Positions 1 through 64,000 of a stretch of 64,000 bases of DNA are shown here, piece after piece. The DNA comes from Candidatus Omnitrophota bacterium (GTDB taxonomy: Bacteria > Omnitrophota > Gorgyraeia > Zapsychrales > JBDRMG01). Below the pieces are notes generated by a model, which did no database searches, was not told where the DNA came from, and saw only the letters and a list, made by a program, of their open reading frames with translations. The stretch is taken from positions 4,890 through 68,889 of the forward strand of contig JBDRMG010000002.1 of NCBI GenBank assembly GCA_043812495.1. The letters are read 5' to 3'. A program made the position numbers and the translations under genes. Position 1 is the stretch's first letter. Every line of letters begins with the position of its first letter.

Positions 1-129
1 CCAACCTACAAAGCCTTTGATTACCCTGAGATTTCTCGACGCCTGACGACCCAAGAATATGACGAAGCTGTTGTGTATGCTAAAAAGATGGGGTTAACCA
101 ATCTCGATATTCAAGGATACCCCTTTTAA
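1..129 (+). CDS. 3' end of upstream CDS of unknown function (frame 1, ...GYPF*)
   Basis: Open frame from position 1 to TAA at 127-129; no recognisable motif in the 42 aa. Confidence 0.4.
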   Translation, partial: PTYKAFDYPEISRRLTTQEYDEAVVYAKKMGLTNLDIQGYPF

Positions 130-144
130 TACCAATAAGGACCG

Positions 145-894
145 ATGTCGGCGATCAAAACAAAAAGAAAGAAACCGAAAGTCAGCCCGCAGATGAGCGC
201 CCTATCCAGGAAAGTCGGCATGGCGATCGGAGATTATGACATGCTCCAAGACGGCGATAAAGTCATTGTCGGCGTTTCCGGCGGCAAGGACAGCTTCACC
301 TTACTTGAGTTGCTGCTTTATCGTCAGACCTTTGCGCCGATTCATTTTGACCTGATGGCTGTTCATGTTGATTTTGGGATATTAGGCGAAAAAGTTGAAA
401 GATTAAAAGATTATTTTGAAAAGAGACAAATAAAATACCTTATCAAGAAAGTGGACCTGCTCAAAGGTAAGACATGGGAAGATATCGATTGTTTTTGGTG
501 TTCATGGAACAGGCGCAAAGTGTTTTTTCAAATCGCCCAACGGTTCGGATTCAATAAGCTTGCGCTGGGACATCATTTGGATGATATCGCCGAGACGATC
601 CTTCTGAATCTTTTTTTCCACGGAAATACAAGCGCTATGGTTCCCAAACAGGAGCTTTTTAACGGAAAATTAACGATCATAAGGCCTCTGGCCTATATCC
701 AAGAAAAAGAAACTGTGCATTTCATAAAAAGAAGAAAAGACCTTCAATACAGTGCATGCCAGTGCCCCAACAGCGATGTCTCCAAACGTAGGGTGATGAA
801 GAAGTTGATCAAAAAGCTGGAAAAGCAGGTTCCCTGCATCAGAGAGAATATTGTTAGAAGCATAAAAAGAATAAAAGAAGAGTATCTTCCCTGA
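145..894 (+). CDS. ttcA: tRNA 2-thiocytidine(32) synthetase TtcA (PP-loop ATPase)
   Basis: SGGKDS PP-loop motif, LSRKVGMAIGDYDML..GDKVIVGVSGGKDS aligns with E. coli TtcA N-terminus, CxxC motifs (CFWC, CQC). Confidence 0.85.
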   Translation: MSAIKTKRKKPKVSPQMSALSRKVGMAIGDYDMLQDGDKVIVGVSGGKDSFTLLELLLYRQTFAPIHFDLMAVHVDFGILGEKVERLKDYFEKRQIKYLIKKVDLLKGKTWEDIDCFWCSWNRRKVFFQIAQRFGFNKLALGHHLDDIAETILLNLFFHGNTSAMVPKQELFNGKLTIIRPLAYIQEKETVHFIKRRKDLQYSACQCPNSDVSKRRVMKKLIKKLEKQVPCIRENIVRSIKRIKEEYLP

Positions 895-981
895 AACCGA
901 TCACCCCTATCTTTCCCGGGAAATCATCAACGCCCTCAGGCGAAAAAATTATTGCCTTAAATATATGCCTTTGTTAAATTG

Positions 982-990
982 TGCTATAAT
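982..990 (+). promoter_or_regulatory. Extended -10 element TGCTATAAT upstream of membrane-protein gene
   Basis: TGnTATAAT consensus 30 nt upstream of ATG 1021; followed by ATTAAT x3. Confidence 0.35.
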
Positions 991-1020
991 TAAGAAAATT
1001 AATATTAATATTAATAAGAA

Positions 1021-2256
1021 ATGAATAAAAAGAATTTCTCCTCATTGCTGATCGCATTGTTGGTTATCTATTGCATTATTTCCCTTGTCCCCATTTGGAA
1101 CTCTCCCTACGCAAGACAATCAGATTTTCGTATTTATTACTATAGCGCGAAACTTTTTTTTGACGGACAGAATCCGTATGACATGTGGCTATTGTGCCCT
1201 ATCATTAAGATTGCGCATTGGTGCGCGTATGCCCCGGCCGCCCTATCCTTTTATAAGCCTTTTCTTTACTTTGATTTTGAGACAGCAACCAAAGTTTTCT
1301 TAATATTAAAAATTATTCTCCTCGTTGTATTATTGACTCTATGGAAGAAATATTTCTTGAAAGAAGACGCGGATTTATTCTTCTATTTTTTTTGCGTGTT
1401 CGCCTTCCACAGCACGTTTTATATTGATTTGATTTCCGGCAATATCAATCTATTGGAACAGTGTTTGTTATGGATTGGATTTTACTACTTTCTTATTCAT
1501 CGCTATGTGTTATTCGGGGCCTTTGTCGTCGCGGCGTCCAGCTTTAAGCTGGCACCCGTCGTCTTTCTCTGGCTTTATTTCTTGTCTGATGATCCTCAAA
1601 AGTGGAAACATTTCATTATTTTCAACCTTCTATTTGTTTTGTATTTTCTTATTCAATACGCCGTGAATCCTTACCTCTTTTCTCAATATGTCAGTCGGGT
1701 TATACAAACATTACCCGATAGCGGAAGAGTCTGCCCAGCGACCCTCCCTTTTCTAAAGGATTTATTCTGGCTGATAACTAAAAATTTTAGAACAGATTTA
1801 CCGGCAGAAAGAATGAAAGAATTGGCGCATCTGGTTGCAACAGGTGTAACGGCCATTATTTCCATTACCGTGATTCTTACGACACGTAAGGCGTTGAATC
1901 TTCTGAGATCTTTATCCGCTCGGGATAAGGACAAAATTGTTTTATTTCTCTTTTGCCTACTCTATGCCCTGATTCATCCTCGATTCAAGGACTATGCCTA
2001 TATTCTGCTTATTGTCCCGTCTTACTATATTCTCAAGCGTTCTATCTCTTTTAATTTCTATCCTGTGATTCTTATTCTTCCGCTATTGGCTTTTCATTCG
2101 ACATTACCCGGATTTAGAAAATTATTTCCTCTTCTCTGGGAATACTACCCGCTTGTGATTGTTTATGGTATTTGGAGTTTATATTTGGTTCATATTTTTC
2201 GCTTCAAAGCAACTTATCTTACAGGGGAACCTAAGAAGGAAGACCATCAAACATGA
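1021..2256 (+). CDS. Polytopic membrane protein, GT-C-like (possibly DUF2029/GT87 or O-antigen ligase-like)
   Basis: About 11 predicted TM helices, aromatic-rich, no soluble domain; first gene of glycan locus. Confidence 0.45.
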   Translation: MNKKNFSSLLIALLVIYCIISLVPIWNSPYARQSDFRIYYYSAKLFFDGQNPYDMWLLCPIIKIAHWCAYAPAALSFYKPFLYFDFETATKVFLILKIILLVVLLTLWKKYFLKEDADLFFYFFCVFAFHSTFYIDLISGNINLLEQCLLWIGFYYFLIHRYVLFGAFVVAASSFKLAPVVFLWLYFLSDDPQKWKHFIIFNLLFVLYFLIQYAVNPYLFSQYVSRVIQTLPDSGRVCPATLPFLKDLFWLITKNFRTDLPAERMKELAHLVATGVTAIISITVILTTRKALNLLRSLSARDKDKIVLFLFCLLYALIHPRFKDYAYILLIVPSYYILKRSISFNFYPVILILPLLAFHSTLPGFRKLFPLLWEYYPLVIVYGIWSLYLVHIFRFKATYLTGEPKKEDHQT

Positions 2257-4193
2257 AAGGCTTCTTTAAAAAGATTGGCATTATGAACAGCCTTGATGGC
2301 ATAGCGCTTGGCTTATGTACCTTCAACTTCTTTACCTGGATAAGTCTTTTGAGTTTCAAATATTACCATTTCGGCTATTACGATTGGGATTTGGCGCTTT
2401 ATGCGCAGGTGATGTGGAGCCTGACGCAAGGGAGCGCCCATACCTCGCTGTTTGGTATGAATTTCCTGGCCAATCATTCCCAATACATTGCTTTTTTTCT
2501 TGTCCCTATTTATTTTATCTTTAAGCATCCCATGACGCTGGTCGTTCTCAAGGTCTTATCCTATTGCGTCGGCGGGTTTGTTCTTTATTTAATAGCAAAG
2601 AAGAGCCTGAAGGAGATATGGGCCATTCTTTTCATGATTCTCTATCTGTGTTATCCGGCCAATATCTTTACCCTTATCTATGAGTTTCATTTTGAAACCC
2701 TTGCGATTGGCTTGCTGTTTCTGCTTTTTTATTTTTACCAAGAAAAGAGATTTACTCCCTTTTGTATCACCATGTTTTTTGTGGGGATGATTAAAGAAAA
2801 CTTACTTTTGATTATTGTCGCGTTTGGAATTTATGCCGTCTTCTTTAGAAAAGAGCAAAAATTAAGATGGAGCCTTGTCCCCTTGATTTTTGGCTTGATT
2901 ATTTTTTACATTTCTTTGTTTGTGGTGATGCCGGCCTTGCGGGAGCAATTACCTCAAGCCAACGCGTATTTGGGGCTTTACCGTGAATTGGGAGACTCAC
3001 CAAAGACAATCGCGCAGACCATGCTTTTTTCTCCGGCAAAAATCCTCGGCAAGGTCTTTGCGTCCAGAAATGTTTTCTATATCCAAGATTTGTTTGGCCC
3101 GTTGTTTTTAACCGCTTTTTTAAGTCCGCATATACTTTTCTTGGCTTCGCCGGTCTTATTGCAGCATATGTTGTCAGCCGCTTTTCAGGAACATACTATT
3201 TATTATCATTATGCCGCAACGATTGTTCCGTTTATTTTTCTTGCGTCGATCAACTCATTGAGATTGATTAAAGAAAAATTAAGTTCGTTAACCTATCATA
3301 CCGTATTAATTGTTACTATGATTCTTTGCGTTCTTAATTCTTTGAGTTATGGCCATGTCTTTAAAGATCGCATAGCCCAATGGAACGATCCTTTTGATTC
3401 TGTGCGATGGGACATGGTCAAGAAGGTGCCGCGGGACAGATCCCTCGTGGCAACCTTAAGCTTTTTGGGCGAGCTTTCCCAGCGCGAGAATATTTTCTCT
3501 CTGCATACGGTCTGGCAAGGGGCGAATGTTTTTACCGGAAAGAAACCATATCCGAGCCCCGAGCAAGTGGACTATGCCCTCATCGACTTCGATGATCCAT
3601 GGTTAATTCATGCATGGTCTGCAAAACCGCAGAAAACAGCCGAGAATATCGGGGCTTTCTTCTCAAAAAATGATTGGCGCGTTGTAGATGCGTTTGAAAA
3701 CATTGTCTTACTGAAGAAAGATGGCCAACAGAAGGATAAGCTTCTGGAAAAGGCATCAAAGCCCTTGGCGTCAATTGATGATTCTAAGGTTCTTTCTGTG
3801 GATGAAAATTTTGAGCTCATATCTTTTAACTTAGGGAAATCCATCGTCAAGGATAAACATTTTCTTCCCTTGACATTTTCTTGGAAATGCAATCGTCCGA
3901 TCAACGCTCACTATATTATGATTTTGGTTATTAAAAAAGATAATCAGCCCATTTGGGCACGACAAAGGAGAGTCGGATATGCTTATTATCCGACAATAGC
4001 CTGGGAAGAGGGCGACTATATAAAAGAAAATTATTGGATGCTTTTACCGCCAAATATCAAGCCGGGGATATATTCGGTTGAGACGGCCTTCTTGAAGTTT
4101 GGGCAAAAGAAATGGGCGAGTCTGCTGACTGCAGATTCCAAGCGAGTCAGTCAGGATGGATTCTTTAAGCTCGGAGAGGTTAAAATTCCGTAA
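2253..4193 (+). CDS. DUF2079-like GT-C-fold membrane protein with C-terminal periplasmic domain
   Basis: N-terminal YYDWDLALYAQVMWSLTQGS resembles DUF2079 signature; about 10 TM then ~250 aa soluble region; 4-nt overlap with upstream gene. Confidence 0.5.
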   Translation: MKGFFKKIGIMNSLDGIALGLCTFNFFTWISLLSFKYYHFGYYDWDLALYAQVMWSLTQGSAHTSLFGMNFLANHSQYIAFFLVPIYFIFKHPMTLVVLKVLSYCVGGFVLYLIAKKSLKEIWAILFMILYLCYPANIFTLIYEFHFETLAIGLLFLLFYFYQEKRFTPFCITMFFVGMIKENLLLIIVAFGIYAVFFRKEQKLRWSLVPLIFGLIIFYISLFVVMPALREQLPQANAYLGLYRELGDSPKTIAQTMLFSPAKILGKVFASRNVFYIQDLFGPLFLTAFLSPHILFLASPVLLQHMLSAAFQEHTIYYHYAATIVPFIFLASINSLRLIKEKLSSLTYHTVLIVTMILCVLNSLSYGHVFKDRIAQWNDPFDSVRWDMVKKVPRDRSLVATLSFLGELSQRENIFSLHTVWQGANVFTGKKPYPSPEQVDYALIDFDDPWLIHAWSAKPQKTAENIGAFFSKNDWRVVDAFENIVLLKKDGQQKDKLLEKASKPLASIDDSKVLSVDENFELISFNLGKSIVKDKHFLPLTFSWKCNRPINAHYIMILVIKKDNQPIWARQRRVGYAYYPTIAWEEGDYIKENYWMLLPPNIKPGIYSVETAFLKFGQKKWASLLTADSKRVSQDGFFKLGEVKIP

Positions 4194-4205
4194 AGCGAGG
4201 TGTGT

Positions 4206-5090
4206 ATGACAAAACAAATCATTTATGTAGCGCAGCTTCTGCGCATGAAGCAGTGGGTCAAGAATTTCTTCATCTTTTTTCCTTTGATTTTTGCGGGCCA
4301 GTTATTTCAAATTCAATCCGCTCTCGATACATTATTGACCTTTATAGCCTTCTGCTTGATTGCAAGCGGTGTTTATGTCTTCAATGATCTCTTGGACATC
4401 GAGAAAGACCGTTTGCATCCCAAGAAATCAAAACGGCCGCTTGCCAAGGGCCATGTCCATAAACCTTTGATTATCGGACTGATTCTCTTTCTTATATTGA
4501 TCGGCTTGGGTCTGTCAAGCTGGGTGGATCATGCCATATTTGCCATCGCGTCTCTCTATGTCCTTTTACATATTATTTATAATTTTTATGCCAAGAGAGT
4601 TGTCATCGTGGATGTGATGTTTGTCGCAGCGGGGTTTCAAATCCGTATTTGGGCCGGTTCTTTGGCGGCCGGAGTTTTTCCTTCGGAATGGCTTCAGATG
4701 TGTGTTTTTCTCTTAGCATTGTACCTGGGATTTACTAAAAGACGTTATGAGCTTTCAACCCTCAAGGAAGAGGCCGCGAATCACAGAAGAGTTTTGACAC
4801 ATTATACATCGTATCTTTTGGATCAGATCATTATTATCTGCTCGACTTTAACTGTTGTTTTTTATGGGCTTTATGTCTTGTCTCCCTCGGTAACCGAACG
4901 ATTGGGCAACAGTTATATGGTCTATTCGATGGTTTTTGTGATTTATGGCGTATTCCGTTACCTTTATTTGATTCATGTCAAGAAACTCGGGGATGATCCG
5001 GGAGACGTCATTTTCGGCGATTTTCCGTTATTGTTAAGTATTTTGCTTTGGTTCAGTTACATATTGATATTGTTTTACTTTCGAACGTAA
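4206..5090 (+). CDS. UbiA-family prenyltransferase, decaprenyl-phosphate 5-phosphoribosyltransferase (DPPR synthase)-like
   Basis: NDLLDIEKDRLHPKKSKRPLAKG matches NDxxDxxxD plus KRxRPxAxG of Rv3806c-type enzymes; polytopic; ATG 4206 has GAGG SD (GTG 4200 alternative). Confidence 0.7.
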   Translation: MTKQIIYVAQLLRMKQWVKNFFIFFPLIFAGQLFQIQSALDTLLTFIAFCLIASGVYVFNDLLDIEKDRLHPKKSKRPLAKGHVHKPLIIGLILFLILIGLGLSSWVDHAIFAIASLYVLLHIIYNFYAKRVVIVDVMFVAAGFQIRIWAGSLAAGVFPSEWLQMCVFLLALYLGFTKRRYELSTLKEEAANHRRVLTHYTSYLLDQIIIICSTLTVVFYGLYVLSPSVTERLGNSYMVYSMVFVIYGVFRYLYLIHVKKLGDDPGDVIFGDFPLLLSILLWFSYILILFYFRT

Positions 5091-5118
5091 AAGGTAGTTT
5101 GACGTTGAAAGCGGCATA

Positions 5119-6258
5119 ATGAAAAATAACGAAATTGATCTGAAGGCAGTCCTTCTTTCTTCAGGTTCCCTGAAAATTAAGCTGATCAAACTTGCGGATT
5201 TGCTTCTGGGCACTTTGATATGCTTGTTGATCAAAGGAAGAAAATTCTATGCTCCGGAAAATCTGCCTTGTGAAAGGCTGCTTGTTATCCGGCCGGGCGG
5301 GATAGGGGATGCCGTTTTTCTCCTTCCGCTTTTGCGTGAGCTCAAAAGACAAAGGCCGAATATGAGAATCGATATTCTCTGCGAGAAAAGGAATCATCAG
5401 ATTTTTCGATCTCAAAAGGAAGTCATCAACCGAATTTTTTGCTATGATGCTTGTGGTTCTTTTCTTAGCCTTTTCCAGAATACCTACGATGTTGTGATCG
5501 ATACCGAACAATGGCATTATTTTAGTGCCCTGATTTCGTATTTCCTCAAGCCAAAATGTGCGATCGGATTCGCCACAAGACCTTTGCGCGCAAAACTTTT
5601 TCATCAGAAAATAACGCTTGAGAGCGATGCGTATGAATTGTTGAATTTTCAAAGATTATTTACTCCGGTCTGTCCGGATATTCAAAAAGTTCAAGATATT
5701 GATACCAGCTTTCTTGTGTCGAATGAAAGCCAAGAATGGGCGCGGGATAAGATTCCCGAGAAAAGCATTTCGCTTTTTTTGGGAGCCAGTATTCCGGAAC
5801 GACGTCTGACCAAAGAGCAAAGCCTGGACATCATTCGGTTTATTCTCCAAAAAAAGTATGATGTTATTATTTTGGGAGGTCGTGATGTCCGAAAAGAATG
5901 CGAGGATATTGAGCGGGAAGTCTCCGATGATCGCTTGATGAATTTTGCCGGCAAAGTCTCGCTTGAACAAAGCGCGGCTTTGATTAAACAAAGCAAAGTG
6001 TTTGTCGGGCCGGATTCCGGTCTGATGCATCTGGCCTGTGCCGTCGGCACGCCCGTTGTGGCGATTTTCGGCCCCGGAAACTTAAAAAAATGGGGGCCGA
6101 GGGGCGATCCTCATACGGTGCTTACCGAGAATGTTTCTTGCTCACCGTGCACATGTTTTGGGTATACTGTGACGACATGTAAGAAGAGTTACCCATGTAT
6201 GCGAAATTTAAATATTGAGAATCTTAAGAAAACCATTAAAAAAAAGACAATCTTATAA
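5119..6258 (+). CDS. Glycosyltransferase family 9 (ADP-heptose:LPS heptosyltransferase-like)
   Basis: LLVIRPGGIGDAVFLLPLLRELKRQRP and C-terminal GPDSGLMHLA motifs typical of RfaF/RfaC. Confidence 0.8.
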   Translation: MKNNEIDLKAVLLSSGSLKIKLIKLADLLLGTLICLLIKGRKFYAPENLPCERLLVIRPGGIGDAVFLLPLLRELKRQRPNMRIDILCEKRNHQIFRSQKEVINRIFCYDACGSFLSLFQNTYDVVIDTEQWHYFSALISYFLKPKCAIGFATRPLRAKLFHQKITLESDAYELLNFQRLFTPVCPDIQKVQDIDTSFLVSNESQEWARDKIPEKSISLFLGASIPERRLTKEQSLDIIRFILQKKYDVIILGGRDVRKECEDIEREVSDDRLMNFAGKVSLEQSAALIKQSKVFVGPDSGLMHLACAVGTPVVAIFGPGNLKKWGPRGDPHTVLTENVSCSPCTCFGYTVTTCKKSYPCMRNLNIENLKKTIKKKTIL

Positions 6259-6265
6259 TTTCTTT

Positions 6266-7465
6266 ATGGATAAAGAAGCTGGAAAAAAGATCAAAATTCT
6301 ATTTGTTTCGCACAGCGCCCGGCTTTATGGGGCAGAACAGAGTCTGCTCTTATTTCTGACACATATGGATCGGGAGCGGTTTGAGCCTGTTGTGGTCATC
6401 CCGGAGGATGGACTTCTGGCAGATAGGCTTTGCGCGCTAAAAATAAAATATTATAAGATTAGATGTCCATGGTGGATTTCCGGTCGCAGGGGAATATTTC
6501 TATTTATTCTTAAGCTGATCTACAATTTTCTCATGGAAATTTATGTGACACTCCGCTTGACAAAAGTAATTTATACTGAAAAGCCAGACCTGGTCTACAC
6601 AAATACCATGGTCATTTTATCGGGCGCACTGGCAGCTCGCTTAACTCGCAAGCCACACGTTTGGCATTTGAGAGAAATCGTCATCGGTAATCAGAATTGG
6701 CAGTCATTTCTTCCAAAAAAATATCTTTTTAGCACAATCACGAAATTGTCAAAGATTGTGCTTATCGTGTCTTATGCTGTTAAAGAACAATTTTCTTCTG
6801 ACGGGCCAGAAGGGAAATTGAATGTCGTGGGCGACGCCGTAGAACCTATGCAAAACGAATTCCCTGCTTCTGATGATCAGGATTTGGGACTTCGGGATGA
6901 TGACTGGCTTATTGCGTTTGTCGGCTCTCTTCAAAAACTCAAAGCCCCAGATATTGCCATTAAAGCCTTTTGCGATGTTAAAAAGAAGTGTCCGAAGACT
7001 AAACTTTTGATCTTTGGAACCGGCGAGTACGCCTATAAAGAATATTTACAAAAACTTGTTAACGATTGCCTGCTGGACCAAGACGTTCTATTTCTCGGAT
7101 TTCGGTCCGATATCCATAATATTTTAAAAAATTGCAAGATATCTTTGCTTTGTTCGACCATGGAAGCATTTCCCCGGGCAGTCATTGAATCAATGAGCGC
7201 GGGGCTGCCGGTTATAGGGACAAATGTCGGCGGGATAAAAGAAATTATCCAAGACGGCGTTACTGGTTTCTTGGTTCCTGTTAACGATCCCAAGAGTGTG
7301 GCCGAGAAGATCATTGAGCTTTATGGTAATGAAGAGTTGTCCAGGTGCATGGGCTTGAAAGGCCAAGAAGTCATTTCTCAGCAGTACGGCGTCGATGACT
7401 ATGTCAGAAGAATCGAAAAAGAATGCTTGCTTGCTATTGCCGGTAAGCCTGATGCTCGTTTATAA
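6266..7465 (+). CDS. Glycosyltransferase family 4
   Basis: EAFPRAVIESMSAGLPVIGTNVGGIKEII (GT4 EX7E region); start moved to ATG 6266 after the GT9 stop. Confidence 0.75.
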   Translation: MDKEAGKKIKILFVSHSARLYGAEQSLLLFLTHMDRERFEPVVVIPEDGLLADRLCALKIKYYKIRCPWWISGRRGIFLFILKLIYNFLMEIYVTLRLTKVIYTEKPDLVYTNTMVILSGALAARLTRKPHVWHLREIVIGNQNWQSFLPKKYLFSTITKLSKIVLIVSYAVKEQFSSDGPEGKLNVVGDAVEPMQNEFPASDDQDLGLRDDDWLIAFVGSLQKLKAPDIAIKAFCDVKKKCPKTKLLIFGTGEYAYKEYLQKLVNDCLLDQDVLFLGFRSDIHNILKNCKISLLCSTMEAFPRAVIESMSAGLPVIGTNVGGIKEIIQDGVTGFLVPVNDPKSVAEKIIELYGNEELSRCMGLKGQEVISQQYGVDDYVRRIEKECLLAIAGKPDARL

Positions 7466-7549
7466 TGACTATTAATTTGATATTTCAACTTTTCAACCGA
7501 TATGTATTTTTGAGAAAATCATAATCATTCAAGGAAAAGAATTCCCTCA

Positions 7550-9592
7550 ATGAGCGATCGCAGACAATTAAAAATTTTGTTTTTAACACACTGGTATCCT
7601 GATAAAACTAATCCCGTCAATGGAATTTTTATACGAGAACACGCCATAGCGGCCAATCTCTATAATGATGTTATTGTCATTTACATTGATCCGACCGAGG
7701 ATTGCAGGAAGGGTATCTGGAGAATTATTTCAGATATGACGGAAGAAGGCGTGCGTACCATCCGCATGGCTCACAGAAAAGACGGCTTTAGGCTGTTTCT
7801 TCGTTTTTATAAAGCAGCAAGCTTTCTGGGAATTGTTGAGAAATTGAGACAGGAATCTTGGCATCCGGATCTTGTCCATGCCAATGAATATGCCGTCATA
7901 TTTCCGGCATGGTTGATCGGACGAAAATATAAAATCCCCGTCATCCTTAGCGAGCATTGCAGCGAATTCCCACTAAAATTAATCAGTGGTCTTAATGCCT
8001 GGTTGGTGCGATTTTTCCTCAATCGAATTAGCAGAATATTGCCCGTCAGCAAATTCTTAGAAAATGCAATTATTTCTTATGGAATTAAGACACCCTGCGA
8101 AATTGTGCCCAATATTATCCCCAACGATATTTTTTACCCTGCCGAAGAAAAGAAATCAAGACCGACGAAAGAAATGCTTTTTGTCGGCTATCTGAAGCCG
8201 ATCAAAGGATTGCCTTTTTTGTTTCGCGCTATCGCTTCGGTTTCCAAAAAAAGGAAGGATTTTGTTTTACGAATAGTGGGAGAAGGGGAAAGAGGCGATG
8301 AATACGCGCAAATGGTGCATGATCTTGGAATCGATGATTTCGTGAAATTCGAGGGCCGTAAGACAAAACCAGAAGTAGCACAATTAATGCGTGCATGCGA
8401 TTTTCTGGTTCATCCGAGTCAAATGGAGACATTCGGCGTTACGGTCGCTGAAGCTCTGATGTGCGGGAAACCTGTCCTTGCATCGTGCTTACCGGTATTC
8501 GAAGAAAAGATCAATGCCGCTAAAGGTGTTCTGGTCCCTTATGGTGATCTAACGGCTTTAGAGAACGCCATCATATATATGCTGGATCATTCAGAAGAAT
8601 ACAATGCTGATGAAATAGCTTCTTATGCACGTCAGCATTTTGCAAGGGATGTCGTTGGAAAAGAAATTCTTGGTGTTTATGAAGATATCTGTGAGAAGAA
8701 AGTCAAAGAGTATATAGCGGAACAATATTGGGAAGAAAGACTCCAAAACAATCTATCGCTTTCGGGTGTCGGTCACCAGAATTTTTCTTTAGAATATAAT
8801 ATTTGGATGTATCGCGCAAGGATGCGCATACTCGATCAATTCCTTAGAGACAATAGGATCGATGTCCAAGGAAGGAAAATATTGGACATAGGGACGGGTA
8901 CGGGATTCTATATTGATTATTGGTTTAAGAAGCATCCAGCGTCTGTTGTCGGACTGGACATCACGGCGAAGTCCGTCGATTATTTGCGAAATAAATATCC
9001 CCAATATCGTTTTATGAAGGCAAATATCTCACAAGAAAATCTCCCCCTTGACGAGAAATTTGATGTAATCACTGCTTTTGATGTCTTATTTCACATTGTC
9101 CACGATAATGAATTTCGGCAGGCGATTCACAATATTCATCAATTATCCCATTCACAAACAGACATCTTGATCATGGATAATTTTCTTAAGGAGAACAAGG
9201 AGGTTCGTTTTCATGAGAATGACAGAACGCTAGGTGATTATAAGAAAATTCTGAAAGAGCACGACCTGGAAGTCAAAAACATAACTCCTCTATTTTATTT
9301 CTTGAACGATCCTGTCGATATCAAGGGTATTTCCGGCCGATTTGAACGTTTTTGCATAAAAACAATCTGGCGCGTCAATGTTTTTATAGCTAAAGGGAGC
9401 GGAAGGCTTAGGGTCTGCGGAAGATCTGTTTCGTACGTCTGGGCAGCTTTTCTCTATGCTTGTGATTTGATTATGCTTAAAATGCGTCCGGTCGGTCCGA
9501 GTACCAAGTTGATGTTTGCAAAGAGAATTCCCTCCCATCCTGACCATAATGCAAAAGAACGAAGTGAAAATAATAGAAAGTCATATCGGTAA
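7550..9592 (+). CDS. Fusion: GT4 glycosyltransferase (N) plus class I SAM-dependent methyltransferase (C)
   Basis: N-terminal GT4 (ETFGVTVAEALMCGKPVLAS); C-terminal ILDIGTGTGFY methyltransferase motif I. Confidence 0.75.
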   Translation: MSDRRQLKILFLTHWYPDKTNPVNGIFIREHAIAANLYNDVIVIYIDPTEDCRKGIWRIISDMTEEGVRTIRMAHRKDGFRLFLRFYKAASFLGIVEKLRQESWHPDLVHANEYAVIFPAWLIGRKYKIPVILSEHCSEFPLKLISGLNAWLVRFFLNRISRILPVSKFLENAIISYGIKTPCEIVPNIIPNDIFYPAEEKKSRPTKEMLFVGYLKPIKGLPFLFRAIASVSKKRKDFVLRIVGEGERGDEYAQMVHDLGIDDFVKFEGRKTKPEVAQLMRACDFLVHPSQMETFGVTVAEALMCGKPVLASCLPVFEEKINAAKGVLVPYGDLTALENAIIYMLDHSEEYNADEIASYARQHFARDVVGKEILGVYEDICEKKVKEYIAEQYWEERLQNNLSLSGVGHQNFSLEYNIWMYRARMRILDQFLRDNRIDVQGRKILDIGTGTGFYIDYWFKKHPASVVGLDITAKSVDYLRNKYPQYRFMKANISQENLPLDEKFDVITAFDVLFHIVHDNEFRQAIHNIHQLSHSQTDILIMDNFLKENKEVRFHENDRTLGDYKKILKEHDLEVKNITPLFYFLNDPVDIKGISGRFERFCIKTIWRVNVFIAKGSGRLRVCGRSVSYVWAAFLYACDLIMLKMRPVGPSTKLMFAKRIPSHPDHNAKERSENNRKSYR

Positions 9593-10506
9593 TGGAGGTT
9601 ATATCACGGGTGAATGATAAAGAAAAAATATTTGAAGAATTTTATCGCTTAGCTGATTTTTATTATCAACAAAACCTAATCAAAGACGCCCAGAATTATA
9701 AAAAAGACTTTTCGGCGTTCTTGCTTTATTTGCACCATATAAAGACCTATGAATTATTAGCCCCCTTTTGTCGAGATAAGACAATACTTGATATTGGGTG
9801 TTTTCTTGGATACGGAGAGCCCTATATTGCCGAAGAGGCGAAAGAGGTTATAGCCATCGATAATAACAGGGGTGCCATTAATTTTGCAAGAAACCATTAT
9901 TCTTTGCCGAATGTTGATTTTAGAGTTGTTGATGCTAAACAATTACCTTTTGAGGATGAGTCGATAGATATTGTTCTGGCCGTACAGCTCATCGAACACA
10001 TTCAGCCCGGTGAAATAGAAGATTTCCTTAAGAAAATAAAGAAATTATTGCGGAAAGACGGTCAGCTTTTGCTTGTTACGCCAAACAGGGAATTTCGCCT
10101 ACTACCATTTCAGAAGCCTTTTAATCCGGAACATTTTCAGGAGTTTACGAAGAAAACACTTCATAAATCCTTAGAAAAGATTTTTGACAAGATTGAAATT
10201 AAAGGAATTTATGCAGCAAAATGGATAGAAGAGATTGAGCGGAAACGAGTTCGACGGTCACCTTTACATTTTTATATTAATGATCCGCTAATCCGCCTTC
10301 TGCGATATATTGTTCAAAAAACGGGTATATCACAAAAGAACAATGCTTTTTTCCAAAGAAAACAAAACGATAAAGAAACAGCTTATCCTTGCTTAGAATG
10401 GGATTTTGATGGGCTCTTAGAAAAACTTAGTGACAAAGATTTTTTTATCAAAAACGAGGCATCCAAGACAGCCTTAGACTTATTTTCTCTCTGCGCTAAG
10501 GATTAA
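9592..10506 (+). CDS. Class I SAM-dependent methyltransferase
   Basis: ILDIGCFLGYG motif I, DIVLAVQLIEH; TAATG stop/start overlap. Confidence 0.75.
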   Translation: MEVISRVNDKEKIFEEFYRLADFYYQQNLIKDAQNYKKDFSAFLLYLHHIKTYELLAPFCRDKTILDIGCFLGYGEPYIAEEAKEVIAIDNNRGAINFARNHYSLPNVDFRVVDAKQLPFEDESIDIVLAVQLIEHIQPGEIEDFLKKIKKLLRKDGQLLLVTPNREFRLLPFQKPFNPEHFQEFTKKTLHKSLEKIFDKIEIKGIYAAKWIEEIERKRVRRSPLHFYINDPLIRLLRYIVQKTGISQKNNAFFQRKQNDKETAYPCLEWDFDGLLEKLSDKDFFIKNEASKTALDLFSLCAKD

Positions 10507-10519
10507 GGGGAAAGAATCA

Positions 10520-11830
10520 ATGGCCGCTTTGCTGAAAAATAGTATAAAAATATTCTTTTCCCAGGTTGCTATATTAATAGGCGGGATTATTGGTTCTATT
10601 ATTTTAGCCAGAAGCTTAGGTCCGACAGGCCGTGGTATTTATGCATTGCTCATCCTGTTTCCAACCGTTATGTCTCAGTTATGTAATTTCGGAATTGGGG
10701 AAGCCAATGTTTACTTCGTAGGAAAGGATAACCGAAATCTTAATGTTGCCGTATCCATTTCATTTCTTGGTAGCGTTGCTTTTTCCTTAGTCGCTATTTC
10801 TCTGTTGCTCACTGTATCGCGCTTTGCTTTTTTTCAGAATTTTTTAATTGAAAATCTCATTACCCCTTTTCAATTTTGGGCAGCCATCGCCGTTCTCCCT
10901 TTGTTGCTGCTGGCGGAGTATCTTAAAACTATTTTCTTAGGGAAAGAAGAAATTACGGTTTATAATGTCATAAATCTTTCTTATGCTTTTATCGGATTGA
11001 TTAGTATTGTTGTGTTTGTCTTCATGCTTGGCTTTGGTGTCAATGGGGCCCTTACTGCGTATATTCTTTCAAGCGTTACCATTGCGGCCTTAACAGTAAT
11101 TCTTTTAAGAAAAATCATCCCGGGCCATTTCCTGTTTTCCAAGAAACAACTTGCAAGCTGGATTAAATTCGGGCTGAAAGGTTACTCCGGCAATCTTGCC
11201 CAATTACTTAATTATCGTTTGGATATGTTTTTAGTTGCGTTATTCCTCAATCCGTCGGCGGTAGGCTATTACAGCATAGCCGTTGCCTTTGCGGAAGGAC
11301 TCTGGATGATTCCGAGAGCTTTAGCAACGGCATTATTTCCGAGAATATCTGCTCTGAGTAACGCAAAAACCAACGGACCTACGGCACAAATTTCCCGGCA
11401 CAATTTCTTTGTGATAGGTGTCCTTTCCCTTCTGTGCGCTCTGTTTGTGCGCCCGATGATCGGACTGCTCTTCGGAGATTTATTTCTTCCTTCTGCTCAA
11501 CCGCTGCTGATTCTGCTTCCTGGCGTTGCCATATTCGGAGGAGCGCGGGTCTTGGCCTCTGATTTGTTTGGAAGAGGAAGGCCTGAGTTTGCAAGCTTTG
11601 CCGCATTTCTTTCTTTGGTGATTAATGTGGCGCTTAATCTCTATTTGATTCCCCGGTGGGGGATATCGGGTGCTGCGTTTGCTTCAACGATGGCCTATAG
11701 CGCCGCTGCCGCGTTGATATTCGTTGCCTACAAAAAAATATCGAAAGAATCATGGAAAAACATTTTATTCATTAAGAAGAGCGATTTTTCCGATTATAAA
11801 TATTTATTGCCATTTTTGAGACGTTCATGA
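10520..11830 (+). CDS. Polysaccharide/O-antigen flippase (Wzx, MOP superfamily)
   Basis: About 12 TM, Wzx-like N-terminus, length 436 aa, inside glycosyltransferase cluster. Confidence 0.7.
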   Translation: MAALLKNSIKIFFSQVAILIGGIIGSIILARSLGPTGRGIYALLILFPTVMSQLCNFGIGEANVYFVGKDNRNLNVAVSISFLGSVAFSLVAISLLLTVSRFAFFQNFLIENLITPFQFWAAIAVLPLLLLAEYLKTIFLGKEEITVYNVINLSYAFIGLISIVVFVFMLGFGVNGALTAYILSSVTIAALTVILLRKIIPGHFLFSKKQLASWIKFGLKGYSGNLAQLLNYRLDMFLVALFLNPSAVGYYSIAVAFAEGLWMIPRALATALFPRISALSNAKTNGPTAQISRHNFFVIGVLSLLCALFVRPMIGLLFGDLFLPSAQPLLILLPGVAIFGGARVLASDLFGRGRPEFASFAAFLSLVINVALNLYLIPRWGISGAAFASTMAYSAAAALIFVAYKKISKESWKNILFIKKSDFSDYKYLLPFLRRS

Positions 11831-11863
11831 AAAATTGATATTCCTTTTTAAGGTGCGTTGAAG

Positions 11864-12790
11864 ATGTCGATCCCTTTAGTTTCGATTATTATTCCTTCTT
11901 TTAACAGAGCAAAATTACTCCAAAGAGCGATACAGAGTGTCTTGCGTCAAACATATCAGAATTTTGAGGTGATTGTTGTTGATGATGCCTCAACCGATCA
12001 TACCCGGGAAGTTGTCCTGGGTTTTTCCGACCCGCGCCTTCGCTATATACGAAATGAGAAGAACCTCAAAGGACCCCGTTCGCGCAACATCGGCATTAAG
12101 CAGGCTAGAGGCGAATACATTTCTCTTTTGGATGATGACGACGAATTCCTGCCAGAAAAAATAGAAAAAGAAGTAAATAAATTCAGAGATGCGCCAGAAG
12201 AGGTGGGAGTTGTTTATTGCGGACACTCTTTTGTCGTTAATAATAAGATTGCCAAAATAATGCTTCCGCAATACCGTGGCGATGTTTCCGAAATAACATG
12301 GCGTCATCCTGTTTTGTCTCTGCCAGCCGCATTAATCAAGAAAAAATGTTTTGAAAAATCTGGTTTATTTGATGAAACATTTGTCAGCTGTCAAGATTGG
12401 GATCTATGGATACGCGTTGCCCAGCATTGTCGATTTGATTACATCAATGAGTCTTTATTGAATGTTTATATGCACGGAGGTGAAATATCTACTAATATTC
12501 AGAATCGCGTTTTCGGTATCGAAAGAATTTTGGATAAATACGCGTATGAGTATCAGAAAAGAAAGAAAACTCACTCCTTATTGCTAAAGAGACTCGGCTT
12601 TCTTTATCTCCTTAAAGGTGATCGTCCAAAGGGGAGTCAACGTTTTAAGGAATCTTTTTGTCGCGACCCTCTGGCCCTTCGGAATTATGTTATGTTTGTG
12701 TTGCTGCTTATTTCGGGCAGATCTCAAAAGATTGCGATTGGAAAATATGCAAAATTGATTCATCAAATCGGTGATATTACGTATTTTTAA
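11864..12790 (+). CDS. Glycosyltransferase family 2
   Basis: VSIIIPSFNRAKLLQRAIQSVLRQTY..EVIVVDDASTD, DDDDEF; ATG 11864 with AAGGTG SD. Confidence 0.85.
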   Translation: MSIPLVSIIIPSFNRAKLLQRAIQSVLRQTYQNFEVIVVDDASTDHTREVVLGFSDPRLRYIRNEKNLKGPRSRNIGIKQARGEYISLLDDDDEFLPEKIEKEVNKFRDAPEEVGVVYCGHSFVVNNKIAKIMLPQYRGDVSEITWRHPVLSLPAALIKKKCFEKSGLFDETFVSCQDWDLWIRVAQHCRFDYINESLLNVYMHGGEISTNIQNRVFGIERILDKYAYEYQKRKKTHSLLLKRLGFLYLLKGDRPKGSQRFKESFCRDPLALRNYVMFVLLLISGRSQKIAIGKYAKLIHQIGDITYF

Positions 12791-12806
12791 TGGCAATGAG
12801 CCCCTT

Positions 12807-13724
12807 ATGACCCAAGAGAATAAGAAAGTTTATATTGTGATCGTCAATTGGAACAACGCTTTAGTGACAATTGAGTGTCTTCGTTCTTTGGAAAATGTCT
12901 CATATCCAAACAAAGAAATTCACTTAATCGACAACGGCTCAAGCGATGATTCGCTGAGAATATTGGAGGATTATCGGCAGCAATCGCCGATAAAAGATAT
13001 TCTAACGCTCATTTCTCTTAAGGAAAATCTAGGCTTTGCGGGAGGAAACAATGTCGGCATCAAGATGGCGCTTGAGAGGGGTGCGGAGTATGTGCTTTTA
13101 TTGAACAACGATACCATTGTTACGCCGGATTTTCTGACTCAATTGGTTCAATCGGCTCAAACAATTCAAAATCTCGGCATTCTGGGGACAAAAATCAATC
13201 ATTATCCGGATAAGGACATTATCTGGTTTTCCCGAGGGAAAATTGATTATTTTCGCGGAGCTTTTTATCACATCAATAAGGAAAGAAAAAACTTGGTCGA
13301 TTCGGATTTTATTACGGGCTGTTTGATGTTTATTCCGGCAAGCGTCCTCCAGGACGTAAACCTCTTTGACGAACGATATTTTCTCAATGCGGAAGACGTT
13401 GATTTGTCTCAAAGAATCAAGAAAGCAGGATATAAGCTTGTCGTCAATCAAGATGCTGTTATTTACCATCAATTCAGCGCAAGTATGGGTGGGATTCATT
13501 CAAAAAGAAATCAATATTATTTCCACCGAAACAGAATGCTGTTTTTTTCCAAGAATCTGTTTGGACTCAAGAAATATTTATTTTTTTGTTTTCAGTTTAT
13601 TTTAGCAATCCCAGCTTGGCTATGTATTCAATTTATTCAAGGTCATTTTGTTTCAATACAAGGGGCCTGGCTCGGCTATGTTGATTATTTCAAAGGACGA
13701 TTTGGCCGAAGTCGATATTTTTAG
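12807..13724 (+). CDS. Glycosyltransferase family 2
   Basis: YIVIVNWNN..., IDNGSSDDS, LNNDT motifs; start ambiguous (12771 alternative). Confidence 0.8.
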   Translation: MTQENKKVYIVIVNWNNALVTIECLRSLENVSYPNKEIHLIDNGSSDDSLRILEDYRQQSPIKDILTLISLKENLGFAGGNNVGIKMALERGAEYVLLLNNDTIVTPDFLTQLVQSAQTIQNLGILGTKINHYPDKDIIWFSRGKIDYFRGAFYHINKERKNLVDSDFITGCLMFIPASVLQDVNLFDERYFLNAEDVDLSQRIKKAGYKLVVNQDAVIYHQFSASMGGIHSKRNQYYFHRNRMLFFSKNLFGLKKYLFFCFQFILAIPAWLCIQFIQGHFVSIQGAWLGYVDYFKGRFGRSRYF

Positions 13725-13776
13725 TTTATTATTACATAATCTTATAAATTGTGACCCTTAATTTTCTATCCATGTA

Positions 13777-14826
13777 ATGAAAATCGTTATTCTGCGACAT
13801 TCCATTCGTAATCGAGGAGGAGACCGGTTGGTCCTCGATTATTGCTCTTATCTTGCCGCCCAAGGGCACAAAATCGAATACTGGACCAACGAAGTGAGTA
13901 CTCCCTTTCGGATTGATCAAGCCATAAGCATTAAGCGCGTTCCGATCCCCGGTATTCTTGGGACAATGATTTTTACTCTTTTTAAGAAGTTTTCAGGCGA
14001 TATTGTTCTTGTTGACCTTATTATCATGGCCTGCCTGGCTTCGTTGCGCAACAAAAAGAGAATTCTTTATTTAGCCCAGGATTACGACGTGAAATATTAC
14101 AAGTTGGGGTTACTCAAAGCCTTGACCCGTTCTTGTTATTCTTTCGGCTTGAATAAATTGCAAATTATTACGGTTTGCGTCTCAGAAGGGCTCGCGGACA
14201 TATTAAAACAATACAAGCCTAAACAGATCAAGACGGTTTCAAACGGTGTCAATTTGAGCATATTTTATCGTGATGAAAAAGGAAGATATCAAAACCAAAA
14301 AGAGCGGCCTTTTGTCATTCTTTTATTTGCCCGCTCGGATTATCGAAAAGGTTTAGATATCGGTATCAGGGCCGTTAAGGAGCTCTATAAAATCCGCCCG
14401 GGGGATGATTGGGAATTCTGGACCATCGGAACCGCAAAGGTTGAGATTCCGACTATTCCGGCGATTAGGATAAAACCATTCGGTTTCCTAAAAACGGACG
14501 AAGAACTTAAGGATATTTTTAGCGCTGCGGATGTTTATTTAGTTCCTTCAAGAAGCGAAGGACTAAGCTTACTTTTACTCCAAGCCTTGGCCAGTCAATG
14601 TGCCGTTGTCGCGACAGAAGCTTCGCATATTCTTCATCACGAAACCAATGCTCTTGTAAGCGCTAATGAAGATTGGAAAGCTCTTGCTGAAAATGTGAAC
14701 CGCGTTCTCAATGACTTTTCATTGCGAAGCAAACTAAAAGAAAATGCACGCCGATTGGCAGAGCAATACAGCCTTGAAAAAAGCTGCGAGAAGTTTGAAG
14801 AAGTTATCACATCTTTCGGCATTTAA
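13777..14826 (+). CDS. Glycosyltransferase family 4
   Basis: C-terminal SRSEGLSLLLLQALASQCAVVAT GT4 motif. Confidence 0.7.
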   Translation: MKIVILRHSIRNRGGDRLVLDYCSYLAAQGHKIEYWTNEVSTPFRIDQAISIKRVPIPGILGTMIFTLFKKFSGDIVLVDLIIMACLASLRNKKRILYLAQDYDVKYYKLGLLKALTRSCYSFGLNKLQIITVCVSEGLADILKQYKPKQIKTVSNGVNLSIFYRDEKGRYQNQKERPFVILLFARSDYRKGLDIGIRAVKELYKIRPGDDWEFWTIGTAKVEIPTIPAIRIKPFGFLKTDEELKDIFSAADVYLVPSRSEGLSLLLLQALASQCAVVATEASHILHHETNALVSANEDWKALAENVNRVLNDFSLRSKLKENARRLAEQYSLEKSCEKFEEVITSFGI

Positions 14827-14924
14827 GAAAAAAAATCTTATATTGACAAATGTCCTTCAGGATTGTAACTTAATATTAAGTATACTTGAGTCAAGATGTT
14901 AGCCAAAATTCCAAATTCCTTATT

Positions 14925-14962
14925 ATGCGGCAGCCGGTGATTGCAGAAGGCTGCCCTTTTTG
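14925..14962 (+). promoter_or_regulatory. Stem-loop plus U-run in long cspA 5' leader (or terminator of upstream GT4 gene)
   Basis: cggcagcc..ggctgccc followed by TTTTTGTT; candidate TTGACA at 14853. Confidence 0.35.
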
Positions 14963-15005
14963 TTATAGAGACAACATTTAAGTATTCGAAGGAGGAACGA
15001 GACAC

Positions 15006-15212
15006 ATGGCCAAAGGAAAAGTGAAATGGTTTAATAATAAAAAAGGATATGGTTTTATCGCGGCGGAAACCGGTGAAGATGTTTTTGTGCATTTTAGCGA
15101 AGTCCAGGGGGACGGATATAAATCCCTCAACGAAGGAGATGCGGTTGAGTTTGACGTCGAAAAAGATCAAAGAGGTTTAAAAGCCAAGAACGTTGTGAAG
15201 GCTTCATCATAA
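15006..15212 (+). CDS. cspA: Cold-shock protein CspA family
   Basis: [18 protein letters not shown]..., RNP motifs, 68 aa, strong GAAGGAGG SD. Confidence 0.95.
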
Positions 15213-15243
15213 ATAAACGCAGCTAAAAAAGGAAGGAGTCATT

Positions 15244-15585
15244 ATGGAAAAGAACCAAGCTCAAACAATGGCCATGCTCTGCCATCTTCTGGCTTTGGCC
15301 GGATTCGTAATTCCTTTAGGTAATTTGCTCGGCCCGCTCATCTTATGGCAAATCAAAAAAGGCGAAGATCCCCTGATCGATGAAAACGGAAAAGAAGCTG
15401 TCAATTTTCAGATTTCTATGACCATCTATATGGCGGTCGCTTTTCTGCTTGTCTTTATCGTGATCGGCATACCTCTTTTGTTTGCTTTAGGGATTGCTAA
15501 TCTTGTCTTGGTGATCATTGCTTCGATCAAAACCAATAATGGCGAGAAGTTTGTTTATCCTTTGGCGATTCGATTGATTAAGTAA
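15244..15585 (+). CDS. DUF4870-family small membrane protein
   Basis: MAMLCHLLALAGFVIPLGNLLGPLILWQIKKGEDPLIDENGKEAV pattern typical of DUF4870. Confidence 0.6.
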   Translation: MEKNQAQTMAMLCHLLALAGFVIPLGNLLGPLILWQIKKGEDPLIDENGKEAVNFQISMTIYMAVAFLLVFIVIGIPLLFALGIANLVLVIIASIKTNNGEKFVYPLAIRLIK

Positions 15586-15589
15586 TTCT

Positions 15590-15713
15590 TTTCAATGAGA
15601 CCATGACTTATGGAGTCCGCCATTGATTCAGTGGCGGATGACATAAGTCATGAGGTCGAATTGACCCAGCACTAATTTTGCATGTCAATAGTGATCTAAA
15701 ATTAATGCTGGGG
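15590..15713 (-). repeat. REP/BIME-like composite element copy A
   Basis: CATAAGTCATG..TCCGCCATTGATTCAGTGGCGGA..CATAAGTCATG nested palindrome, CGAATTGACCC core, CCCAGCA..TGCTGGGG hairpin. Confidence 0.8.
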
Positions 15714-15722
15714 TAAAACAAA

Positions 15723-15773
15723 TTAAAGGGCAGAAACGAATTGCATGAGTGCACAAATGTTTCTGCCCTTTAA
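15723..15773. repeat. Perfect 15-bp stem with 21-nt loop (terminator or REP-like)
   Basis: TTAAAGGGCAGAAAC..GTTTCTGCCCTTTAA. Confidence 0.6.
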
Positions 15774-15798
15774 ATTTAACAAAAATAATTAGGCCAGA

Positions 15799-16716
15799 AT
15801 GAATTCTCATTTATCCATTTCCACAGCCTGGAATTATCAAGAAAACGGCGATATGCGTAAGATGCTTTTGGAGATGAAAGCGCTCGGCGTGCGCTTTCTA
15901 GAATTAGGCTACCAATTAAAAAAGAATGACCTGGAGAACATCATAAGCCTTTTGGATGAAGTCAATCTCTCCGTGAGCAATCTTCATAATTTTTGCCCTG
16001 TTCCTGATGATGAATCAACGAACAGGCATTATTCGGGTTATTATTATCTGACATCTCTCAATGACAATGAACGCCAAAAAGCTGTCCAATGGACCAAAAA
16101 CTCCATTGAGACTGCTGTGCGCGTTAAAGCCAAAGTTCTTGTCATTCACGCAGGCACGATCGAAGCCGGACAGAATCAAAGCCGGCAACTTTTGGATATG
16201 GTTAAGGATGGGCATGGGCAATCCGAAAATTTTCAGCGTTTGCAAAAAGAGGTTCTCGAAATTCGAAAGAAAAACAAGGATCCTTACATACAAGCTTTAA
16301 CGCAAAGTCTTAGCGAAATCATGCCTTATGCTAAGTCAAAGGGTGTCGTGATTGGCCTGGAAACACGTTACTATCCCATGGAAGTTCCAGACTTTGAAGA
16401 AATCGGTTATTGCTTGGAACTCTTTCGCGATCAGGGATTACTTTACTGGCATGATGTGGGTCACGCGGAAACGAACGAACGTTTGGGGATAACGCCGCAT
16501 TTGGATTTCCTCAATCAATACAAAAGTTCCCTGGTGGGTGTGCATTTGCACGGGATACGAGGATTAAAGGATCACCTGGCGCCTTTTGACGGGGATTTTG
16601 ATTTGACAAAAATCATGCTTTTTTTTGACGATCCTGTCATCAAAGTTATTGAGGCGCATCCGAGCGTCTCATCCCAACAGCTGCAAGAAGCTATTAAGAG
16701 GTTGTCTCTTCGATGA
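15799..16716 (+). CDS. Sugar phosphate isomerase/epimerase (xylose isomerase-like TIM barrel)
   Basis: VLVIHAG, GLETRY, HDVGHAE metal-binding pattern. Confidence 0.6.
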   Translation: MNSHLSISTAWNYQENGDMRKMLLEMKALGVRFLELGYQLKKNDLENIISLLDEVNLSVSNLHNFCPVPDDESTNRHYSGYYYLTSLNDNERQKAVQWTKNSIETAVRVKAKVLVIHAGTIEAGQNQSRQLLDMVKDGHGQSENFQRLQKEVLEIRKKNKDPYIQALTQSLSEIMPYAKSKGVVIGLETRYYPMEVPDFEEIGYCLELFRDQGLLYWHDVGHAETNERLGITPHLDFLNQYKSSLVGVHLHGIRGLKDHLAPFDGDFDLTKIMLFFDDPVIKVIEAHPSVSSQQLQEAIKRLSLR

Positions 16717-16740
16717 GGCCATGATGTGCAACTGAAACAT

Positions 16741-16890
16741 CGTTTACACTTATGCCTGCCTGCCGTCAGGCAGGGAGTCCGCCATTGATTCAGTGGCGGA
16801 TGATATAAGTCATCTGGCCGAATTGACTCCGCTGCTTTCTTGCGAAAGCAAGAAGCGGGGGATTAAGCAAATGCAATTATAATATTTCAA
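16741..16890 (-). repeat. REP/BIME-like composite element copy B
   Basis: TCCGCCATTGATTCAGTGGCGGA, CGAATTGACTCC core, GCTGCTTTCTTGCGAAAGCAAGAAGCGGGGG hairpin, rc head TTGAAATATTATAATTGCATTTGCTTAATC. Confidence 0.85.
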
Positions 16891-16920
16891 CAATCATTTC
16901 CGTCTATAATTGATTAATCT

Positions 16921-17379
16921 ATGAACCTATATCTTGTCCGCCACGGCGAAGCCGAAGCGGAACACATTGATCCCAAACACCCTTTGACCCAAAAAGGCCG
17001 GGAAGATGTCCGCAAGGTCGCTCATCAACTTAAAGAAAGAAATATCAGCGTTCCTGTGATTTACCATAGCGGAAAGAAAAGGGCGGAAGAGACCGCGCAA
17101 ATTATCGCTCAAACAATTAATCCAGAATGCCGGCTGGTCAAGAAGAACAATCTTTCGCCTAATGATGCGATTGAACCCATGGTTCAGGAAATTCAACAGT
17201 TAACGCAAGATTGCATGATTGTCGGGCACTTGCCTTTTGTTTCGAAATTAGCGTCCCAGATTCTCTGCGGTCATGAAGAAAGAAAAGTGATTCCCTTTCG
17301 GGCCGGTTGTGCGGCGATCCTGACTAGAGAAAAGGAAGAATGCTGGGAACTTAAGGAAATCATTTCCCCTTTTATGTGA
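16921..17379 (+). CDS. sixA: Phosphohistidine phosphatase SixA
   Basis: LYLVRHGEAE RHG motif, GHLP near C-terminus, 152 aa. Confidence 0.8.
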   Translation: MNLYLVRHGEAEAEHIDPKHPLTQKGREDVRKVAHQLKERNISVPVIYHSGKKRAEETAQIIAQTINPECRLVKKNNLSPNDAIEPMVQEIQQLTQDCMIVGHLPFVSKLASQILCGHEERKVIPFRAGCAAILTREKEECWELKEIISPFM

Positions 17380-17382
17380 ATT

Positions 17383-18318
17383 ATGTATTCTTTACCCGTC
17401 TTATTTCTGCAGCGCTTAAAAGAAATCCTTCCGCAAGAATATTTGCCTTGCGCCTTAAAAAGTTTTGAAAGTAATCCTTTGAGCGTACGGGTGAATACCC
17501 TGAAAACCAAAAGAGAAGACATTGTGAAATTTCTCGAACACGAGCATATTCATGTGCAGAAAATCCCATGGTACGCGGATGCCTTCTTGCTGAAGGACAT
17601 AACGAATCAGCAATACAATCAATGGGATGGCGTCAAAGATGGGCGAATCTATCGGCAGAGTTTATCGAGCATGATTCCGTCTTTGATCCTGGACCCCCAG
17701 CCCGGCGAAGTGATTCTTGATATGTGCGCGGCTCCCGGAAGCAAAACAACCCAAATCGCTTCTCTGATGAACAATCAAGGGGAGATCATTGCCACAGAGC
17801 GCGTCAAGAACCGTTTTTATAAATTAAAATCCGTGATTCAACTCCTTGGGGCGGAAAATGTAAAGTGTCAATTAATAGACGCAAGAAAGTTAAGGCCAAC
17901 GAACCGGCCTTTTGACCGTATTCTAGTGGATGCGCCCTGCGCAAGCGAAGGACGATTCAAAACATCTGAAAAAAAGTCTTTTGCCTACTGGAGCCCGCGG
18001 AAAATCAAAGAAATGGCCCATAAACAAAAAGGCCTCATGCTTGCCGCCAGCCGGCTCTTGAAGCCCGAAGGGACGCTTGTGTATTCGACGTGCTCTTTTG
18101 CGCCGGAGGAAAATGAAGCTGTGGTGGATTGGTTACTGCGTAAAACAGAAAAGACCATGCGGGTTGAACAAATCAATTTTCCGCTCATCAAAAGTTATCC
18201 GGCCCTGCACATTTGGCAGGATAAAGTTTTTGATGAATCTATATCCGGAACTTTACGGATGTTGCCGGATGAATATATGGAAGGATTTTTTGTTGCCAAA
18301 CTGAGAAAATGGAAATAA
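17383..18318 (+). CDS. NOL1/NOP2/Sun-family RNA cytosine-C5 methyltransferase (RsmB/RsmF-like)
   Basis: DMCAAPGSKT, DRILVDAPCASEG, TLVYSTCS motifs. Confidence 0.8.
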   Translation: MYSLPVLFLQRLKEILPQEYLPCALKSFESNPLSVRVNTLKTKREDIVKFLEHEHIHVQKIPWYADAFLLKDITNQQYNQWDGVKDGRIYRQSLSSMIPSLILDPQPGEVILDMCAAPGSKTTQIASLMNNQGEIIATERVKNRFYKLKSVIQLLGAENVKCQLIDARKLRPTNRPFDRILVDAPCASEGRFKTSEKKSFAYWSPRKIKEMAHKQKGLMLAASRLLKPEGTLVYSTCSFAPEENEAVVDWLLRKTEKTMRVEQINFPLIKSYPALHIWQDKVFDESISGTLRMLPDEYMEGFFVAKLRKWK

Positions 18319-18818
18319 TCGCTTTAATTATTTTATTGGTGTCCATCTTGAGCGGTTTTGTGGCGCTATTTTTCACGACCATTGGAACTCTTATTATTCT
18401 GATCGGTTCCGTGACGTACGCTTTCTTGACACACTTTGATATTATTACCGTCAAACAGCTCGTTATTTTATTTATACTCTATTTATTAGGCGAGACGCTG
18501 GAGAACTTCCTAGTTATTTTCGGCACCAAAAAGTTTGGCGCATCCAATTGGGCCGTGGCCGGCGCTTTCTTTGGCGGAATCATCGGAGCGCTCTTTGGTT
18601 TAGCCTTGTTTGGGGTGGGATTGGTTTTAGGGGCATTTTTAGGTATTTTTTTAGGAGCCTTTCTGGTTGAATTGATCATTCGCCGAGATTTACTGAAGTC
18701 GCTGAAAGCAGGAACCGGAGGAATCTTGGGAAGAGTCGGCTCCATTGTTGCCAAGGTGATTATTGCCTTTGTGATGATCGGTATTCTGGCATCCCGCATC
18801 ATCGCGTCTTATCGCTAA
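18309..18818 (+). CDS. DUF456-family membrane protein
   Basis: Four TM helices, glycine-rich GxxxG, DUF456 size/pattern. Confidence 0.5.
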   Translation: MEIIALIILLVSILSGFVALFFTTIGTLIILIGSVTYAFLTHFDIITVKQLVILFILYLLGETLENFLVIFGTKKFGASNWAVAGAFFGGIIGALFGLALFGVGLVLGAFLGIFLGAFLVELIIRRDLLKSLKAGTGGILGRVGSIVAKVIIAFVMIGILASRIIASYR

Positions 18819-18832
18819 AAAAGGGATAGAAA

Positions 18833-19582
18833 TTGGATTTTGCACAATTTCATTTTTTCGGATCGCTCAATGATTTTCTTACTTATCAGAAAAGAAACAG
18901 GTTGTTTCGGTATTTTTTTAAGGGAAATCCTGCTATCAAGGACGCGATAGAAGCCATCGGCGTTCCACACCCGGAAGTGGATTGCATTGTCACGAATGGT
19001 CGGTGCGTTGGGTTTTATTATCACCTTCAGCCACAGGATAAGGTCAGGGTTTATTCTCGGAAGCCGGAACCCAGGGTTAGGCCCATCAAGCATCTCAAAG
19101 CCAAACTCCTCAAGCATCCGCGATTTATTCTTGATTCCCATTTAGGCAAGCTTGCCCGCCATCTTCGGCTGCTTGGTTTTGATGTGCGCTATAAGAACTT
19201 TTTCCCGGATGAAGAAATCGTTGCCATCCATCAGGAAACGCGTCGTATTATTCTCACCAGAGATATTGGTTTATTGAAAAACAGAGTTGTCAAAAGAGGT
19301 TACTGGGTTAGGTCCTCTGATCCAAAGAAACAAATTCAAGAAATCATCAAAGAATTCAAACTCAAAACGAAGATCAAACCTTTTACGCTTTGCCTGGAGT
19401 GTAACGGCCGGATTACCAGGATCCCTAAATCGTGCGTTATCCATCGCTTGCCTCCGTTGACCAAAGAGGTTTATCAGCGTTTTTTTATCTGCCGGAAGTG
19501 TCAGAAAATCTATTGGCGCGGGGCCCATTATGCCCGGCTGTGTGGTTTTGTTCAGAAAGTTAAGAAGTATTCAATCCGTTAA
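18833..19582 (+). CDS. Mut7-C RNase domain protein (DUF82) with N-terminal Ub-like domain and C-terminal Zn ribbon
   Basis: ILDSHLGKLARHLRLLGFDV PIN-like motif; CLECNG...CRKC zinc ribbon. Confidence 0.7.
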   Translation: MDFAQFHFFGSLNDFLTYQKRNRLFRYFFKGNPAIKDAIEAIGVPHPEVDCIVTNGRCVGFYYHLQPQDKVRVYSRKPEPRVRPIKHLKAKLLKHPRFILDSHLGKLARHLRLLGFDVRYKNFFPDEEIVAIHQETRRIILTRDIGLLKNRVVKRGYWVRSSDPKKQIQEIIKEFKLKTKIKPFTLCLECNGRITRIPKSCVIHRLPPLTKEVYQRFFICRKCQKIYWRGAHYARLCGFVQKVKKYSIR

Positions 19583-19587
19583 AAACA

Positions 19588-20946
19588 ATGGATCTGAGAT
19601 TTTTCCAAGATTACTTTCTTCATATCATCAAGAATATGGTTGGGATGATATTCCTGATTGCGCTTTCCTTTGTCATCTATCTTGATGCCGACGCTCTCAA
19701 GCGGCAAGAGGAGACGGTGTACGATCAAACCCTTCACGCTTGTCCTATTACCTGGGCGGCGTGCATGCTTTTGTTATCTATTTTTACAACGCCGATCTAT
19801 CTTGTCAGAAGAAGTCATTTCTTCAGGAATTTTCGGCAGAAAGATGGTCCCGTTTATCCCCAAGGGTTAATCCCTGATTTAAAGATTTTAACCGACGCGA
19901 CCGGTATTCTTCTTTTGTTTTATCTAGCCATCTTATTCGCCAGTGGCCTTATTTTTATTTGGCCGGAATTCAGTCCTTGGATAAAATTTCCGCAGGAGTT
20001 GAAGATATTATTTTTTATCTTGCCTTCGGCTGTTTTGCTTGCGCTGATTTATGACGTCACGCGAAAACATCCTTATCCCGGATTTTTAAAGAGTGTCGAT
20101 TTCGCAAAGAAAGGGCAATCGTTTGTTGAGCTCTTCACGATTCCCTTTGTCGTCGGATTAATCTTAGCCGTTTCTTCCGCCTTTGTGATGATGTCAAGAA
20201 AGGTGATCCCTTCCACGCCCTTTACGCAAACGATCGATTCGATTCATAGCCCGACAGGACTTATGATGCTTCTGGGCCTGGCCCTTTTGATAGCGCCGTT
20301 AGCGGAGGAATTGATTTTCCGTGGATATTTCTTTGGAGTTCTTGAAAAATTCAAAGGAACGTCTTTTGCGGTTACGATCATCGCGATCGTCTTTACCTTA
20401 CTTCATGTGGGGCAATATTGGGGAGATTGGTTAGCAATTTTGATTGTGGCGATTCTGGGCTTTAGCCTGAGCGGTCTTCGCGCTTGGACCGGTTCAACCA
20501 TTGCGAGCACGGTGACCCACTACACGTATAATTTTCTCGTGACCCTTATCCCCATCAGCATGCTGATTTTTTCTCACACACCGTACGCACAATATCTGGC
20601 CGACTATCATAAACTCAATGCGAATCAAAAAGAAGAGCTTCTTCTTCAAAGCATAGAACAGAATCCCGATATTGCACCGGCCTACAATGATTTGGCCTGG
20701 CTCTATGCGCGGGAAAATAAGCATCTGGATAAAGCTCTTCGGTTAGCCGATCAAGCTCTCAAGAAGGATCCTGAGAATCGCGCCTTTCGGGACACAAAAG
20801 CAGAAGTCCTTTATCGGTTGAAGCGTTATCCGGAAGCCATTGCCATTGAAGAAAAACTTGTCTTAGAAGACCCCTCGGATTTCTTTGTACGGAAGCAATT
20901 AAAGAAAATGCAAGAAGAATGGCACGGGCAAAATACCAATCAATAA
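19588..20946 (+). CDS. CPBP-family intramembrane metalloprotease (CAAX/Abi) with C-terminal TPR repeats
   Basis: EELIFRGYFFG (EExxxR), FTLLHVGQY, HYTYNF motifs; TPR-like C-terminal 100 aa. Confidence 0.75.
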   Translation: MDLRFFQDYFLHIIKNMVGMIFLIALSFVIYLDADALKRQEETVYDQTLHACPITWAACMLLLSIFTTPIYLVRRSHFFRNFRQKDGPVYPQGLIPDLKILTDATGILLLFYLAILFASGLIFIWPEFSPWIKFPQELKILFFILPSAVLLALIYDVTRKHPYPGFLKSVDFAKKGQSFVELFTIPFVVGLILAVSSAFVMMSRKVIPSTPFTQTIDSIHSPTGLMMLLGLALLIAPLAEELIFRGYFFGVLEKFKGTSFAVTIIAIVFTLLHVGQYWGDWLAILIVAILGFSLSGLRAWTGSTIASTVTHYTYNFLVTLIPISMLIFSHTPYAQYLADYHKLNANQKEELLLQSIEQNPDIAPAYNDLAWLYARENKHLDKALRLADQALKKDPENRAFRDTKAEVLYRLKRYPEAIAIEEKLVLEDPSDFFVRKQLKKMQEEWHGQNTNQ

Positions 20947-20996
20947 GAAAGTGAATAGTTTGCGGAAGGATGCTTGCGGGAGAAAGAAGATTTATC

Positions 20997-21425
20997 TTAT
21001 CGATATGCGAGCGCTTGCATGCGCTTGATCAGTTTTTCTGTTTCAATCGGCTTGGTGATAAATTCGTCCCAGCCCATATTATAATTTTCCATGAGAGAGT
21101 CTTTATAGGCCGTCACCATGATGATGCGCGTGGGATGTACGGGCTTACTCTTTGCGGTTTCTTCAAAAGACCTGATCGATCGAAGAACTTCGAAGCCATC
21201 AGGACCCGGCATGGTGATATCCAGCAGAATAAAATCAAAGGGTTTTTTCTTTTTGATCGCCTTTTGATAAGCCTCAAGGGCCTTTTCGCCCGTCTCAACG
21301 GTTGTGCACACGGCCACAGAGGAAAGAGCCTTCAAGAGTTCGGCGCGCGCTTGGAGGTCATCCTCGGCGAGAAGAACGTTCCATTTGACAGGGTATTTTT
21401 TTGTACGTTCAACCATGATCAACAT
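20997..21425 (-). CDS. Single-domain response regulator (CheY-like receiver)
   Basis: LLAEDD, DFILLDITMPGPDGFEVLRSIR, conserved K; start uncertain (TTG 21455 or ATG 21425). Confidence 0.75.
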   Translation of the reverse strand: MLIMVERTKKYPVKWNVLLAEDDLQARAELLKALSSVAVCTTVETGEKALEAYQKAIKKKKPFDFILLDITMPGPDGFEVLRSIRSFEETAKSKPVHPTRIIMVTAYKDSLMENYNMGWDEFITKPIETEKLIKRMQALAYR

Positions 21426-21594
21426 TAGATTAGCTCTCAAAAAATGCCTTGTCAATATATTCGTCAGCTTTGATGGCCCGTAGTATCGACCGAAAAGATT
21501 GCCCGTTAGCCTTTTTTCTTGTTTGTTGCGCCAATAGGCGCTAAAATAACCATAATGATTTTTACTTATCGGATAAGAAAACGAAAGGAGTGTA

Positions 21595-22080
21595 ATGGCC
21601 GGTTTCTTAGATCGCTTCAGAACGAATGTTGTTTTGAGTGTTTACAAAGAACAATCACCGTCGCCCCAAACGCAAGAGTTGAATGACAAAATTGCCCTTG
21701 GTGTTTTATTATGGGTTGTCGCGGAAGCGGATGAAAAGTTTCTCCCTGAGGAAAAAGACAAAATCAAGGACATCTTAAGTTCTCATGGGCATATGTCCAG
21801 CGATGAAATGTCGATTATTCTTGGTTCCATCGAGCAAGCGGCCAAGGAAAGAATTGATCTGTATCATTTTACGCGCGAAGTCAGTCAAGATCTTCGCTAT
21901 GAGGCCAAAATCATTATTCTTGAAAATCTTTTTAGAGTGGCCTGCGCTGATGGCGATCTTGACCACAATGAAAACGAGCTTATTCGCAAGATTGCCGGTC
22001 TTCTAAGAGTGGATCATAAAGATTTTATTGAAGCCAAGATAAAAATTAAGAAAGAGTCTAATTTACCGACTCTTGAATGA
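21595..22080 (+). CDS. TerB-family (tellurite-resistance TerB-like) protein
   Basis: Two TerB-like half repeats (ADEKFLPEEKDKI, ACADGDLDHNENELIRKIAGLL). Confidence 0.55.
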   Translation: MAGFLDRFRTNVVLSVYKEQSPSPQTQELNDKIALGVLLWVVAEADEKFLPEEKDKIKDILSSHGHMSSDEMSIILGSIEQAAKERIDLYHFTREVSQDLRYEAKIIILENLFRVACADGDLDHNENELIRKIAGLLRVDHKDFIEAKIKIKKESNLPTLE

Positions 22081-22187
22081 AATATTTTGATTGTATTTGC
22101 TGAAAACTCCCGCACCAATTATAAAATAATTGGTGCGGGAGTCAATTCGCACTTTCAACTTGCGTTCACTATAGTTCCGCAAGTTGT
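22079..22187 (+). repeat. REP/BIME-like composite element copy C
   Basis: Head GAAATATTTTGATTGTATTTGC, CCCGCACC..GGTGCGGG hairpin, AGTCAATTCG core, CAACTTGCG..CGCAAGTTG hairpin, terminal GCTCATTGGAAGGAGG = SD for tatA. Confidence 0.8.
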
Positions 22188-22400
22188 GTGCTCATTGGAA
22201 GGAGGATCATCATGAGGCTGGGTATTTGGGAACTTCTCATTATTTTTGGCGTGATTTTGATTTTATTCGGTGCCAAAAGGCTTCCTGAAATTGGCCAGGC
22301 GCTGGGCAAGGCGATCCGGGAATTTAAAAAAGCAGGCCAGGATCTCGGGGACGATTCCAAAGAAAAAACGAAAGAAGATCACGGTGAAGACAAAGCCTGA
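22188..22400 (+). CDS. tatA: Twin-arginine translocase TatA/E
   Basis: MRLGIWELLIIFGVILILFGAKRLPEIGQALGKAIREFKKA canonical TatA. Confidence 0.9.
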   Translation: MLIGRRIIMRLGIWELLIIFGVILILFGAKRLPEIGQALGKAIREFKKAGQDLGDDSKEKTKEDHGEDKA

Positions 22401-23103
22401 TCAGCTCACCTTTAGCGAACATTTGGAAGAGTTAAGAGGGCGTCTGATCAAGGTGCTTGTGACTTTGGCCGTTTGTTGCTTTATCGTTGCTTTTTATGTC
22501 GACAAAATACTCACCTTTTTTATTCGACCCATCGGAACTCTTATTTTCACGTCACCCGCCGAAGCGTTCTTGGCCCATATGACTCTGATTTTTGTTGGGG
22601 GTTTTACCCTCAGCGTTCCTATTACACTTTATCAGGGATGGCAATTTATGGTTTGCGGGTTAACAACCAAAGAAAAAAGGTATGCCTTTTTCTTTGTTCC
22701 GCTATCAACAACATTCTTTCTTCTTGGGCTTCTGTTTGGTTATTTTGTCATACTGCCTATCGCCTTAAAATTTTTGTTAGGCTTTTCTAATTCAATGATT
22801 CGACCGATGATTACGATCGGGAATTATGTTTCTTTTGTGTGCGCGATTGTTCTTGTCTTCGGTCTTGTTTTCCAATTTCCCCTGGGGATTCTTTTTCTGA
22901 CAAAACTGGGTCTTGTCCGTCCGTCTTTTCTTATCGAAAAAAGACGCTACGCGATTGTTCTTATATTTATTATCAGTGCTTTATTGACGCCGCCTGATTG
23001 CATCACGCAGCTTCTTATGGCCGGTCCTTTAATACTTTTATATGAACTGAGCATTTTCTTATCAAAAGTCTTCTATCGTTCCAACTTGACTAGAGAAGAT
23101 TGA
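22384..23103 (+). CDS. tatC: Twin-arginine translocase TatC
   Basis: LTFSEHLEELRGRLIKVLV canonical TatC N-terminus, six TM; GTG 22384 chosen so overlap with tatA is minimal (ORF open from 22270). Confidence 0.8.
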   Translation: MKTKPDQLTFSEHLEELRGRLIKVLVTLAVCCFIVAFYVDKILTFFIRPIGTLIFTSPAEAFLAHMTLIFVGGFTLSVPITLYQGWQFMVCGLTTKEKRYAFFFVPLSTTFFLLGLLFGYFVILPIALKFLLGFSNSMIRPMITIGNYVSFVCAIVLVFGLVFQFPLGILFLTKLGLVRPSFLIEKRRYAIVLIFIISALLTPPDCITQLLMAGPLILLYELSIFLSKVFYRSNLTRED

Positions 23104-23155
23104 GATATCATCAAACGGATATTAAGAACCATGATCAAGGCTAAGAAAGAAAACG

Positions 23156-25324
23156 ATGAAAAGATTTAATACATTTGAAGGGGTTTTCACGCCAAGCCTC
23201 CTTAGCATCCTCGGCGTTATTATGTATTTGCGCCTTGGATGGGTTATCGGAAGCGTCGGTCTCGGTTGGGCCCTGGTGATTATTTGTCTTGCCAATTTGA
23301 TCACCTTATCAACGGCCTTGTCCTTGTCTTCGATCGTGACCAATATTCGTATCGGGACAGGCGGCGCTTACTCTGTCATTACAAAATCTCTCGGTTTGGA
23401 AATCGGGGGAGCCATCGGTATTCCGCTTTATTTATCTCAGGCGATTTCTGTGGCCTTTTACGTTGTCGGTTTTACGGAATGCTGGCATTCGGTGTTTCCT
23501 TACCATAATTTCTTCGGCGTAAGCCTGATCACCTGGGCGTTGATTCTTATTATTTCTTACACAAGCGCCAAATTGGCATTTCGCATCCAATATGCCATTA
23601 TGGCCCTCATCGGACTCTCGTTGGTATCAATCGTATTGAGCCCTCAGTCTTTTACGCATAATCCTGTGATTTGGCCGTCGTTTCAGGCCGGAAATTTCTG
23701 GATGGTGTTTGCTATTTTCTTTCCGGCGGTCACGGGTTTTCTAGCTGGAGCCACAATGTCCGGTGAATTAAATGATGCCAGGCGCAGCATTCCCCGCGGA
23801 ACTTTAAGCGCTGTATTGGTCGGATTCGTCATTTATATCGGCTTAGCCATTTGGCTTAGCCGGCATGTATCCGCAAACGATCTTGCGGCCAACAAATCTA
23901 TTCTGATTGATCTTGGCCGGTGGAAATGGGCCATCATCGCAGGCATCATGGGAGCGACGTTGTCTTCGGCCATCAGCATGTTTGTCGCATCCCCTCGGAC
24001 GCTTTTGGCTCTGGGTAAGCATAAAACCGTTCCTTTGTCATCGTCCATGGCACGGATGAATAAAAAAGGCGAACCGACAACAGCCATTCTTTTTACCGCA
24101 TTGTTATCTCTGATTACTTTGCTTTTTGGTACTCTGGATAATGTCGCTGGTTTGCTAACGATGTTTTTCTTAATTACCTATGGCATGATTAATCTCTCCG
24201 TTTTTATCGAACAGAGCATCGGATTGGTGAGTTTCCGTCCGAGTTTCCGGATTCCACAATTAATTTCATTTTTAGGCAGCGCTGGTTGCTTTGTTTTGAT
24301 GTTTTTTATCAATGCGAAATTCAGCCTCATTGCGATCCTGACGATCGTCTTGATCTTCTGGTATTTGGTCAAAAGAGAAATGAAGACCTACTCACCGGAT
24401 GTGCGCAGCGGTCTTTTGGTTTTTGGAGCGGAACAATTGGCCAAAATGGCCGCTGGCCTTCCGTATCATCCTAAAATCTGGAAACCCAATGTCCTTGTTT
24501 CCATTAAGGAGTCGGACGATCTTCCCGAGATCATGAAATTCTTAAAATCCGTTGTTCTGCCCAACGGCCGCATTCTGGCTTTTCAAATTATAGAGAAAGC
24601 AAAACGAGAAAAGATGTTTTCGATGGGAGTTTCTTCGCCAAAGGAAAGAGAAAAGGCGAAGATCGAGCGAGAGAAGATCGCAGCCCGATTAACTTCCATC
24701 ACTCAGCCGTTAAAGGATGAAGGATTGTTTGTAGCCAATATGGTCATCGAGTCAGCGGATTTTATCACGGGAACCAAAGCAGTTATTCAGTCTCTCAGAG
24801 GAACTTTCTTCCCGCCCAATACGCTTTTTCTGACATTGACAGAAGACCGAAAGCAGGATAACATGGTTGAGCATGTTGTTCGGGATGCCGAAGATGAAGG
24901 GTTAGGGATTATTATTCTCTTAAGACATCCTGCGGTCGGTTTTGGACGCCAGAAGGTGGTTAATTTATGGATCAGGCGACAAAGTCCTAATCTGGATTTG
25001 TCTATTCTCATCGCTCTTCAGCTTGAGAAAAATTGGGATGGCTATACACGGATTATTCAAATCGTGGACAATGAGCAAGAAAAGCTCGAAGCGATGTCCT
25101 ATCTGGATCATCTTAAGGAGTTGATGCGCATGTCCGGGGATACCCAGATCAAAGTCATGGTCGGTAATTTCAAGGAGATTCTCGGCCAGGTCCCCCCAGC
25201 CGATATGAATATTTTCGGCATGCCCCTAGAGCCCGATATGGCCATGATTCGCGAGATTTCCTCAAAAATTCAAACGTCCGTACTTTTCTTAAGAGATTCC
25301 GAGCACGAAAAGGCTACAGCCTGA
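23156..25324 (+). CDS. APC-superfamily permease, cation-chloride cotransporter (SLC12)-like with C-terminal cytoplasmic domain
   Basis: FEGVFTPSLLSILGVIMYLRLGWVIG N-terminal signature, about 12 TM plus ~300 aa soluble tail. Confidence 0.65.
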   Translation: MKRFNTFEGVFTPSLLSILGVIMYLRLGWVIGSVGLGWALVIICLANLITLSTALSLSSIVTNIRIGTGGAYSVITKSLGLEIGGAIGIPLYLSQAISVAFYVVGFTECWHSVFPYHNFFGVSLITWALILIISYTSAKLAFRIQYAIMALIGLSLVSIVLSPQSFTHNPVIWPSFQAGNFWMVFAIFFPAVTGFLAGATMSGELNDARRSIPRGTLSAVLVGFVIYIGLAIWLSRHVSANDLAANKSILIDLGRWKWAIIAGIMGATLSSAISMFVASPRTLLALGKHKTVPLSSSMARMNKKGEPTTAILFTALLSLITLLFGTLDNVAGLLTMFFLITYGMINLSVFIEQSIGLVSFRPSFRIPQLISFLGSAGCFVLMFFINAKFSLIAILTIVLIFWYLVKREMKTYSPDVRSGLLVFGAEQLAKMAAGLPYHPKIWKPNVLVSIKESDDLPEIMKFLKSVVLPNGRILAFQIIEKAKREKMFSMGVSSPKEREKAKIEREKIAARLTSITQPLKDEGLFVANMVIESADFITGTKAVIQSLRGTFFPPNTLFLTLTEDRKQDNMVEHVVRDAEDEGLGIIILLRHPAVGFGRQKVVNLWIRRQSPNLDLSILIALQLEKNWDGYTRIIQIVDNEQEKLEAMSYLDHLKELMRMSGDTQIKVMVGNFKEILGQVPPADMNIFGMPLEPDMAMIREISSKIQTSVLFLRDSEHEKATA

Positions 25325-25393
25325 CCGCAGAAACCCTCTCTAAGAGCCCTCTGATTTTGAATTAGCAATTTTTCTGTTGCATTTATTATTTTT

Positions 25394-25421
25394 TTGACTA
25401 CAATAAAGCATTAATTATAGT
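25394..25421 (+). promoter_or_regulatory. Candidate sigma70 promoter (TTGACT-16-TATAGT)
   Basis: Hexamers at 25394-25399 and 25416-25421 upstream of ORF 25449. Confidence 0.3.
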
Positions 25422-25448
25422 GGTTGGGTCAATTTCAAAGGAGGGTCC

Positions 25449-25679
25449 ATGAAGATCGCAGAGCTCAAATGGTTGTTAAAAGACAAGCGCGTCCAAGAGG
25501 AGATCAATAAACACCTTTGGATTGAAAGTCAAAAAGCAGGGTATGATATTGGCATTGCCCGTGCCACCGATGAATGGCTCAAGCTTTATGCCGAGGGATG
25601 GATGAAATATCATACACCCGAGAAGTTGAAGAGCAAAGAGACTTCAGCCAAGAAAGTTAAAGTCAAAGCCAAGAAATAA
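25449..25679 (+). CDS. Small conserved hypothetical protein (76 aa, lysine-rich tail)
   Basis: Good SD GGAGGG, intact ORF followed by strong terminator; no family recognised. Confidence 0.5.
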   Translation: MKIAELKWLLKDKRVQEEINKHLWIESQKAGYDIGIARATDEWLKLYAEGWMKYHTPEKLKSKETSAKKVKVKAKK

Positions 25680-25701
25680 AACCTCAAGAAAAAAATAAAA
25701 T

Positions 25702-25730
25702 GGACAGGTCGCGACCTGTCCATTTTTTTA
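25702..25730 (+). terminator. Rho-independent terminator
   Basis: GGACAGGTCGCGACCTGTCC followed by TTTTTTTA. Confidence 0.85.
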
Positions 25731-25742
25731 TTAGGTTAATAG

Positions 25743-25772
25743 AAAACCCTCTAAGAATTCTTAGAGGGTTTT
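25743..25772. terminator. Bidirectional terminator-like perfect palindrome
   Basis: AAACCCTCTAAGAATTCTTAGAGGGTTT with A-run upstream and T-run downstream. Confidence 0.7.
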
Positions 25773-25795
25773 CCTTATGATATATTTAACTCAAG

Positions 25796-25840
25796 TTATT
25801 TCTTCTTCTTCTTTGCTACTTTTTTCTTTTTCTTTACCAT
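25796..25840 (-). CDS. Tiny lysine-rich ORF MVKKKKKVAKKKKK (14 aa), speculative
   Basis: AAAGGGGTGAG SD 6 nt upstream of ATG on minus strand; followed by the palindromic terminator. Confidence 0.2.
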   Translation of the reverse strand: MVKKKKKVAKKKKK

Positions 25841-26013
25841 CCTGCTCACCCCTTTCTTATAAAATTTTTATAAGAATTTAATTACCTTATTTTTATCTTA
25901 ACACACATGATGTGAGATGCAAAAGTTATTTTAAATATTTTTAAAGGAAAATTATTTCACTAAAACCTTTTTCTTGTTTCGCGAAAAACACAGAGGTACA
26001 ATGGTCAACGAAG

Positions 26014-27138
26014 ATGAAATCAAAAGCCATAAAAACAAAGTCCCTCTACATCCATATTCCTTTCTGCAAAAAGAAATGTTATTTCTGTTCTTTTGTCATT
26101 TCCGTAGGCAGCGAACATTATGCGGATGACTACCTCGCATGCCTTAACAAAGAGGCACAGCGTTATCGGGGCGAGCGCATTGCAACCCTTTACATCGGAG
26201 GAGGCACGCCCAGCCGTCTTCAGCCCAATCAATTAAAACAAATGATTGATTTCATCAAACATAATTTCAAATTCTCGCGCCGATGCGAATTTACAATAGA
26301 AGTTAATCCCGACGATATTGACGTTGATAAGGCTCGGTGCATCAAGGATCTCGGCATCAATCGTGTTAGTTTAGGCGCGCAATCGTTTAACCAAAGCACT
26401 CTCAAATACCTGGGAAGAACGCATAGCTCAAGCGATAACGAAAGGGCCTTTCGTATCTTGCGTAAGGTTGGTTTTCGCAATATTAATCTGGATCTCATTT
26501 ACGGTTTTCCTCATCAAACGCCAGAAGAAATAAAAAATGACGTGCGCCGTTTGACCGAACTTGAAAGCGAACACGTTTCCCTTTATACGCTCACCATAGA
26601 AGAAAAAAGCAGATTTCATATCAAGAAGATACAGTTGCCCAGTCAAGAAATACAAGCGAAGCAATATGTTCTTGTGAAAAAACTTCTTCAAGAAGCCCAT
26701 TTTCATCAATACGAAGTGAGCAACTTTGCTAAGAAAGGAAAAGAATCCAAACACAATCTCATTTATTGGAGCGGCGGAAATTATATTGGTCTTGGTGTTG
26801 GCGCTCATTCTCATTTGGATGGCCGACGATTCTGGAATGTTTCCGGTCTTCATCCTTATATGCGATTGGTGAAGAACGATCAGCAACCCCTGGAAGGTCA
26901 AGAACGGTTAACATCCTACGAACAGTTTCTGGAGTGTCTGTGTTTCGGGTTGCGCATGAACAAGGGAGTGGACCTTTTATCTCTTGAGAAGCGTTTCCAT
27001 TGCGTCTTGGATAAGAAACGAAGAGAGCTGGTCGATCATCTCACTACAAGTCAATACCTCAGAAAGGAAAGACATCATCTGAAAGCGACAAACAGAGGAC
27101 AGCTTGTTTTAGATGAGATATGCGCGCGATTGATTTAA
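26014..27138 (+). CDS. hemW: Radical SAM heme chaperone HemW (HemN-like, oxygen-independent coproporphyrinogen oxidase family)
   Basis: LYIHIPFCKKKCYFCSF CxxxCxxC radical SAM motif, HemN C-terminal domain. Confidence 0.85.
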   Translation: MKSKAIKTKSLYIHIPFCKKKCYFCSFVISVGSEHYADDYLACLNKEAQRYRGERIATLYIGGGTPSRLQPNQLKQMIDFIKHNFKFSRRCEFTIEVNPDDIDVDKARCIKDLGINRVSLGAQSFNQSTLKYLGRTHSSSDNERAFRILRKVGFRNINLDLIYGFPHQTPEEIKNDVRRLTELESEHVSLYTLTIEEKSRFHIKKIQLPSQEIQAKQYVLVKKLLQEAHFHQYEVSNFAKKGKESKHNLIYWSGGNYIGLGVGAHSHLDGRRFWNVSGLHPYMRLVKNDQQPLEGQERLTSYEQFLECLCFGLRMNKGVDLLSLEKRFHCVLDKKRRELVDHLTTSQYLRKERHHLKATNRGQLVLDEICARLI

Positions 27139-27201
27139 AAAAAGACACTACGCGGGATTTTTCTGGGCCATTCTTAATGAGGGTGAAAGATTTGTCCCAA
27201 C

Positions 27202-27549
27202 TTATTGAAAAAGAAGAAAATAATGAAATCTAGAGAATGGCCCTGAGGTTCTTTCATGCACCCTAAATAAGAAAGAACCATTTTTATCCTTTGGAATGAA
27301 AATCTGATGACATTCATTGCAGAAATATTGCTTGCTCCAGACGCCGGCAATCTTTTTGTATTTGGCGATATCTTTTGTGAACTTGCGTACAATGAGCCTC
27401 AACGTTAAAAAAAAGTGAATACCAATAAAAAATGTTAATCCCAAGGAAATAAGAAAGTACGTTTTCTCTCCCAAACGCCCGATAATCAGTGATCCCACGG
27501 AAAGCCAGGACAATAAAAGCGCCATCGAGACAATGATTCCCGCCGGCAA
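27202..27549 (-). CDS. Hypothetical small membrane protein
   Basis: Two TM helices; only ORF in this gap, weak support. Confidence 0.3.
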   Translation of the reverse strand: MPAGIIVSMALLLSWLSVGSLIIGRLGEKTYFLISLGLTFFIGIHFFLTLRLIVRKFTKDIAKYKKIAGVWSKQYFCNECHQIFIPKDKNGSFLFRVHERTSGPFSRFHYFLLFQ

Positions 27550-27784
27550 ACTGGTTTTGGGTTCTTCCGGAGGCGTCAGTTTCTTAAGAAGCCTTTGCTT
27601 TTGCCGTTCACTTAGACCTTGCGTTTTATCAGCGATCGAATTCTCGTTAAATAATTTCCGACCCGCGCCTTTGGATTTTAATGTTTAGTGCACATAGGCG
27701 GTTGAATCGATATCATTGCCTTGACAATAGGGATATTCTAGTTCTCTATCAAACCTCATGTTCTCTTTATTCGTTGTTCGTAAT

Positions 27785-28903
27785 TTATAATGAGATATTA
27801 TTGGCTTGTGCGATGATTTTGCTTTTTACGAATAAGACGTTGAGAGAATCGTTGATCATTGCGCGGTATTCTTTTTTCATGGAAAGCGAAGGAAAGATGT
27901 GATGCGCTTTCTTGAGTAAGCCGGTCATTTTGCGTAAACTATAAGACAGACTTCCCGACTGAATCAATATCTTCCGTATCGCCATAAGATCGGCATAGGT
28001 TTTTTTGTTTTTCTCAAAATAATAAAGGAATTGTTTTTTTTGGCGGCCCTTCAAGTGTTCGTAAGCATGACAGGTCAGAATCGTTTTCTTTGACTCCGCT
28101 AAGTCGCTCAGGATAGATTTTCCGATATTCTTTTGAGAATCGAAAATACCTAAAATATCATCCTGGATTTGAAAGGCTTGACCAAGATAACTTCCGAAGC
28201 GTGACAGGCGTTGAGTTTCTCTTTGAGAGGCGCCGGCAAGAATTGCCCCCACCACAAGAGGGCATTCAAAAGTATAACGCGCGGTTTTCAGCCGATACGT
28301 CAGAAGAACGTCTTTTTGTGAAACATTCTGGATTTTCTTAACACCCTGCAAGACATCGATAAATTCTCCGATGGCCGTAAAAGCGGCTGTCCGGATAAAA
28401 TATTTCAACGCTTTTTCTTTGCGCAAGGGGTCTTCCCGGATGGATAGAAAGGCATCGATGGCTAAAGAATAAAGGATGTCGCCTGTGACAATGCTTAAAT
28501 CATAGCCGAGTTTATCCTGTTCTTTTGTCTTGGCGGCTTTGCGCAAAAGCCGGTGCATGGTCGGCTGACCTCGCCGCAAGTCCGATCGGTCGATGATGTC
28601 ATCGTGGACGAGCATGAAAATATGCAAAAGCTCCATGCAGGTGGAGGCATCATAAAGACTTCGAGAGGGACCATTCTTTTTATGTTTATACCCTTGATAG
28701 CTTAGAATGAGAAGGAGAGGACGAATCCGTTTTCCTTTTCGCAAGGCATAGTCCTTGATGCTTTCATAAAGGATAGGATCCACTTGATGCAAATAATAAT
28801 CATGGCGAATTTTATTGAGGAATTTCTCAAGATGCTGGTCAATGTGTTTAATGATCGTTTTGAGCACAGCCACTATCGTAACATAGCCTGGCCCGGTGTT
28901 CAA
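27785..28903 (-). CDS. Polyprenyl diphosphate synthase (IspB/GGPPS family)
   Basis: LLHIFMLVHDDIIDRSDLRRGQPT (first DDxxD) and FQIQDDILG (second); N-terminal start may be downstream of 28903. Confidence 0.85.
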   Translation of the reverse strand: MNTGPGYVTIVAVLKTIIKHIDQHLEKFLNKIRHDYYLHQVDPILYESIKDYALRKGKRIRPLLLILSYQGYKHKKNGPSRSLYDASTCMELLHIFMLVHDDIIDRSDLRRGQPTMHRLLRKAAKTKEQDKLGYDLSIVTGDILYSLAIDAFLSIREDPLRKEKALKYFIRTAAFTAIGEFIDVLQGVKKIQNVSQKDVLLTYRLKTARYTFECPLVVGAILAGASQRETQRLSRFGSYLGQAFQIQDDILGIFDSQKNIGKSILSDLAESKKTILTCHAYEHLKGRQKKQFLYYFEKNKKTYADLMAIRKILIQSGSLSYSLRKMTGLLKKAHHIFPSLSMKKEYRAMINDSLNVLFVKSKIIAQANNISL

Positions 28904-28976
28904 CTTTCATTTCATAACCCGAAGGCAAGAAAGAGGAAAAATGATGGTATTTTCATAGAAGTGATATTAAACTTAA

Positions 28977-29010
28977 ATGAGGAGTCGGGGTGTTTTCCCC
29001 GACTCCTCAT
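28977..29010. promoter_or_regulatory. Perfect 14-bp palindrome in divergent intergenic region
   Basis: ATGAGGAGTCGGGG-tgtttt-CCCCGACTCCTCAT. Confidence 0.5.
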
Positions 29011-29181
29011 CCCGAGGAACGAAGTGACGAGGGATCTCATGAGATCCTTCAGCCCTTTGGGCTTCAGGATGACCAGTCGGAGGAGCACGGCAGAAAACTC
29101 CCCGACTGGTCACTTAAATAGAGAAGGTAAAAAGTTAATTCTTCAAAGTTCGAAAGTCAAAGTAACGGAAAGAAGGAAGTC

Positions 29182-29871
29182 ATGAGAAAAATAATCTTAG
29201 GCCTAGGGATTCTCTTCTTGGCCTGCCCCTTTGTTTTTGGTGATACGGTTTATTTGAAGAACGGAAGAAAACTTGAGGGAACAATCACTCAAAAAACAGA
29301 AACCGCTGTGAAAATCAATGTCCGCGGAATCGACCTGACCTATTATCAAGATGAAATCGAGAGAATAGAGCAAAGCGCGGCTTCCGCACCGATCGAACCA
29401 AAACCTTTCACGTCTTATCCTTCAGGCTTAAAGGATTCTCGTCCGCAAGATTTTGGATCCCCTCAGCCCCTTGTTCCCTTAGAGAGCAAGGGCCTTCAAC
29501 CGTTTTCTTCCGGCGACCAGGCCGAATCTCAGGTGAGAAAAAAAGGATTGGTCCTGGAACTCATTGAAGCCAGCGGAACACGGGACGGCCTCAATAGCAT
29601 GCTCTCTGAAATCATGGCTCAGGCTAATGAAGAAGAGAAAGCGATGCTGCGGCAAGTCATCGATATTAACGAAATTCTTTTGGCGGTGGTGCCGGTCTAC
29701 GAAAAATACTTTTCACAGGACGAATTGGAAACCATTGTCCAGTTTTATAAAAGCTCGGCGGGAAAAAAGTTTATGCAGTTCGCTCCTCAGATTATGGAAG
29801 AGAGCGCCAATAAGGTCACAGAGCACATTCAGAACAAAGTCGGTGCTTTAATCCCCGAAACGACGCCCTAA
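29182..29871 (+). CDS. Secreted DUF2059-domain protein
   Basis: Signal peptide; C-terminal region (MLSEIMAQANEEEKAMLRQVIDINEIL...YEKYFSQDELETIVQFYKSSAGKKF) resembles DUF2059. Confidence 0.5.
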   Translation: MRKIILGLGILFLACPFVFGDTVYLKNGRKLEGTITQKTETAVKINVRGIDLTYYQDEIERIEQSAASAPIEPKPFTSYPSGLKDSRPQDFGSPQPLVPLESKGLQPFSSGDQAESQVRKKGLVLELIEASGTRDGLNSMLSEIMAQANEEEKAMLRQVIDINEILLAVVPVYEKYFSQDELETIVQFYKSSAGKKFMQFAPQIMEESANKVTEHIQNKVGALIPETTP

Positions 29872-29890
29872 GCGGAATCAAATTACCATC

Positions 29891-31084
29891 ATGGATTCTT
29901 CTCTGCGAACAAAAAAAATTGTCTTAGCCGAAGGCGAGAATATTATCGCCGAAATTCTTCCTCAATTCTTAAAACCAATGGGATATGAGGTGATGATCTC
30001 TCGTGATGGAGCCAGCGCTCTGGAGATGATCAAGAAAGAACTCCCCGATCTTATTATCGCCGACAGCGATCTTGACAAAATTGACGGGTTCACTCTTTGT
30101 AAAATTCTCAAAAGCATTTTTATCACAGCCTATATTCCCATTATTCTCTTGATTGATAAGAAAAAAATCCGAAAGAAAGTCTTGGAAATTCAGGAAGGGA
30201 TTGATGACTACATTTTTAAGCCGCCGGATCCCATTGATTTGCAAGTGAGGCTGGAAATGGCCCTCAGGCGCTCGGATCATCAAATCCATGCCAATTCATT
30301 GACGCGTTTACCCGGCAACAAAGCCATTGAAATAACCATCCGCGCGCGTCTTCAAAATGAAAGACCTTTTTCTTTTATGTATCTGGACATCAATAATTTC
30401 AAATCGTTTAATGACACATACGGATATGTTCGCGGAGACGGAGTGATTATGCAAGTCAGCCGCATCATGATGCGTTGCGTGTCGAAGCTCGGAAACCCGA
30501 ATGATTTTGTCGGACATATCGGCGGAGATGATTTTGTGGTCGTGACAACACCCCCCAACGAACGAAAGATTGCGGCAGCGATCATCGCGGAGTTTGATCG
30601 GCTGATTCCTCTTCATTATAACGAAGAGGATCGGATGATGGGATACCTCGCGGTGAAGGACAGGCAAAATCGTGAAATCAAAGCGCCTCTGATGGGGATT
30701 TCCATTACCATTGTGAACAACACGTTCCGTAAAATCCACAATATGATTGAGCTAACCGAAATGGCTTCAGAAATTAAGTCATATATCAAAACATTCGGAG
30801 GCAGCGGATACCTCATCAACCGCCGCAGCACAATTGATCAGAATAAATTACAGAGACCAAAAACAGATCTCCGAAGAATTCTGGAATCCTCCCTCTATAA
30901 TAGGGAAGCCGGCCATGCCTTACCTATAGGCCAACGGCTTCTTCAGGCTAATCTCATCAACAGAGAGCAGCTTGACGAAGCCCTTGTCGAACATTGGTCA
31001 AGTCGCAAATTGCTTGGCCAAACGCTCATCAAGATGGGTGTAATTACTAATAGTGATTTAGAGCCGTTTTTCTCAAAATTCTAA
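29891..31084 (+). CDS. Response regulator: REC plus GGDEF-like (GGDDF variant) plus C-terminal GspE/T2SSE-N-like domain
   Basis: LIIADSDLDKIDGF receiver; YLDINNFKSFNDTYGYVRGDGV...IGGDDFVVV; C-terminal LLQANLINREQLDEALVEHWSSRKLLGQTLIKMGVITNSDLE. Confidence 0.7.
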   Translation: MDSSLRTKKIVLAEGENIIAEILPQFLKPMGYEVMISRDGASALEMIKKELPDLIIADSDLDKIDGFTLCKILKSIFITAYIPIILLIDKKKIRKKVLEIQEGIDDYIFKPPDPIDLQVRLEMALRRSDHQIHANSLTRLPGNKAIEITIRARLQNERPFSFMYLDINNFKSFNDTYGYVRGDGVIMQVSRIMMRCVSKLGNPNDFVGHIGGDDFVVVTTPPNERKIAAAIIAEFDRLIPLHYNEEDRMMGYLAVKDRQNREIKAPLMGISITIVNNTFRKIHNMIELTEMASEIKSYIKTFGGSGYLINRRSTIDQNKLQRPKTDLRRILESSLYNREAGHALPIGQRLLQANLINREQLDEALVEHWSSRKLLGQTLIKMGVITNSDLEPFFSKF

Positions 31085-31192
31085 GAAAACTAAACCTCAC
31101 TTCCGATCTCTCCAATAAATACACAACACGAAGCAGGACAATAAGTTACCGCCCAATAAAAAGGTTATTTCTCGTTTATTTTTTCTTTTTGT

Positions 31193-31221
31193 TTGACCTT
31201 GATATCATTTTTTGATATATT
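31193..31221 (+). promoter_or_regulatory. Candidate sigma70 promoter for pur operon (TTGACC-17-TATATT)
   Basis: Hexamers with 17-nt spacer about 50 nt upstream of purB ATG. Confidence 0.35.
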
Positions 31222-31269
31222 AGGCGCGTTCAAATTGAGCCAACTTTTGCAAACAAAGGAGTTAAAAAC

Positions 31270-32562
31270 ATGATTGAACGCTACACCCTATCGAAAATGG
31301 GCAATGTGTGGTCGGAAAAGCACAAAATGGATATCATGCTCAAGATCGAAATCCTGGCCTGCGAAGCCATGAGCAAATTGGGCTTGATCCCCAAAGCGGC
31401 TCTTGAAAAAATCAGGAAAAAAGCCAAATTTGATGTCGATGAGGTGAAGCGAATAGAAGAGAAAACAAAGCATGATGTGGTTGCCTTAATTGTCAACATC
31501 GGAGAAAGCATAGGACCTGAAGCGCGCTATCTTCACATGGGGCTCACGTCTTCGGATATTCTGGATACGGCTCTTTCGATCCAGTGCGTTGATGCAAGCA
31601 ACATTTTGATTTCTGATATAAAGAAACTGCTCAACGCCCTTAAGGTGATGGCCAAGAAATATAAGGATACCATTTGCGTAGCGAGGACGCATGGCGTTCA
31701 CGCCGAGCCTACGTCTTTTGGATTGAAGGTAGCCGTCTGGTATGATGAAAACCGCCGGAATCTGGAACGCCTGGAACAAGCCAAGGAAATGATGCGTGTT
31801 GGCAAGCTTTCCGGAGCTGTGGGAACATATGCCAATGTCGATCCTTTTGTGGAAGAATATGTGTGTGAAAAGCTAGGTCTTAAGCCGGCAAATGTAGCCA
31901 CCCAAATTATCCAAAGAGATCACCATTGCCAATTCATGACGACACTGGCTATCGTCGGGTCAACCTTAAACAAAATCGCGACCGAGATCAGGTTGCTTCA
32001 GAAAACGGAAGTGTTGGAAGTCGAAGAACCATTCTTTAAAGGACAAATAGGCTCTTCGGCCATGCCGCATAAAAGGAACCCCGTGACCTGCGAGCGGGTC
32101 TCCGGTTTGTCGCGTATCTTGCGTGCCAATGCCCAAGCGGCCTTTGAAAACATCAATCTCTGGCATGAACGCGATATTAGCCACTCTTCGGTAGAACGCA
32201 TTATTATTCCGGACAGCACGCTCGTTTTGAACTATATGTTCAGCAAGATTATTCCGATTCTCGAAGGGCTTTTGGTTTATCCCAAGAATATGATTACGTC
32301 GTTAACAAAAACCCGCGGCCTGGTCCACTCCCAAAGAATCCTTCTTGAGTTAATGAAAAAGGGGCTCACACGTGATGATGCTTATGCTATTATTCAGCGT
32401 TGCGCCATGCAGGTTTGGCAGGAGACATCTGATTTTAAAGATGTCCTCAACCGTGATCGCAAATTAAGAAAATATCTCACAACGGCCGACTTGGATAAAT
32501 TGTTTGACGTCAAATACTATATACGCCACAGGGACAAAATCTATAAAAAGGTAGGTTTATGA
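31270..32562 (+). CDS. purB: Adenylosuccinate lyase
   Basis: MIERYTL..., HAEPTSFGLK, fumarate lyase signature GSSAMPHKRNP. Confidence 0.95.
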   Translation: MIERYTLSKMGNVWSEKHKMDIMLKIEILACEAMSKLGLIPKAALEKIRKKAKFDVDEVKRIEEKTKHDVVALIVNIGESIGPEARYLHMGLTSSDILDTALSIQCVDASNILISDIKKLLNALKVMAKKYKDTICVARTHGVHAEPTSFGLKVAVWYDENRRNLERLEQAKEMMRVGKLSGAVGTYANVDPFVEEYVCEKLGLKPANVATQIIQRDHHCQFMTTLAIVGSTLNKIATEIRLLQKTEVLEVEEPFFKGQIGSSAMPHKRNPVTCERVSGLSRILRANAQAAFENINLWHERDISHSSVERIIIPDSTLVLNYMFSKIIPILEGLLVYPKNMITSLTKTRGLVHSQRILLELMKKGLTRDDAYAIIQRCAMQVWQETSDFKDVLNRDRKLRKYLTTADLDKLFDVKYYIRHRDKIYKKVGL

Positions 32563-33266
32563 TGGAAAGAAAACAGTCTATTTACGAAGGCAAGGCCAAG
32601 ATTCTTTATGAAACAGATTCTCCCGATTATTTAATTCAGTATTTTAAGGATGACGCGACCGCGTTTAACGCAAAGAAAAAAGGAACCATCAAAGAAAAAG
32701 GAATTATCAACAATAAAATTTCTTCCAAAATATTCGAATACCTCGAGCAGCATGGAATTCCGACTCACTTTGAGAAGATGCTCAGCGATCGGGAAATGCT
32801 CGTTAAGCGCGTGACCATTGTTCCCGTTGAGGTAATTATTCGGAACATTGCCGCGGGTTCTCTATGCAAAATGTTGAATCTTGAAGAAGGAAAAAAATTA
32901 GCATGTCCGACGTTAGAATATTGCTACAAGGAAGATTCGCTCAACGATCCTTTGATCAATGAATACCACATTCTGGCTCTTGAGCTGGCCACAGCGGATG
33001 AAATCGAGACCATCAAGAATTATGCTTTTAAGATCAACACACTCATGCAGAAATTTTTCTCAGCCGTCAATGTGGATTTGGTGGATTTTAAGCTTGAATT
33101 CGGCAGAAACAAAGGCCGGATTATTCTGGCGGACGAGATTTCTCCTGACACCTGCCGTCTGTGGGAAAAGGGGACCGGCCGCAGGTTGGACAAAGACCGA
33201 TTCCGCAGAGATCTCGGTAATATCGAGGAAGCCTATCAGGAAATGTTAAGCAAAGTAACGCAGTAA
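32559..33266 (+). CDS. purC: Phosphoribosylaminoimidazole-succinocarboxamide synthase
   Basis: LYEGKAKILYETD N-terminus, SAICAR synthetase length 235 aa. Confidence 0.95.
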   Translation: MMERKQSIYEGKAKILYETDSPDYLIQYFKDDATAFNAKKKGTIKEKGIINNKISSKIFEYLEQHGIPTHFEKMLSDREMLVKRVTIVPVEVIIRNIAAGSLCKMLNLEEGKKLACPTLEYCYKEDSLNDPLINEYHILALELATADEIETIKNYAFKINTLMQKFFSAVNVDLVDFKLEFGRNKGRIILADEISPDTCRLWEKGTGRRLDKDRFRRDLGNIEEAYQEMLSKVTQ

Positions 33267-33407
33267 TCGTTTCCTTTGGATTTATTCTCCTTCGCCTTTC
33301 AAATGGAGCATAATGGTAAAGGCTTCGGAGAATCATTCAAAGTAGGATATTCTACGAAGTTCTCCTTCGCTAAAGTTCGACTTCGCTCTTCGAGCTTCGT
33401 CGAAATT

Positions 33408-33690
33408 TCGCCGAAGCATGAAATGCGAAGGCGGACTTCGGAGGAATCCTTCGGAGTCCGCCAATGAAACAATGGCGGACGAAGAAGGACATATGCTATC
33501 GTTTCCATTGGTTATGCGAAGTAGAATGACTCTTCGACACAAGCATTCTTCCACCGCGGCCTCTCGTTTCAATGAGGCCCGCACTTATGAAACGATAGTG
33601 AACATAAGTGCGAGGCCGAATTGACCCCCACACCAATTATGAAATAATTGGTGTGGGGGATAAAATAAATACAATTATAATATTTCCTTT
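33408..33690 (-). repeat. REP/BIME-like composite element copy D plus extra CGAAG/CTTCG palindromes
   Basis: TCCGCCAATGAAACAATGGCGGA, CATAAGTGCG, CGAATTGACCCCC core, CACACCAATT..AATTGGTGTGGGGG hairpin, rc head GGAAATATTATAATTGTATTTAT. Confidence 0.8.
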
Positions 33691-33735
33691 TAAAGAGAGG
33701 CCCGCATAATTTCAACACAGGTTTAGAACAACGCG

Positions 33736-36630
33736 ATGATTTGGCGAGTCGAAATAAAAGATAAAGAAGGTGTTTTTGATGCCGCAGGCGAAAGCACAAA
33801 AAAAGCTATCTTTGATCTCGGTATCCGCTCAATATCTCATGTGCGCGTCATCTCCGTTTTCTTGATTGAAGGCAACTTAAGCCGCGCACAGATTCAAACG
33901 ATCTGCGAAGAGCTCCTGGTGGATAAAATCATCCAGGAGTATTCTTTTTGCCCCAATCAAGAAACCGCTATTCCCTCCGCTCGTACTCCCTTTATTGTCG
34001 AAATCGCTTATCATCCCGGCGTCATGGATCCCGTGGAGGCCTCAACGCTCAAAGGTATCCGTGACCTTGACATTGAAGGCGTCCAAGCGGTTCATACGGC
34101 CAGAAAATATATTCTTGATGGCGATCTTGCGGAAGATGACCTTGATGTGATTGTCAACAAGGTTCTTTCCAATAAATTGATCCAGCATGTGGTGCGCACA
34201 CCTTTGAAGGAAACAAAGAAGATTTCTCAAGAAAAACATATTGATGTTTTTACGGTTGATCTGCTCAAAGCCAATAACAAAAAGTTATTGCGCATCAGTA
34301 AGGAAGGGCAGCTTTTTCTTAATCTCAAAGAAATGAAGGCCATCCAGGCTTATTTCAAGAAACTTAAGCGAAATCCCACCGATTGCGAGCTCGAGACCAT
34401 TGCGCAGACTTGGAGCGAACATTGTTACCATAAGACCTTTCGCGGCGACATCCGTTATACAAGCGAGGAGAACGGAAAGAAGAAGACCCAATTGATCCGC
34501 AGCTTATTGAAAAGCACCATCATGAAGGCCACCAAGGAAATAGGAAAGTCCTGGTGCGTTTCTGTTTTTCATGACAATGCCGGCGTGATTAAATTTGACG
34601 CAGACATGCATGTCTGCTTTAAAGTGGAAACCCATAATCATCCTTCGGCTCTAGAGCCTTTTGGCGGGGCCAATACCGGTATCGGCGGGGTCATTCGCGA
34701 TGTTCTGGGCACCGGGCTCGGCGGAAAGCCCATTTGTAACACCGATGTTTTTTGTTTTGCGCCGCCGGATTATCCATTCGACCGTTTGCCCGAAGGGACG
34801 CTGCATCCCAAAAGGATTATGAAAGGCGTGGTCAGCGGCGTGCGTGATTACGGAAATAAAATGGGCATTCCCACGGTCAACGGAGCCATTATCTTTGATG
34901 AACGATTTGTAGGAAATCCTTTGGTGTATTGCGGGACCGTAGGTTTGATTCCCAAGGATTGTGTTAAGAAAAAAGCCCTCAAAGGAGATTTGATTGTCGC
35001 GGTGGGCGGGCGCACCGGCCGGGACGGTATTCACGGAGCGACATTCTCTTCGGGAGAATTGACGCATGAATCCGAGCATATTTCATCCGGCGCGGTTCAA
35101 ATCGGTGATCCCATTCAGGAGAAAAAGGTGCTGGATGTTTTGATGCAGGCCAGGGATCGGCATCTCTATAGTGCGATCACGGATTGCGGGGCCGGCGGTT
35201 TCTCAAGCGCAGCCGGTGAAATGGGCCAAGAATTGGGCTGCAAGATTGATTTAGACAAGGCGCCTTTGAAGTATGAGGGACTAAGCTATACGGAGATTTG
35301 GATTTCTGAATCTCAAGAAAGAATGGTGCTTGCCGTCCCCAAGAAAAATATTAAGGCCTTGCTGAAGATTTTTGCGGATGAAAATGTCGAAGCCACCGTG
35401 ATTGGAGAATTTACCGGGACAAAACGATTAGAACTATTTTTTCATGGCCGAAAGGTCGCTAGCCTTGATATGAATTTCTTGCATCAGGGGCCGCCGCGAG
35501 GAACTCAAGAGGCCCTCTGGGCAAAACCCAAAAGCAAAGAACCAAAAATTTCCTGTCCGGATAACCTGACGAACAAATTATACGAAATCCTTTCCCATTA
35601 TAATGTATGCTCCAAAGAATGGGTGATCCGCCAATATGATCATGAGGTGCAAGGGACAAGCGTCATTAAATCTTTGGTCGGCCCGGCGGGTATAGGGCCT
35701 TGCGACGCGAGCGTGATTCGTCCCAAGCTGAATTCTTCCAAGGCCATTGCCATTTCTAACGGAATCAATATCCGTTTTGGCATGATTGATCCGTTCTGGA
35801 TGGCTGCCTCGTGCATTGATGAAGCGATTCGGCAGATTGTGGCTGTGGGCGGAAACCCTGAGCGCATCGCGATTTTGGATAATTTCTGCTGGGGCAACCC
35901 GGACAAAAAAGACCGTCTGGGATCAATGGTCCGAGCGGCTTTGGGCTGTTATCAAACCGCCCTCGGTTACCAAGTTCCTTTTATATCAGGCAAAGATAGT
36001 TTGAATAATGAGTACGCGGATAAGGGAAAGCTGATTTCTATTCCCGGCACTCTTTTGATTTCCGCGATCGGCATTGTGGACGATGTCTCTAAAACCTTGA
36101 CCATGGATTTCAAGAAAGACGGGAACCTTATTTATCTCATCGGTGCGACCTCGGATGAGCTCGGGGGCTCCATTTATTATGATACCTATCGCGCACTTGG
36201 GAAAAACGTTCCTTTAGTGAATACAAAAAAAGGTCAAAAGTTATTTAAAGCGATGCATCGGGCAAGTCAAAAAGGATTACTTCAATCGGCGCACGATTGT
36301 TCCGAAGGCGGGCTTGGGGTGGCCCTTGCGGAGATGTGTTTCGCGGGACAGCTTGGCGCATCCGTCTTTCTCAAAGATGTTCGTTGTCAAGGCGGGCTCA
36401 AGAGAAATGATGCCATTCTTTTCAGCGAATCTAATACGCGGTTTGTGGTTGAGGTTGCGGCTAAAGACCGAAAGGCCTTTGAGCGCATTTTTGACACAAT
36501 ACCTTGCGGTTTAATCGGATGCGTTAGCTCAAAAAAGGTATTTACTGTTTACGGTTTAGATGGTAATGTTTGTGTTGTGAGCAATATTGATTCTCTAAAG
36601 AATGCGTGGCAAAAGACACTGGATTGGTAA
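33736..36630 (+). CDS. purL: FGAM synthase II PurL with two N-terminal PurS-like domains
   Basis: Residues 1-75 and ~85-155 PurS-like (GVFDAAGES.., HPGVMDPVEAS..); remainder canonical PurL (AIR synthase-related ATP-grasp-like repeats, GGAN, DxGAGG). Confidence 0.9.
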   Translation: MIWRVEIKDKEGVFDAAGESTKKAIFDLGIRSISHVRVISVFLIEGNLSRAQIQTICEELLVDKIIQEYSFCPNQETAIPSARTPFIVEIAYHPGVMDPVEASTLKGIRDLDIEGVQAVHTARKYILDGDLAEDDLDVIVNKVLSNKLIQHVVRTPLKETKKISQEKHIDVFTVDLLKANNKKLLRISKEGQLFLNLKEMKAIQAYFKKLKRNPTDCELETIAQTWSEHCYHKTFRGDIRYTSEENGKKKTQLIRSLLKSTIMKATKEIGKSWCVSVFHDNAGVIKFDADMHVCFKVETHNHPSALEPFGGANTGIGGVIRDVLGTGLGGKPICNTDVFCFAPPDYPFDRLPEGTLHPKRIMKGVVSGVRDYGNKMGIPTVNGAIIFDERFVGNPLVYCGTVGLIPKDCVKKKALKGDLIVAVGGRTGRDGIHGATFSSGELTHESEHISSGAVQIGDPIQEKKVLDVLMQARDRHLYSAITDCGAGGFSSAAGEMGQELGCKIDLDKAPLKYEGLSYTEIWISESQERMVLAVPKKNIKALLKIFADENVEATVIGEFTGTKRLELFFHGRKVASLDMNFLHQGPPRGTQEALWAKPKSKEPKISCPDNLTNKLYEILSHYNVCSKEWVIRQYDHEVQGTSVIKSLVGPAGIGPCDASVIRPKLNSSKAIAISNGINIRFGMIDPFWMAASCIDEAIRQIVAVGGNPERIAILDNFCWGNPDKKDRLGSMVRAALGCYQTALGYQVPFISGKDSLNNEYADKGKLISIPGTLLISAIGIVDDVSKTLTMDFKKDGNLIYLIGATSDELGGSIYYDTYRALGKNVPLVNTKKGQKLFKAMHRASQKGLLQSAHDCSEGGLGVALAEMCFAGQLGASVFLKDVRCQGGLKRNDAILFSESNTRFVVEVAAKDRKAFERIFDTIPCGLIGCVSSKKVFTVYGLDGNVCVVSNIDSLKNAWQKTLDW

Positions 36631-36658
36631 GCCATAGTCAAACAGGAAAGGTAAGAGA

Positions 36659-37339
36659 ATGAAAAATCGAAGAAGCGTTAAGGATGATTACAATCTCGAA
36701 GATCCCTGGCGGATATTTCGCATTATGGCCGAATTTGTGGATGGGTTTGATACGCTTTCTCAAATCGGTCCGGCGGTCACCATCTTTGGATCTGCAAGAC
36801 TCAAAAAAAATCACAAATATTATCAAGTCGCTGTTCGCACGGCTTATCTTCTGGCGAAAGAAGGGTATGCTGTGATCACGGGCGGCGGTCCCGGCATTAT
36901 GGAAGCAGGCAACAAAGGCGCTTCGATGGCCAAGGGCCAATCGATAGGGTTGAATATCGATTTACCTTTTGAGCAAATTCCCAACAAGTACATCAATCTG
37001 ATGATGCATTTTCATTATTTTTTCTGCCGGAAGGTGATGTTTGTTAAATACGCCAAGGCCTTCGTTATTTTTCCCGGCGGATACGGGACCTTGGATGAAT
37101 TCTTTGAAAGCATCACGCTTATCCAAACCAAACGCATGGAGCGTTTTCCCGTTATTCTTGTAGGAAAGAAGTATTGGGTCGATTTAGCGGATTGGCTGAA
37201 ACGTTTTGTGTTAAAAGAGAACTGTATCAGCGCAAGCGATTTCGATATTTTCAAGATTGTCGATAAGCCCGAAGAAGTCGTGAAGGTCATTAAGGATTTT
37301 TATAAGCACGGCAAAAACAATCATGCCAAAAAAAGTTAA
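36659..37339 (+). CDS. LOG-family protein (TIGR00730, cytokinin riboside 5'-monophosphate phosphoribohydrolase-like)
   Basis: TIFGSAR, GGGPGIMEAGNKGA, PGGYGTLDE motifs. Confidence 0.85.
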   Translation: MKNRRSVKDDYNLEDPWRIFRIMAEFVDGFDTLSQIGPAVTIFGSARLKKNHKYYQVAVRTAYLLAKEGYAVITGGGPGIMEAGNKGASMAKGQSIGLNIDLPFEQIPNKYINLMMHFHYFFCRKVMFVKYAKAFVIFPGGYGTLDEFFESITLIQTKRMERFPVILVGKKYWVDLADWLKRFVLKENCISASDFDIFKIVDKPEEVVKVIKDFYKHGKNNHAKKS

Positions 37340-38135
37340 AGTTGTCGTCTTAAGAACGGCCGGAACCAATTGCGATCAGGAAACGGTTTTTGCTTTCCAA
37401 AGCGTTGGGGCCGATGTTGATTTGGTCCATATCAACAAATTTTTCAAAGGCGAGAAGAGACTTAAGGATTATCAAATTCTGGCTTTGCCGGGTGGGTTTA
37501 CCTATGGGGATGATATCGCGGCCGGACGGATTTTGGCCAATGAATTGCGCCTGAAACTCGGCGATGACCTGCGCGCCTTTATTCAAGAAGGCAAATTAAT
37601 CATCGGTATTTGCAACGGTTTTCAGGTGATGGTCAAGGCCGGCCTTTTGCCGGGTACGATGAATGGCCAAAGAAATTCTGGCCGGGATTTTGCTCAGAGG
37701 GCAACACTCATGATCAATGATTCAGGGAAGTTCGAAGATCGATGGGTGCATTTGAAACCCGCCGGTCATTGCGTCTGGACCGAAGGCATGGAAGAACCTG
37801 TTTCTTTTCCCGTGGCTCACGGGGAGGGAAAGTTTGTTTGCCAAGATGCAAAGACTCTTAAAAGCCTCAAAGACGACGGTCAGGTTATTTTCCGTTATTG
37901 TGACCCGTTGGGTGGTGATCCCGTTTATCCGGAGAATCCTAACGGGAGCGTTGATCATATTGCCGGCATCACTGATTCAACCGGGCGCGTCTTTGGCCTG
38001 ATGCCGCATCCGGAACGGCATTTTCTCTCGACGCAGCATCCGGCCTGGACGCGTTTAAAAAAGAAGACACGATTTGGGGATGGCGCGCGCATTTTTCATA
38101 ACGGTGTGGATTACGTTAAGAAAAATTTATTATAG
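37323..38135 (+). CDS. purQ: FGAM synthase I, glutamine amidotransferase subunit
   Basis: KVVVLRTAGTNCDQE, GICNGFQ catalytic Cys, HPER. Confidence 0.9.
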   Translation: MPKKVKVVVLRTAGTNCDQETVFAFQSVGADVDLVHINKFFKGEKRLKDYQILALPGGFTYGDDIAAGRILANELRLKLGDDLRAFIQEGKLIIGICNGFQVMVKAGLLPGTMNGQRNSGRDFAQRATLMINDSGKFEDRWVHLKPAGHCVWTEGMEEPVSFPVAHGEGKFVCQDAKTLKSLKDDGQVIFRYCDPLGGDPVYPENPNGSVDHIAGITDSTGRVFGLMPHPERHFLSTQHPAWTRLKKKTRFGDGARIFHNGVDYVKKNLL

Positions 38136-38154
38136 TTTATGTTGGAAAAATCTT

Positions 38155-38206
38155 GAACGCAGATCAACGCAGATCAACGCAGATCCAACGCAGATTTACG
38201 CAGATT
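38155..38206. repeat. Tandem repeat, five units of ~10 bp (AACGCAGATC)
   Basis: aacgcagatc aacgcagatc aacgcagatcc aacgcagattt acgcagattc. Confidence 0.9.
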
Positions 38207-38487
38207 CTTTTTTCGATTCAATTTGCGACCATTCGCGTTTGATCTGTCCCTCGCTTCTTGTGGTTCGACTCTCGCTCACCATCCTGAGCGAAAGTCGAAG
38301 GACTCGGGACTCCGAGCGAAAAGCGAGGAGGAAAATCCGCGTTTAAAGACATTTTTTCATTATTGGTCTTTTCCTTATTAATGGAACAGTCAATAATATT
38401 CTCTCTATACGAGAAAGAAGACCTAATATTGACTTCCACCGTTCCTTTAATAAAGAGAAAGTCAATAAGAACTACTATAAATTATCC

Positions 38488-39489
38488 ATGAAAAATAAGA
38501 TAACATACAAAAATAGCGGTGTGGACATTCAAAAGGCTAATCGCTTTGTCGCTTCCATCGAACGCATGATTGCCGGCACGCAAGCGTCAGCTGTCCTCAA
38601 GAGAAAAGGAAGCTTCGGAAGCTTATTTGCTTTTGATAATAAAAAATACCGCGAGCCTGTTTTGGTCTCCTCAGCAGATGGCGTGGGAACAAAACTGATG
38701 ATCGCGAATTTGGCCGGCAAACACGATACCGTCGGCATTGATTGCGTGGCGATGAATGTGAACGATATTCTCTGCTGCGGGGCCAAGCCTTTATTTTTCT
38801 TGGATTATGTAGCTTGCGGAAAAATTCATCCCAAAGTCCTCAAAGACGTACTCAAGGGAATTGTGTGGGGATGCCAACAAGCCGGATGCAGCTTGATCGG
38901 AGGCGAGACAGCTGAGATGCCGGGTATTTACAAAAAAGAAGACTATGACCTGGCCGGATTTACGGTTGGCGTTGTTGAAAAGAGCCGCATGATCGACGGT
39001 TCAAAAATTCAGGCCGGCGACAGACTGATTGGTCTTGCATCGAACGGACTGCATTCCAACGGTTTTTCTCTGGTACGAAAGATTCTTTCTAAGAAACAGC
39101 AAAAGACAATGGCCCAAGAGCTCCTTAGGCCGACAAAAATTTATGTTCAGCCGGTTTTAGGTTTACTTACCGAATTTTCTATACGAGGAATGGCGCATAT
39201 TACGGGCGGTGCTTTTTATGAAAAATTAACAAAAATTATACCGCAAGGCCTATGCTGCGCGATCGACCAAGGAAGCTGGCCTGTCCCAAAGATTTTTGAA
39301 ATGCTTCGCGCCCAAGGCTGCCTTTCTACGAGGGAAATGTTTACCACCTTTAATATGGGTATCGGTATGGTCCTTGTGGTTCGCCCTAAAGATAGTGAAT
39401 CTGTCAGACGATATCTGCAAAAACAAAAAATACAATCATGGGACATCGGTGAGGTTGTTAAGAATCGTCAAGGAAAGATTAAATTATGA
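38488..39489 (+). CDS. purM: Phosphoribosylformylglycinamidine cyclo-ligase (AIR synthetase)
   Basis: YKNSGVDIQKANRFV N-terminus, PurM N/C domains. Confidence 0.95.
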   Translation: MKNKITYKNSGVDIQKANRFVASIERMIAGTQASAVLKRKGSFGSLFAFDNKKYREPVLVSSADGVGTKLMIANLAGKHDTVGIDCVAMNVNDILCCGAKPLFFLDYVACGKIHPKVLKDVLKGIVWGCQQAGCSLIGGETAEMPGIYKKEDYDLAGFTVGVVEKSRMIDGSKIQAGDRLIGLASNGLHSNGFSLVRKILSKKQQKTMAQELLRPTKIYVQPVLGLLTEFSIRGMAHITGGAFYEKLTKIIPQGLCCAIDQGSWPVPKIFEMLRAQGCLSTREMFTTFNMGIGMVLVVRPKDSESVRRYLQKQKIQSWDIGEVVKNRQGKIKL

Positions 39490-40775
39490 ATGTTCTTGTC
39501 ATCGGTTCCGGCGGCCGTGAGCACACCTTAGTTTGGAAAATACAACAGAGCCCAAAGGTCCAAAAGATTTATTGCGCTCCCGGGAACGGCGGGATCGCTC
39601 AAATCGCCGAGTGCGTCGATATTAAAGCCGAGAATATTCCGCAACTTTTGGAGTTCGCTTCGCAACAATCGATTGATCTTGTTGTGGTTGGGCCGGAGGC
39701 ACCCTTGGTGGAGGGAATCGTCGATGCCTTTGAAGAGAAAGGATTTAAAATTTTTGGACCGTCCCAATATGCTTCCCAGTTGGAAGGCAGCAAGGTTTTC
39801 GCTAAGGAATTTATGAGGCGTTACCATGTTCCGACGTCTGATTTTGAAAGCTTTGAAAATTATGATGAAGCGGTGAATTTCGTTCAAGAAGCTGATTTTC
39901 CTCTGGTGATCAAGGCCGATGGTCTTGCGGCAGGAAAAGGTGTTATGATTTGCCAAAGCCGAAAAGAAGCTCAAGAGGCCCTTGATGACATCATGAAGAA
40001 GAAGATTTTTAAAGACGCGGGTAACAGAGTAATCATCGAAGAGTGTCTGATCGGTGAAGAAGCTTCTATGTTAGCCATTAGTGATGGGTCCGGATTTATC
40101 ATGCTTGATTCCTCGCAGGATCACAAACGGATTTTTGATGAAGATCAAGGACCAAACACCGGCGGTATGGGAGCGTATTCCCCGGCTCCGGTGATTTCCC
40201 AAAGATTAAGCCGGCAAATCGCGCAGACCGTCATTGCCCCCGTGATCGAGGGCATGAAGGAAGAAGGGTATCCTTTTAAAGGAGTTCTTTATGCCGGTTT
40301 GATGATTACGGACAAAGGGCCTTATGTCCTTGAATTCAATGTCCGTTTTGGTGATCCCGAGACACAGGCTGTTTTACCGCGATTAAAAAATGACCTCATC
40401 GATATTATGCTTGCAAGCTGTTACGGCTCATTAAAGAATACCAAACTGCAATGGGACAAAAGAGCGTGTGTGTGCGTTGTGATGAGTTCCCGCGGTTATC
40501 CGGGAAATTATGAAAAAGGAAAAGAAATTACCGGACTGGATGAGGTTTTAAAAGAACAAGACACCATGGTTTTTCATGCGGGAACAAAGCAGGACAAAGA
40601 CAAGATCATCACGTCCGGCGGGCGTGTTTTGGGTGTGACAAGTCTTGGTGAAGGCATACAGGGCGCGATCGCAAGCGTCTATCATTCCGTAGAGAAGATT
40701 CATTTCGACGGATGTTTTTTCCGCAGAGATATTGGCGCTAAAGCGCTCAAGCACACTAATAAAGCCACTGTTTGA
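39486..40775 (+). CDS. purD: Phosphoribosylamine-glycine ligase
   Basis: MNVLVIGSGGREHTLVWKI, ATP-grasp. Confidence 0.95.
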   Translation: MNVLVIGSGGREHTLVWKIQQSPKVQKIYCAPGNGGIAQIAECVDIKAENIPQLLEFASQQSIDLVVVGPEAPLVEGIVDAFEEKGFKIFGPSQYASQLEGSKVFAKEFMRRYHVPTSDFESFENYDEAVNFVQEADFPLVIKADGLAAGKGVMICQSRKEAQEALDDIMKKKIFKDAGNRVIIEECLIGEEASMLAISDGSGFIMLDSSQDHKRIFDEDQGPNTGGMGAYSPAPVISQRLSRQIAQTVIAPVIEGMKEEGYPFKGVLYAGLMITDKGPYVLEFNVRFGDPETQAVLPRLKNDLIDIMLASCYGSLKNTKLQWDKRACVCVVMSSRGYPGNYEKGKEITGLDEVLKEQDTMVFHAGTKQDKDKIITSGGRVLGVTSLGEGIQGAIASVYHSVEKIHFDGCFFRRDIGAKALKHTNKATV

Positions 40776-40815
40776 TTTGGCGTCAATTCTTCATCAAGAG
40801 AATGAGGAGAAGAAA

Positions 40816-41034
40816 ATGAAGAAAAGAACTTTCAGGTTTTTGTCTTTGTTACTATTTCTTTCTTTGCTTTTCGTTTCCCAAGCTTTATTCTTTGTTCAAC
40901 CTGGCATTGCCAGAAACAGACCTTACCCACCGCCGCCCCCCAGCGCACCCCATCTTACCAAGCCTACGGATCCAAATTTCGATGGCATCTATTTCGTTGA
41001 CTGGACAGATATAGGGGGTCAGGTCTCGACTTGA
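40816..41034 (+). CDS. Small secreted proline-rich hypothetical protein; C-terminus runs into REP
   Basis: ATG with GAGGAG SD, signal peptide MKKRTFRFLSLLLFLSLLFVSQA, PPPPP; last codons lie inside REP R1. Confidence 0.3.
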   Translation: MKKRTFRFLSLLLFLSLLFVSQALFFVQPGIARNRPYPPPPPSAPHLTKPTDPNFDGIYFVDWTDIGGQVST

Positions 41035-41042
41035 CGACATGT
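41015..41042 (+). repeat. RAYT-associated REP copy R1
   Basis: GGGGGTCAGGTCTCGACTTGACGACATG; imperfect palindrome GTCAGGTC/GACTTGAC. Confidence 0.8.
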
Positions 41043-41096
41043 CTTTCAAAAAAGGGGACAGCGCCCTTTAATTTAGTACGTACAGCATCAAACCTG

Positions 41097-41123
41097 GGGT
41101 CAGGTCTCGACTTGACGACATGT
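41097..41123 (+). repeat. RAYT-associated REP copy R2 (direct repeat of R1)
   Basis: GGGGTCAGGTCTCGACTTGACGACATG identical to R1. Confidence 0.85.
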
Positions 41124-41130
41124 TAATCAT

Positions 41131-41139
41131 TTGATATAA
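41131..41139 (+). promoter_or_regulatory. Extended -10 TGATATAAT upstream of RAYT
   Basis: TGnTATAAT about 75 nt upstream of ATG 41213. Confidence 0.3.
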
Positions 41140-41212
41140 TTTTTTAAAGTATTTTGCGGATACTTAATGAACAATATCTATACAAAAAGCATCAGAAGGA
41201 TAACAGAAATTT

Positions 41213-42190
41213 ATGGCAAGACCTGTACGGTTATTATTCGAAGGAGCGTATTATCATGTCATCAATCGAGGGCAAAGTAAACGTGAAGTATTTTTGGATG
41301 AAAAAGATTATGAAGCCTTCCTTAAAGTAATAAGAGAAACCTGTCAGACATACAAGGTCAATGTTGTTGCCTATTGCTTAATGCGCAATCACTATCATCT
41401 CATCGTGTACACGCCAAATGCTAATTTACCTGGTTTTATGAGACAGTTAGGCGGTGTGTATACCCAATTCTTTAATCGAAAATACAAACAAGATGGGCCG
41501 TTATTTAAAGGTCGCTATAAGGCGATTGTTGTGCAAGAGGGCAGTTATCTGCTTCGACTTATACGATACATACATAAGAATCCGATACGGGCAAAGATCG
41601 TTGAGCGATTAGATAAATATCGATATTCAAGTCATGGCTTTTACACAAAAGAAAAAGAAAGTGAATGGCTCAAATTCAAAGATATATTAAAAGGGCAATG
41701 GAGAAAGCTGCAAAATTTTAAAAAGGCTTATCTTGATTTTATGAAAAAGGAGGATCAAGAGCTTGAGGAGTACTTGCAGGAAAAAAGCCGCAAGGCCACC
41801 GATGCCATCATCCTTGGAGACGATGAATTTACGGACACAATTAAAATGAACTATCTCCATGGAAAAAGAGTGTACGGGGATGTGCCTCAAGCCAAGCACA
41901 TAAAAGATGAGATGTGTTTTAAAAAAGTTAAGCGAGAGATTATAAAAGAATTTAAGATAGAAGAAGAGATGTTGTATATTTCTAAGCGGGGTAAGGAAAA
42001 TCTAGCGAGACTCTTGGCCATCGGATTGTTAAGGGAATGTAGCGGTATGACCTATAGAGGTATTGGATATGCTCTTCGAATTGAAAGCTATAAAAGTGTT
42101 GCCAAGTATGCGCAGAGGATGAAAGGTCGGTACTTAAAAGACCAGAGGATCAAGAATCTGTTTGATAGGTTGAAGGTGAGATGTATCTAA
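41213..42190 (+). CDS. REP-associated tyrosine transposase (RAYT, IS200/Y1-transposase-like HuH) with DnaA-domain-IV-like C-terminal HTH
   Basis: YHVINRGQ, MRNHYHLIV (HuH), catalytic Y region (YKAIVVQEGSYLL..YIHKNP); C-terminal LARLLAIGLLRECSGMTYRGIGYAL resembles DnaA C-terminal; flanked by inverted REPs. Confidence 0.8.
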   Translation: MARPVRLLFEGAYYHVINRGQSKREVFLDEKDYEAFLKVIRETCQTYKVNVVAYCLMRNHYHLIVYTPNANLPGFMRQLGGVYTQFFNRKYKQDGPLFKGRYKAIVVQEGSYLLRLIRYIHKNPIRAKIVERLDKYRYSSHGFYTKEKESEWLKFKDILKGQWRKLQNFKKAYLDFMKKEDQELEEYLQEKSRKATDAIILGDDEFTDTIKMNYLHGKRVYGDVPQAKHIKDEMCFKKVKREIIKEFKIEEEMLYISKRGKENLARLLAIGLLRECSGMTYRGIGYALRIESYKSVAKYAQRMKGRYLKDQRIKNLFDRLKVRCI

Positions 42191-42206
42191 GTCGAGACCT
42201 GACCCC
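42181..42206 (-). repeat. RAYT-associated REP copy R3 (inverted)
   Basis: GTCGAGACCTGACCCC is the reverse complement of GGGGTCAGGTCTCGAC; overlaps the RAYT stop codon. Confidence 0.8.
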
Positions 42207-42356
42207 TTATTTTTGGGCTTGCCTGCGGTAGACAGGTTAAAACCGGTCCTTTGTTAAAGTTGTTTTCACAGAGTTGTCTTTGCCGGAAAAAATTCATAAG
42301 ACAGATCAACAAATCCAGTATATAATTGAATAAAAATTGATCAAGGAGGACATCAC

Positions 42357-42842
42357 ATGAAAGCTCAGATTGCGATTGTTATGGGAAGCGCATCCGACAT
42401 GCCGACTATGAAAGAAGCTGCTTTGCTTTTAAAAGAATTTAATGTTGCCTTTGAAATGAAAGTTCTTTCGGCGCACCGCGTTCCTGATCAAACCGCTAGC
42501 TTCGCCAAAAATCTCAAGAAACGGGATATTAAAATTGTGATCGCGGGTGCCGGAGGCTCAGCGGCCTTAGCGGGATTCATTGCGAGCCTTACGCCACTGC
42601 CCGTCATCGGGATTCCCATTGAAACATCTTCGCTCAATGGTTTGGATTCTTTATTATCGACCGTGCAAATGCCGTCCGGTGTTCCGGTGGGTACGGTGGC
42701 GATCGGAAAATCCGGCGCGAAAAACGCAGCCCTCTTGGCCTTAAGGATTCTTGGTTTGTCGGATAGAAAAATCCAGGAAAAGTTAGAAAAATACAAGAAA
42801 CAAAGGGCTGAGCAAATCCTCAAGACAAAGGTTAAAATTTGA
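42357..42842 (+). CDS. purE: N5-carboxyaminoimidazole ribonucleotide mutase
   Basis: IAIVMGSASDMPTMKEAALLLKEF, AGGSAALAG canonical PurE. Confidence 0.95.
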   Translation: MKAQIAIVMGSASDMPTMKEAALLLKEFNVAFEMKVLSAHRVPDQTASFAKNLKKRDIKIVIAGAGGSAALAGFIASLTPLPVIGIPIETSSLNGLDSLLSTVQMPSGVPVGTVAIGKSGAKNAALLALRILGLSDRKIQEKLEKYKKQRAEQILKTKVKI

Positions 42843-43039
42843 GGGCCATTTTTAACTAGGGTGATGAATATTTCATAATTTAAAGTAAGATAAATAGATA
42901 AAGAAAATTATTGCATGGCCCTGATTCCTGAGATTTTATGAGATTTCAGTCATGATTTTTTCGATAAGATTATCGCTGTAATCTTCATGAATCACCGTAA
43001 TCAGGTTCTTTCGTACAACCTAAACAGAAAGAACCAAAT
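42843..43039 (+). repeat. ~190-bp repeat family X, copy 1 (GGGCCATT..ATGGCCCTGATT..GTAATCAGGTTCTTTC)
   Basis: Shares blocks with 46908-47076; terminal GGTTCTTTC..GAAAGAACC hairpin. Confidence 0.7.
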
Positions 43040-44110
43040 TTGAAGACAAAAGTTCTCACTATCCACCCGACGTATCCGGAATTAGACCGTATCGCCGAAT
43101 GCGCCCAGGTGATTCGAAACGGCGGCCTTGTAATTTTTCCGACAGAAACTGTTTATGGCGTAGCCGCCAATTTTGAGAATAAGAAAGCGATGAAACGGCT
43201 GCAAAAAGTCAAACGCCGGCAGCCTGGTAAACCCTTTTCGATCCTTGTCCCGTATAAAGAAAGAATCGATGAGTTGGCGGCGATCAGCGATCACCGGGTT
43301 TATAAATTGATCGATGAATTCTGGCCCGGACCGTTGACAGTTGTCGTTCCCGAGAAAAAGCAAGAGGGCAAAACGATCGGCCTGCGTATGCCGCAAAATA
43401 ATATCGCTCTTCATTTGGCTCAAGAGGCGCGGTGTTCTTTGGCGGCTCCTTCTGCGAATGTTGAAGGACAGCATCCGCCGATTACATGCCAAGAGGCTTT
43501 GAAAAATCTCCAAGGAGAAGTGGAAATCGCGATTGACGGAGGTCCGACTGTTCTGGGGAAGGCGTCGACCGTTGTGGATATGACTAATCCGTTAGCGCCA
43601 AAAATATTACGCAAAGGCCCACTGACAGAAGAAGATATTAATCAGGTGCTTAAAAAGAAAATTATTCTTTTTGTTTGCACGGGAAACAGCTGCCGCTCGG
43701 TCATGGCGGAGTATCTTCTCAAAGACAAGTTCAAGAACAGAGAGAACCTGGATATTATTTCAGCCGGAACCAGTGTTTTTGTCAGTTCCACGGCAAGCGC
43801 GAATACCATTTGTATTCTTCAAAAAGAAGGGATTGATGCTACGCGCCATCGGTCCCGACCCATGCATCGCATCATGATCAAAAAAGCGGATTTGATTTTT
43901 ACGATGACCCGCGCGCAGCGGGATCAAATCACGCAGCAAGCGCCTGATGTGAAAAATCGCGTGTATCTTCTAAAAGAATTTGGTAATATGTTGACAAGTC
44001 AAGAAGCGCAATTGGATATTCCTGATCCTATCGGGGGCACGACGTCTGTGTACGAGGAATGTCTGTTAACCATTAAGGAGGCTATCCAGCGGATAGTGAA
44101 ATTGATTTGA
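43040..44110 (+). CDS. Fusion: L-threonylcarbamoyladenylate synthase TsaC/YwlC (Sua5/YrdC) plus low-molecular-weight protein-Tyr/Arg phosphatase (YwlE-like)
   Basis: VIFPTETVYGVAANF..KPFSILV (YrdC) and ILFVCTGNSCRSVMAEYLLK (CX5R P-loop); TTG start. Confidence 0.85.
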   Translation: MKTKVLTIHPTYPELDRIAECAQVIRNGGLVIFPTETVYGVAANFENKKAMKRLQKVKRRQPGKPFSILVPYKERIDELAAISDHRVYKLIDEFWPGPLTVVVPEKKQEGKTIGLRMPQNNIALHLAQEARCSLAAPSANVEGQHPPITCQEALKNLQGEVEIAIDGGPTVLGKASTVVDMTNPLAPKILRKGPLTEEDINQVLKKKIILFVCTGNSCRSVMAEYLLKDKFKNRENLDIISAGTSVFVSSTASANTICILQKEGIDATRHRSRPMHRIMIKKADLIFTMTRAQRDQITQQAPDVKNRVYLLKEFGNMLTSQEAQLDIPDPIGGTTSVYEECLLTIKEAIQRIVKLI

Positions 44111-44562
44111 TGATTTATATCGGGGCGGATCACCGCGGTTATCGGTTAAAGAACAAAATTAAGAATTTTCTGACACAAAAAGGTTTTTCTGTCGTTGATG
44201 TGGGTGCCTTTACGGATCAGAAAAGCAGCGATTATCCGAAGATTTCCTTCAAGGTGGCCCAAAAAGTGGCTCAGGACCGTAACGCCAAGGGTATTTTGAT
44301 TTGTATGACAGGAATCGGCAACAGTATCGCGGCGAACAAAGTACGCGGTATTCGCGCCGCTCTTTGCTATAACAAAACAGCGGCTCGTTTGTCCCGTCAA
44401 CATAACGATGCGAATGTCCTCGTGCTTGGATCAAAATTTGTTCATCCTAAAGAAATCATGGGGATTGTCTCTGTCTGGCTTAAAACAGAATTTGAGGGCC
44501 AGCGCCACCAGAGACGCGTCAACCAAATTAAGGCCATTGAAAGAAAATGCGCTAAAGCATAG
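44107..44562 (+). CDS. rpiB: Ribose-5-phosphate isomerase B
   Basis: MMIYIGADHRGYRLKNKIKNFL, LacAB_rpiB family. Confidence 0.9.
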   Translation: MMIYIGADHRGYRLKNKIKNFLTQKGFSVVDVGAFTDQKSSDYPKISFKVAQKVAQDRNAKGILICMTGIGNSIAANKVRGIRAALCYNKTAARLSRQHNDANVLVLGSKFVHPKEIMGIVSVWLKTEFEGQRHQRRVNQIKAIERKCAKA

Positions 44563-44565
44563 TAG

Positions 44566-44783
44566 AAATAGTATTTTTATATTTGTTTGACCCCCCGCCC
44601 CGCTTCTTGCTTCCGCCTGTCTGCCGACAGGCAGGCAAGAAAACAGCGGGGCGAGGTCAATTCGACCTTATAACTTATGTTCCGTCAATTCGATTTCATC
44701 GAATTGGCGAGACCTCGTCAGAAAATTTATAAAAAGACGGGCGCTTCACTCCATAAGTAATGGTCTCATTGATCGGAGGAATT
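44566..44783 (+). repeat. REP/BIME-like composite element copy E (beta subtype)
   Basis: CCGCTTCTTGC..GCAAGAAAACAGCGGGG, GAGGTCAATTCGACC core, TTCGATTTCATCGAA hairpin, terminal GGTCTCATTGATCGGAGG = SD for glyA. Confidence 0.8.
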
Positions 44784-46031
44784 ATGCAACACTTGAAGAA
44801 AGTCGACCAAGATGTTTACCGGGCTATTCAAGATGAAATCAGGCGTCAGAATGATAATTTAGAGTTAATCGCAAGCGAAAACTTTGTTTCACTGGCTGTT
44901 TTGGAAGCCCAAGGGAGCGTCATGACCAATAAGTACGCTGAAGGGTATCCTTCGGCGCGCTGGTACGGCGGTTGCCAGAATGTGGATGTGGCTGAGCGCT
45001 TGGCCATTGAGCGAGCCAAGAAATTATTCGGCGCAGAACATATCAATGTTCAACCGCATTCAGGCTCTCAGGCCAACATGGCCGTTTACTATTCCGTCTT
45101 AAATACCGGCGACACGCTCATGGCTATGGATTTGGCCTGCGGCGGTCATTTAACACACGGACACAAGATCAATTTTTCCGGACGAACCTACAAAATCGTG
45201 ACCTATGGGGTCCATCCAAAAACAGAGAAAATTGATTTTGACGAAGTCAGAGAAAAAGCCAAGAAATACAAACCGCGTATGATCATGGCCGGTGCCTCGG
45301 CCTATTCTCGCTCGATCAACTTTAAAAAGTTTAAAGAAATTTGTTCTTTGGTCGGGGCTTATTTTGCCGTGGATATGGCCCATATTGCAGGTTTGGTAGC
45401 CGTCGGACTTCATCCCAATCCTGTGCCTTATGCGGATTTTGTAACAACGACAACGCATAAAACTTTGCGTGGTCCGCGCGGGGGCATGATTCTCTGCAAG
45501 AAGGAATACGCGAAGAAAATTGACATGACGGTCTTTCCCGGTATCCAGGGCGGGCCGCTGATGCACGTAATTGCCGCTAAGGCCGTAGCTTTTAAAGAAG
45601 CCTTACGCAAAGATTTTAAAGGTTACCAGGCGCAGATTATCAAAAACGCGCAGGCCTTGTCCGATGAGCTTTCTGGCTGCGGTTATCGCATTGTTGCCGG
45701 CGGGACCGACAATCACCTTTTAATGGTTGATCTCAGATCCAAAGACATTACGGGAAAAGACGCGGCTCATTTGTTGGATCAGGTACGCATCACGGTCAAC
45801 AAGAATTTGATTCCGTTTGATCCTCAAAGTCCGATGGTCACAAGCGGAATTCGCCTGGGCACGCCGGCCTTAACGACGCGGGGAATGAAAGAAAAAGAGA
45901 TGAGATTGATTGCCCATCTGATTGACGAAGCGATTCTATCGCGTCATGACGAGAAAGCCCTTAGCCGGGTACGGAAAAAAGTTGATGGCCTAACCAAAAA
46001 GTTCCCTATTTACAGAAATTTACGCGCATGA
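44784..46031 (+). CDS. glyA: Serine hydroxymethyltransferase
   Basis: Canonical SHMT ([23 protein letters not shown]-Lys region); ATG 44784 preferred because the repeat-borne GGAGG SD precedes it. Confidence 0.95.
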
Positions 46032-46489
46032 AATGTCCCGCCTGTTCCTATAAAGAAACGAAAGTCGTGGATTCGCGTTTAAGCAGCGAAGGAACGTCGG
46101 TACGCAGGCGTCGCGAATGCCTCAAATGCGAGAAACGCTTTACAACGTATGAATATATCGAAGAAGTTCCTTTGATGGTTGTCAAGCGCGATAGCCGGCG
46201 CCAGGCTTTTGACCAGAAGAAAATCATTGCCGGCATTGTCAAGGCCTGCGAGAAGCGGCCCGTGAGTATCGACCAAATCGAGAAGTTGACTTTGGCGATT
46301 GAGCGTGACATCCAAAAGAGGTTTGAGAGGGAAGTCAGTTCCAAAGATATCGGAGAGATGGTGATGGAAAAGCTGGCCACTCTCGATGAAGTCGCCTATG
46401 TACGTTTCGCGTCCGTGTACCGGCAGTTTCGCGACGTGAATCAGTTTATGAAGGAATTGAAGGTCATTCTTGATAAGGAAAAAAAGTAA
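46028..46489 (+). CDS. nrdR: Transcriptional repressor NrdR
   Basis: [17 protein letters not shown] zinc ribbon, ATP-cone. Confidence 0.9.
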
Positions 46490-46502
46490 AGGGTCGTTTT
46501 TA

Positions 46503-46907
46503 ATGATTCAAGTTGAGTTGACAAAAATTATCATTGACGAGAAAAGACAGGATCAGATCATCGTTCTTAAAGAAAAAGACGGATCACGGCAATTTCCGAT
46601 TGTTATAGGGTTTCTGGAGGCCTCCAGCATTAAGCTCAAACTCTCGGGAATGAAGGTTCCCCGGCCCATGGCCCATGACTTATTGGCCGCCACCATCAAG
46701 GGCCTGGGGGCCAAGCTTGAGAAAATCATCATCGATCAACTCATCAGCAATACTTTTCACGCCAAATTGGTCTTAAAGACTGCGGATGGTTCGGAGCGCG
46801 TCATTGATGCCAGGCCCTCCGATAGCATTGCGCTCGCCGTGCGCACGAACGCGCCCATATTTGCCGAAGAAGAAGTTCTCGAGAAAGCGTCGTTTTTTAA
46901 GACGTAA
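46503..46907 (+). CDS. Bifunctional nuclease (BFN/DUF151) family protein
   Basis: PIVIGFLEASSIKLKLSGMKVPRPMAHDL characteristic of DUF151. Confidence 0.7.
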   Translation: MIQVELTKIIIDEKRQDQIIVLKEKDGSRQFPIVIGFLEASSIKLKLSGMKVPRPMAHDLLAATIKGLGAKLEKIIIDQLISNTFHAKLVLKTADGSERVIDARPSDSIALAVRTNAPIFAEEEVLEKASFFKT

Positions 46908-47076
46908 CAAGGGGGCCATTCTTATTTGGATTAATAAATATTTTAAAATATTGGGAAAGACAAATAGATGATAAAAAGATTGAATGGCCCTGATTGCACA
47001 GATTGCATTAGATTACACAGATATTCACATCTGTGCAATCTGTTCCTAAATCGGTGTAATCAAGGTTCTTTCATTT
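46908..47076 (+). repeat. ~190-bp repeat family X, copy 2
   Basis: GGGGCCATT..AAATAGATGATAAA..ATGGCCCTGATT..GTAATCAAGGTTCTTTC; internal GATTGCACAG..CTGTGCAATC hairpin. Confidence 0.7.
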
Positions 47077-48541
47077 GTTCCATTTGCCCATGAAAACCTT
47101 CGCTTCATCTCTCTATCAAAGTCCTCAGTTCAAAATCATCCAGAACATTGCCAAGAAAAAGAAGATTAAAATCTATCTGGTGGGTGGATTCTTACGCGAC
47201 TGTCTTCTCAAGCGCGAATGCTTTGATTACGATTTTGCCGTTTCCCGCGGGGCTCTTGACGTGGCCAAAACATTCGCTAGAAAAATCAAAGGGGCGTTTG
47301 TGTTGCTGGATCATGAGCGCGGTTGCGGACGTGTCGCTAAGAAACAAGGCGAGCGGCTTTGGACGTTTGATTTTGCCGATTTTCGGGAAAAGACATTAAG
47401 AAAAGACCTTGCCCATCGGGATTTTACCATCAATACGTTGTGCGTTGACTTAGAAGAGCTTGATCAAAAAAGCGACATGACCGACATCTTGTTTGATTAC
47501 GAACATGGCCTGAAAGATTTAAAACAAAAAACAATTAGAATGGTCAGTGCGCGCAGTTTTCAAGACGACCCCCTGCGTATGATCCGTGCGTTTAGTCATC
47601 GGGCATTATTGGATTTTAAAATTGAGGCGAAGACTTTGCGGCAGATTAAGAAAGACAAAAGCTCTATTAAAGAGGTGTCTTTCGAGAGAATACGCGATGA
47701 ATTTTTTAAAATCTTATCGTCTCCTCGGGCTGCGCAGACTCTTAAAGAGATGGATCGCGTTGGACTCCTTGAGCAATTCATTCCTCAGATTTACGTGATG
47801 TACCGCGTGAAACAGGGCGGTTATCATCATTTGGATGTCTGGGCCCATAGCCTGGAAGCCGTCCGTCAGTTAGAAAAATTGATTCCCGAAATCAAAAACA
47901 ATCAAGATATCATGGGTTATATTCAAGAGCCGCTTGTGACGGGACGCAGCCGTTTGAGCTTGATGAAATTGGCCGTGCTTTTACATGATATCGGAAAACC
48001 GGATGCGCGAAAACGAAGAGGGCAAAGGACCTATTTTTACGGCCATGAGAGAATCGGCCGAAATATCGCGCGTCCCATCGCGCAGCGGTTAAAGCTATCA
48101 ACGAAGGAATGCTATGCGCTTGAAGACATGATCCTTTGGCATCTTCGCCCCGGATATCTATCCAATTTCAAACAACCCTCGCAAAGGGCTATCTTTCGGT
48201 TCTTACGAGACGCCAAGGACGAAGCTGTGAGCATTCTCCTTTTGTCCTGGGCGGACCAAAGGGCAACGCGCGGTCCTTTGACCTCAAGCTATGACCAAAA
48301 GCATCATGAGAAAATCGTGAAACAGCTTATCCAGTTGTATTTTGATAAGAAAAAAGAAAAACCCCTGATTCGCCTGATTAACGGCCATGATTTAATAAGG
48401 AAATTAAAACTCAAACCGTCACCCCTTTTTGCTAAAATTCTATCTGAGGTCGAAGAGCGCCAGGCCATGGGAAAAATCAAGACAAAGCGAGAGGCGCTGG
48501 ATTGCGCGCGAAAAATCGCTCAAAAGGCCGGACCATCATGA
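47075..48541 (+). CDS. CCA tRNA nucleotidyltransferase / poly(A) polymerase family with HD domain
   Basis: IYLVGGFLRDCLL..DYDFA head domain, LLHDIGKP HD motif. Confidence 0.8.
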   Translation: MFHLPMKTFASSLYQSPQFKIIQNIAKKKKIKIYLVGGFLRDCLLKRECFDYDFAVSRGALDVAKTFARKIKGAFVLLDHERGCGRVAKKQGERLWTFDFADFREKTLRKDLAHRDFTINTLCVDLEELDQKSDMTDILFDYEHGLKDLKQKTIRMVSARSFQDDPLRMIRAFSHRALLDFKIEAKTLRQIKKDKSSIKEVSFERIRDEFFKILSSPRAAQTLKEMDRVGLLEQFIPQIYVMYRVKQGGYHHLDVWAHSLEAVRQLEKLIPEIKNNQDIMGYIQEPLVTGRSRLSLMKLAVLLHDIGKPDARKRRGQRTYFYGHERIGRNIARPIAQRLKLSTKECYALEDMILWHLRPGYLSNFKQPSQRAIFRFLRDAKDEAVSILLLSWADQRATRGPLTSSYDQKHHEKIVKQLIQLYFDKKKEKPLIRLINGHDLIRKLKLKPSPLFAKILSEVEERQAMGKIKTKREALDCARKIAQKAGPS

Positions 48542-49374
48542 AGATCAAAGACACGGATATCAAGATTATTCAATCGGGTATGACGCAAGCGGCAACCGAA
48601 GCTATTGTCGTATCGGACAAAAGACAAAATGAGTTATCTCCTCCATCGCCTAGCCGGCTGATCACGGTAGCTGATATTATGAATAAGGATAGATTGTCTT
48701 TGGAAGAAAGAATCCGCCAGGCGACGGCTGCAGCGCTTCAAACAGCTCAAGAACAAAAAATGAAATCCATAGGTTTTCCATCCTTGGGTTGCCCTGATCC
48801 AAAAGTCCCGGCGCGGGCATCGGCCAAAATTATGACGCAGGAAATTATCAAATATCTGAGGACAAACGAAGCAACTCTCAAAGAAATCATTTTTTACGTT
48901 AACGACGAAGAATTATTTCGAGTTTTTGATAAAACCATCAAAGGCTATGTGGTTCATTTACTGGATCCATTTGCGCGACCCTATTGTACGGTTGATGCGA
49001 TTATTGAATACCAAAACGGAATCATTTTAATCGAGCGCTCTAACCCGCCTTTTGGGTGGGCTCTGCCCGGAGGTTTTGCGGATTATGGCGAAAGCTTGGA
49101 AGATGCGGTCAAGCGCGAGGCGAAGGAAGAGACCAATCTCGACCTTCTGGGCTTAAAGCAATTTCACACGTACTCGCAACCAGATCGGGATGAACGATTT
49201 CATACTGTTTCGACTGTTTTTGTCGCTCAAGGTCAAGGCGAGGCAAAATCCGGGGATGATGCACAGAATCTTAAAATTGTTGCATTCGATGACCTGAAAA
49301 AGATGGATTATGCGTTCGATCACAGAAAGATTATCGAGGATTATCTGGAAAGTAAAACCCCCCACCACTTTTAA
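48538..49374 (+). CDS. Macro-like domain plus NUDIX hydrolase fusion
   Basis: N-terminal KSIGFPSLGCPD macro-like; C-terminal Nudix box GGFADYGESLEDAVKREAKEETNL; last codons lie inside repeat F. Confidence 0.65.
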   Translation: MKIKDTDIKIIQSGMTQAATEAIVVSDKRQNELSPPSPSRLITVADIMNKDRLSLEERIRQATAAALQTAQEQKMKSIGFPSLGCPDPKVPARASAKIMTQEIIKYLRTNEATLKEIIFYVNDEELFRVFDKTIKGYVVHLLDPFARPYCTVDAIIEYQNGIILIERSNPPFGWALPGGFADYGESLEDAVKREAKEETNLDLLGLKQFHTYSQPDRDERFHTVSTVFVAQGQGEAKSGDDAQNLKIVAFDDLKKMDYAFDHRKIIEDYLESKTPHHF

Positions 49375-49591
49375 AAATGGCTGCAAGACCAAAAACGACG
49401 GGATTTTTGGAACAGATACGTTTTATTTCAAAAGAACGCTTTATTACTAAAAGTGGTGGGGGGTTCAATTCGGCTCGCAACTTACGTTTCCGTCAAAATC
49501 AAAGATTTTGACGAGATCTCGCCAATGGCATTAATGCAATTGGCGGACACTTGCGTTCCGTAAGTTGCGGCGTCATTGAAGGAGGGTTGCC
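49356..49591 (+). repeat. REP/BIME-like composite element copy F
   Basis: ACCCCCCACCACTTTT..AAAAGTGGTGGGGGG hairpin, TTCAATTCGG core, GCAACTTACG..CGTAAGTTGC hairpin, terminal GTCATTGAAGGAGG = SD of 49592 gene. Confidence 0.8.
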
Positions 49592-50005
49592 ATGGGAAAT
49601 ATCAAAGTTCTTGTCGCGGATGATGAAAAAGATGTGCGTGAACTCATGGAAAAGAAAATCTCTCTTGCCGGCTATGAGGTGGTGACAGCCTGCGACGGAC
49701 AGGAGGCCTGGGAGAAAATCCAAAGCGAGAATCCGGACGTCATTCTGCTGGATTTGAAAATGCCCAGGATGGACGGATTTGAGGTTCTTAAGAATTTGAG
49801 AGAAAATCCGCCTTCGGCCAAGTGGCAACCTGTGATTATTATTTCGGCCCTCAATGAGCTTGAAGATATGAAGAAAGGATTTGATCTCGAAGCCGATCAC
49901 TATCTTACAAAGCCCTGCGAAATGGAAGATGTCCTTAAAGGCATTCGCTTTATGCTGACACTGATTCCTCAGCGCAGGCCCAGAGTTGACAAACAAAAAA
50001 GCTAA
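49592..50005 (+). CDS. Single-domain response regulator (receiver)
   Basis: VLVADDE, ILLDLKMPRMDGFEVLKNLR, conserved K. Confidence 0.8.
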   Translation: MGNIKVLVADDEKDVRELMEKKISLAGYEVVTACDGQEAWEKIQSENPDVILLDLKMPRMDGFEVLKNLRENPPSAKWQPVIIISALNELEDMKKGFDLEADHYLTKPCEMEDVLKGIRFMLTLIPQRRPRVDKQKS

Positions 50006-50007
50006 AA

Positions 50008-51081
50008 ATGAAAATCGGAATCATTGGCTTGCCCCAGGTGGGCAAAAAAACTTTATTTGAGCTTTTGACGGGCGATAAGCTTGATTCTCAAGCGTATGGC
50101 GCGCAGGCTGAAATCAGAATGGGCGTTGTGAAGATCCGAGACAACCGTTTTTCTGAGCTGGTCAAGATGTACCAGCCTAAGAAAATCGTACCGGCCAGCA
50201 TTGATGTCATTCTCCTGCCCAAGTTCGATCAAGAAACGGTTCAAAGCGGTGAATTCGCTAAGTCTTTGGAGCTGTGCGATGCTCTTTGTCATATTGTCCG
50301 TGCCTTTAGCGACGAATCCATTTTTCATGTGGAAGGAAGCGTTGATCCGCAAAGGGACATCGACAGCGTTTTTACAGAGCTCGTCTTGTGCGATTTGATT
50401 CTGGTTGAGAAGCGCCTGGAGCGCATCACCAAAGAGCTCATGAATAAATCGACGCCGGCCCAGCAAAAAGAAAAAGAAATTTTAATGCGGATGAAAGAAC
50501 TTCTGGATCGCCATATCCCTCTGACCGGTTGTCCTCTGAGCGAAGATGAGAAGAAAATCATGTCCACATATAAGTTTCTGACCAAAAAACCCATGATTAT
50601 TGTTTTGAATGCGGATGAAAACAAATTGTCCGATTTAACGCTGATCCGTCAGATTCAAGAAAAGTATAAAGACCAAGCCATCAAGGTGATGCAGATTTCA
50701 GCGAAAATCGAGACAGAGCTGTCCGCGTTGGATCCTGCCGAGCAAGAAACATTTTTAAAAGAACTCAACATCAAAGAATCGGCCCTCAATCAATTGACGC
50801 GTCTTTATTACGAAATTTTAGGGTTGATGTCTTTCTTTACGGTCGGGCCCAACGAGGTTCATGCCTGGATGATCCGCAAAGGAATCCCTGCCCCTGAAGC
50901 GGCCGGCACCATTCATTCAGATATGCAAAGAGGTTTTATTCGGGCCGAGATCATGAAGTCGCAGGAGCTTTTGGCGGCCGGCAGTGAAACAAAACTCAAG
51001 GAGGCGGGCAAAGTATTGATCAAAGGGAAAGACTATATCGTCGAAGACGGCGATGTGATATTTGTCCGGTTTAATGTATAA
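50008..51081 (+). CDS. ychF: Ribosome-binding ATPase YchF (Obg-like)
   Basis: MKIGIIGLPQVGKKTLF, C-terminal TGS domain. Confidence 0.9.
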   Translation: MKIGIIGLPQVGKKTLFELLTGDKLDSQAYGAQAEIRMGVVKIRDNRFSELVKMYQPKKIVPASIDVILLPKFDQETVQSGEFAKSLELCDALCHIVRAFSDESIFHVEGSVDPQRDIDSVFTELVLCDLILVEKRLERITKELMNKSTPAQQKEKEILMRMKELLDRHIPLTGCPLSEDEKKIMSTYKFLTKKPMIIVLNADENKLSDLTLIRQIQEKYKDQAIKVMQISAKIETELSALDPAEQETFLKELNIKESALNQLTRLYYEILGLMSFFTVGPNEVHAWMIRKGIPAPEAAGTIHSDMQRGFIRAEIMKSQELLAAGSETKLKEAGKVLIKGKDYIVEDGDVIFVRFNV

Positions 51082-51221
51082 GGAAATATTACAGTTGTAT
51101 TTGCTTAATTCCCCGCTTCTTGCTTTCGCAAGAAAGCAGCGGGGTCAATTCGTCCTTATGACTTATGTCGTCCGCCACTGAATCAATGGCGGACTCCATA
51201 AGTCATGGCCTCATTGAGATG
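51082..51221 (+). repeat. REP/BIME-like composite element copy G
   Basis: Head GGAAATATTACAGTTGTATTTGCTTAAT, CCCCGCTTCTTGC..GCAAGAAAGCAGCGGGG, GTCAATTCG, CATATG..TCCGCCACTGAATCAATGGCGGA..CATAAGTCATGG, CCTCATTGAG. Confidence 0.9.
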
Positions 51222-52046
51222 ATAAAGATTATCGCGATTATTCTTTGTTCTGTTTTTGCGTTCGTCCTTTTTGTACGGACGCTTGAGCATACAAGTATTT
51301 TTTTTCCGACCCGCTCCATCACATTCACTCCGCAAGATATTAACTTAGCTTTTGAAGATATTATTTTCCCAAGCCATGGACTTTCTCTGAACGGTTGGTT
51401 GATCAAAGCCCCGAATGCCCGCTCAACGCTTCTATTTTTTCATGGTAATGCCGGAAATTTAAGTCATCGGCTGGAAAAAATTCAAATGTTCCATCGCATG
51501 AGTTTAAATGTTTTTATTATCGATTATCGGGGCTATGGAAAAAGCCAGGGACGTCCCAGCGAACAAGGCCTGTATCAAGATGCTCTGAGCGCTTATGATT
51601 ATCTCGCGAGTCGAAGCGATATCGACCAAAATAATATTATTGTTTATGGCGCCTCCTTAGGAAGCGTAGTAGCGATTGATTGTGCGACCAAAAGAAAAAT
51701 GGCCTGTTTAATTGTTGATTCCGCTTTCTCAAGCGCGGCCGATATAAGCCGGAGAATCTATCCGTTTATTCCCGTGTGGCTATTGAGAACGAAAATGGAC
51801 TCTGTATCAAAAATTCAATCTATTTTTGTTCCCAAGCTGTTCATCCACAGCCGCGATGATGAAATTGTGCCGATTGAATTAGGCCGCAGGTTATTTGATC
51901 AAGCTCCTTTGCCAAAGAAGTTTATCGAAATCCGCGGAGGGCATAACACCGGCTACGGTGAATCGGAAAAAGAATTTACGCAAGGGATACAATCATTTCT
52001 TGAGGAACTCAATCTTCTCAATGAGGCCAATATTTACGGAGTGTAA
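51219..52046 (+). CDS. Alpha/beta hydrolase (serine hydrolase with N-terminal TM anchor)
   Basis: LFFHGNAGN, GASLGS nucleophile elbow, D and H downstream; ORF-track start at 51165 lies in the repeat and is rejected. Confidence 0.7.
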   Translation: MIKIIAIILCSVFAFVLFVRTLEHTSIFFPTRSITFTPQDINLAFEDIIFPSHGLSLNGWLIKAPNARSTLLFFHGNAGNLSHRLEKIQMFHRMSLNVFIIDYRGYGKSQGRPSEQGLYQDALSAYDYLASRSDIDQNNIIVYGASLGSVVAIDCATKRKMACLIVDSAFSSAADISRRIYPFIPVWLLRTKMDSVSKIQSIFVPKLFIHSRDDEIVPIELGRRLFDQAPLPKKFIEIRGGHNTGYGESEKEFTQGIQSFLEELNLLNEANIYGV

Positions 52047-52215
52047 CGCCCGCCCATTTTCCTAATATTAGGCGAGGTCTCGCCCATTCGATAAAATCGA
52101 ATAGGCGGAACGTAAATAGACGGCCGAATTGACCCCCGCACCTTTTATCTATTCAAATATATTTAAATCGTGCGATGTTAAGATATTTGAACGAGAAAAA
52201 GGTGCGGGGGTATAA
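52047..52215 (-). repeat. REP/BIME-like composite element copy J (beta subtype)
   Basis: CCGAATTGACCCCC core, CCCCGCACC..GGTGCGGGGG, TTCGATAAAATCGAA hairpin and GGCGAGACCTCGCC shared with copy E. Confidence 0.75.
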
Positions 52216-52250
52216 AGAAAATAAAATCTGATTATTTCTTTTTTGAGGGC

Positions 52251-53459
52251 ATGGCCATGGGTAATTTATTAAGAACAAAATCCAGAAACATCATTGATTC
52301 TAAGAATCGGATCGTTCGCTTGCGGGGCGTTAATCTCGGCGGATGGCTGATGATGGAAGGTTACATCCTTCATTCGCTCAATTGTCCCGAGCAGTATTAT
52401 AAAAAGAGATTTGCAAACGCCTTGGGCCAAAAGGCGCTTCGTGAGTTTGAAAAGTCTTTTCGTGATCATTTTATTCAAGAAAAAGACATACGCCTGATTG
52501 CCAAAAATGGATTCAATTGCCTGCGCGTGCCGTTCCATTTTGGTTTGATAGAACAAAAACCCTATCGATATAATGAAAAAGGCGTGGCTTATCTTGACCG
52601 CGTGATCCGCTGGGCCCAGAAACACAATTTATGGGTCATCCTGGATCTTCATGCCGCTCCCGGTGCCCAAAATAGAGACTGGCATGCGGATAGTTTAGGG
52701 AAGGCCGATTTATGGACAAAAAAATCTAATCAGGACAGGACCCTTGCTTTTTGGGGATTTCTCGCTGATCGATACAAAAATAATGAAACCGTGGCCGGTT
52801 ATGACCTTTTGAATGAATCTGAAGTTAACGACGCGTCCATTTTGAATCGATTCTATAAGAAACTCATTGAAAGAATACGACAGATTGATCCACATCATAT
52901 GATATTTGTGGAAGGTAACATATGGGCGACCGATTTGCATTGTCTCGATACATTCGACGACGATAATCTGGTTTTAAGCGCCCACATGTATTTTCCGCTT
53001 GAACTGACGTTCAATTTTGTTCCCCACTTATCCTATCCGTTGCGTTATCGCGGTCAGACATGGAATAAAAACGTGCTTAAGAAATATTTGGCCAAGTACG
53101 ACGCGCTTGCGCAAACAAGATCCCGTCCCATTTTTATCGGAGAATTCGGCGTCAACGGCCGGCAGGGAAAATATAACGAACACCTCTGGGTCAAGGATAT
53201 CGTCTCTTGTTTTAAGGAATTCGGATTTCATTGGACCTACTGGACCTACAAGGCCGTTAAAAATAATGTTTTTCCTGACGGATTATTCAGCTCTATGGAC
53301 AATCCTCCCTGGGTGAACCGTCAAGGGGCCGATATGGGGATGGCGACATATCCTGCTTGCTGGCCCAAGTATAAGAAAGAAATGATTCGTTCTTGGCAGA
53401 CGGATGCCTTTTGCCCGAACATAAAAGTATTAGAGGTTCTTAAAGATGCATGTGAATAA
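52251..53459 (+). CDS. Glycoside hydrolase family 5 (cellulase-like)
   Basis: GVNLGGWLMMEGY, LLNESE acid/base region, IGEFGV nucleophile. Confidence 0.75.
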   Translation: MAMGNLLRTKSRNIIDSKNRIVRLRGVNLGGWLMMEGYILHSLNCPEQYYKKRFANALGQKALREFEKSFRDHFIQEKDIRLIAKNGFNCLRVPFHFGLIEQKPYRYNEKGVAYLDRVIRWAQKHNLWVILDLHAAPGAQNRDWHADSLGKADLWTKKSNQDRTLAFWGFLADRYKNNETVAGYDLLNESEVNDASILNRFYKKLIERIRQIDPHHMIFVEGNIWATDLHCLDTFDDDNLVLSAHMYFPLELTFNFVPHLSYPLRYRGQTWNKNVLKKYLAKYDALAQTRSRPIFIGEFGVNGRQGKYNEHLWVKDIVSCFKEFGFHWTYWTYKAVKNNVFPDGLFSSMDNPPWVNRQGADMGMATYPACWPKYKKEMIRSWQTDAFCPNIKVLEVLKDACE

Positions 53460-54249
53460 AATCTCAAGCGCTTCCAATCCGCGACTCAAACAAGTTGTAC
53501 GCTTGAGAGACAAAAAGACGCGGGAAGAAACCCATTTGATGATTGTGGAAGGAGAAAAAGAGATTCTGCGTGCACAAGATGCCGGTATCTGCTTTCAGGA
53601 GATTTATTTATGCCCGGATTATTCTGAATCTCATCCAGAAAAGAATATATTGAAGGAAATTCCGACCGAAGACACGGAGTGTTTTGAAATAACAAAAATG
53701 GCCTTTGACAAGATTGCCTACGGCGATCGGCACGAAGGGATTTTGGCTATCTGCCGGCAGCCTCAAAAAGAACTTAAGGATATGAAGATCGCCGAGTCTC
53801 CTTTGATTGTCGTTTTGGAGGATGTGGAGAAGCCGGGAAATTTAGGCGCTATTCTTCGCACATGCGACGCCGCCGGGGTTAATGGCGTTATCCTCTGTGA
53901 GGAGAAAACAGATATTTACAATCCCAACACTATTCGCGCAAGCCTAGGTGCTGTTTTTACTGTATTTGTCGCGAAGAGCTCCAATCAGGAGGCTTGTAAA
54001 TATTTAAAACAAAATAATGTCGCCATTTGCTCTGCCAGCCCCGAGGCTGAGTCTATTTATGATCAGAGCGATTTAACGGGCTCTTTGGCCATTGTTTTTG
54101 GCAGTGAGCAAAAGGGCGTCAGTGATTTTTGGATGAGCCAATCCCATCAAAGAATCAAAGTTCCTATGCAGGGAAAAGTTGATTCTCTCAATGTTTCGGT
54201 GACAGCCGCCATCATTATTTATGAAGCCGTCAGACAAAGAAGAAAATAA
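53446..54249 (+). CDS. TrmH/SpoU-family RNA 2'-O-methyltransferase (RlmB-like)
   Basis: SpoU substrate-binding N-domain, EDVEKPGNLGAILRTCDAAG, FGSEQKGVS. Confidence 0.8.
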   Translation: MHVNKISSASNPRLKQVVRLRDKKTREETHLMIVEGEKEILRAQDAGICFQEIYLCPDYSESHPEKNILKEIPTEDTECFEITKMAFDKIAYGDRHEGILAICRQPQKELKDMKIAESPLIVVLEDVEKPGNLGAILRTCDAAGVNGVILCEEKTDIYNPNTIRASLGAVFTVFVAKSSNQEACKYLKQNNVAICSASPEAESIYDQSDLTGSLAIVFGSEQKGVSDFWMSQSHQRIKVPMQGKVDSLNVSVTAAIIIYEAVRQRRK

Positions 54250-54955
54250 ACAGCGATTGCAAGTTTTTTTATCTCATAACGGGGCTTGTTCGCGCCGAAA
54301 AGCCATGCAATTGATCTTTGAGGGATGCGTGACAGTCAATGGCCGGGTTATCCGAGAACCTTCTACCCGGATTGACCCCGCTGCGGATAAGATTTATTTA
54401 AACGCAGAGCGAATCCAAGAAAAATCATTCACGTATATTCTTCTGCATAAACCCAAAGGCTATATCACAACATCGTCTGACCCCTTTGCCAAGAAAAAGG
54501 TTTTTGATTTGTTACCCAAAGGCTTTGCGCATCTTTTTTGTGTCGGGCGGCTGGACAAGGATACCGAAGGGTTGCTGCTTCTGACGAATGACGGTGATTT
54601 GGCCTATACCTTGACTCATCCAAAATTCGCTATTCAAAAAGTATATATTGTTGAAATTCAAGGACTATTGACGCCAAAGCAAAAAGACCAATTACAAAAT
54701 GGCATAACGATCGACGGCCAGAAGACTTCACCATGTGTTATTGCAAAGATTCATCAGGACAAAGGCAGGACGCATTTTTTGATGACAATCCACGAGGGTC
54801 GTAAGCGGCAAATTCGAAGAATGCTTGAAGCCCTCGGGCATAACGTCTGCAATCTCAAAAGAATAAAACAAGGGCCGATCGAATTAGGAAATTTACCGGT
54901 CGGTCAATGGCGTGCACTTGAAGCTAATGAAATCGCTGATTTAAAGAAACTATGA
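54221..54955 (+). CDS. RsuA/RluB-family rRNA pseudouridine synthase with S4 domain
   Basis: RLQVFLSHNGACSRRKA S4; VGRLDKDTEGLLLLTNDG catalytic Asp. Confidence 0.85.
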   Translation: MKPSDKEENKQRLQVFLSHNGACSRRKAMQLIFEGCVTVNGRVIREPSTRIDPAADKIYLNAERIQEKSFTYILLHKPKGYITTSSDPFAKKKVFDLLPKGFAHLFCVGRLDKDTEGLLLLTNDGDLAYTLTHPKFAIQKVYIVEIQGLLTPKQKDQLQNGITIDGQKTSPCVIAKIHQDKGRTHFLMTIHEGRKRQIRRMLEALGHNVCNLKRIKQGPIELGNLPVGQWRALEANEIADLKKL

Positions 54956-56895
54956 TTACGATTACAAATCTTTCAAAGAATTTTGATCAACGGCTTCTTC
55001 TTAAGGATGTTTCCCTGGGTATTTTTCCTAATGAGAAAATAGGACTAACGGGTCCCAATGGAACCGGGAAAACAACCCTTTTTTCGATTATCTTAGGAGA
55101 ACTTGAGCCGTCGGCCGGAACCGTCCAGGTTCAGAAGAATATTCGCATCGGCTATCTTCCCCAAGAGGCAAAATTCGATTCCGAGCGGACCTTAATTCAA
55201 GAATTGACATCCGGGGATGAGCGTATGCGGGGGCTGATTCGGGAAAAGCGGCAACTCGAGGATGAAAATAAAGCCGATACCGAGCGCTACGGCGACGTCG
55301 TCCATGAGTTGGAGTTATTGGGCATTTATAATCTTGAACATAAAGCCGAGAAAATCCTCTCGGGCTTGGGTTTTAGCCAAAGGGATTTTCAGCGGCCTAT
55401 TAATCATTTAAGCGGTGGTTGGCGCATGCGCGCTTTATTAGCTAAATTGTTGACCTACGATTATGATTTGCTTCTTTTAGATGAGCCCACCAATTATCTG
55501 GATTTGCCGGCAACCCTTTGGCTTAAGGATTTCCTATCTCATTATCCTGGGACTTTCGTTATTATTTCGCATGACAAAGTTTTCTTAAATGAAGTCACCA
55601 ATTACACCATTATTTTAGAAGACGGCCGGATGACAAAAGCAAAAGGCAATTATGAGCAGGTTGAGGCTGAAAAAGAGAACAGGCTTAAGTTTCTTGAAAA
55701 AAAGAAGAAAGAGGTCGATAAGAAACGTCAGCAATTGGAACGGTTCGCTCAGCGTTTCCACGCTCAACCCAATCGCGCGGCCGCGGTCAGAAACAAACGA
55801 AAGATGATCGAGCGTCTGGAAAATATCGAATTACCGCCTGAGAGAAAAAGCATCAAAGATTTTACGTTTGCATCGCCCGAGAGCAGCGGCTATAACGTGA
55901 TAACCTTGGAGCATGTCCAAAAATCTTATGGGGAAATTGAAGTCTATAAGGACATCAATCTGGAAATAACGCGCAAACAAAAGGTTTGCCTTGTGGGCGC
56001 CAATGGCGCCGGCAAATCAACACTAATGAAAATACTGGCCGGCATCGTTGATGTTGACGCGGGCGTAAGAAAACTGGGCTATCAGGTCGATGTCGGTTAT
56101 TTTTCGCAAACACGCCTCGATGTTCTTCATCCTGAGCGAACGGCTTTTGATGAGGTCGTTTCGGCGGCACCGGCGGGCATGCCGGCTGTACAGGTCAGAA
56201 CTCTTTTGGGTATTTTTAATTTTCACGGAGACGATGTCTTTAAGCAGGTCAAAATACTTTCCGGCGGAGAAAAGAGCCGTGTGATTCTGGCTAAATTATT
56301 GATTAATCCGCCGAATTTTATTTTATTAGATGAACCGACAACGCATTTGGATATTGACGGTGTCGAAGCGCTCACCAAGGCGTTTAAGAAATATGACGGG
56401 TCATTATGTTTTATCAGCCATGATTTATTCTTTATTAGAGAGATTGCCAATACCATCATTGAAGTTGACCAAGGTTGCCTGAAGGTTTTTCCGGGCCGTT
56501 TTCAATATTATTTGGATAAGAAGAAAGAAAAGGAAGATTCCCATAAAAAAGAAAAACAAGCTCTGAAGATGCAGCAAAACAATGAGCAGGTAAAAAAGAA
56601 GAAGAAAGAGAAAATTAATGAAGCTGCTCTGCGTCTGCACAAACAACATCGAGAGGCGCTCAAAAGGCTATTCGACATTAAGCAGGTCATCAGTCATTAC
56701 AAGAAGGAAAAAAGTGATCTTGAAACAGAGAGTTACGTCAAGGCCAGAGTTCTTTCGCAGCCGTTTAAGACAAGAGATCAGCAAATGCTTAAAGAATACG
56801 GCCAGCGCCTGAAGGCCATTGACAAACGCATCAAAGAGATCAACAAAGAGATTGATAAATTAATAAAAGAGCGCGATAATATTCAAAACACTTGA
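54952..56895 (+). CDS. ABC-F family ATPase (Uup/EttA-like, two ABC domains plus K/E-rich coiled-coil tail)
   Basis: Two Walker A (GPNGTGKTT, GANGAGKST), two LSGG signatures, no TM domain. Confidence 0.85.
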   Translation: MITITNLSKNFDQRLLLKDVSLGIFPNEKIGLTGPNGTGKTTLFSIILGELEPSAGTVQVQKNIRIGYLPQEAKFDSERTLIQELTSGDERMRGLIREKRQLEDENKADTERYGDVVHELELLGIYNLEHKAEKILSGLGFSQRDFQRPINHLSGGWRMRALLAKLLTYDYDLLLLDEPTNYLDLPATLWLKDFLSHYPGTFVIISHDKVFLNEVTNYTIILEDGRMTKAKGNYEQVEAEKENRLKFLEKKKKEVDKKRQQLERFAQRFHAQPNRAAAVRNKRKMIERLENIELPPERKSIKDFTFASPESSGYNVITLEHVQKSYGEIEVYKDINLEITRKQKVCLVGANGAGKSTLMKILAGIVDVDAGVRKLGYQVDVGYFSQTRLDVLHPERTAFDEVVSAAPAGMPAVQVRTLLGIFNFHGDDVFKQVKILSGGEKSRVILAKLLINPPNFILLDEPTTHLDIDGVEALTKAFKKYDGSLCFISHDLFFIREIANTIIEVDQGCLKVFPGRFQYYLDKKKEKEDSHKKEKQALKMQQNNEQVKKKKKEKINEAALRLHKQHREALKRLFDIKQVISHYKKEKSDLETESYVKARVLSQPFKTRDQQMLKEYGQRLKAIDKRIKEINKEIDKLIKERDNIQNT

Positions 56896-56935
56896 AAATA
56901 TGCGCTGATCCGACAAGACACCATCGGAGGTTGAG

Positions 56936-57328
56936 ATGTTGAGAATGTGTTCCCTTATAGCGTTCGTTATTTTTCTCTCAGGATGCGCCAAAGTTTCGCA
57001 TCTGCAAGAACTTTTGACACTCAAGACCTATTCGGATAATCAGGGACTTCAAGACCAATATGTTCAAGAGCAGGATGAAAAATTTGCAAAACTTTTGGGC
57101 GCGATCAAAGAGAAACGTATCCAGGATTATCCCAGCAAAAAGTCATTTCTTAAGAATTTCGGCGATCCGATATTCACAAAAGTCGTTAATAAAAATAATC
57201 AAAATGTTGAACAGTGGCTTTATCGTTATGCGCAGAAATATTTCAATTCCCCGAAAGTGTATGCGTATTTCGATTCTTCGGGTCAACTCATTGATTGGTC
57301 ACTCGAAGAACCGATTCAAAAGGAATAA
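56936..57328 (+). CDS. Hypothetical lipoprotein
   Basis: Lipobox FLSGC after signal peptide. Confidence 0.5.
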   Translation: MLRMCSLIAFVIFLSGCAKVSHLQELLTLKTYSDNQGLQDQYVQEQDEKFAKLLGAIKEKRIQDYPSKKSFLKNFGDPIFTKVVNKNNQNVEQWLYRYAQKYFNSPKVYAYFDSSGQLIDWSLEEPIQKE

Positions 57329-57333
57329 GGAAG

Positions 57334-57624
57334 ATGGCGCGTATCAAAATTGAAAAACCCTCAGAGCAAGAACGCAAGAAACTTGGTATTCCCGATACAC
57401 CCCAAAATACCGCCCAGTGGTCTATCTGGGAATGCGCACCCAGCGCATTTGACTGGCAGTATTCAGACGAAGAAATTGCTTATATCTACGAAGGAAAAGT
57501 GAGAGTCAGAACGGATCAGGGAGAGATTGAGATTAACAGAGGAGATCTTGTGACCTTCCCCAAAGGTCTAAAATGTCGTTGGCAGGTTTTAGAACCTGTT
57601 AAAAAGGTCTATCAATTCCGATAA
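57334..57624 (+). CDS. Cupin-domain protein (DUF861/cupin_3-like)
   Basis: YIYEGKVRVRTDQGEIEINRGDLVTFPKG typical small cupin; AAGGAAG SD. Confidence 0.6.
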   Translation: MARIKIEKPSEQERKKLGIPDTPQNTAQWSIWECAPSAFDWQYSDEEIAYIYEGKVRVRTDQGEIEINRGDLVTFPKGLKCRWQVLEPVKKVYQFR

Positions 57625-57655
57625 GATATTTCAATGACGATAAGAGAGGATTCCT

Positions 57656-57796
57656 ATGAAACCATCCAAAAAACCGAAATACCGGCTTGATCCGAAGAAA
57701 TTTGAACCTACCGCGGAAAAACAAAAGAAGGAGAAAGACTGGTCCGGCTCAGATATATTCGATGAAATCAAACGGTCAAAATCCTACCGAAGATAG
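57656..57796 (+). CDS. Small basic hypothetical protein (46 aa)
   Basis: AGAGAGGA SD, MKPSKKPKYRLDPKK...; not in ORF track (<60 aa). Confidence 0.25.
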   Translation: MKPSKKPKYRLDPKKFEPTAEKQKKEKDWSGSDIFDEIKRSKSYRR

Positions 57797-57798
57797 CC

Positions 57799-58479
57799 TT
57801 GGCCCATTTGCAGACAAGAAAGATTCTAGAAAAGATCTATCAGCAGCTGTTGAATGCCTTCGGTCCTCAAGAATGGTGGCCTGCCGATTCCTGTTTTGAA
57901 GTCATGATCGGCGCCATCTTGACGCAAAACACCAATTGGAAGAATGTTGAGAAGGCCATTGCGAACTTACGCAAGCGAGATTTGCTGACTTTTACGAAGC
58001 TTGATCGCCTTTCTGTCCGCCAACTGGCAGCGCTGGTTAAACCCGCCGGATATTACAATATCAAGAGTCAAAGAATCAAAGAGTTCCTTGCTTTTATGCG
58101 CAAGGAATATAAGGGTGATGTCCGCGCTATGGCGAAAACAGAGTGCTTGAAACTACGAGGACAATTATTGAGCGTCAAAGGCATCGGGCCGGAGACCGCT
58201 GATTCTATTCTTCTATACGCATTGAATAAGCCCATCTTTGTCGTAGATGCCTACACAAAAAGAATACTTTTACGGCATCATCTTATCAGCACGCAAGCGG
58301 ATTATCCGACCATCCAGAACTTTTTTATGCAGCATATTAAGAAGGAAGCAGAAATCTATAATGAATATCACGCGCTTCTCGTCCGCTGCGCAAAAGAATT
58401 TTGCAGGGCCACTCCCTTATGCGAAGCTTGTCCATTGAACAAGACAAAGTATTACGCAAAACCGCTCTGGAACAATTAA
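57799..58479 (+). CDS. HhH-GPD / endonuclease III-family DNA glycosylase with C-terminal 4Fe-4S
   Basis: GPQEWWPA, HhH (LLSVKGIGPETADSILLYAL), catalytic D in VVDAYT, CRATPLCEACPL; TTG start. Confidence 0.7.
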   Translation: MAHLQTRKILEKIYQQLLNAFGPQEWWPADSCFEVMIGAILTQNTNWKNVEKAIANLRKRDLLTFTKLDRLSVRQLAALVKPAGYYNIKSQRIKEFLAFMRKEYKGDVRAMAKTECLKLRGQLLSVKGIGPETADSILLYALNKPIFVVDAYTKRILLRHHLISTQADYPTIQNFFMQHIKKEAEIYNEYHALLVRCAKEFCRATPLCEACPLNKTKYYAKPLWNN

Positions 58480-58524
58480 CTATGGCAGTTCTTTACAGCC
58501 GTTTTCTGATACCATATAATGAAG

Positions 58525-58662
58525 AAATAGTAAATTCTTATTTGCTGTACCCAGCCCGCCACTGAATCAATGGCGGGCTGGGTCAATTCGCGCATATGAT
58601 TTACATTCTCCCGTCTTAAAGCCGGGATCATGTAAATCATGCGCTCATTGAAGAGAAGAAAG
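58525..58662 (+). repeat. REP/BIME-like composite element copy H1 (gamma subtype)
   Basis: CCAGCCCGCCACTGAATCAATGGCGGGCTGGG, GTCAATTCG, GCGCATATGATTTACA..TGTAAATCATGCGC, CTCATTGAAGAGAAGAAAGAGGAGGG. Confidence 0.85.
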
Positions 58663-58673
58663 AGGAGGGAAAT

Positions 58674-58829
58674 ATGATCTGTTCTATACCATATGAAATA
58701 TTCACGGATGTACAGCTCTTAGGAATTCTGGGTGTCAGTATATTTTTTGTCATCTGGATTGTTTTCGTTCCGATTGTGATCACGGCTCGATTAGAGAAAA
58801 TCATTAAGCTCTTGGAAGAAAAGAAATAA
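58674..58829 (+). CDS. Small hydrophobic protein (51 aa, one TM) between direct repeats
   Basis: AGAGGAGGG SD from repeat H1, MICSIPYEIF..GILGVSIFFVIWIVFVPIVI.., followed by hairpin terminator. Confidence 0.4.
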   Translation: MICSIPYEIFTDVQLLGILGVSIFFVIWIVFVPIVITARLEKIIKLLEEKK

Positions 58830-58849
58830 TTTCTTAAGAACGGTGGATG

Positions 58850-58893
58850 TGAAAAGCGGCCCGCCAATGAATCATTGGCGGGCCGCTTTTTCC
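58850..58893 (+). terminator. Terminator-like hairpin built from REP core
   Basis: GCGGCCCGCCAATGAATCATTGGCGGGCCGC plus TTTTTCC. Confidence 0.6.
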
Positions 58894-58894
58894 T

Positions 58895-59030
58895 TACTGA
58901 AGGAAATAGTAAAATTTTAATTTGACGTACCCCGAGTCCGCCACAAACTTTGGCGGACTCGGGGTCAATTCGCGCATATGATTTATACTCCCTATCAGTC
59001 GCATAAATCATGCGCTCATTGAAAAGAATG
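58895..59030 (+). repeat. REP/BIME-like composite element copy H2 (gamma subtype)
   Basis: CCCCGAGTCCGCCACAAACTTTGGCGGACTCGGGG, GTCAATTCG, GCGCATATGATTTATA..TATAAATCATGCGC, CTCATTGAAAAG. Confidence 0.85.
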
Positions 59031-59041
59031 ATCAAATCATA

Positions 59042-60211
59042 TCAGGAGATCTCAGAAAGGAGATTATATCGTGGTTCCAATTCCCCAAGAAATTTGAGAT
59101 TGAATGTTCTAAAGAAAACGGGAATCGGCAGAAACAGGAAATTGACCGATAGAAAAAGAAGGAATAAAAAAATTCCTCCCAAAATAGCAAAAATAACTCC
59201 GAGGATGACTTGCAGAGTCGAAGGGAGTAAATTAAGCGCAAAGTAAATGGCAAATCCCAGAAGAACCACGAGGAAGCCGACAATAAGCAAAATTATTAGA
59301 CCGATGATCATAGCTAAAATGCTTCCGGCGATAGCAAAACCCATGCATATCAGAAGATAAAGCAAAATTTCTTTCAAATTTATCTTAAGAAGAACAAATG
59401 CCTCTGGCCATGCGCGCATAATGCTAATATTATTTTTAAACATAATAGGGAGGACAAAATTTTGAACAAACCAATGAATGAGCATGCTCACAATAAAAAG
59501 GAAGGCAAAGATAAAGAGAAAGGGGGCCGCTATGCCAAGAATCCTAAAGAAACCAATCTCTGAGGCGTGCTCAAAAACTCCGGCCTGACTCAAAGATTGA
59601 AAACATCCAAAACCAAGACCGGCAAAAAGGACAAGAAACACCAAACCAAAGACAAGATTCCATAGAAAATAAGACGTCCCAAGTCCCCTCAGTTGAATAA
59701 ATGGCTGTTTAATATTGACCTTATTTTTAATAATATCGTCCAAGAAGACAAAAAAGAAGATGCTTCCGATCCAGGCAAGCAGCATCACTAGTATAGAAAC
59801 AAAAAGAATCACTATCCCCCCAATGGCAAGAACAATAGGATTGGATTTGATCGACTCAATCATCTGTTTAAATTCGTCTAGACCTGAAGAGGCTGCCAGA
59901 TGAACAAATTTCTTCTCTTCCATGACATCTGAAGCTAAGTGAAAATCTGGCGTTGAAAGCTGCCAAGAGGTTTCCGTTTCCGAGGGTGCCGAATCTCTTT
60001 TCTGAAAGAAATTTCCGCCGCCGTTTCCGCCGCCAATAGACAGCTGTCCTGAAAGCCAGGCGATCAAAGCCAGAGTGACCCATTTCCTGAGATTAAAGGG
60101 TTGGAAAAGAATGGTTTTTGTTCTTTCAAAAGAGAACTTAATAATGGGGCTAAAATCGATTTTCATATTTTCATGATAACACTTGAGAAAAACAATGCAA
60201 ACAATTTTCAT
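59042..60211 (-). CDS. Hypothetical polytopic membrane protein with Gly-rich N-terminal region
   Basis: About 7-8 TM helices, GGGNGGGN segment; no family recognised; start could be internal ATG (60166). Confidence 0.5.
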   Translation of the reverse strand: MKIVCIVFLKCYHENMKIDFSPIIKFSFERTKTILFQPFNLRKWVTLALIAWLSGQLSIGGGNGGGNFFQKRDSAPSETETSWQLSTPDFHLASDVMEEKKFVHLAASSGLDEFKQMIESIKSNPIVLAIGGIVILFVSILVMLLAWIGSIFFFVFLDDIIKNKVNIKQPFIQLRGLGTSYFLWNLVFGLVFLVLFAGLGFGCFQSLSQAGVFEHASEIGFFRILGIAAPFLFIFAFLFIVSMLIHWFVQNFVLPIMFKNNISIMRAWPEAFVLLKINLKEILLYLLICMGFAIAGSILAMIIGLIILLIVGFLVVLLGFAIYFALNLLPSTLQVILGVIFAILGGIFLFLLFLSVNFLFLPIPVFFRTFNLKFLGELEPRYNLLSEIS

Positions 60212-60279
60212 ATTTTTAACCCATTGTTGCCGGATGGAGAATCTGATATAATGACGTTGCCATTGTGCGCGATAGGAAG

Positions 60280-60660
60280 ATGAAAAATATCAAAATACAA
60301 TTAGGCACATTAGAGGTTATCGCGCGCCTGAACGGTTCGGCCACGGCCGGCAGGATTTGGGATGCCCTGCCTTTAGAGTCTTTGACGAGTCTCTGGGGTG
60401 ATGAGATTTATTTTCCGATTCCTGTTAAATGCAAAATTGAGGAAGGGTTCGCCAAAGACGTTGTGGATATCGGTGATATTGCCTATTGGCCCGAGGGAAA
60501 ATGTTTTTGTATCTTCTTTGGGCAGACACCGGTGAGCAAACCCGGCGAAATCCGTCCGGCAAGCGCCGTAAACCTCATCGGAAAAATAGAAGGCAACTGG
60601 GAGCCGCTCAAGAAAGTGAAAGAAAACGAGAAGGTTATTATCAAAGAATTAAAGGAATAG
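60280..60660 (+). CDS. Cyclophilin-like fold family protein (DUF369/Cyclophil_like-type)
   Basis: ARLNGSATAGRIWDALPLES...GDIAYWPEGKCFCIFFGQTP; AGGAAG SD, TGATATAAT extended -10 at 60243. Confidence 0.5.
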   Translation: MKNIKIQLGTLEVIARLNGSATAGRIWDALPLESLTSLWGDEIYFPIPVKCKIEEGFAKDVVDIGDIAYWPEGKCFCIFFGQTPVSKPGEIRPASAVNLIGKIEGNWEPLKKVKENEKVIIKELKE

Positions 60661-60676
60661 AATCCAGAAAGTTTCC

Positions 60677-61684
60677 ATGAATCATCTGATGCTCATCATT
60701 ATTGCTGCCGTTGCCATCTTGCTTGCCGTGATTATTATGCTGATCATTCATTTAAGCAGAATGAATCACCAGCTTTCTACACAATTGGCGAATACAATGG
60801 ATAAGCAATTGGAAACGATGCGCGGCGAGCTCAATGCCCGGCTCAATGAGACCAGCCGTGCCATTGCCGAGACCCATAAAACGGTTGGTGAACGGTTGGA
60901 TAATGCGACAAAAATTTTCGGGACCGTTGCCACAAGTCTCGGGCAGCTTCAGGAGGCCAACAAAAGGCTTTTGGAAGTCGGTCAGGATATTGCGAGCCTG
61001 CAGGAACTTTTACGCGCCCCCAAATTTCGCGGAGAAATCGGCGAAACCATGCTGGAAAATATTTTGGCGCAGGTCTTACCTAAGGATCATTTCGAATTAC
61101 AGTATCATTTTAAGACCGGCGATGCGGTGGATGCGGTCATCAAGCTGGCCGACCATCTGGTGTGCATTGATTCAAAATTTTCCTATGAGAATTTCAAAAA
61201 GATGATTGAAGCGGACCATGAGGACGAAAAGGCTTCTTATCAGAAAAAGTTTATTAAGGACGTCAAAAATCGCATTGACGAAATTTCCGCGAAATATATT
61301 CTCCCCGATGAAAGAACATTTGACTTTGCCCTGATGTACATTACGGCCGAAAATGTTTATTACGAGACGATCATCAAAGGCGATTTTCTTAGCTATTCAT
61401 TGTCCAAGAAAGTGGTCCCCGTTTCTCCGAATACCTTTTATGCTTACCTGCAAGTGATTTGTTTGGGTTTGCGGGGAATGAAAATTGAAAGCAATGTGCA
61501 GAAAATTATCGCCAGTTTGAATCAGCTTCAAGGGGACTTAAAGAAATTTGACGAGTCCTTTAAAGTCGTCGGCAGCCATATTCGCAATGCCGCCACAAAA
61601 TACACCGAAGCAGAGAAGAAGCTTGAAAGATTTTCGGATAAATTAATCAGCGTTGAACAGAGTAAGCAAATCGAAGCTCTCTAA
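60677..61684 (+). CDS. rmuC: DNA recombination protein RmuC
   Basis: N-terminal TM, coiled coil, LRAPKFRGEIGETMLENIL and DAVIKLADHLVCIDSKF RmuC signature. Confidence 0.85.
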   Translation: MNHLMLIIIAAVAILLAVIIMLIIHLSRMNHQLSTQLANTMDKQLETMRGELNARLNETSRAIAETHKTVGERLDNATKIFGTVATSLGQLQEANKRLLEVGQDIASLQELLRAPKFRGEIGETMLENILAQVLPKDHFELQYHFKTGDAVDAVIKLADHLVCIDSKFSYENFKKMIEADHEDEKASYQKKFIKDVKNRIDEISAKYILPDERTFDFALMYITAENVYYETIIKGDFLSYSLSKKVVPVSPNTFYAYLQVICLGLRGMKIESNVQKIIASLNQLQGDLKKFDESFKVVGSHIRNAATKYTEAEKKLERFSDKLISVEQSKQIEAL

Positions 61685-61709
61685 TCTTGCCAAGGCACCC
61701 AAATATTTC

Positions 61710-62453
61710 ATGCCCCCAAAAGAAAAACTCAATCGTCAAAAAATCTTGGGAAGACTTCAGAATTTCTTTGGTAAAGACGTGTTTGTTTTTGTAAGCGAGC
61801 GGCCGGTGGACTTTTCTCTGGCCAAAAGTGCTCCCTTGTTTTCTTCGCAACAGAAGAACTTATTCAAGAGAAGGGGAAGCCTTAAGTTTTCGCGCGTCTT
61901 GAATATTCGGCAAATTCACGGATGCCGTATTCTTTGCGTGACAGGAGAAAATGATTGGCCCCAAAGAAAAATAAGGAGAGCCGACGGCCTGATGACATGC
62001 GCGTCCCATATTCCCTTGGCGGTTCGGATAGCCGATTGCTTGAGCATTTTCATGTTTGATCCAAAGACGAAAACAATTGCCCTCGTTCATGCGGGTTGGC
62101 GTGGAAGCCGAAAGCAGATAGCCAAGAAAGCCGTTCTTCTTATGAAAAGAAAATTTGGCGCCAGAGCGGAAAATTTAAAAATTACTTTTGGCCCGTGCAT
62201 ACGGTCTTGCTGCTATCAGGTGAGCGTTCCATTTAAGAATTATTTTCCTCGCGAAGTGAAAAAAAGAAACAATCAATACTATTTGGATTTACCTTTGGTC
62301 AACAAGAATCAATTAATCCAAGCAGGCGTAGAAAAAAGAAACATTTTTGATAGCCGGCTTTGCACCTTTTGCGATCAACATTTTTTCTCCTTTCGCCGGC
62401 AAGGAAAGAAAGCCGGACGCATGATTTCGCTGATTATGAGAAAATCTTCGTGA
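61710..62453 (+). CDS. yfiH: YfiH/PgeF (DUF152, Cu-oxidase_4) purine-nucleoside phosphorylase/laccase-domain protein
   Basis: IALVHAGWRG, FGPCIRSCCYQV, C-terminal CTFC motif. Confidence 0.85.
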   Translation: MPPKEKLNRQKILGRLQNFFGKDVFVFVSERPVDFSLAKSAPLFSSQQKNLFKRRGSLKFSRVLNIRQIHGCRILCVTGENDWPQRKIRRADGLMTCASHIPLAVRIADCLSIFMFDPKTKTIALVHAGWRGSRKQIAKKAVLLMKRKFGARAENLKITFGPCIRSCCYQVSVPFKNYFPREVKKRNNQYYLDLPLVNKNQLIQAGVEKRNIFDSRLCTFCDQHFFSFRRQGKKAGRMISLIMRKSS

Positions 62454-62530
62454 CAGGCTTAAAAAGAGAACGCGTGTAGCAATTCCCCTTTTTCTATGGC
62501 ATAATCAAGGTAGAAGGTCATTCTTTATAG

Positions 62531-62688
62531 TTGAAATATTATAATTGTATTTGCTTAATCCCCCGCCTCACCAAAATTGTTAAACAATTTTGGTGGGCGA
62601 GGTCAATTCGTCCATATGACTTATGTCGTCCGCCACTGAATCAATGGTGGACTCCATAAGTCATGGCCTCATTGAAAGGACGTCAAAG
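62531..62688 (+). repeat. REP/BIME-like composite element copy I
   Basis: Head TTGAAATATTATAATTGTATTTGCTTAATC, CCCGCCTCACCAAAATTG..CAATTTTGGTGGGCGAGG, GTCAATTCG, CATATGACTTATG..TCCGCCACTGAATCAATGGTGGA..CATAAGTCATGG, CCTCATTGAAAGGA = SD of cutA. Confidence 0.9.
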
Positions 62689-63000
62689 ATGAATATCGTT
62701 ATTTTCATAACGGCTAAAAATAAAAAAGAAGCTGTAAAAATTTGCCAAGCTCTTCTTAAGAAAAAACTTATTGCGTGCGCTAATGTGATAGACAGCGTCG
62801 AATCTTTCTTCTGGTGGCAGGGCAAGATTGATCGGGCAAAAGAAACACTCTGTGTCTTGAAGTCCAAAAAGCGGCTTCTTAAAGAGATTACACAAACAGT
62901 GAAGTCTTTACACAGCTATGATGTCCCCGAGGTCATTGCTTTGCCCATCATCGGAGGCCATAAGCCTTATCTTGATTGGGTGAACCAGTCGGTCCAATAA
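62689..63000 (+). CDS. cutA: Divalent-cation tolerance protein CutA
   Basis: MNIVIFITAKNKKEAVKICQALLKKKLIACANV..., 103 aa; ORF-track N-terminus MSSATESM... is repeat-encoded and rejected. Confidence 0.85.
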   Translation: MNIVIFITAKNKKEAVKICQALLKKKLIACANVIDSVESFFWWQGKIDRAKETLCVLKSKKRLLKEITQTVKSLHSYDVPEVIALPIIGGHKPYLDWVNQSVQ

Positions 63001-63014
63001 GTGAGTCAAAAATC

Positions 63015-63515
63015 ATGAGAAAAATATTTTCTACTCTAGTCATTGTTCTTTTATTGTTCTTTGTGTTCACCCCTTCGTTTGCCATGGGCCAACTTTTCTT
63101 CTTTGGGAATTCCCTAGAAGGCAAACCAGCTCCCGATTTTACATTATCTACAACCAGCGGTCAAAAGTTGAACATGACGGCCGTCCGGGAAGGAAAAAGC
63201 GCCATTATCTTTTTCTGGGCCACGTGGTGCCCTCATTGTCGCTCGGCTCTTAATGAACTGAACCAAAAAGAAAAGGACATTCAACAGCAGGGCATTAAGC
63301 TCATGGTTGTTGATTTAGGCGAGTCATCAAAGGTCGTCAGCGCGTATCAAAAGAAATATAACATCACGATTGATATGTTTCTTGATACGGATTCGGCTTT
63401 GGGGGAGACCTACAATATTATTGGCGTACCGACCTTCTTTTTGGTGGACGCAAAAGGCATTGTTCGCTCTGTCGGACACGCTTTACCCGATGACTACGCG
63501 CGCTTCTTAAAGTAA
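63015..63515 (+). CDS. Secreted thioredoxin-fold TlpA/ResA-like thiol-disulfide oxidoreductase
   Basis: Signal peptide, WATWCPHC active site. Confidence 0.8.
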   Translation: MRKIFSTLVIVLLLFFVFTPSFAMGQLFFFGNSLEGKPAPDFTLSTTSGQKLNMTAVREGKSAIIFFWATWCPHCRSALNELNQKEKDIQQQGIKLMVVDLGESSKVVSAYQKKYNITIDMFLDTDSALGETYNIIGVPTFFLVDAKGIVRSVGHALPDDYARFLK

Positions 63516-63530
63516 TTGCCCTACGCCCGC

Positions 63531-64000
63531 ATGACAAAAGAAAATCAAACAGCAAATTTAAGCCTCTTGACCGATCTTTATGAGCTGACCATGGCGGCCA
63601 GCTATTTTAAACACAAGAGAGGCTGCCTGGCCTCTTTTGATCTATTTATCAGAAACCTTCCGGAACAAAGATCTTTTTTTCTCGCCGCGGGTCTAGCCGA
63701 TATCATTTCCTTTCTTGCAAAGTTTAGATTCGACGGAGATTCTATCCGCTATCTGAAGAGCTTGGGGATTTTTTCCAGTGAATTTCTCGAATTCCTGAAG
63801 AACCTGAGATTTCGCGGCAGCTTATGGGCGGTACCCGAGGGCACGGTTGTTTTTCCTAATGAGCCGCTCATCCGTATTGTTGCGCCGATTATTGAGGGCC
63901 AGCTATTGGAAAGCTATCTTTTAAATACGATCAATCTGCAAACCACGATTGCCACAAAGGCCGTCCGCGTTGTTACGGCGGCCAAGGGAAAAAGTGTTTT
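63531..64000 (+). CDS. pncB: Nicotinate phosphoribosyltransferase, 5'-partial (continues beyond window)
   Basis: LTDLYELTMAASYF..., open frame to end of window. Confidence 0.7.
   Translation, partial: MTKENQTANLSLLTDLYELTMAASYFKHKRGCLASFDLFIRNLPEQRSFFLAAGLADIISFLAKFRFDGDSIRYLKSLGIFSSEFLEFLKNLRFRGSLWAVPEGTVVFPNEPLIRIVAPIIEGQLLESYLLNTINLQTTIATKAVRVVTAAKGKSV

Follow-up and report, generated by a model that had tools for sequence, protein, structure and literature searches.

A segment of about 1.19 kb (41015-42206) lying between purD and purE is likely to be a TIRtron, a compact mobile element encoding one TIRYT, a transposase of TnpA_REP subclass 2.1.2. It was found in a 64,000-nt stretch of Candidatus Omnitrophota bacterium (contig JBDRMG010000002.1 of assembly GCA_043812495.1, positions 4,890-68,889, forward strand), hereafter called the window. 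The names TIRYT and TIRtron were given to TIR-associated tyrosine transposases and their elements by Di Nocera, De Gregorio & Rocco (2013, BMC Genomics 14:522, PMC3733652), who described repeats that carry a GGGGWSAS consensus, overlap the 3' end of the gene and form dispersed families in some genomes. A Bac_DnaA_C-like C-terminus is a trait of subclass 2.1.2 (Quentin et al. 2018, BMC Genomics 19:475, PMC6006769), and the combination of a DnaA_C-like domain with GGGGWSAS repeats is already published (PMC3733652, PMC6006769). The window copy is a new but ordinary member of an element type described in 2013 and 2018, and its putative placement in subclass 2.1.2 is based on domain architecture and motifs. 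The features of the locus, in window coordinates, are the following.

39486..40775, + strand: purD (phosphoribosylamine-glycine ligase), upstream neighbour, outside the element (ORF list and related loci)
41015..41042, + strand: LE1, outer left terminal repeat, GGGGTCAGGTCTCGACTTGACGACATGT, opening with the GGGGWSAS motif
41051..41069, + strand: small hairpin AAAGGG-GACAGCG-CCCTTT between LE1 and LE2 (fold of 41005-41131)
41096..41123, + strand: LE2, inner left terminal repeat, identical to LE1 (repeat search)
41112..41140, + strand: promoter-like site, 11/12 matches, with -35 TTGACG within LE2, a 17-nt spacer with TG extension and -10 TATAAT
41213..42190, + strand: TIRYT gene, 325 aa (ORF list, Pfam, NCBIfam, homologue alignment, predicted fold)
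41231-41632 (about residues 7-140), + strand: Y1/HUH core, with H60-Y61-H62 and Y119xxxN123P124
residues 141-226, + strand: helical linker
41891-42184 (about residues 227-324), + strand: DnaA domain-IV-like HTH (family profile and predicted fold)
42182..42206, - strand: RE, right terminal repeat, inverted, overlapping the TAA stop (42188-42190)
42357..42842, + strand: purE, downstream neighbour, outside the element (ORF list)

The 325-aa protein carries the HUH motif MRNHYHLIV reported by a previous sequence-only reading of this DNA, at residues 57-65, and a catalytic tyrosine motif, Y119-IHK-N123-P124, in the class 2 Y---NP form. That reading had called the protein a RAYT, and the Y1 core is indeed closest to that group: Pfam Y1_Tnp matched with E=1.3e-16, REP_Tyr_transpos (NF047646) was the top NCBIfam model, and a Foldseek search with the AF2 model (pLDDT 86) returned TnpA_REP of E. 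coli (4er8_A, TM 0.75) as the top PDB fold for the N-terminal domain; the family profile matched 4er8 with E=0.007. It is not a canonical RAYT, however, scoring 69.1 bits against a curated RAYT equivalog cutoff of 80, and the published name that applies is TIRYT/TIRtron. Across 62 homologues, H60, Y61, H62, Y119, N123, P124, S140 and R259 are invariant, and the window ORF is full length and retains all 26 family-invariant residues. These features point to an intact HUH/Y1 core, with predicted single-strand-DNA nuclease-ligase activity, fused to an HTH of the DnaA domain-IV type.

The likeness of the C-terminus to DnaA domain IV, suspected from the sequence, proved genuine. The Bac_DnaA_C match of the single sequence was weak (Pfam E=0.021), and the family profile matched domain IV (1j1v) with E=6e-11. 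The predicted fold is that of domain IV (1j1v, 3pvp), superposing on 1j1v_A with TM 0.81 and an rmsd of 1.8 A. The minor-groove arginine R399 of the DnaA basic loop is kept as R259, and R407 as R266. DnaA domains I-III are absent from the window protein, and the recognition-helix residues differ: the box-reading D433-H434-T435 align to S292-Y293-K294 and H439 is replaced by a small residue, so that DnaA-box specificity is not expected. A DnaA-box-reading role for the HTH was rejected, since the consensus TTWTNCACA is not enriched (5 found versus 6.2 expected). The domain probably binds duplex DNA of a sequence other than the DnaA box.

The genomic setting was compared using 80 related loci recovered with the window PurD protein, in which the gene order purQ-purM-purD-purE is conserved. 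The purD-purE gap is 1581 nt in the window versus 4-833 nt in 43 related contigs. None of these 43 contigs, in which both genes are adjacent, holds a TIRYT gene at the junction, and the unit is therefore an insertion; by this comparison of gene order, it appears to interrupt the conserved block in the orientation of the block, as had been proposed. The closest PurD relatives share just 60-67% identity with window PurD, and among them no filled-site/empty-site pair was near enough to fix the exact termini or a target duplication. The small ORF at 40816-41034 gave no tblastn match in the 80 related purD loci, which left the idea of a conserved gene split by the insertion unsupported. A promoter-like site lies at 42298-42326, after the element and before purE. 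Within the element no terminator-like site was detected, which left no grounds to propose a polar effect on purE.

Inverted repeats flank the gene as described previously, with an 18-nt identity of 100% between the left copies on the + strand and 42189-42206 on the - strand; the inner left copy, earlier placed at 41097, starts at 41096. LE1 and LE2 are 28-nt direct copies, 100% identical, and begin with GGGGTCAG, which matches GGGGWSAS. The outer flank of LE1, TAG, fits the family consensus TA-R. LE2 stands at the canonical position, 89 nt upstream of the ATG, and is followed by the family-conserved TGTT...TGATATAAT. Three copies of the 18-mer at no more than 3 mismatches were found in the window, versus 0.00 expected from 100 shuffles, and none is dispersed elsewhere in the 64 kb. 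The perfect inverted copy in RE covers its outer 18 nt (42189-42206), with an imperfect extension spanning 42178-42215. The inner arm of RE carries three substitutions (TGTATCTAAGTC versus TGTAGTCAAGTC), which abolish the hairpin and create an early stop, with loss of the SQVET tail of the family. On the left, homologues L046, L020, L033, L050, L023 and L006 have the same -35 box in the repeat and (T)GATATAAT after it. Judged by sequence, the predicted transposase promoter takes its -35 box from the repeat at one end, and the gene takes its last codons and stop from the repeat at the other.

In other Omnitrophota genomes, homologues with unrelated gene neighbourhoods are bracketed by this repeat as well, over 25 nt, and the right copy always lies over the stop codon. 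The end sequence is conserved around proteins of 38-62% identity and, partly, in a Desulfomicrobium homologue from another phylum. A 19-nt core was found in 62 genomic stretches, nearly all from Omnitrophota MAGs, and many of these lack the gene and hold solo copies or inverted doublets of a left and a right end. Related MAGs contain 2-30 repeat copies and typically one full gene; the MAG at the upper extreme has a single full gene beside its 30 copies. The consensus drawn from other Omnitrophota, GGGGTCAA, departs from GGGGWSAS at the last position; it forms a hairpin with a 7-bp stem and a 4-nt loop (-5.4 kcal/mol, z -3.7), and doublets form 25-bp hairpins (-30 kcal/mol, z -11). Its complement reads T-GTAG-TCAAGT-CGAG-ACTTGA-CCCC, like a canonical REP. 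At the GTAG position the window reads GTCG in both left copies and GTAT in RE, and the distant homologues L150 and L153 lack GTAG. The argument for a hairpin rests on the consensus of the relatives because the window's own copies fold non-significantly (LE -2.7 kcal/mol, z -0.5; RE without a hairpin), and it has no covariation support because the stem sequence is itself conserved.

Junction stutters, in which 4-7 nt of flank plus GGGGTCA are repeated just outside the repeat, were seen at 15 of 104 Omnitrophota copies. The junction of the Desulfomicrobium homologue shows the stutter three-fold.

With TIRYT/TIRtron elements (PMC3733652) the unit shares a RAYT-like Y1 transposase gene between terminal inverted repeats, the GGGGWSAS start of the repeat and a right repeat that overlaps the gene at its 3' end; the published repeats, too, make up families of moderate abundance in some genomes, occurring singly, as dimers and in clusters. 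That study did not sample Omnitrophota, the host phylum here. Unlike the repeats described there, the Omnitrophota repeat is itself a clean hairpin, and its opposite strand reads GTAG-hairpin-CCCC, so that the TIRYT tag and the RAYT/REP tag are combined. With subclass 2.1.2 (PMC6006769) are shared the Y---NP motif, the post-core serine motif (S140-H141), the long protein, the Bac_DnaA_C-like C-terminal HTH and a patchy taxonomic distribution; the C-terminal domains of the subclass are Bac_DnaA_C-, HTH_23- or HTH_28-like. Genes of subclass 2.1 were reported to adjoin no REP-like structures, and the GTAG-contacting region of subclass 2.2 to be unconserved in subclass 2.1 (Quentin 2018, PMC6006769); the hairpin-forming repeat found here, with its dispersed doublets in relatives, differs from the former.

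As in canonical RAYT/REPtrons, inverted hairpin repeats surround the gene; the consensus repeat of the relatives resembles group 3 REPs in that GTAG precedes a perfect palindrome on its 5' side, and CT dinucleotides are over-represented at the 3' boundary of that repeat. By contrast to canonical RAYTs, the window protein has an extra 185-aa extension with the DnaA-like HTH, repeat copies in Omnitrophota number in the tens instead of the hundreds typical of RAYT REPs, and GTAG is lost in the window's own copies. The proposed REP-RAYT-REP arrangement was borne out as to the flanking inverted repeats, whereas REP-like dispersal was seen in related genomes and not in the window, where the copies are the element's own ends.

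The other identities considered each draw on part of the same evidence. A conventional IS200/IS605 insertion sequence, its TnpA belonging to class 1, would fit the Y1_Tnp match and the Foldseek matches to the TnpA structures of IS608 and ISDra2, with which the protein shares the HUH/Y1 fold and probably a single-strand, hairpin-guided chemistry. Class 1 proteins, however, are of about 130-150 aa without an HTH, versus 325 aa here with a 185-aa C-terminal extension absent in that class; the tyrosine motif is class 2, the NCBIfam IS200 model (NF033573) gave 24.9 bits against a cutoff of 55, tnpB, often carried by IS200/IS605 elements, is absent, and the ends are inverted repeats and not the same-strand subterminal hairpins of that family, which makes this identity very improbable. 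Least probable of all is a relative of DnaA that acts in replication or regulation, for which the repeats would be operator or DnaA-box-like sites: homology to domain IV speaks for it, but the N-terminal half makes up a complete HUH nuclease whose catalytic residues are invariant, the AAA+ domain is absent, TIGR00362 scored 17 bits against 344 and matched the C-terminal 90 residues only, and both the box-reading residues and the box counts given above run against it. A domesticated host gene, single-copy and vertically inherited, whose RAYT-like product maintains REP-like repeats or otherwise serves the host, would explain why a single full gene accompanied by anything from several to about 30 repeats is usual in related MAGs, resembling RAYT/REPIN systems, and agrees with the low intragenomic copy number of class 2 genes (PMC6006769). 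Against it, the 43 purD-purE junctions are free of the gene, the neighbourhoods of homologues are entirely different, the distribution of subclass 2.1.2 is not only patchy but HGT-like (PMC6006769), one homologous locus (L001) holds tandem partial gene copies, and dispersed repeats are absent from the window; domestication was considered unlikely.

The TIRtron assignment leaves the question of activity, since an immobilised relic would be a sub-case of it and not another identity. The window copy looks partly decayed, with an intact gene and ends off consensus: a G-T mismatch in the stem, the altered GTAG and a broken right-end hairpin arm. It is probably poorly mobile or immobile. The possibility that it is a past insertion with the ORF still open and the ends unprocessable, fixed as a decaying passenger in the purine cluster, was given slightly less than an even chance. 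The three inner-arm substitutions of RE, which cost the hairpin and shifted the stop, are changes both from the family consensus and from the nearest homologue, L155; both left copies have TACA changed to GACA at a position conserved in 98 of 106 copies, turning GTAG of the complement into GTCG, and GTAG mutations abolish or strongly reduce the activity of canonical RAYTs (PMC8266576). The lack of any further repeat copy in the 64 kb agrees with this. On the other side stand the full-length ORF with its complete set of family-invariant residues and the near-consensus promoter match; moreover, the A-to-G stem variant is common to the nearest homologue and may be a lineage-specific, co-evolved variant instead of decay.

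By analogy with characterized enzymes, the TIRtron would move as follows. The Y1 domain would bind the hairpin that the repeat extrudes where DNA is single-stranded, for instance at replication forks (Ton-Hoang 2012, Messing 2012, Corneloup 2021), the substrate strand being 5'-GTAG-hairpin-CCCC. The enzyme would cut at a CT dinucleotide close by, forming a 5'-phosphotyrosine link, and then rejoin strands, which would mobilize the element and, in trans, gene-less doublets; CT cleavage and a GTAG guide are known for canonical RAYTs (Corneloup 2021, PMC8266576). The most plausible duplex target of the DnaA-like domain would be the conserved GGGGTCA end, where binding would position the enzyme. 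The stutters that recur at the junctions of related loci may show where cleavage takes place. A bolder and rather doubtful proposal is that TIRYT ends are processed as GTAG-tagged REPs on the strand opposite the GGGG tag, and that the stutters are traces left in vivo when the HUH enzyme cleaves at the CT of ...GAGACT^TGACCCC and the strand is then transferred to a stray 3'-OH. If true, TIRYTs and RAYT/REP systems would be linked mechanistically, a concrete cleavage site would be predicted, and the DnaA-like HTH would read a duplex GGGGTCA box.

As a finding, this is a routine insertion of a published mobile-element type and changes no picture. Its value is modest: it cleanly exemplifies a branch of HUH/Y1 transposases that is uncharacterised, and its repeat end serves simultaneously as hairpin, as promoter -35 box and as the final codons of the gene. 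It also has gene-less miniature derivatives within Omnitrophota; the bacteria of this phylum are mostly uncultured and have small genomes, and the literature searched yielded no paper on their IS200-type transposases. Together, the repeat features and junction stutters yield testable predictions on the strand and dinucleotide cut by TIRYTs and on the target of the DnaA-type domain.

An Rfam scan of 40500-42600 returned nothing credible, the top match being a snoRNA model (16.9 bits, E=0.6). The small hairpin at 41051-41069 holds a second GGGGWSAS-like octamer, GGGGACAG (41054-41061).

The tyrosine transposase gene between purD and purE belongs to an element (window 41015-42206) bounded by three copies of a single repeat. 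Repeat and ORF searches of the window placed the features as follows, within one base of the positions in the sequence-only reading:

39486-40775, + strand: purD, upstream neighbour
41015-41042 and 41096-41123, + strand: left direct repeats, 28 nt, 100% identical, GGGGTCAGGTCTCGACTTGACGACATGT
41112-41140: promoter-like site of the transposase, TTGACG-17-TATAAT, 11/12 matches
41213-42190, + strand: ORF of the TIR-associated tyrosine transposase (TIRYT), 325 aa
42189-42206, - strand: inverted right copy, 18 nt perfect, overlapping the TAA stop at 42188-42190
42357-42842, + strand: purE, downstream neighbour

Allowing up to three mismatches, the repeat 18-mer occurred only at these three sites in 64 kb (0.00 expected from shuffles). 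A small hairpin between both left repeats (AAAGGG-GACAGCG-CCCTTT, 41051-41069) includes GGGGACAG, which also fits the TIRYT motif GGGGWSAS, either by chance or as what is left of another end.

A Y1 transposase core and a C-terminus resembling DnaA domain IV had been proposed for the protein, and HMM searches and structure prediction bore out both. Pfam returned Y1_Tnp with E=1.3e-16 and a Bac_DnaA_C match that was sub-threshold for a single sequence (E=0.021). REP_Tyr_transpos was the top NCBIfam model with 69.1 bits, below its cutoff of 80 bits, and the IS200 model reached 24.9 bits versus the 55 needed. Database searches retrieved more than 1000 homologues of ~328 aa, mainly from metagenome bins of Omnitrophota and Desulfobacterota and most already tagged PF01797 and PF08299; one identical (100%) entry is labelled "MAG: transposase [Candidatus Omnitrophota bacterium]". 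Residues H60-Y61-H62, Y119, H121, N123, P124, S140 and R259 were invariant across 62 aligned homologues. The profile of this alignment matched the DnaA domain IV structures 1j1v (E=6e-11) and 8btg (2e-10), and E. coli TnpA_REP 4er8 with E=0.007. In the AlphaFold model (mean pLDDT 86) the N-terminal domain superposed on 4er8 with TM 0.75 and rmsd 2.7 A, and the C-terminal domain on 1j1v with TM 0.81 and rmsd 1.8 A. DnaA residues R399 and R407 correspond in the profile alignment to invariant R259 and nearly invariant R266, and the DnaA-box-reading D433-H434-T435 to S292-Y293-K294. Combined, profile matches, superposition and residue correspondence identify the C-terminus as a genuine homologue of DnaA domain IV whose reading head has changed. 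The window protein carries an intact HUH/Y1 catalytic set together with a DnaA-IV-type HTH. DnaA-box consensus sites were not enriched within the window.

TIRYTs and TIRtrons were defined as RAYT-like genes lying between terminal inverted repeats, many of which share GGGGWSAS; the repeats overlap the gene 3' end in some cases, and in some they are scattered as families of single, dimeric and grouped copies (Di Nocera et al. 2013, PMC3733652). Most TIRYTs fall in TnpA_REP subclass 2.1, whose subgroup 2.1.2 has a Bac_DnaA_C-like C-terminus; GGGGWSAS is unlike DnaA boxes, and a new DNA specificity or replication-fork targeting was proposed (Quentin et al. 2018, PMC6006769). The window repeat starts with GGGGTCAG, which fits GGGGWSAS, and both the Y---NP motif of class 2 and the serine motif downstream are present in the protein. 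Taken with the published descriptions, these traits indicate that the kind is already known: the earlier observation of a RAYT between inverted repeats and its interpretation were both correct, the architecture is that of the published TIRYT/TIRtron or subclass 2.1.2, and what is new is a member in a new host phylum. A search of the literature library found no paper in it pairing Omnitrophota with IS200-type transposases.

That the unit had inserted between purD and purE was substantiated by comparison of 80 metagenome loci with PurD relatives (51-67% identity). The closest loci keep the order purQ-purM-purD-purE-sua5. In 43 loci purD and purE are adjacent, with a gap of 4-833 nt, mostly <215 nt, and none of these 43 gaps holds a TIRYT gene; the window gap is 1581 nt, of which the element makes up 1192 nt. 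The unit is an insertion, polymorphic between lineages. A subgroup of the PurD relatives (L081 and L085-L098, 58-64% identity) lacks purE in the cluster, and a sua5/yrdC-like gene directly follows purD after ~20 nt, so purD-purE adjacency is not universal in the wider group. A 72-codon ORF (40816-41034), whose N-terminus resembles a signal peptide (MKKRTFRFLSLLLFLSLLF...) and which includes a Pro-rich stretch, starts just past purD and stops inside the outer left repeat. Precise removal of 41015-42206 would leave its frame open for ~40 more codons, and no homologue was found in the 80 related purD loci; the ORF may be either spurious or an orphan gene that the insertion interrupted.

Homologues 38-64% identical to the window protein occupy unrelated neighbourhoods (for example next to an HD-domain gene and AbiEii, SMC, or rplU-rpmA), all bracketed by the same motif with consensus GGGGTCAAGTCTCGACTTGACTACA. 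The inverted copy always spans the last codons and stop of the gene, which accounts for the conserved C-terminal tail ...C-SQVET. Scanning one genome per species with a 19-nt core yielded 62 stretches, nearly all from Omnitrophota MAGs and a few labelled Planctomycetota. Most copies lie away from any transposase gene, and many are paired as inverted doublets whose arms are 8-130 nt apart; MAG JAHJCZ01 alone contains 30 copies, with a single full gene. Left-end copies have the inner flank TGTT, often with a -10 box TGATATAAT; right-end copies have CCTT, a remnant of the C-terminal codons. Doublets combine one copy of each type and are therefore miniature deletion derivatives keeping both ends; such gene-less two-ended derivatives exist in relatives. 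The end sequence is conserved, inverted and hairpin-forming: the consensus repeat folds into a stem of 7 bp closed by a loop of 4 nt (-5.4 kcal/mol, z -3.7), a doublet into a 25-bp hairpin (-30 kcal/mol, z -11), and L153 has a changed loop and retains the stem GTCAAG/CTTGAC.

Five loci, L015 (Sphingobium), L040 (Brackiella), L021, L056 and L061, contained only the exact 19-nt core, not the full 25-nt repeat. L040 matched the 25-mer only at the 4-mismatch limit and the other four not within it, and none had a transposase gene near the core. These matches are probably chance or highly diverged, so the family seems to be essentially limited to MAGs of Omnitrophota and their neighbours.

The transposase gene of the window copy is intact. 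All three of its repeats carry a stem A->G change (GTCAGGT) giving a G-T mismatch, which is shared with the nearest homologue P0002 (64% identity, L155) and is therefore a lineage variant. Both left copies have GACA for TACA, turning GTAG into GTCG on the strand complementary to the GGGG-starting one, at a position that is T in 98/106 copies. Three substitutions in the inner arm of the right copy (TGTATCTAAGTC vs TGTAGTCAAGTC) break the hairpin and create an early stop, SQVET being replaced by a single Ile. Judged from these changes, the window copy is probably weakly mobile or immobile.

Further features, mostly from related loci, go beyond published descriptions. Group 3 REPs consist of GTAG plus a perfect palindrome, and their cognate enzymes cut at CT with GTAG as guide (PMC8266576); the complement of the consensus repeat, T-GTAG-TCAAGT-CGAG-ACTTGA-CCCC, has the same layout. 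On the GTAG strand, CT occupied the outer boundary in 65/102 copies vs 36 expected (p=9e-9), and TA positions -3/-2 in 40/102 vs 8.8 expected. At the outer junction, [4-7 nt flank + GGGGTC(A)] was tandemly duplicated in 15/104 copies vs 1.2% background (p=4e-12), as a unit of 12-15 nt sometimes with 1-8 filler nucleotides. Such stutters were seen in L010, L018, L019, L028, L031, L046, L050, L053, L064 and L069, and threefold in the Desulfomicrobium homologue (L150:2919-2960); the window copies lack them. One stutter boundary is fixed after the CT of GAGACT^TGACCCC (GTAG strand) and the other is variable, a pattern that we infer would be the expected product of HUH cleavage and transfer to a stray 3'-OH. 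Slippage of replication stalled at the hairpin is an alternative. As a proposed mechanism, the Y1 domain would recognise the single-strand hairpin on the GTAG strand and cleave at CT via a 5'-phosphotyrosine intermediate, the HTH would bind the duplex conserved GGGGTCA end, and doublets might be mobilised in trans. Among the leads, only the stutters and the repeat's GTAG reading might reward further study.

Also beyond published descriptions, the left repeat includes a -35 box TTGAC(T/G) in its right arm, followed 17-18 nt on by a -10 box (T)GATATAAT. A second promoter-like site (AAGACA-17-TATAAT, 10/12 matches) lies at 42298-42326 between the element and purE, and a search for terminator-like sites within the element found none; transcription of purE could start at this site or read through from the promoter of the transposase.

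Duplications and element debris were also observed. Direct same-orientation repeat pairs 71-81 nt apart occur in several genomes (window 41015-41123, L049:3712-3807, L064:1481-1581); identical inner flanks mark those of L049 and L064 as tandem duplications, and the inner flanks of the window pair diverge after TGT. In L150:3936-4052, the right end (last codons and repeat) is perfectly duplicated in tandem over 62 nt, which gives two right ends in direct orientation. One Omnitrophota MAG (L001:169-3613) holds a cluster of element debris with five repeat copies, a 152-aa ORF reduced to the DnaA_C-like part and a 74-aa Y1 fragment tandem to the full gene (a 310-nt and a 507-nt repeat), which suggests repeated local rearrangement. 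Beside a doublet in L004:7192-10205, a 1.5-kb segment (AbiEii fragment and peptidase gene) is duplicated in one assembly and not in the strain's other three (L002, L003, L005), reflecting either repeat-associated rearrangement or an assembly artefact.
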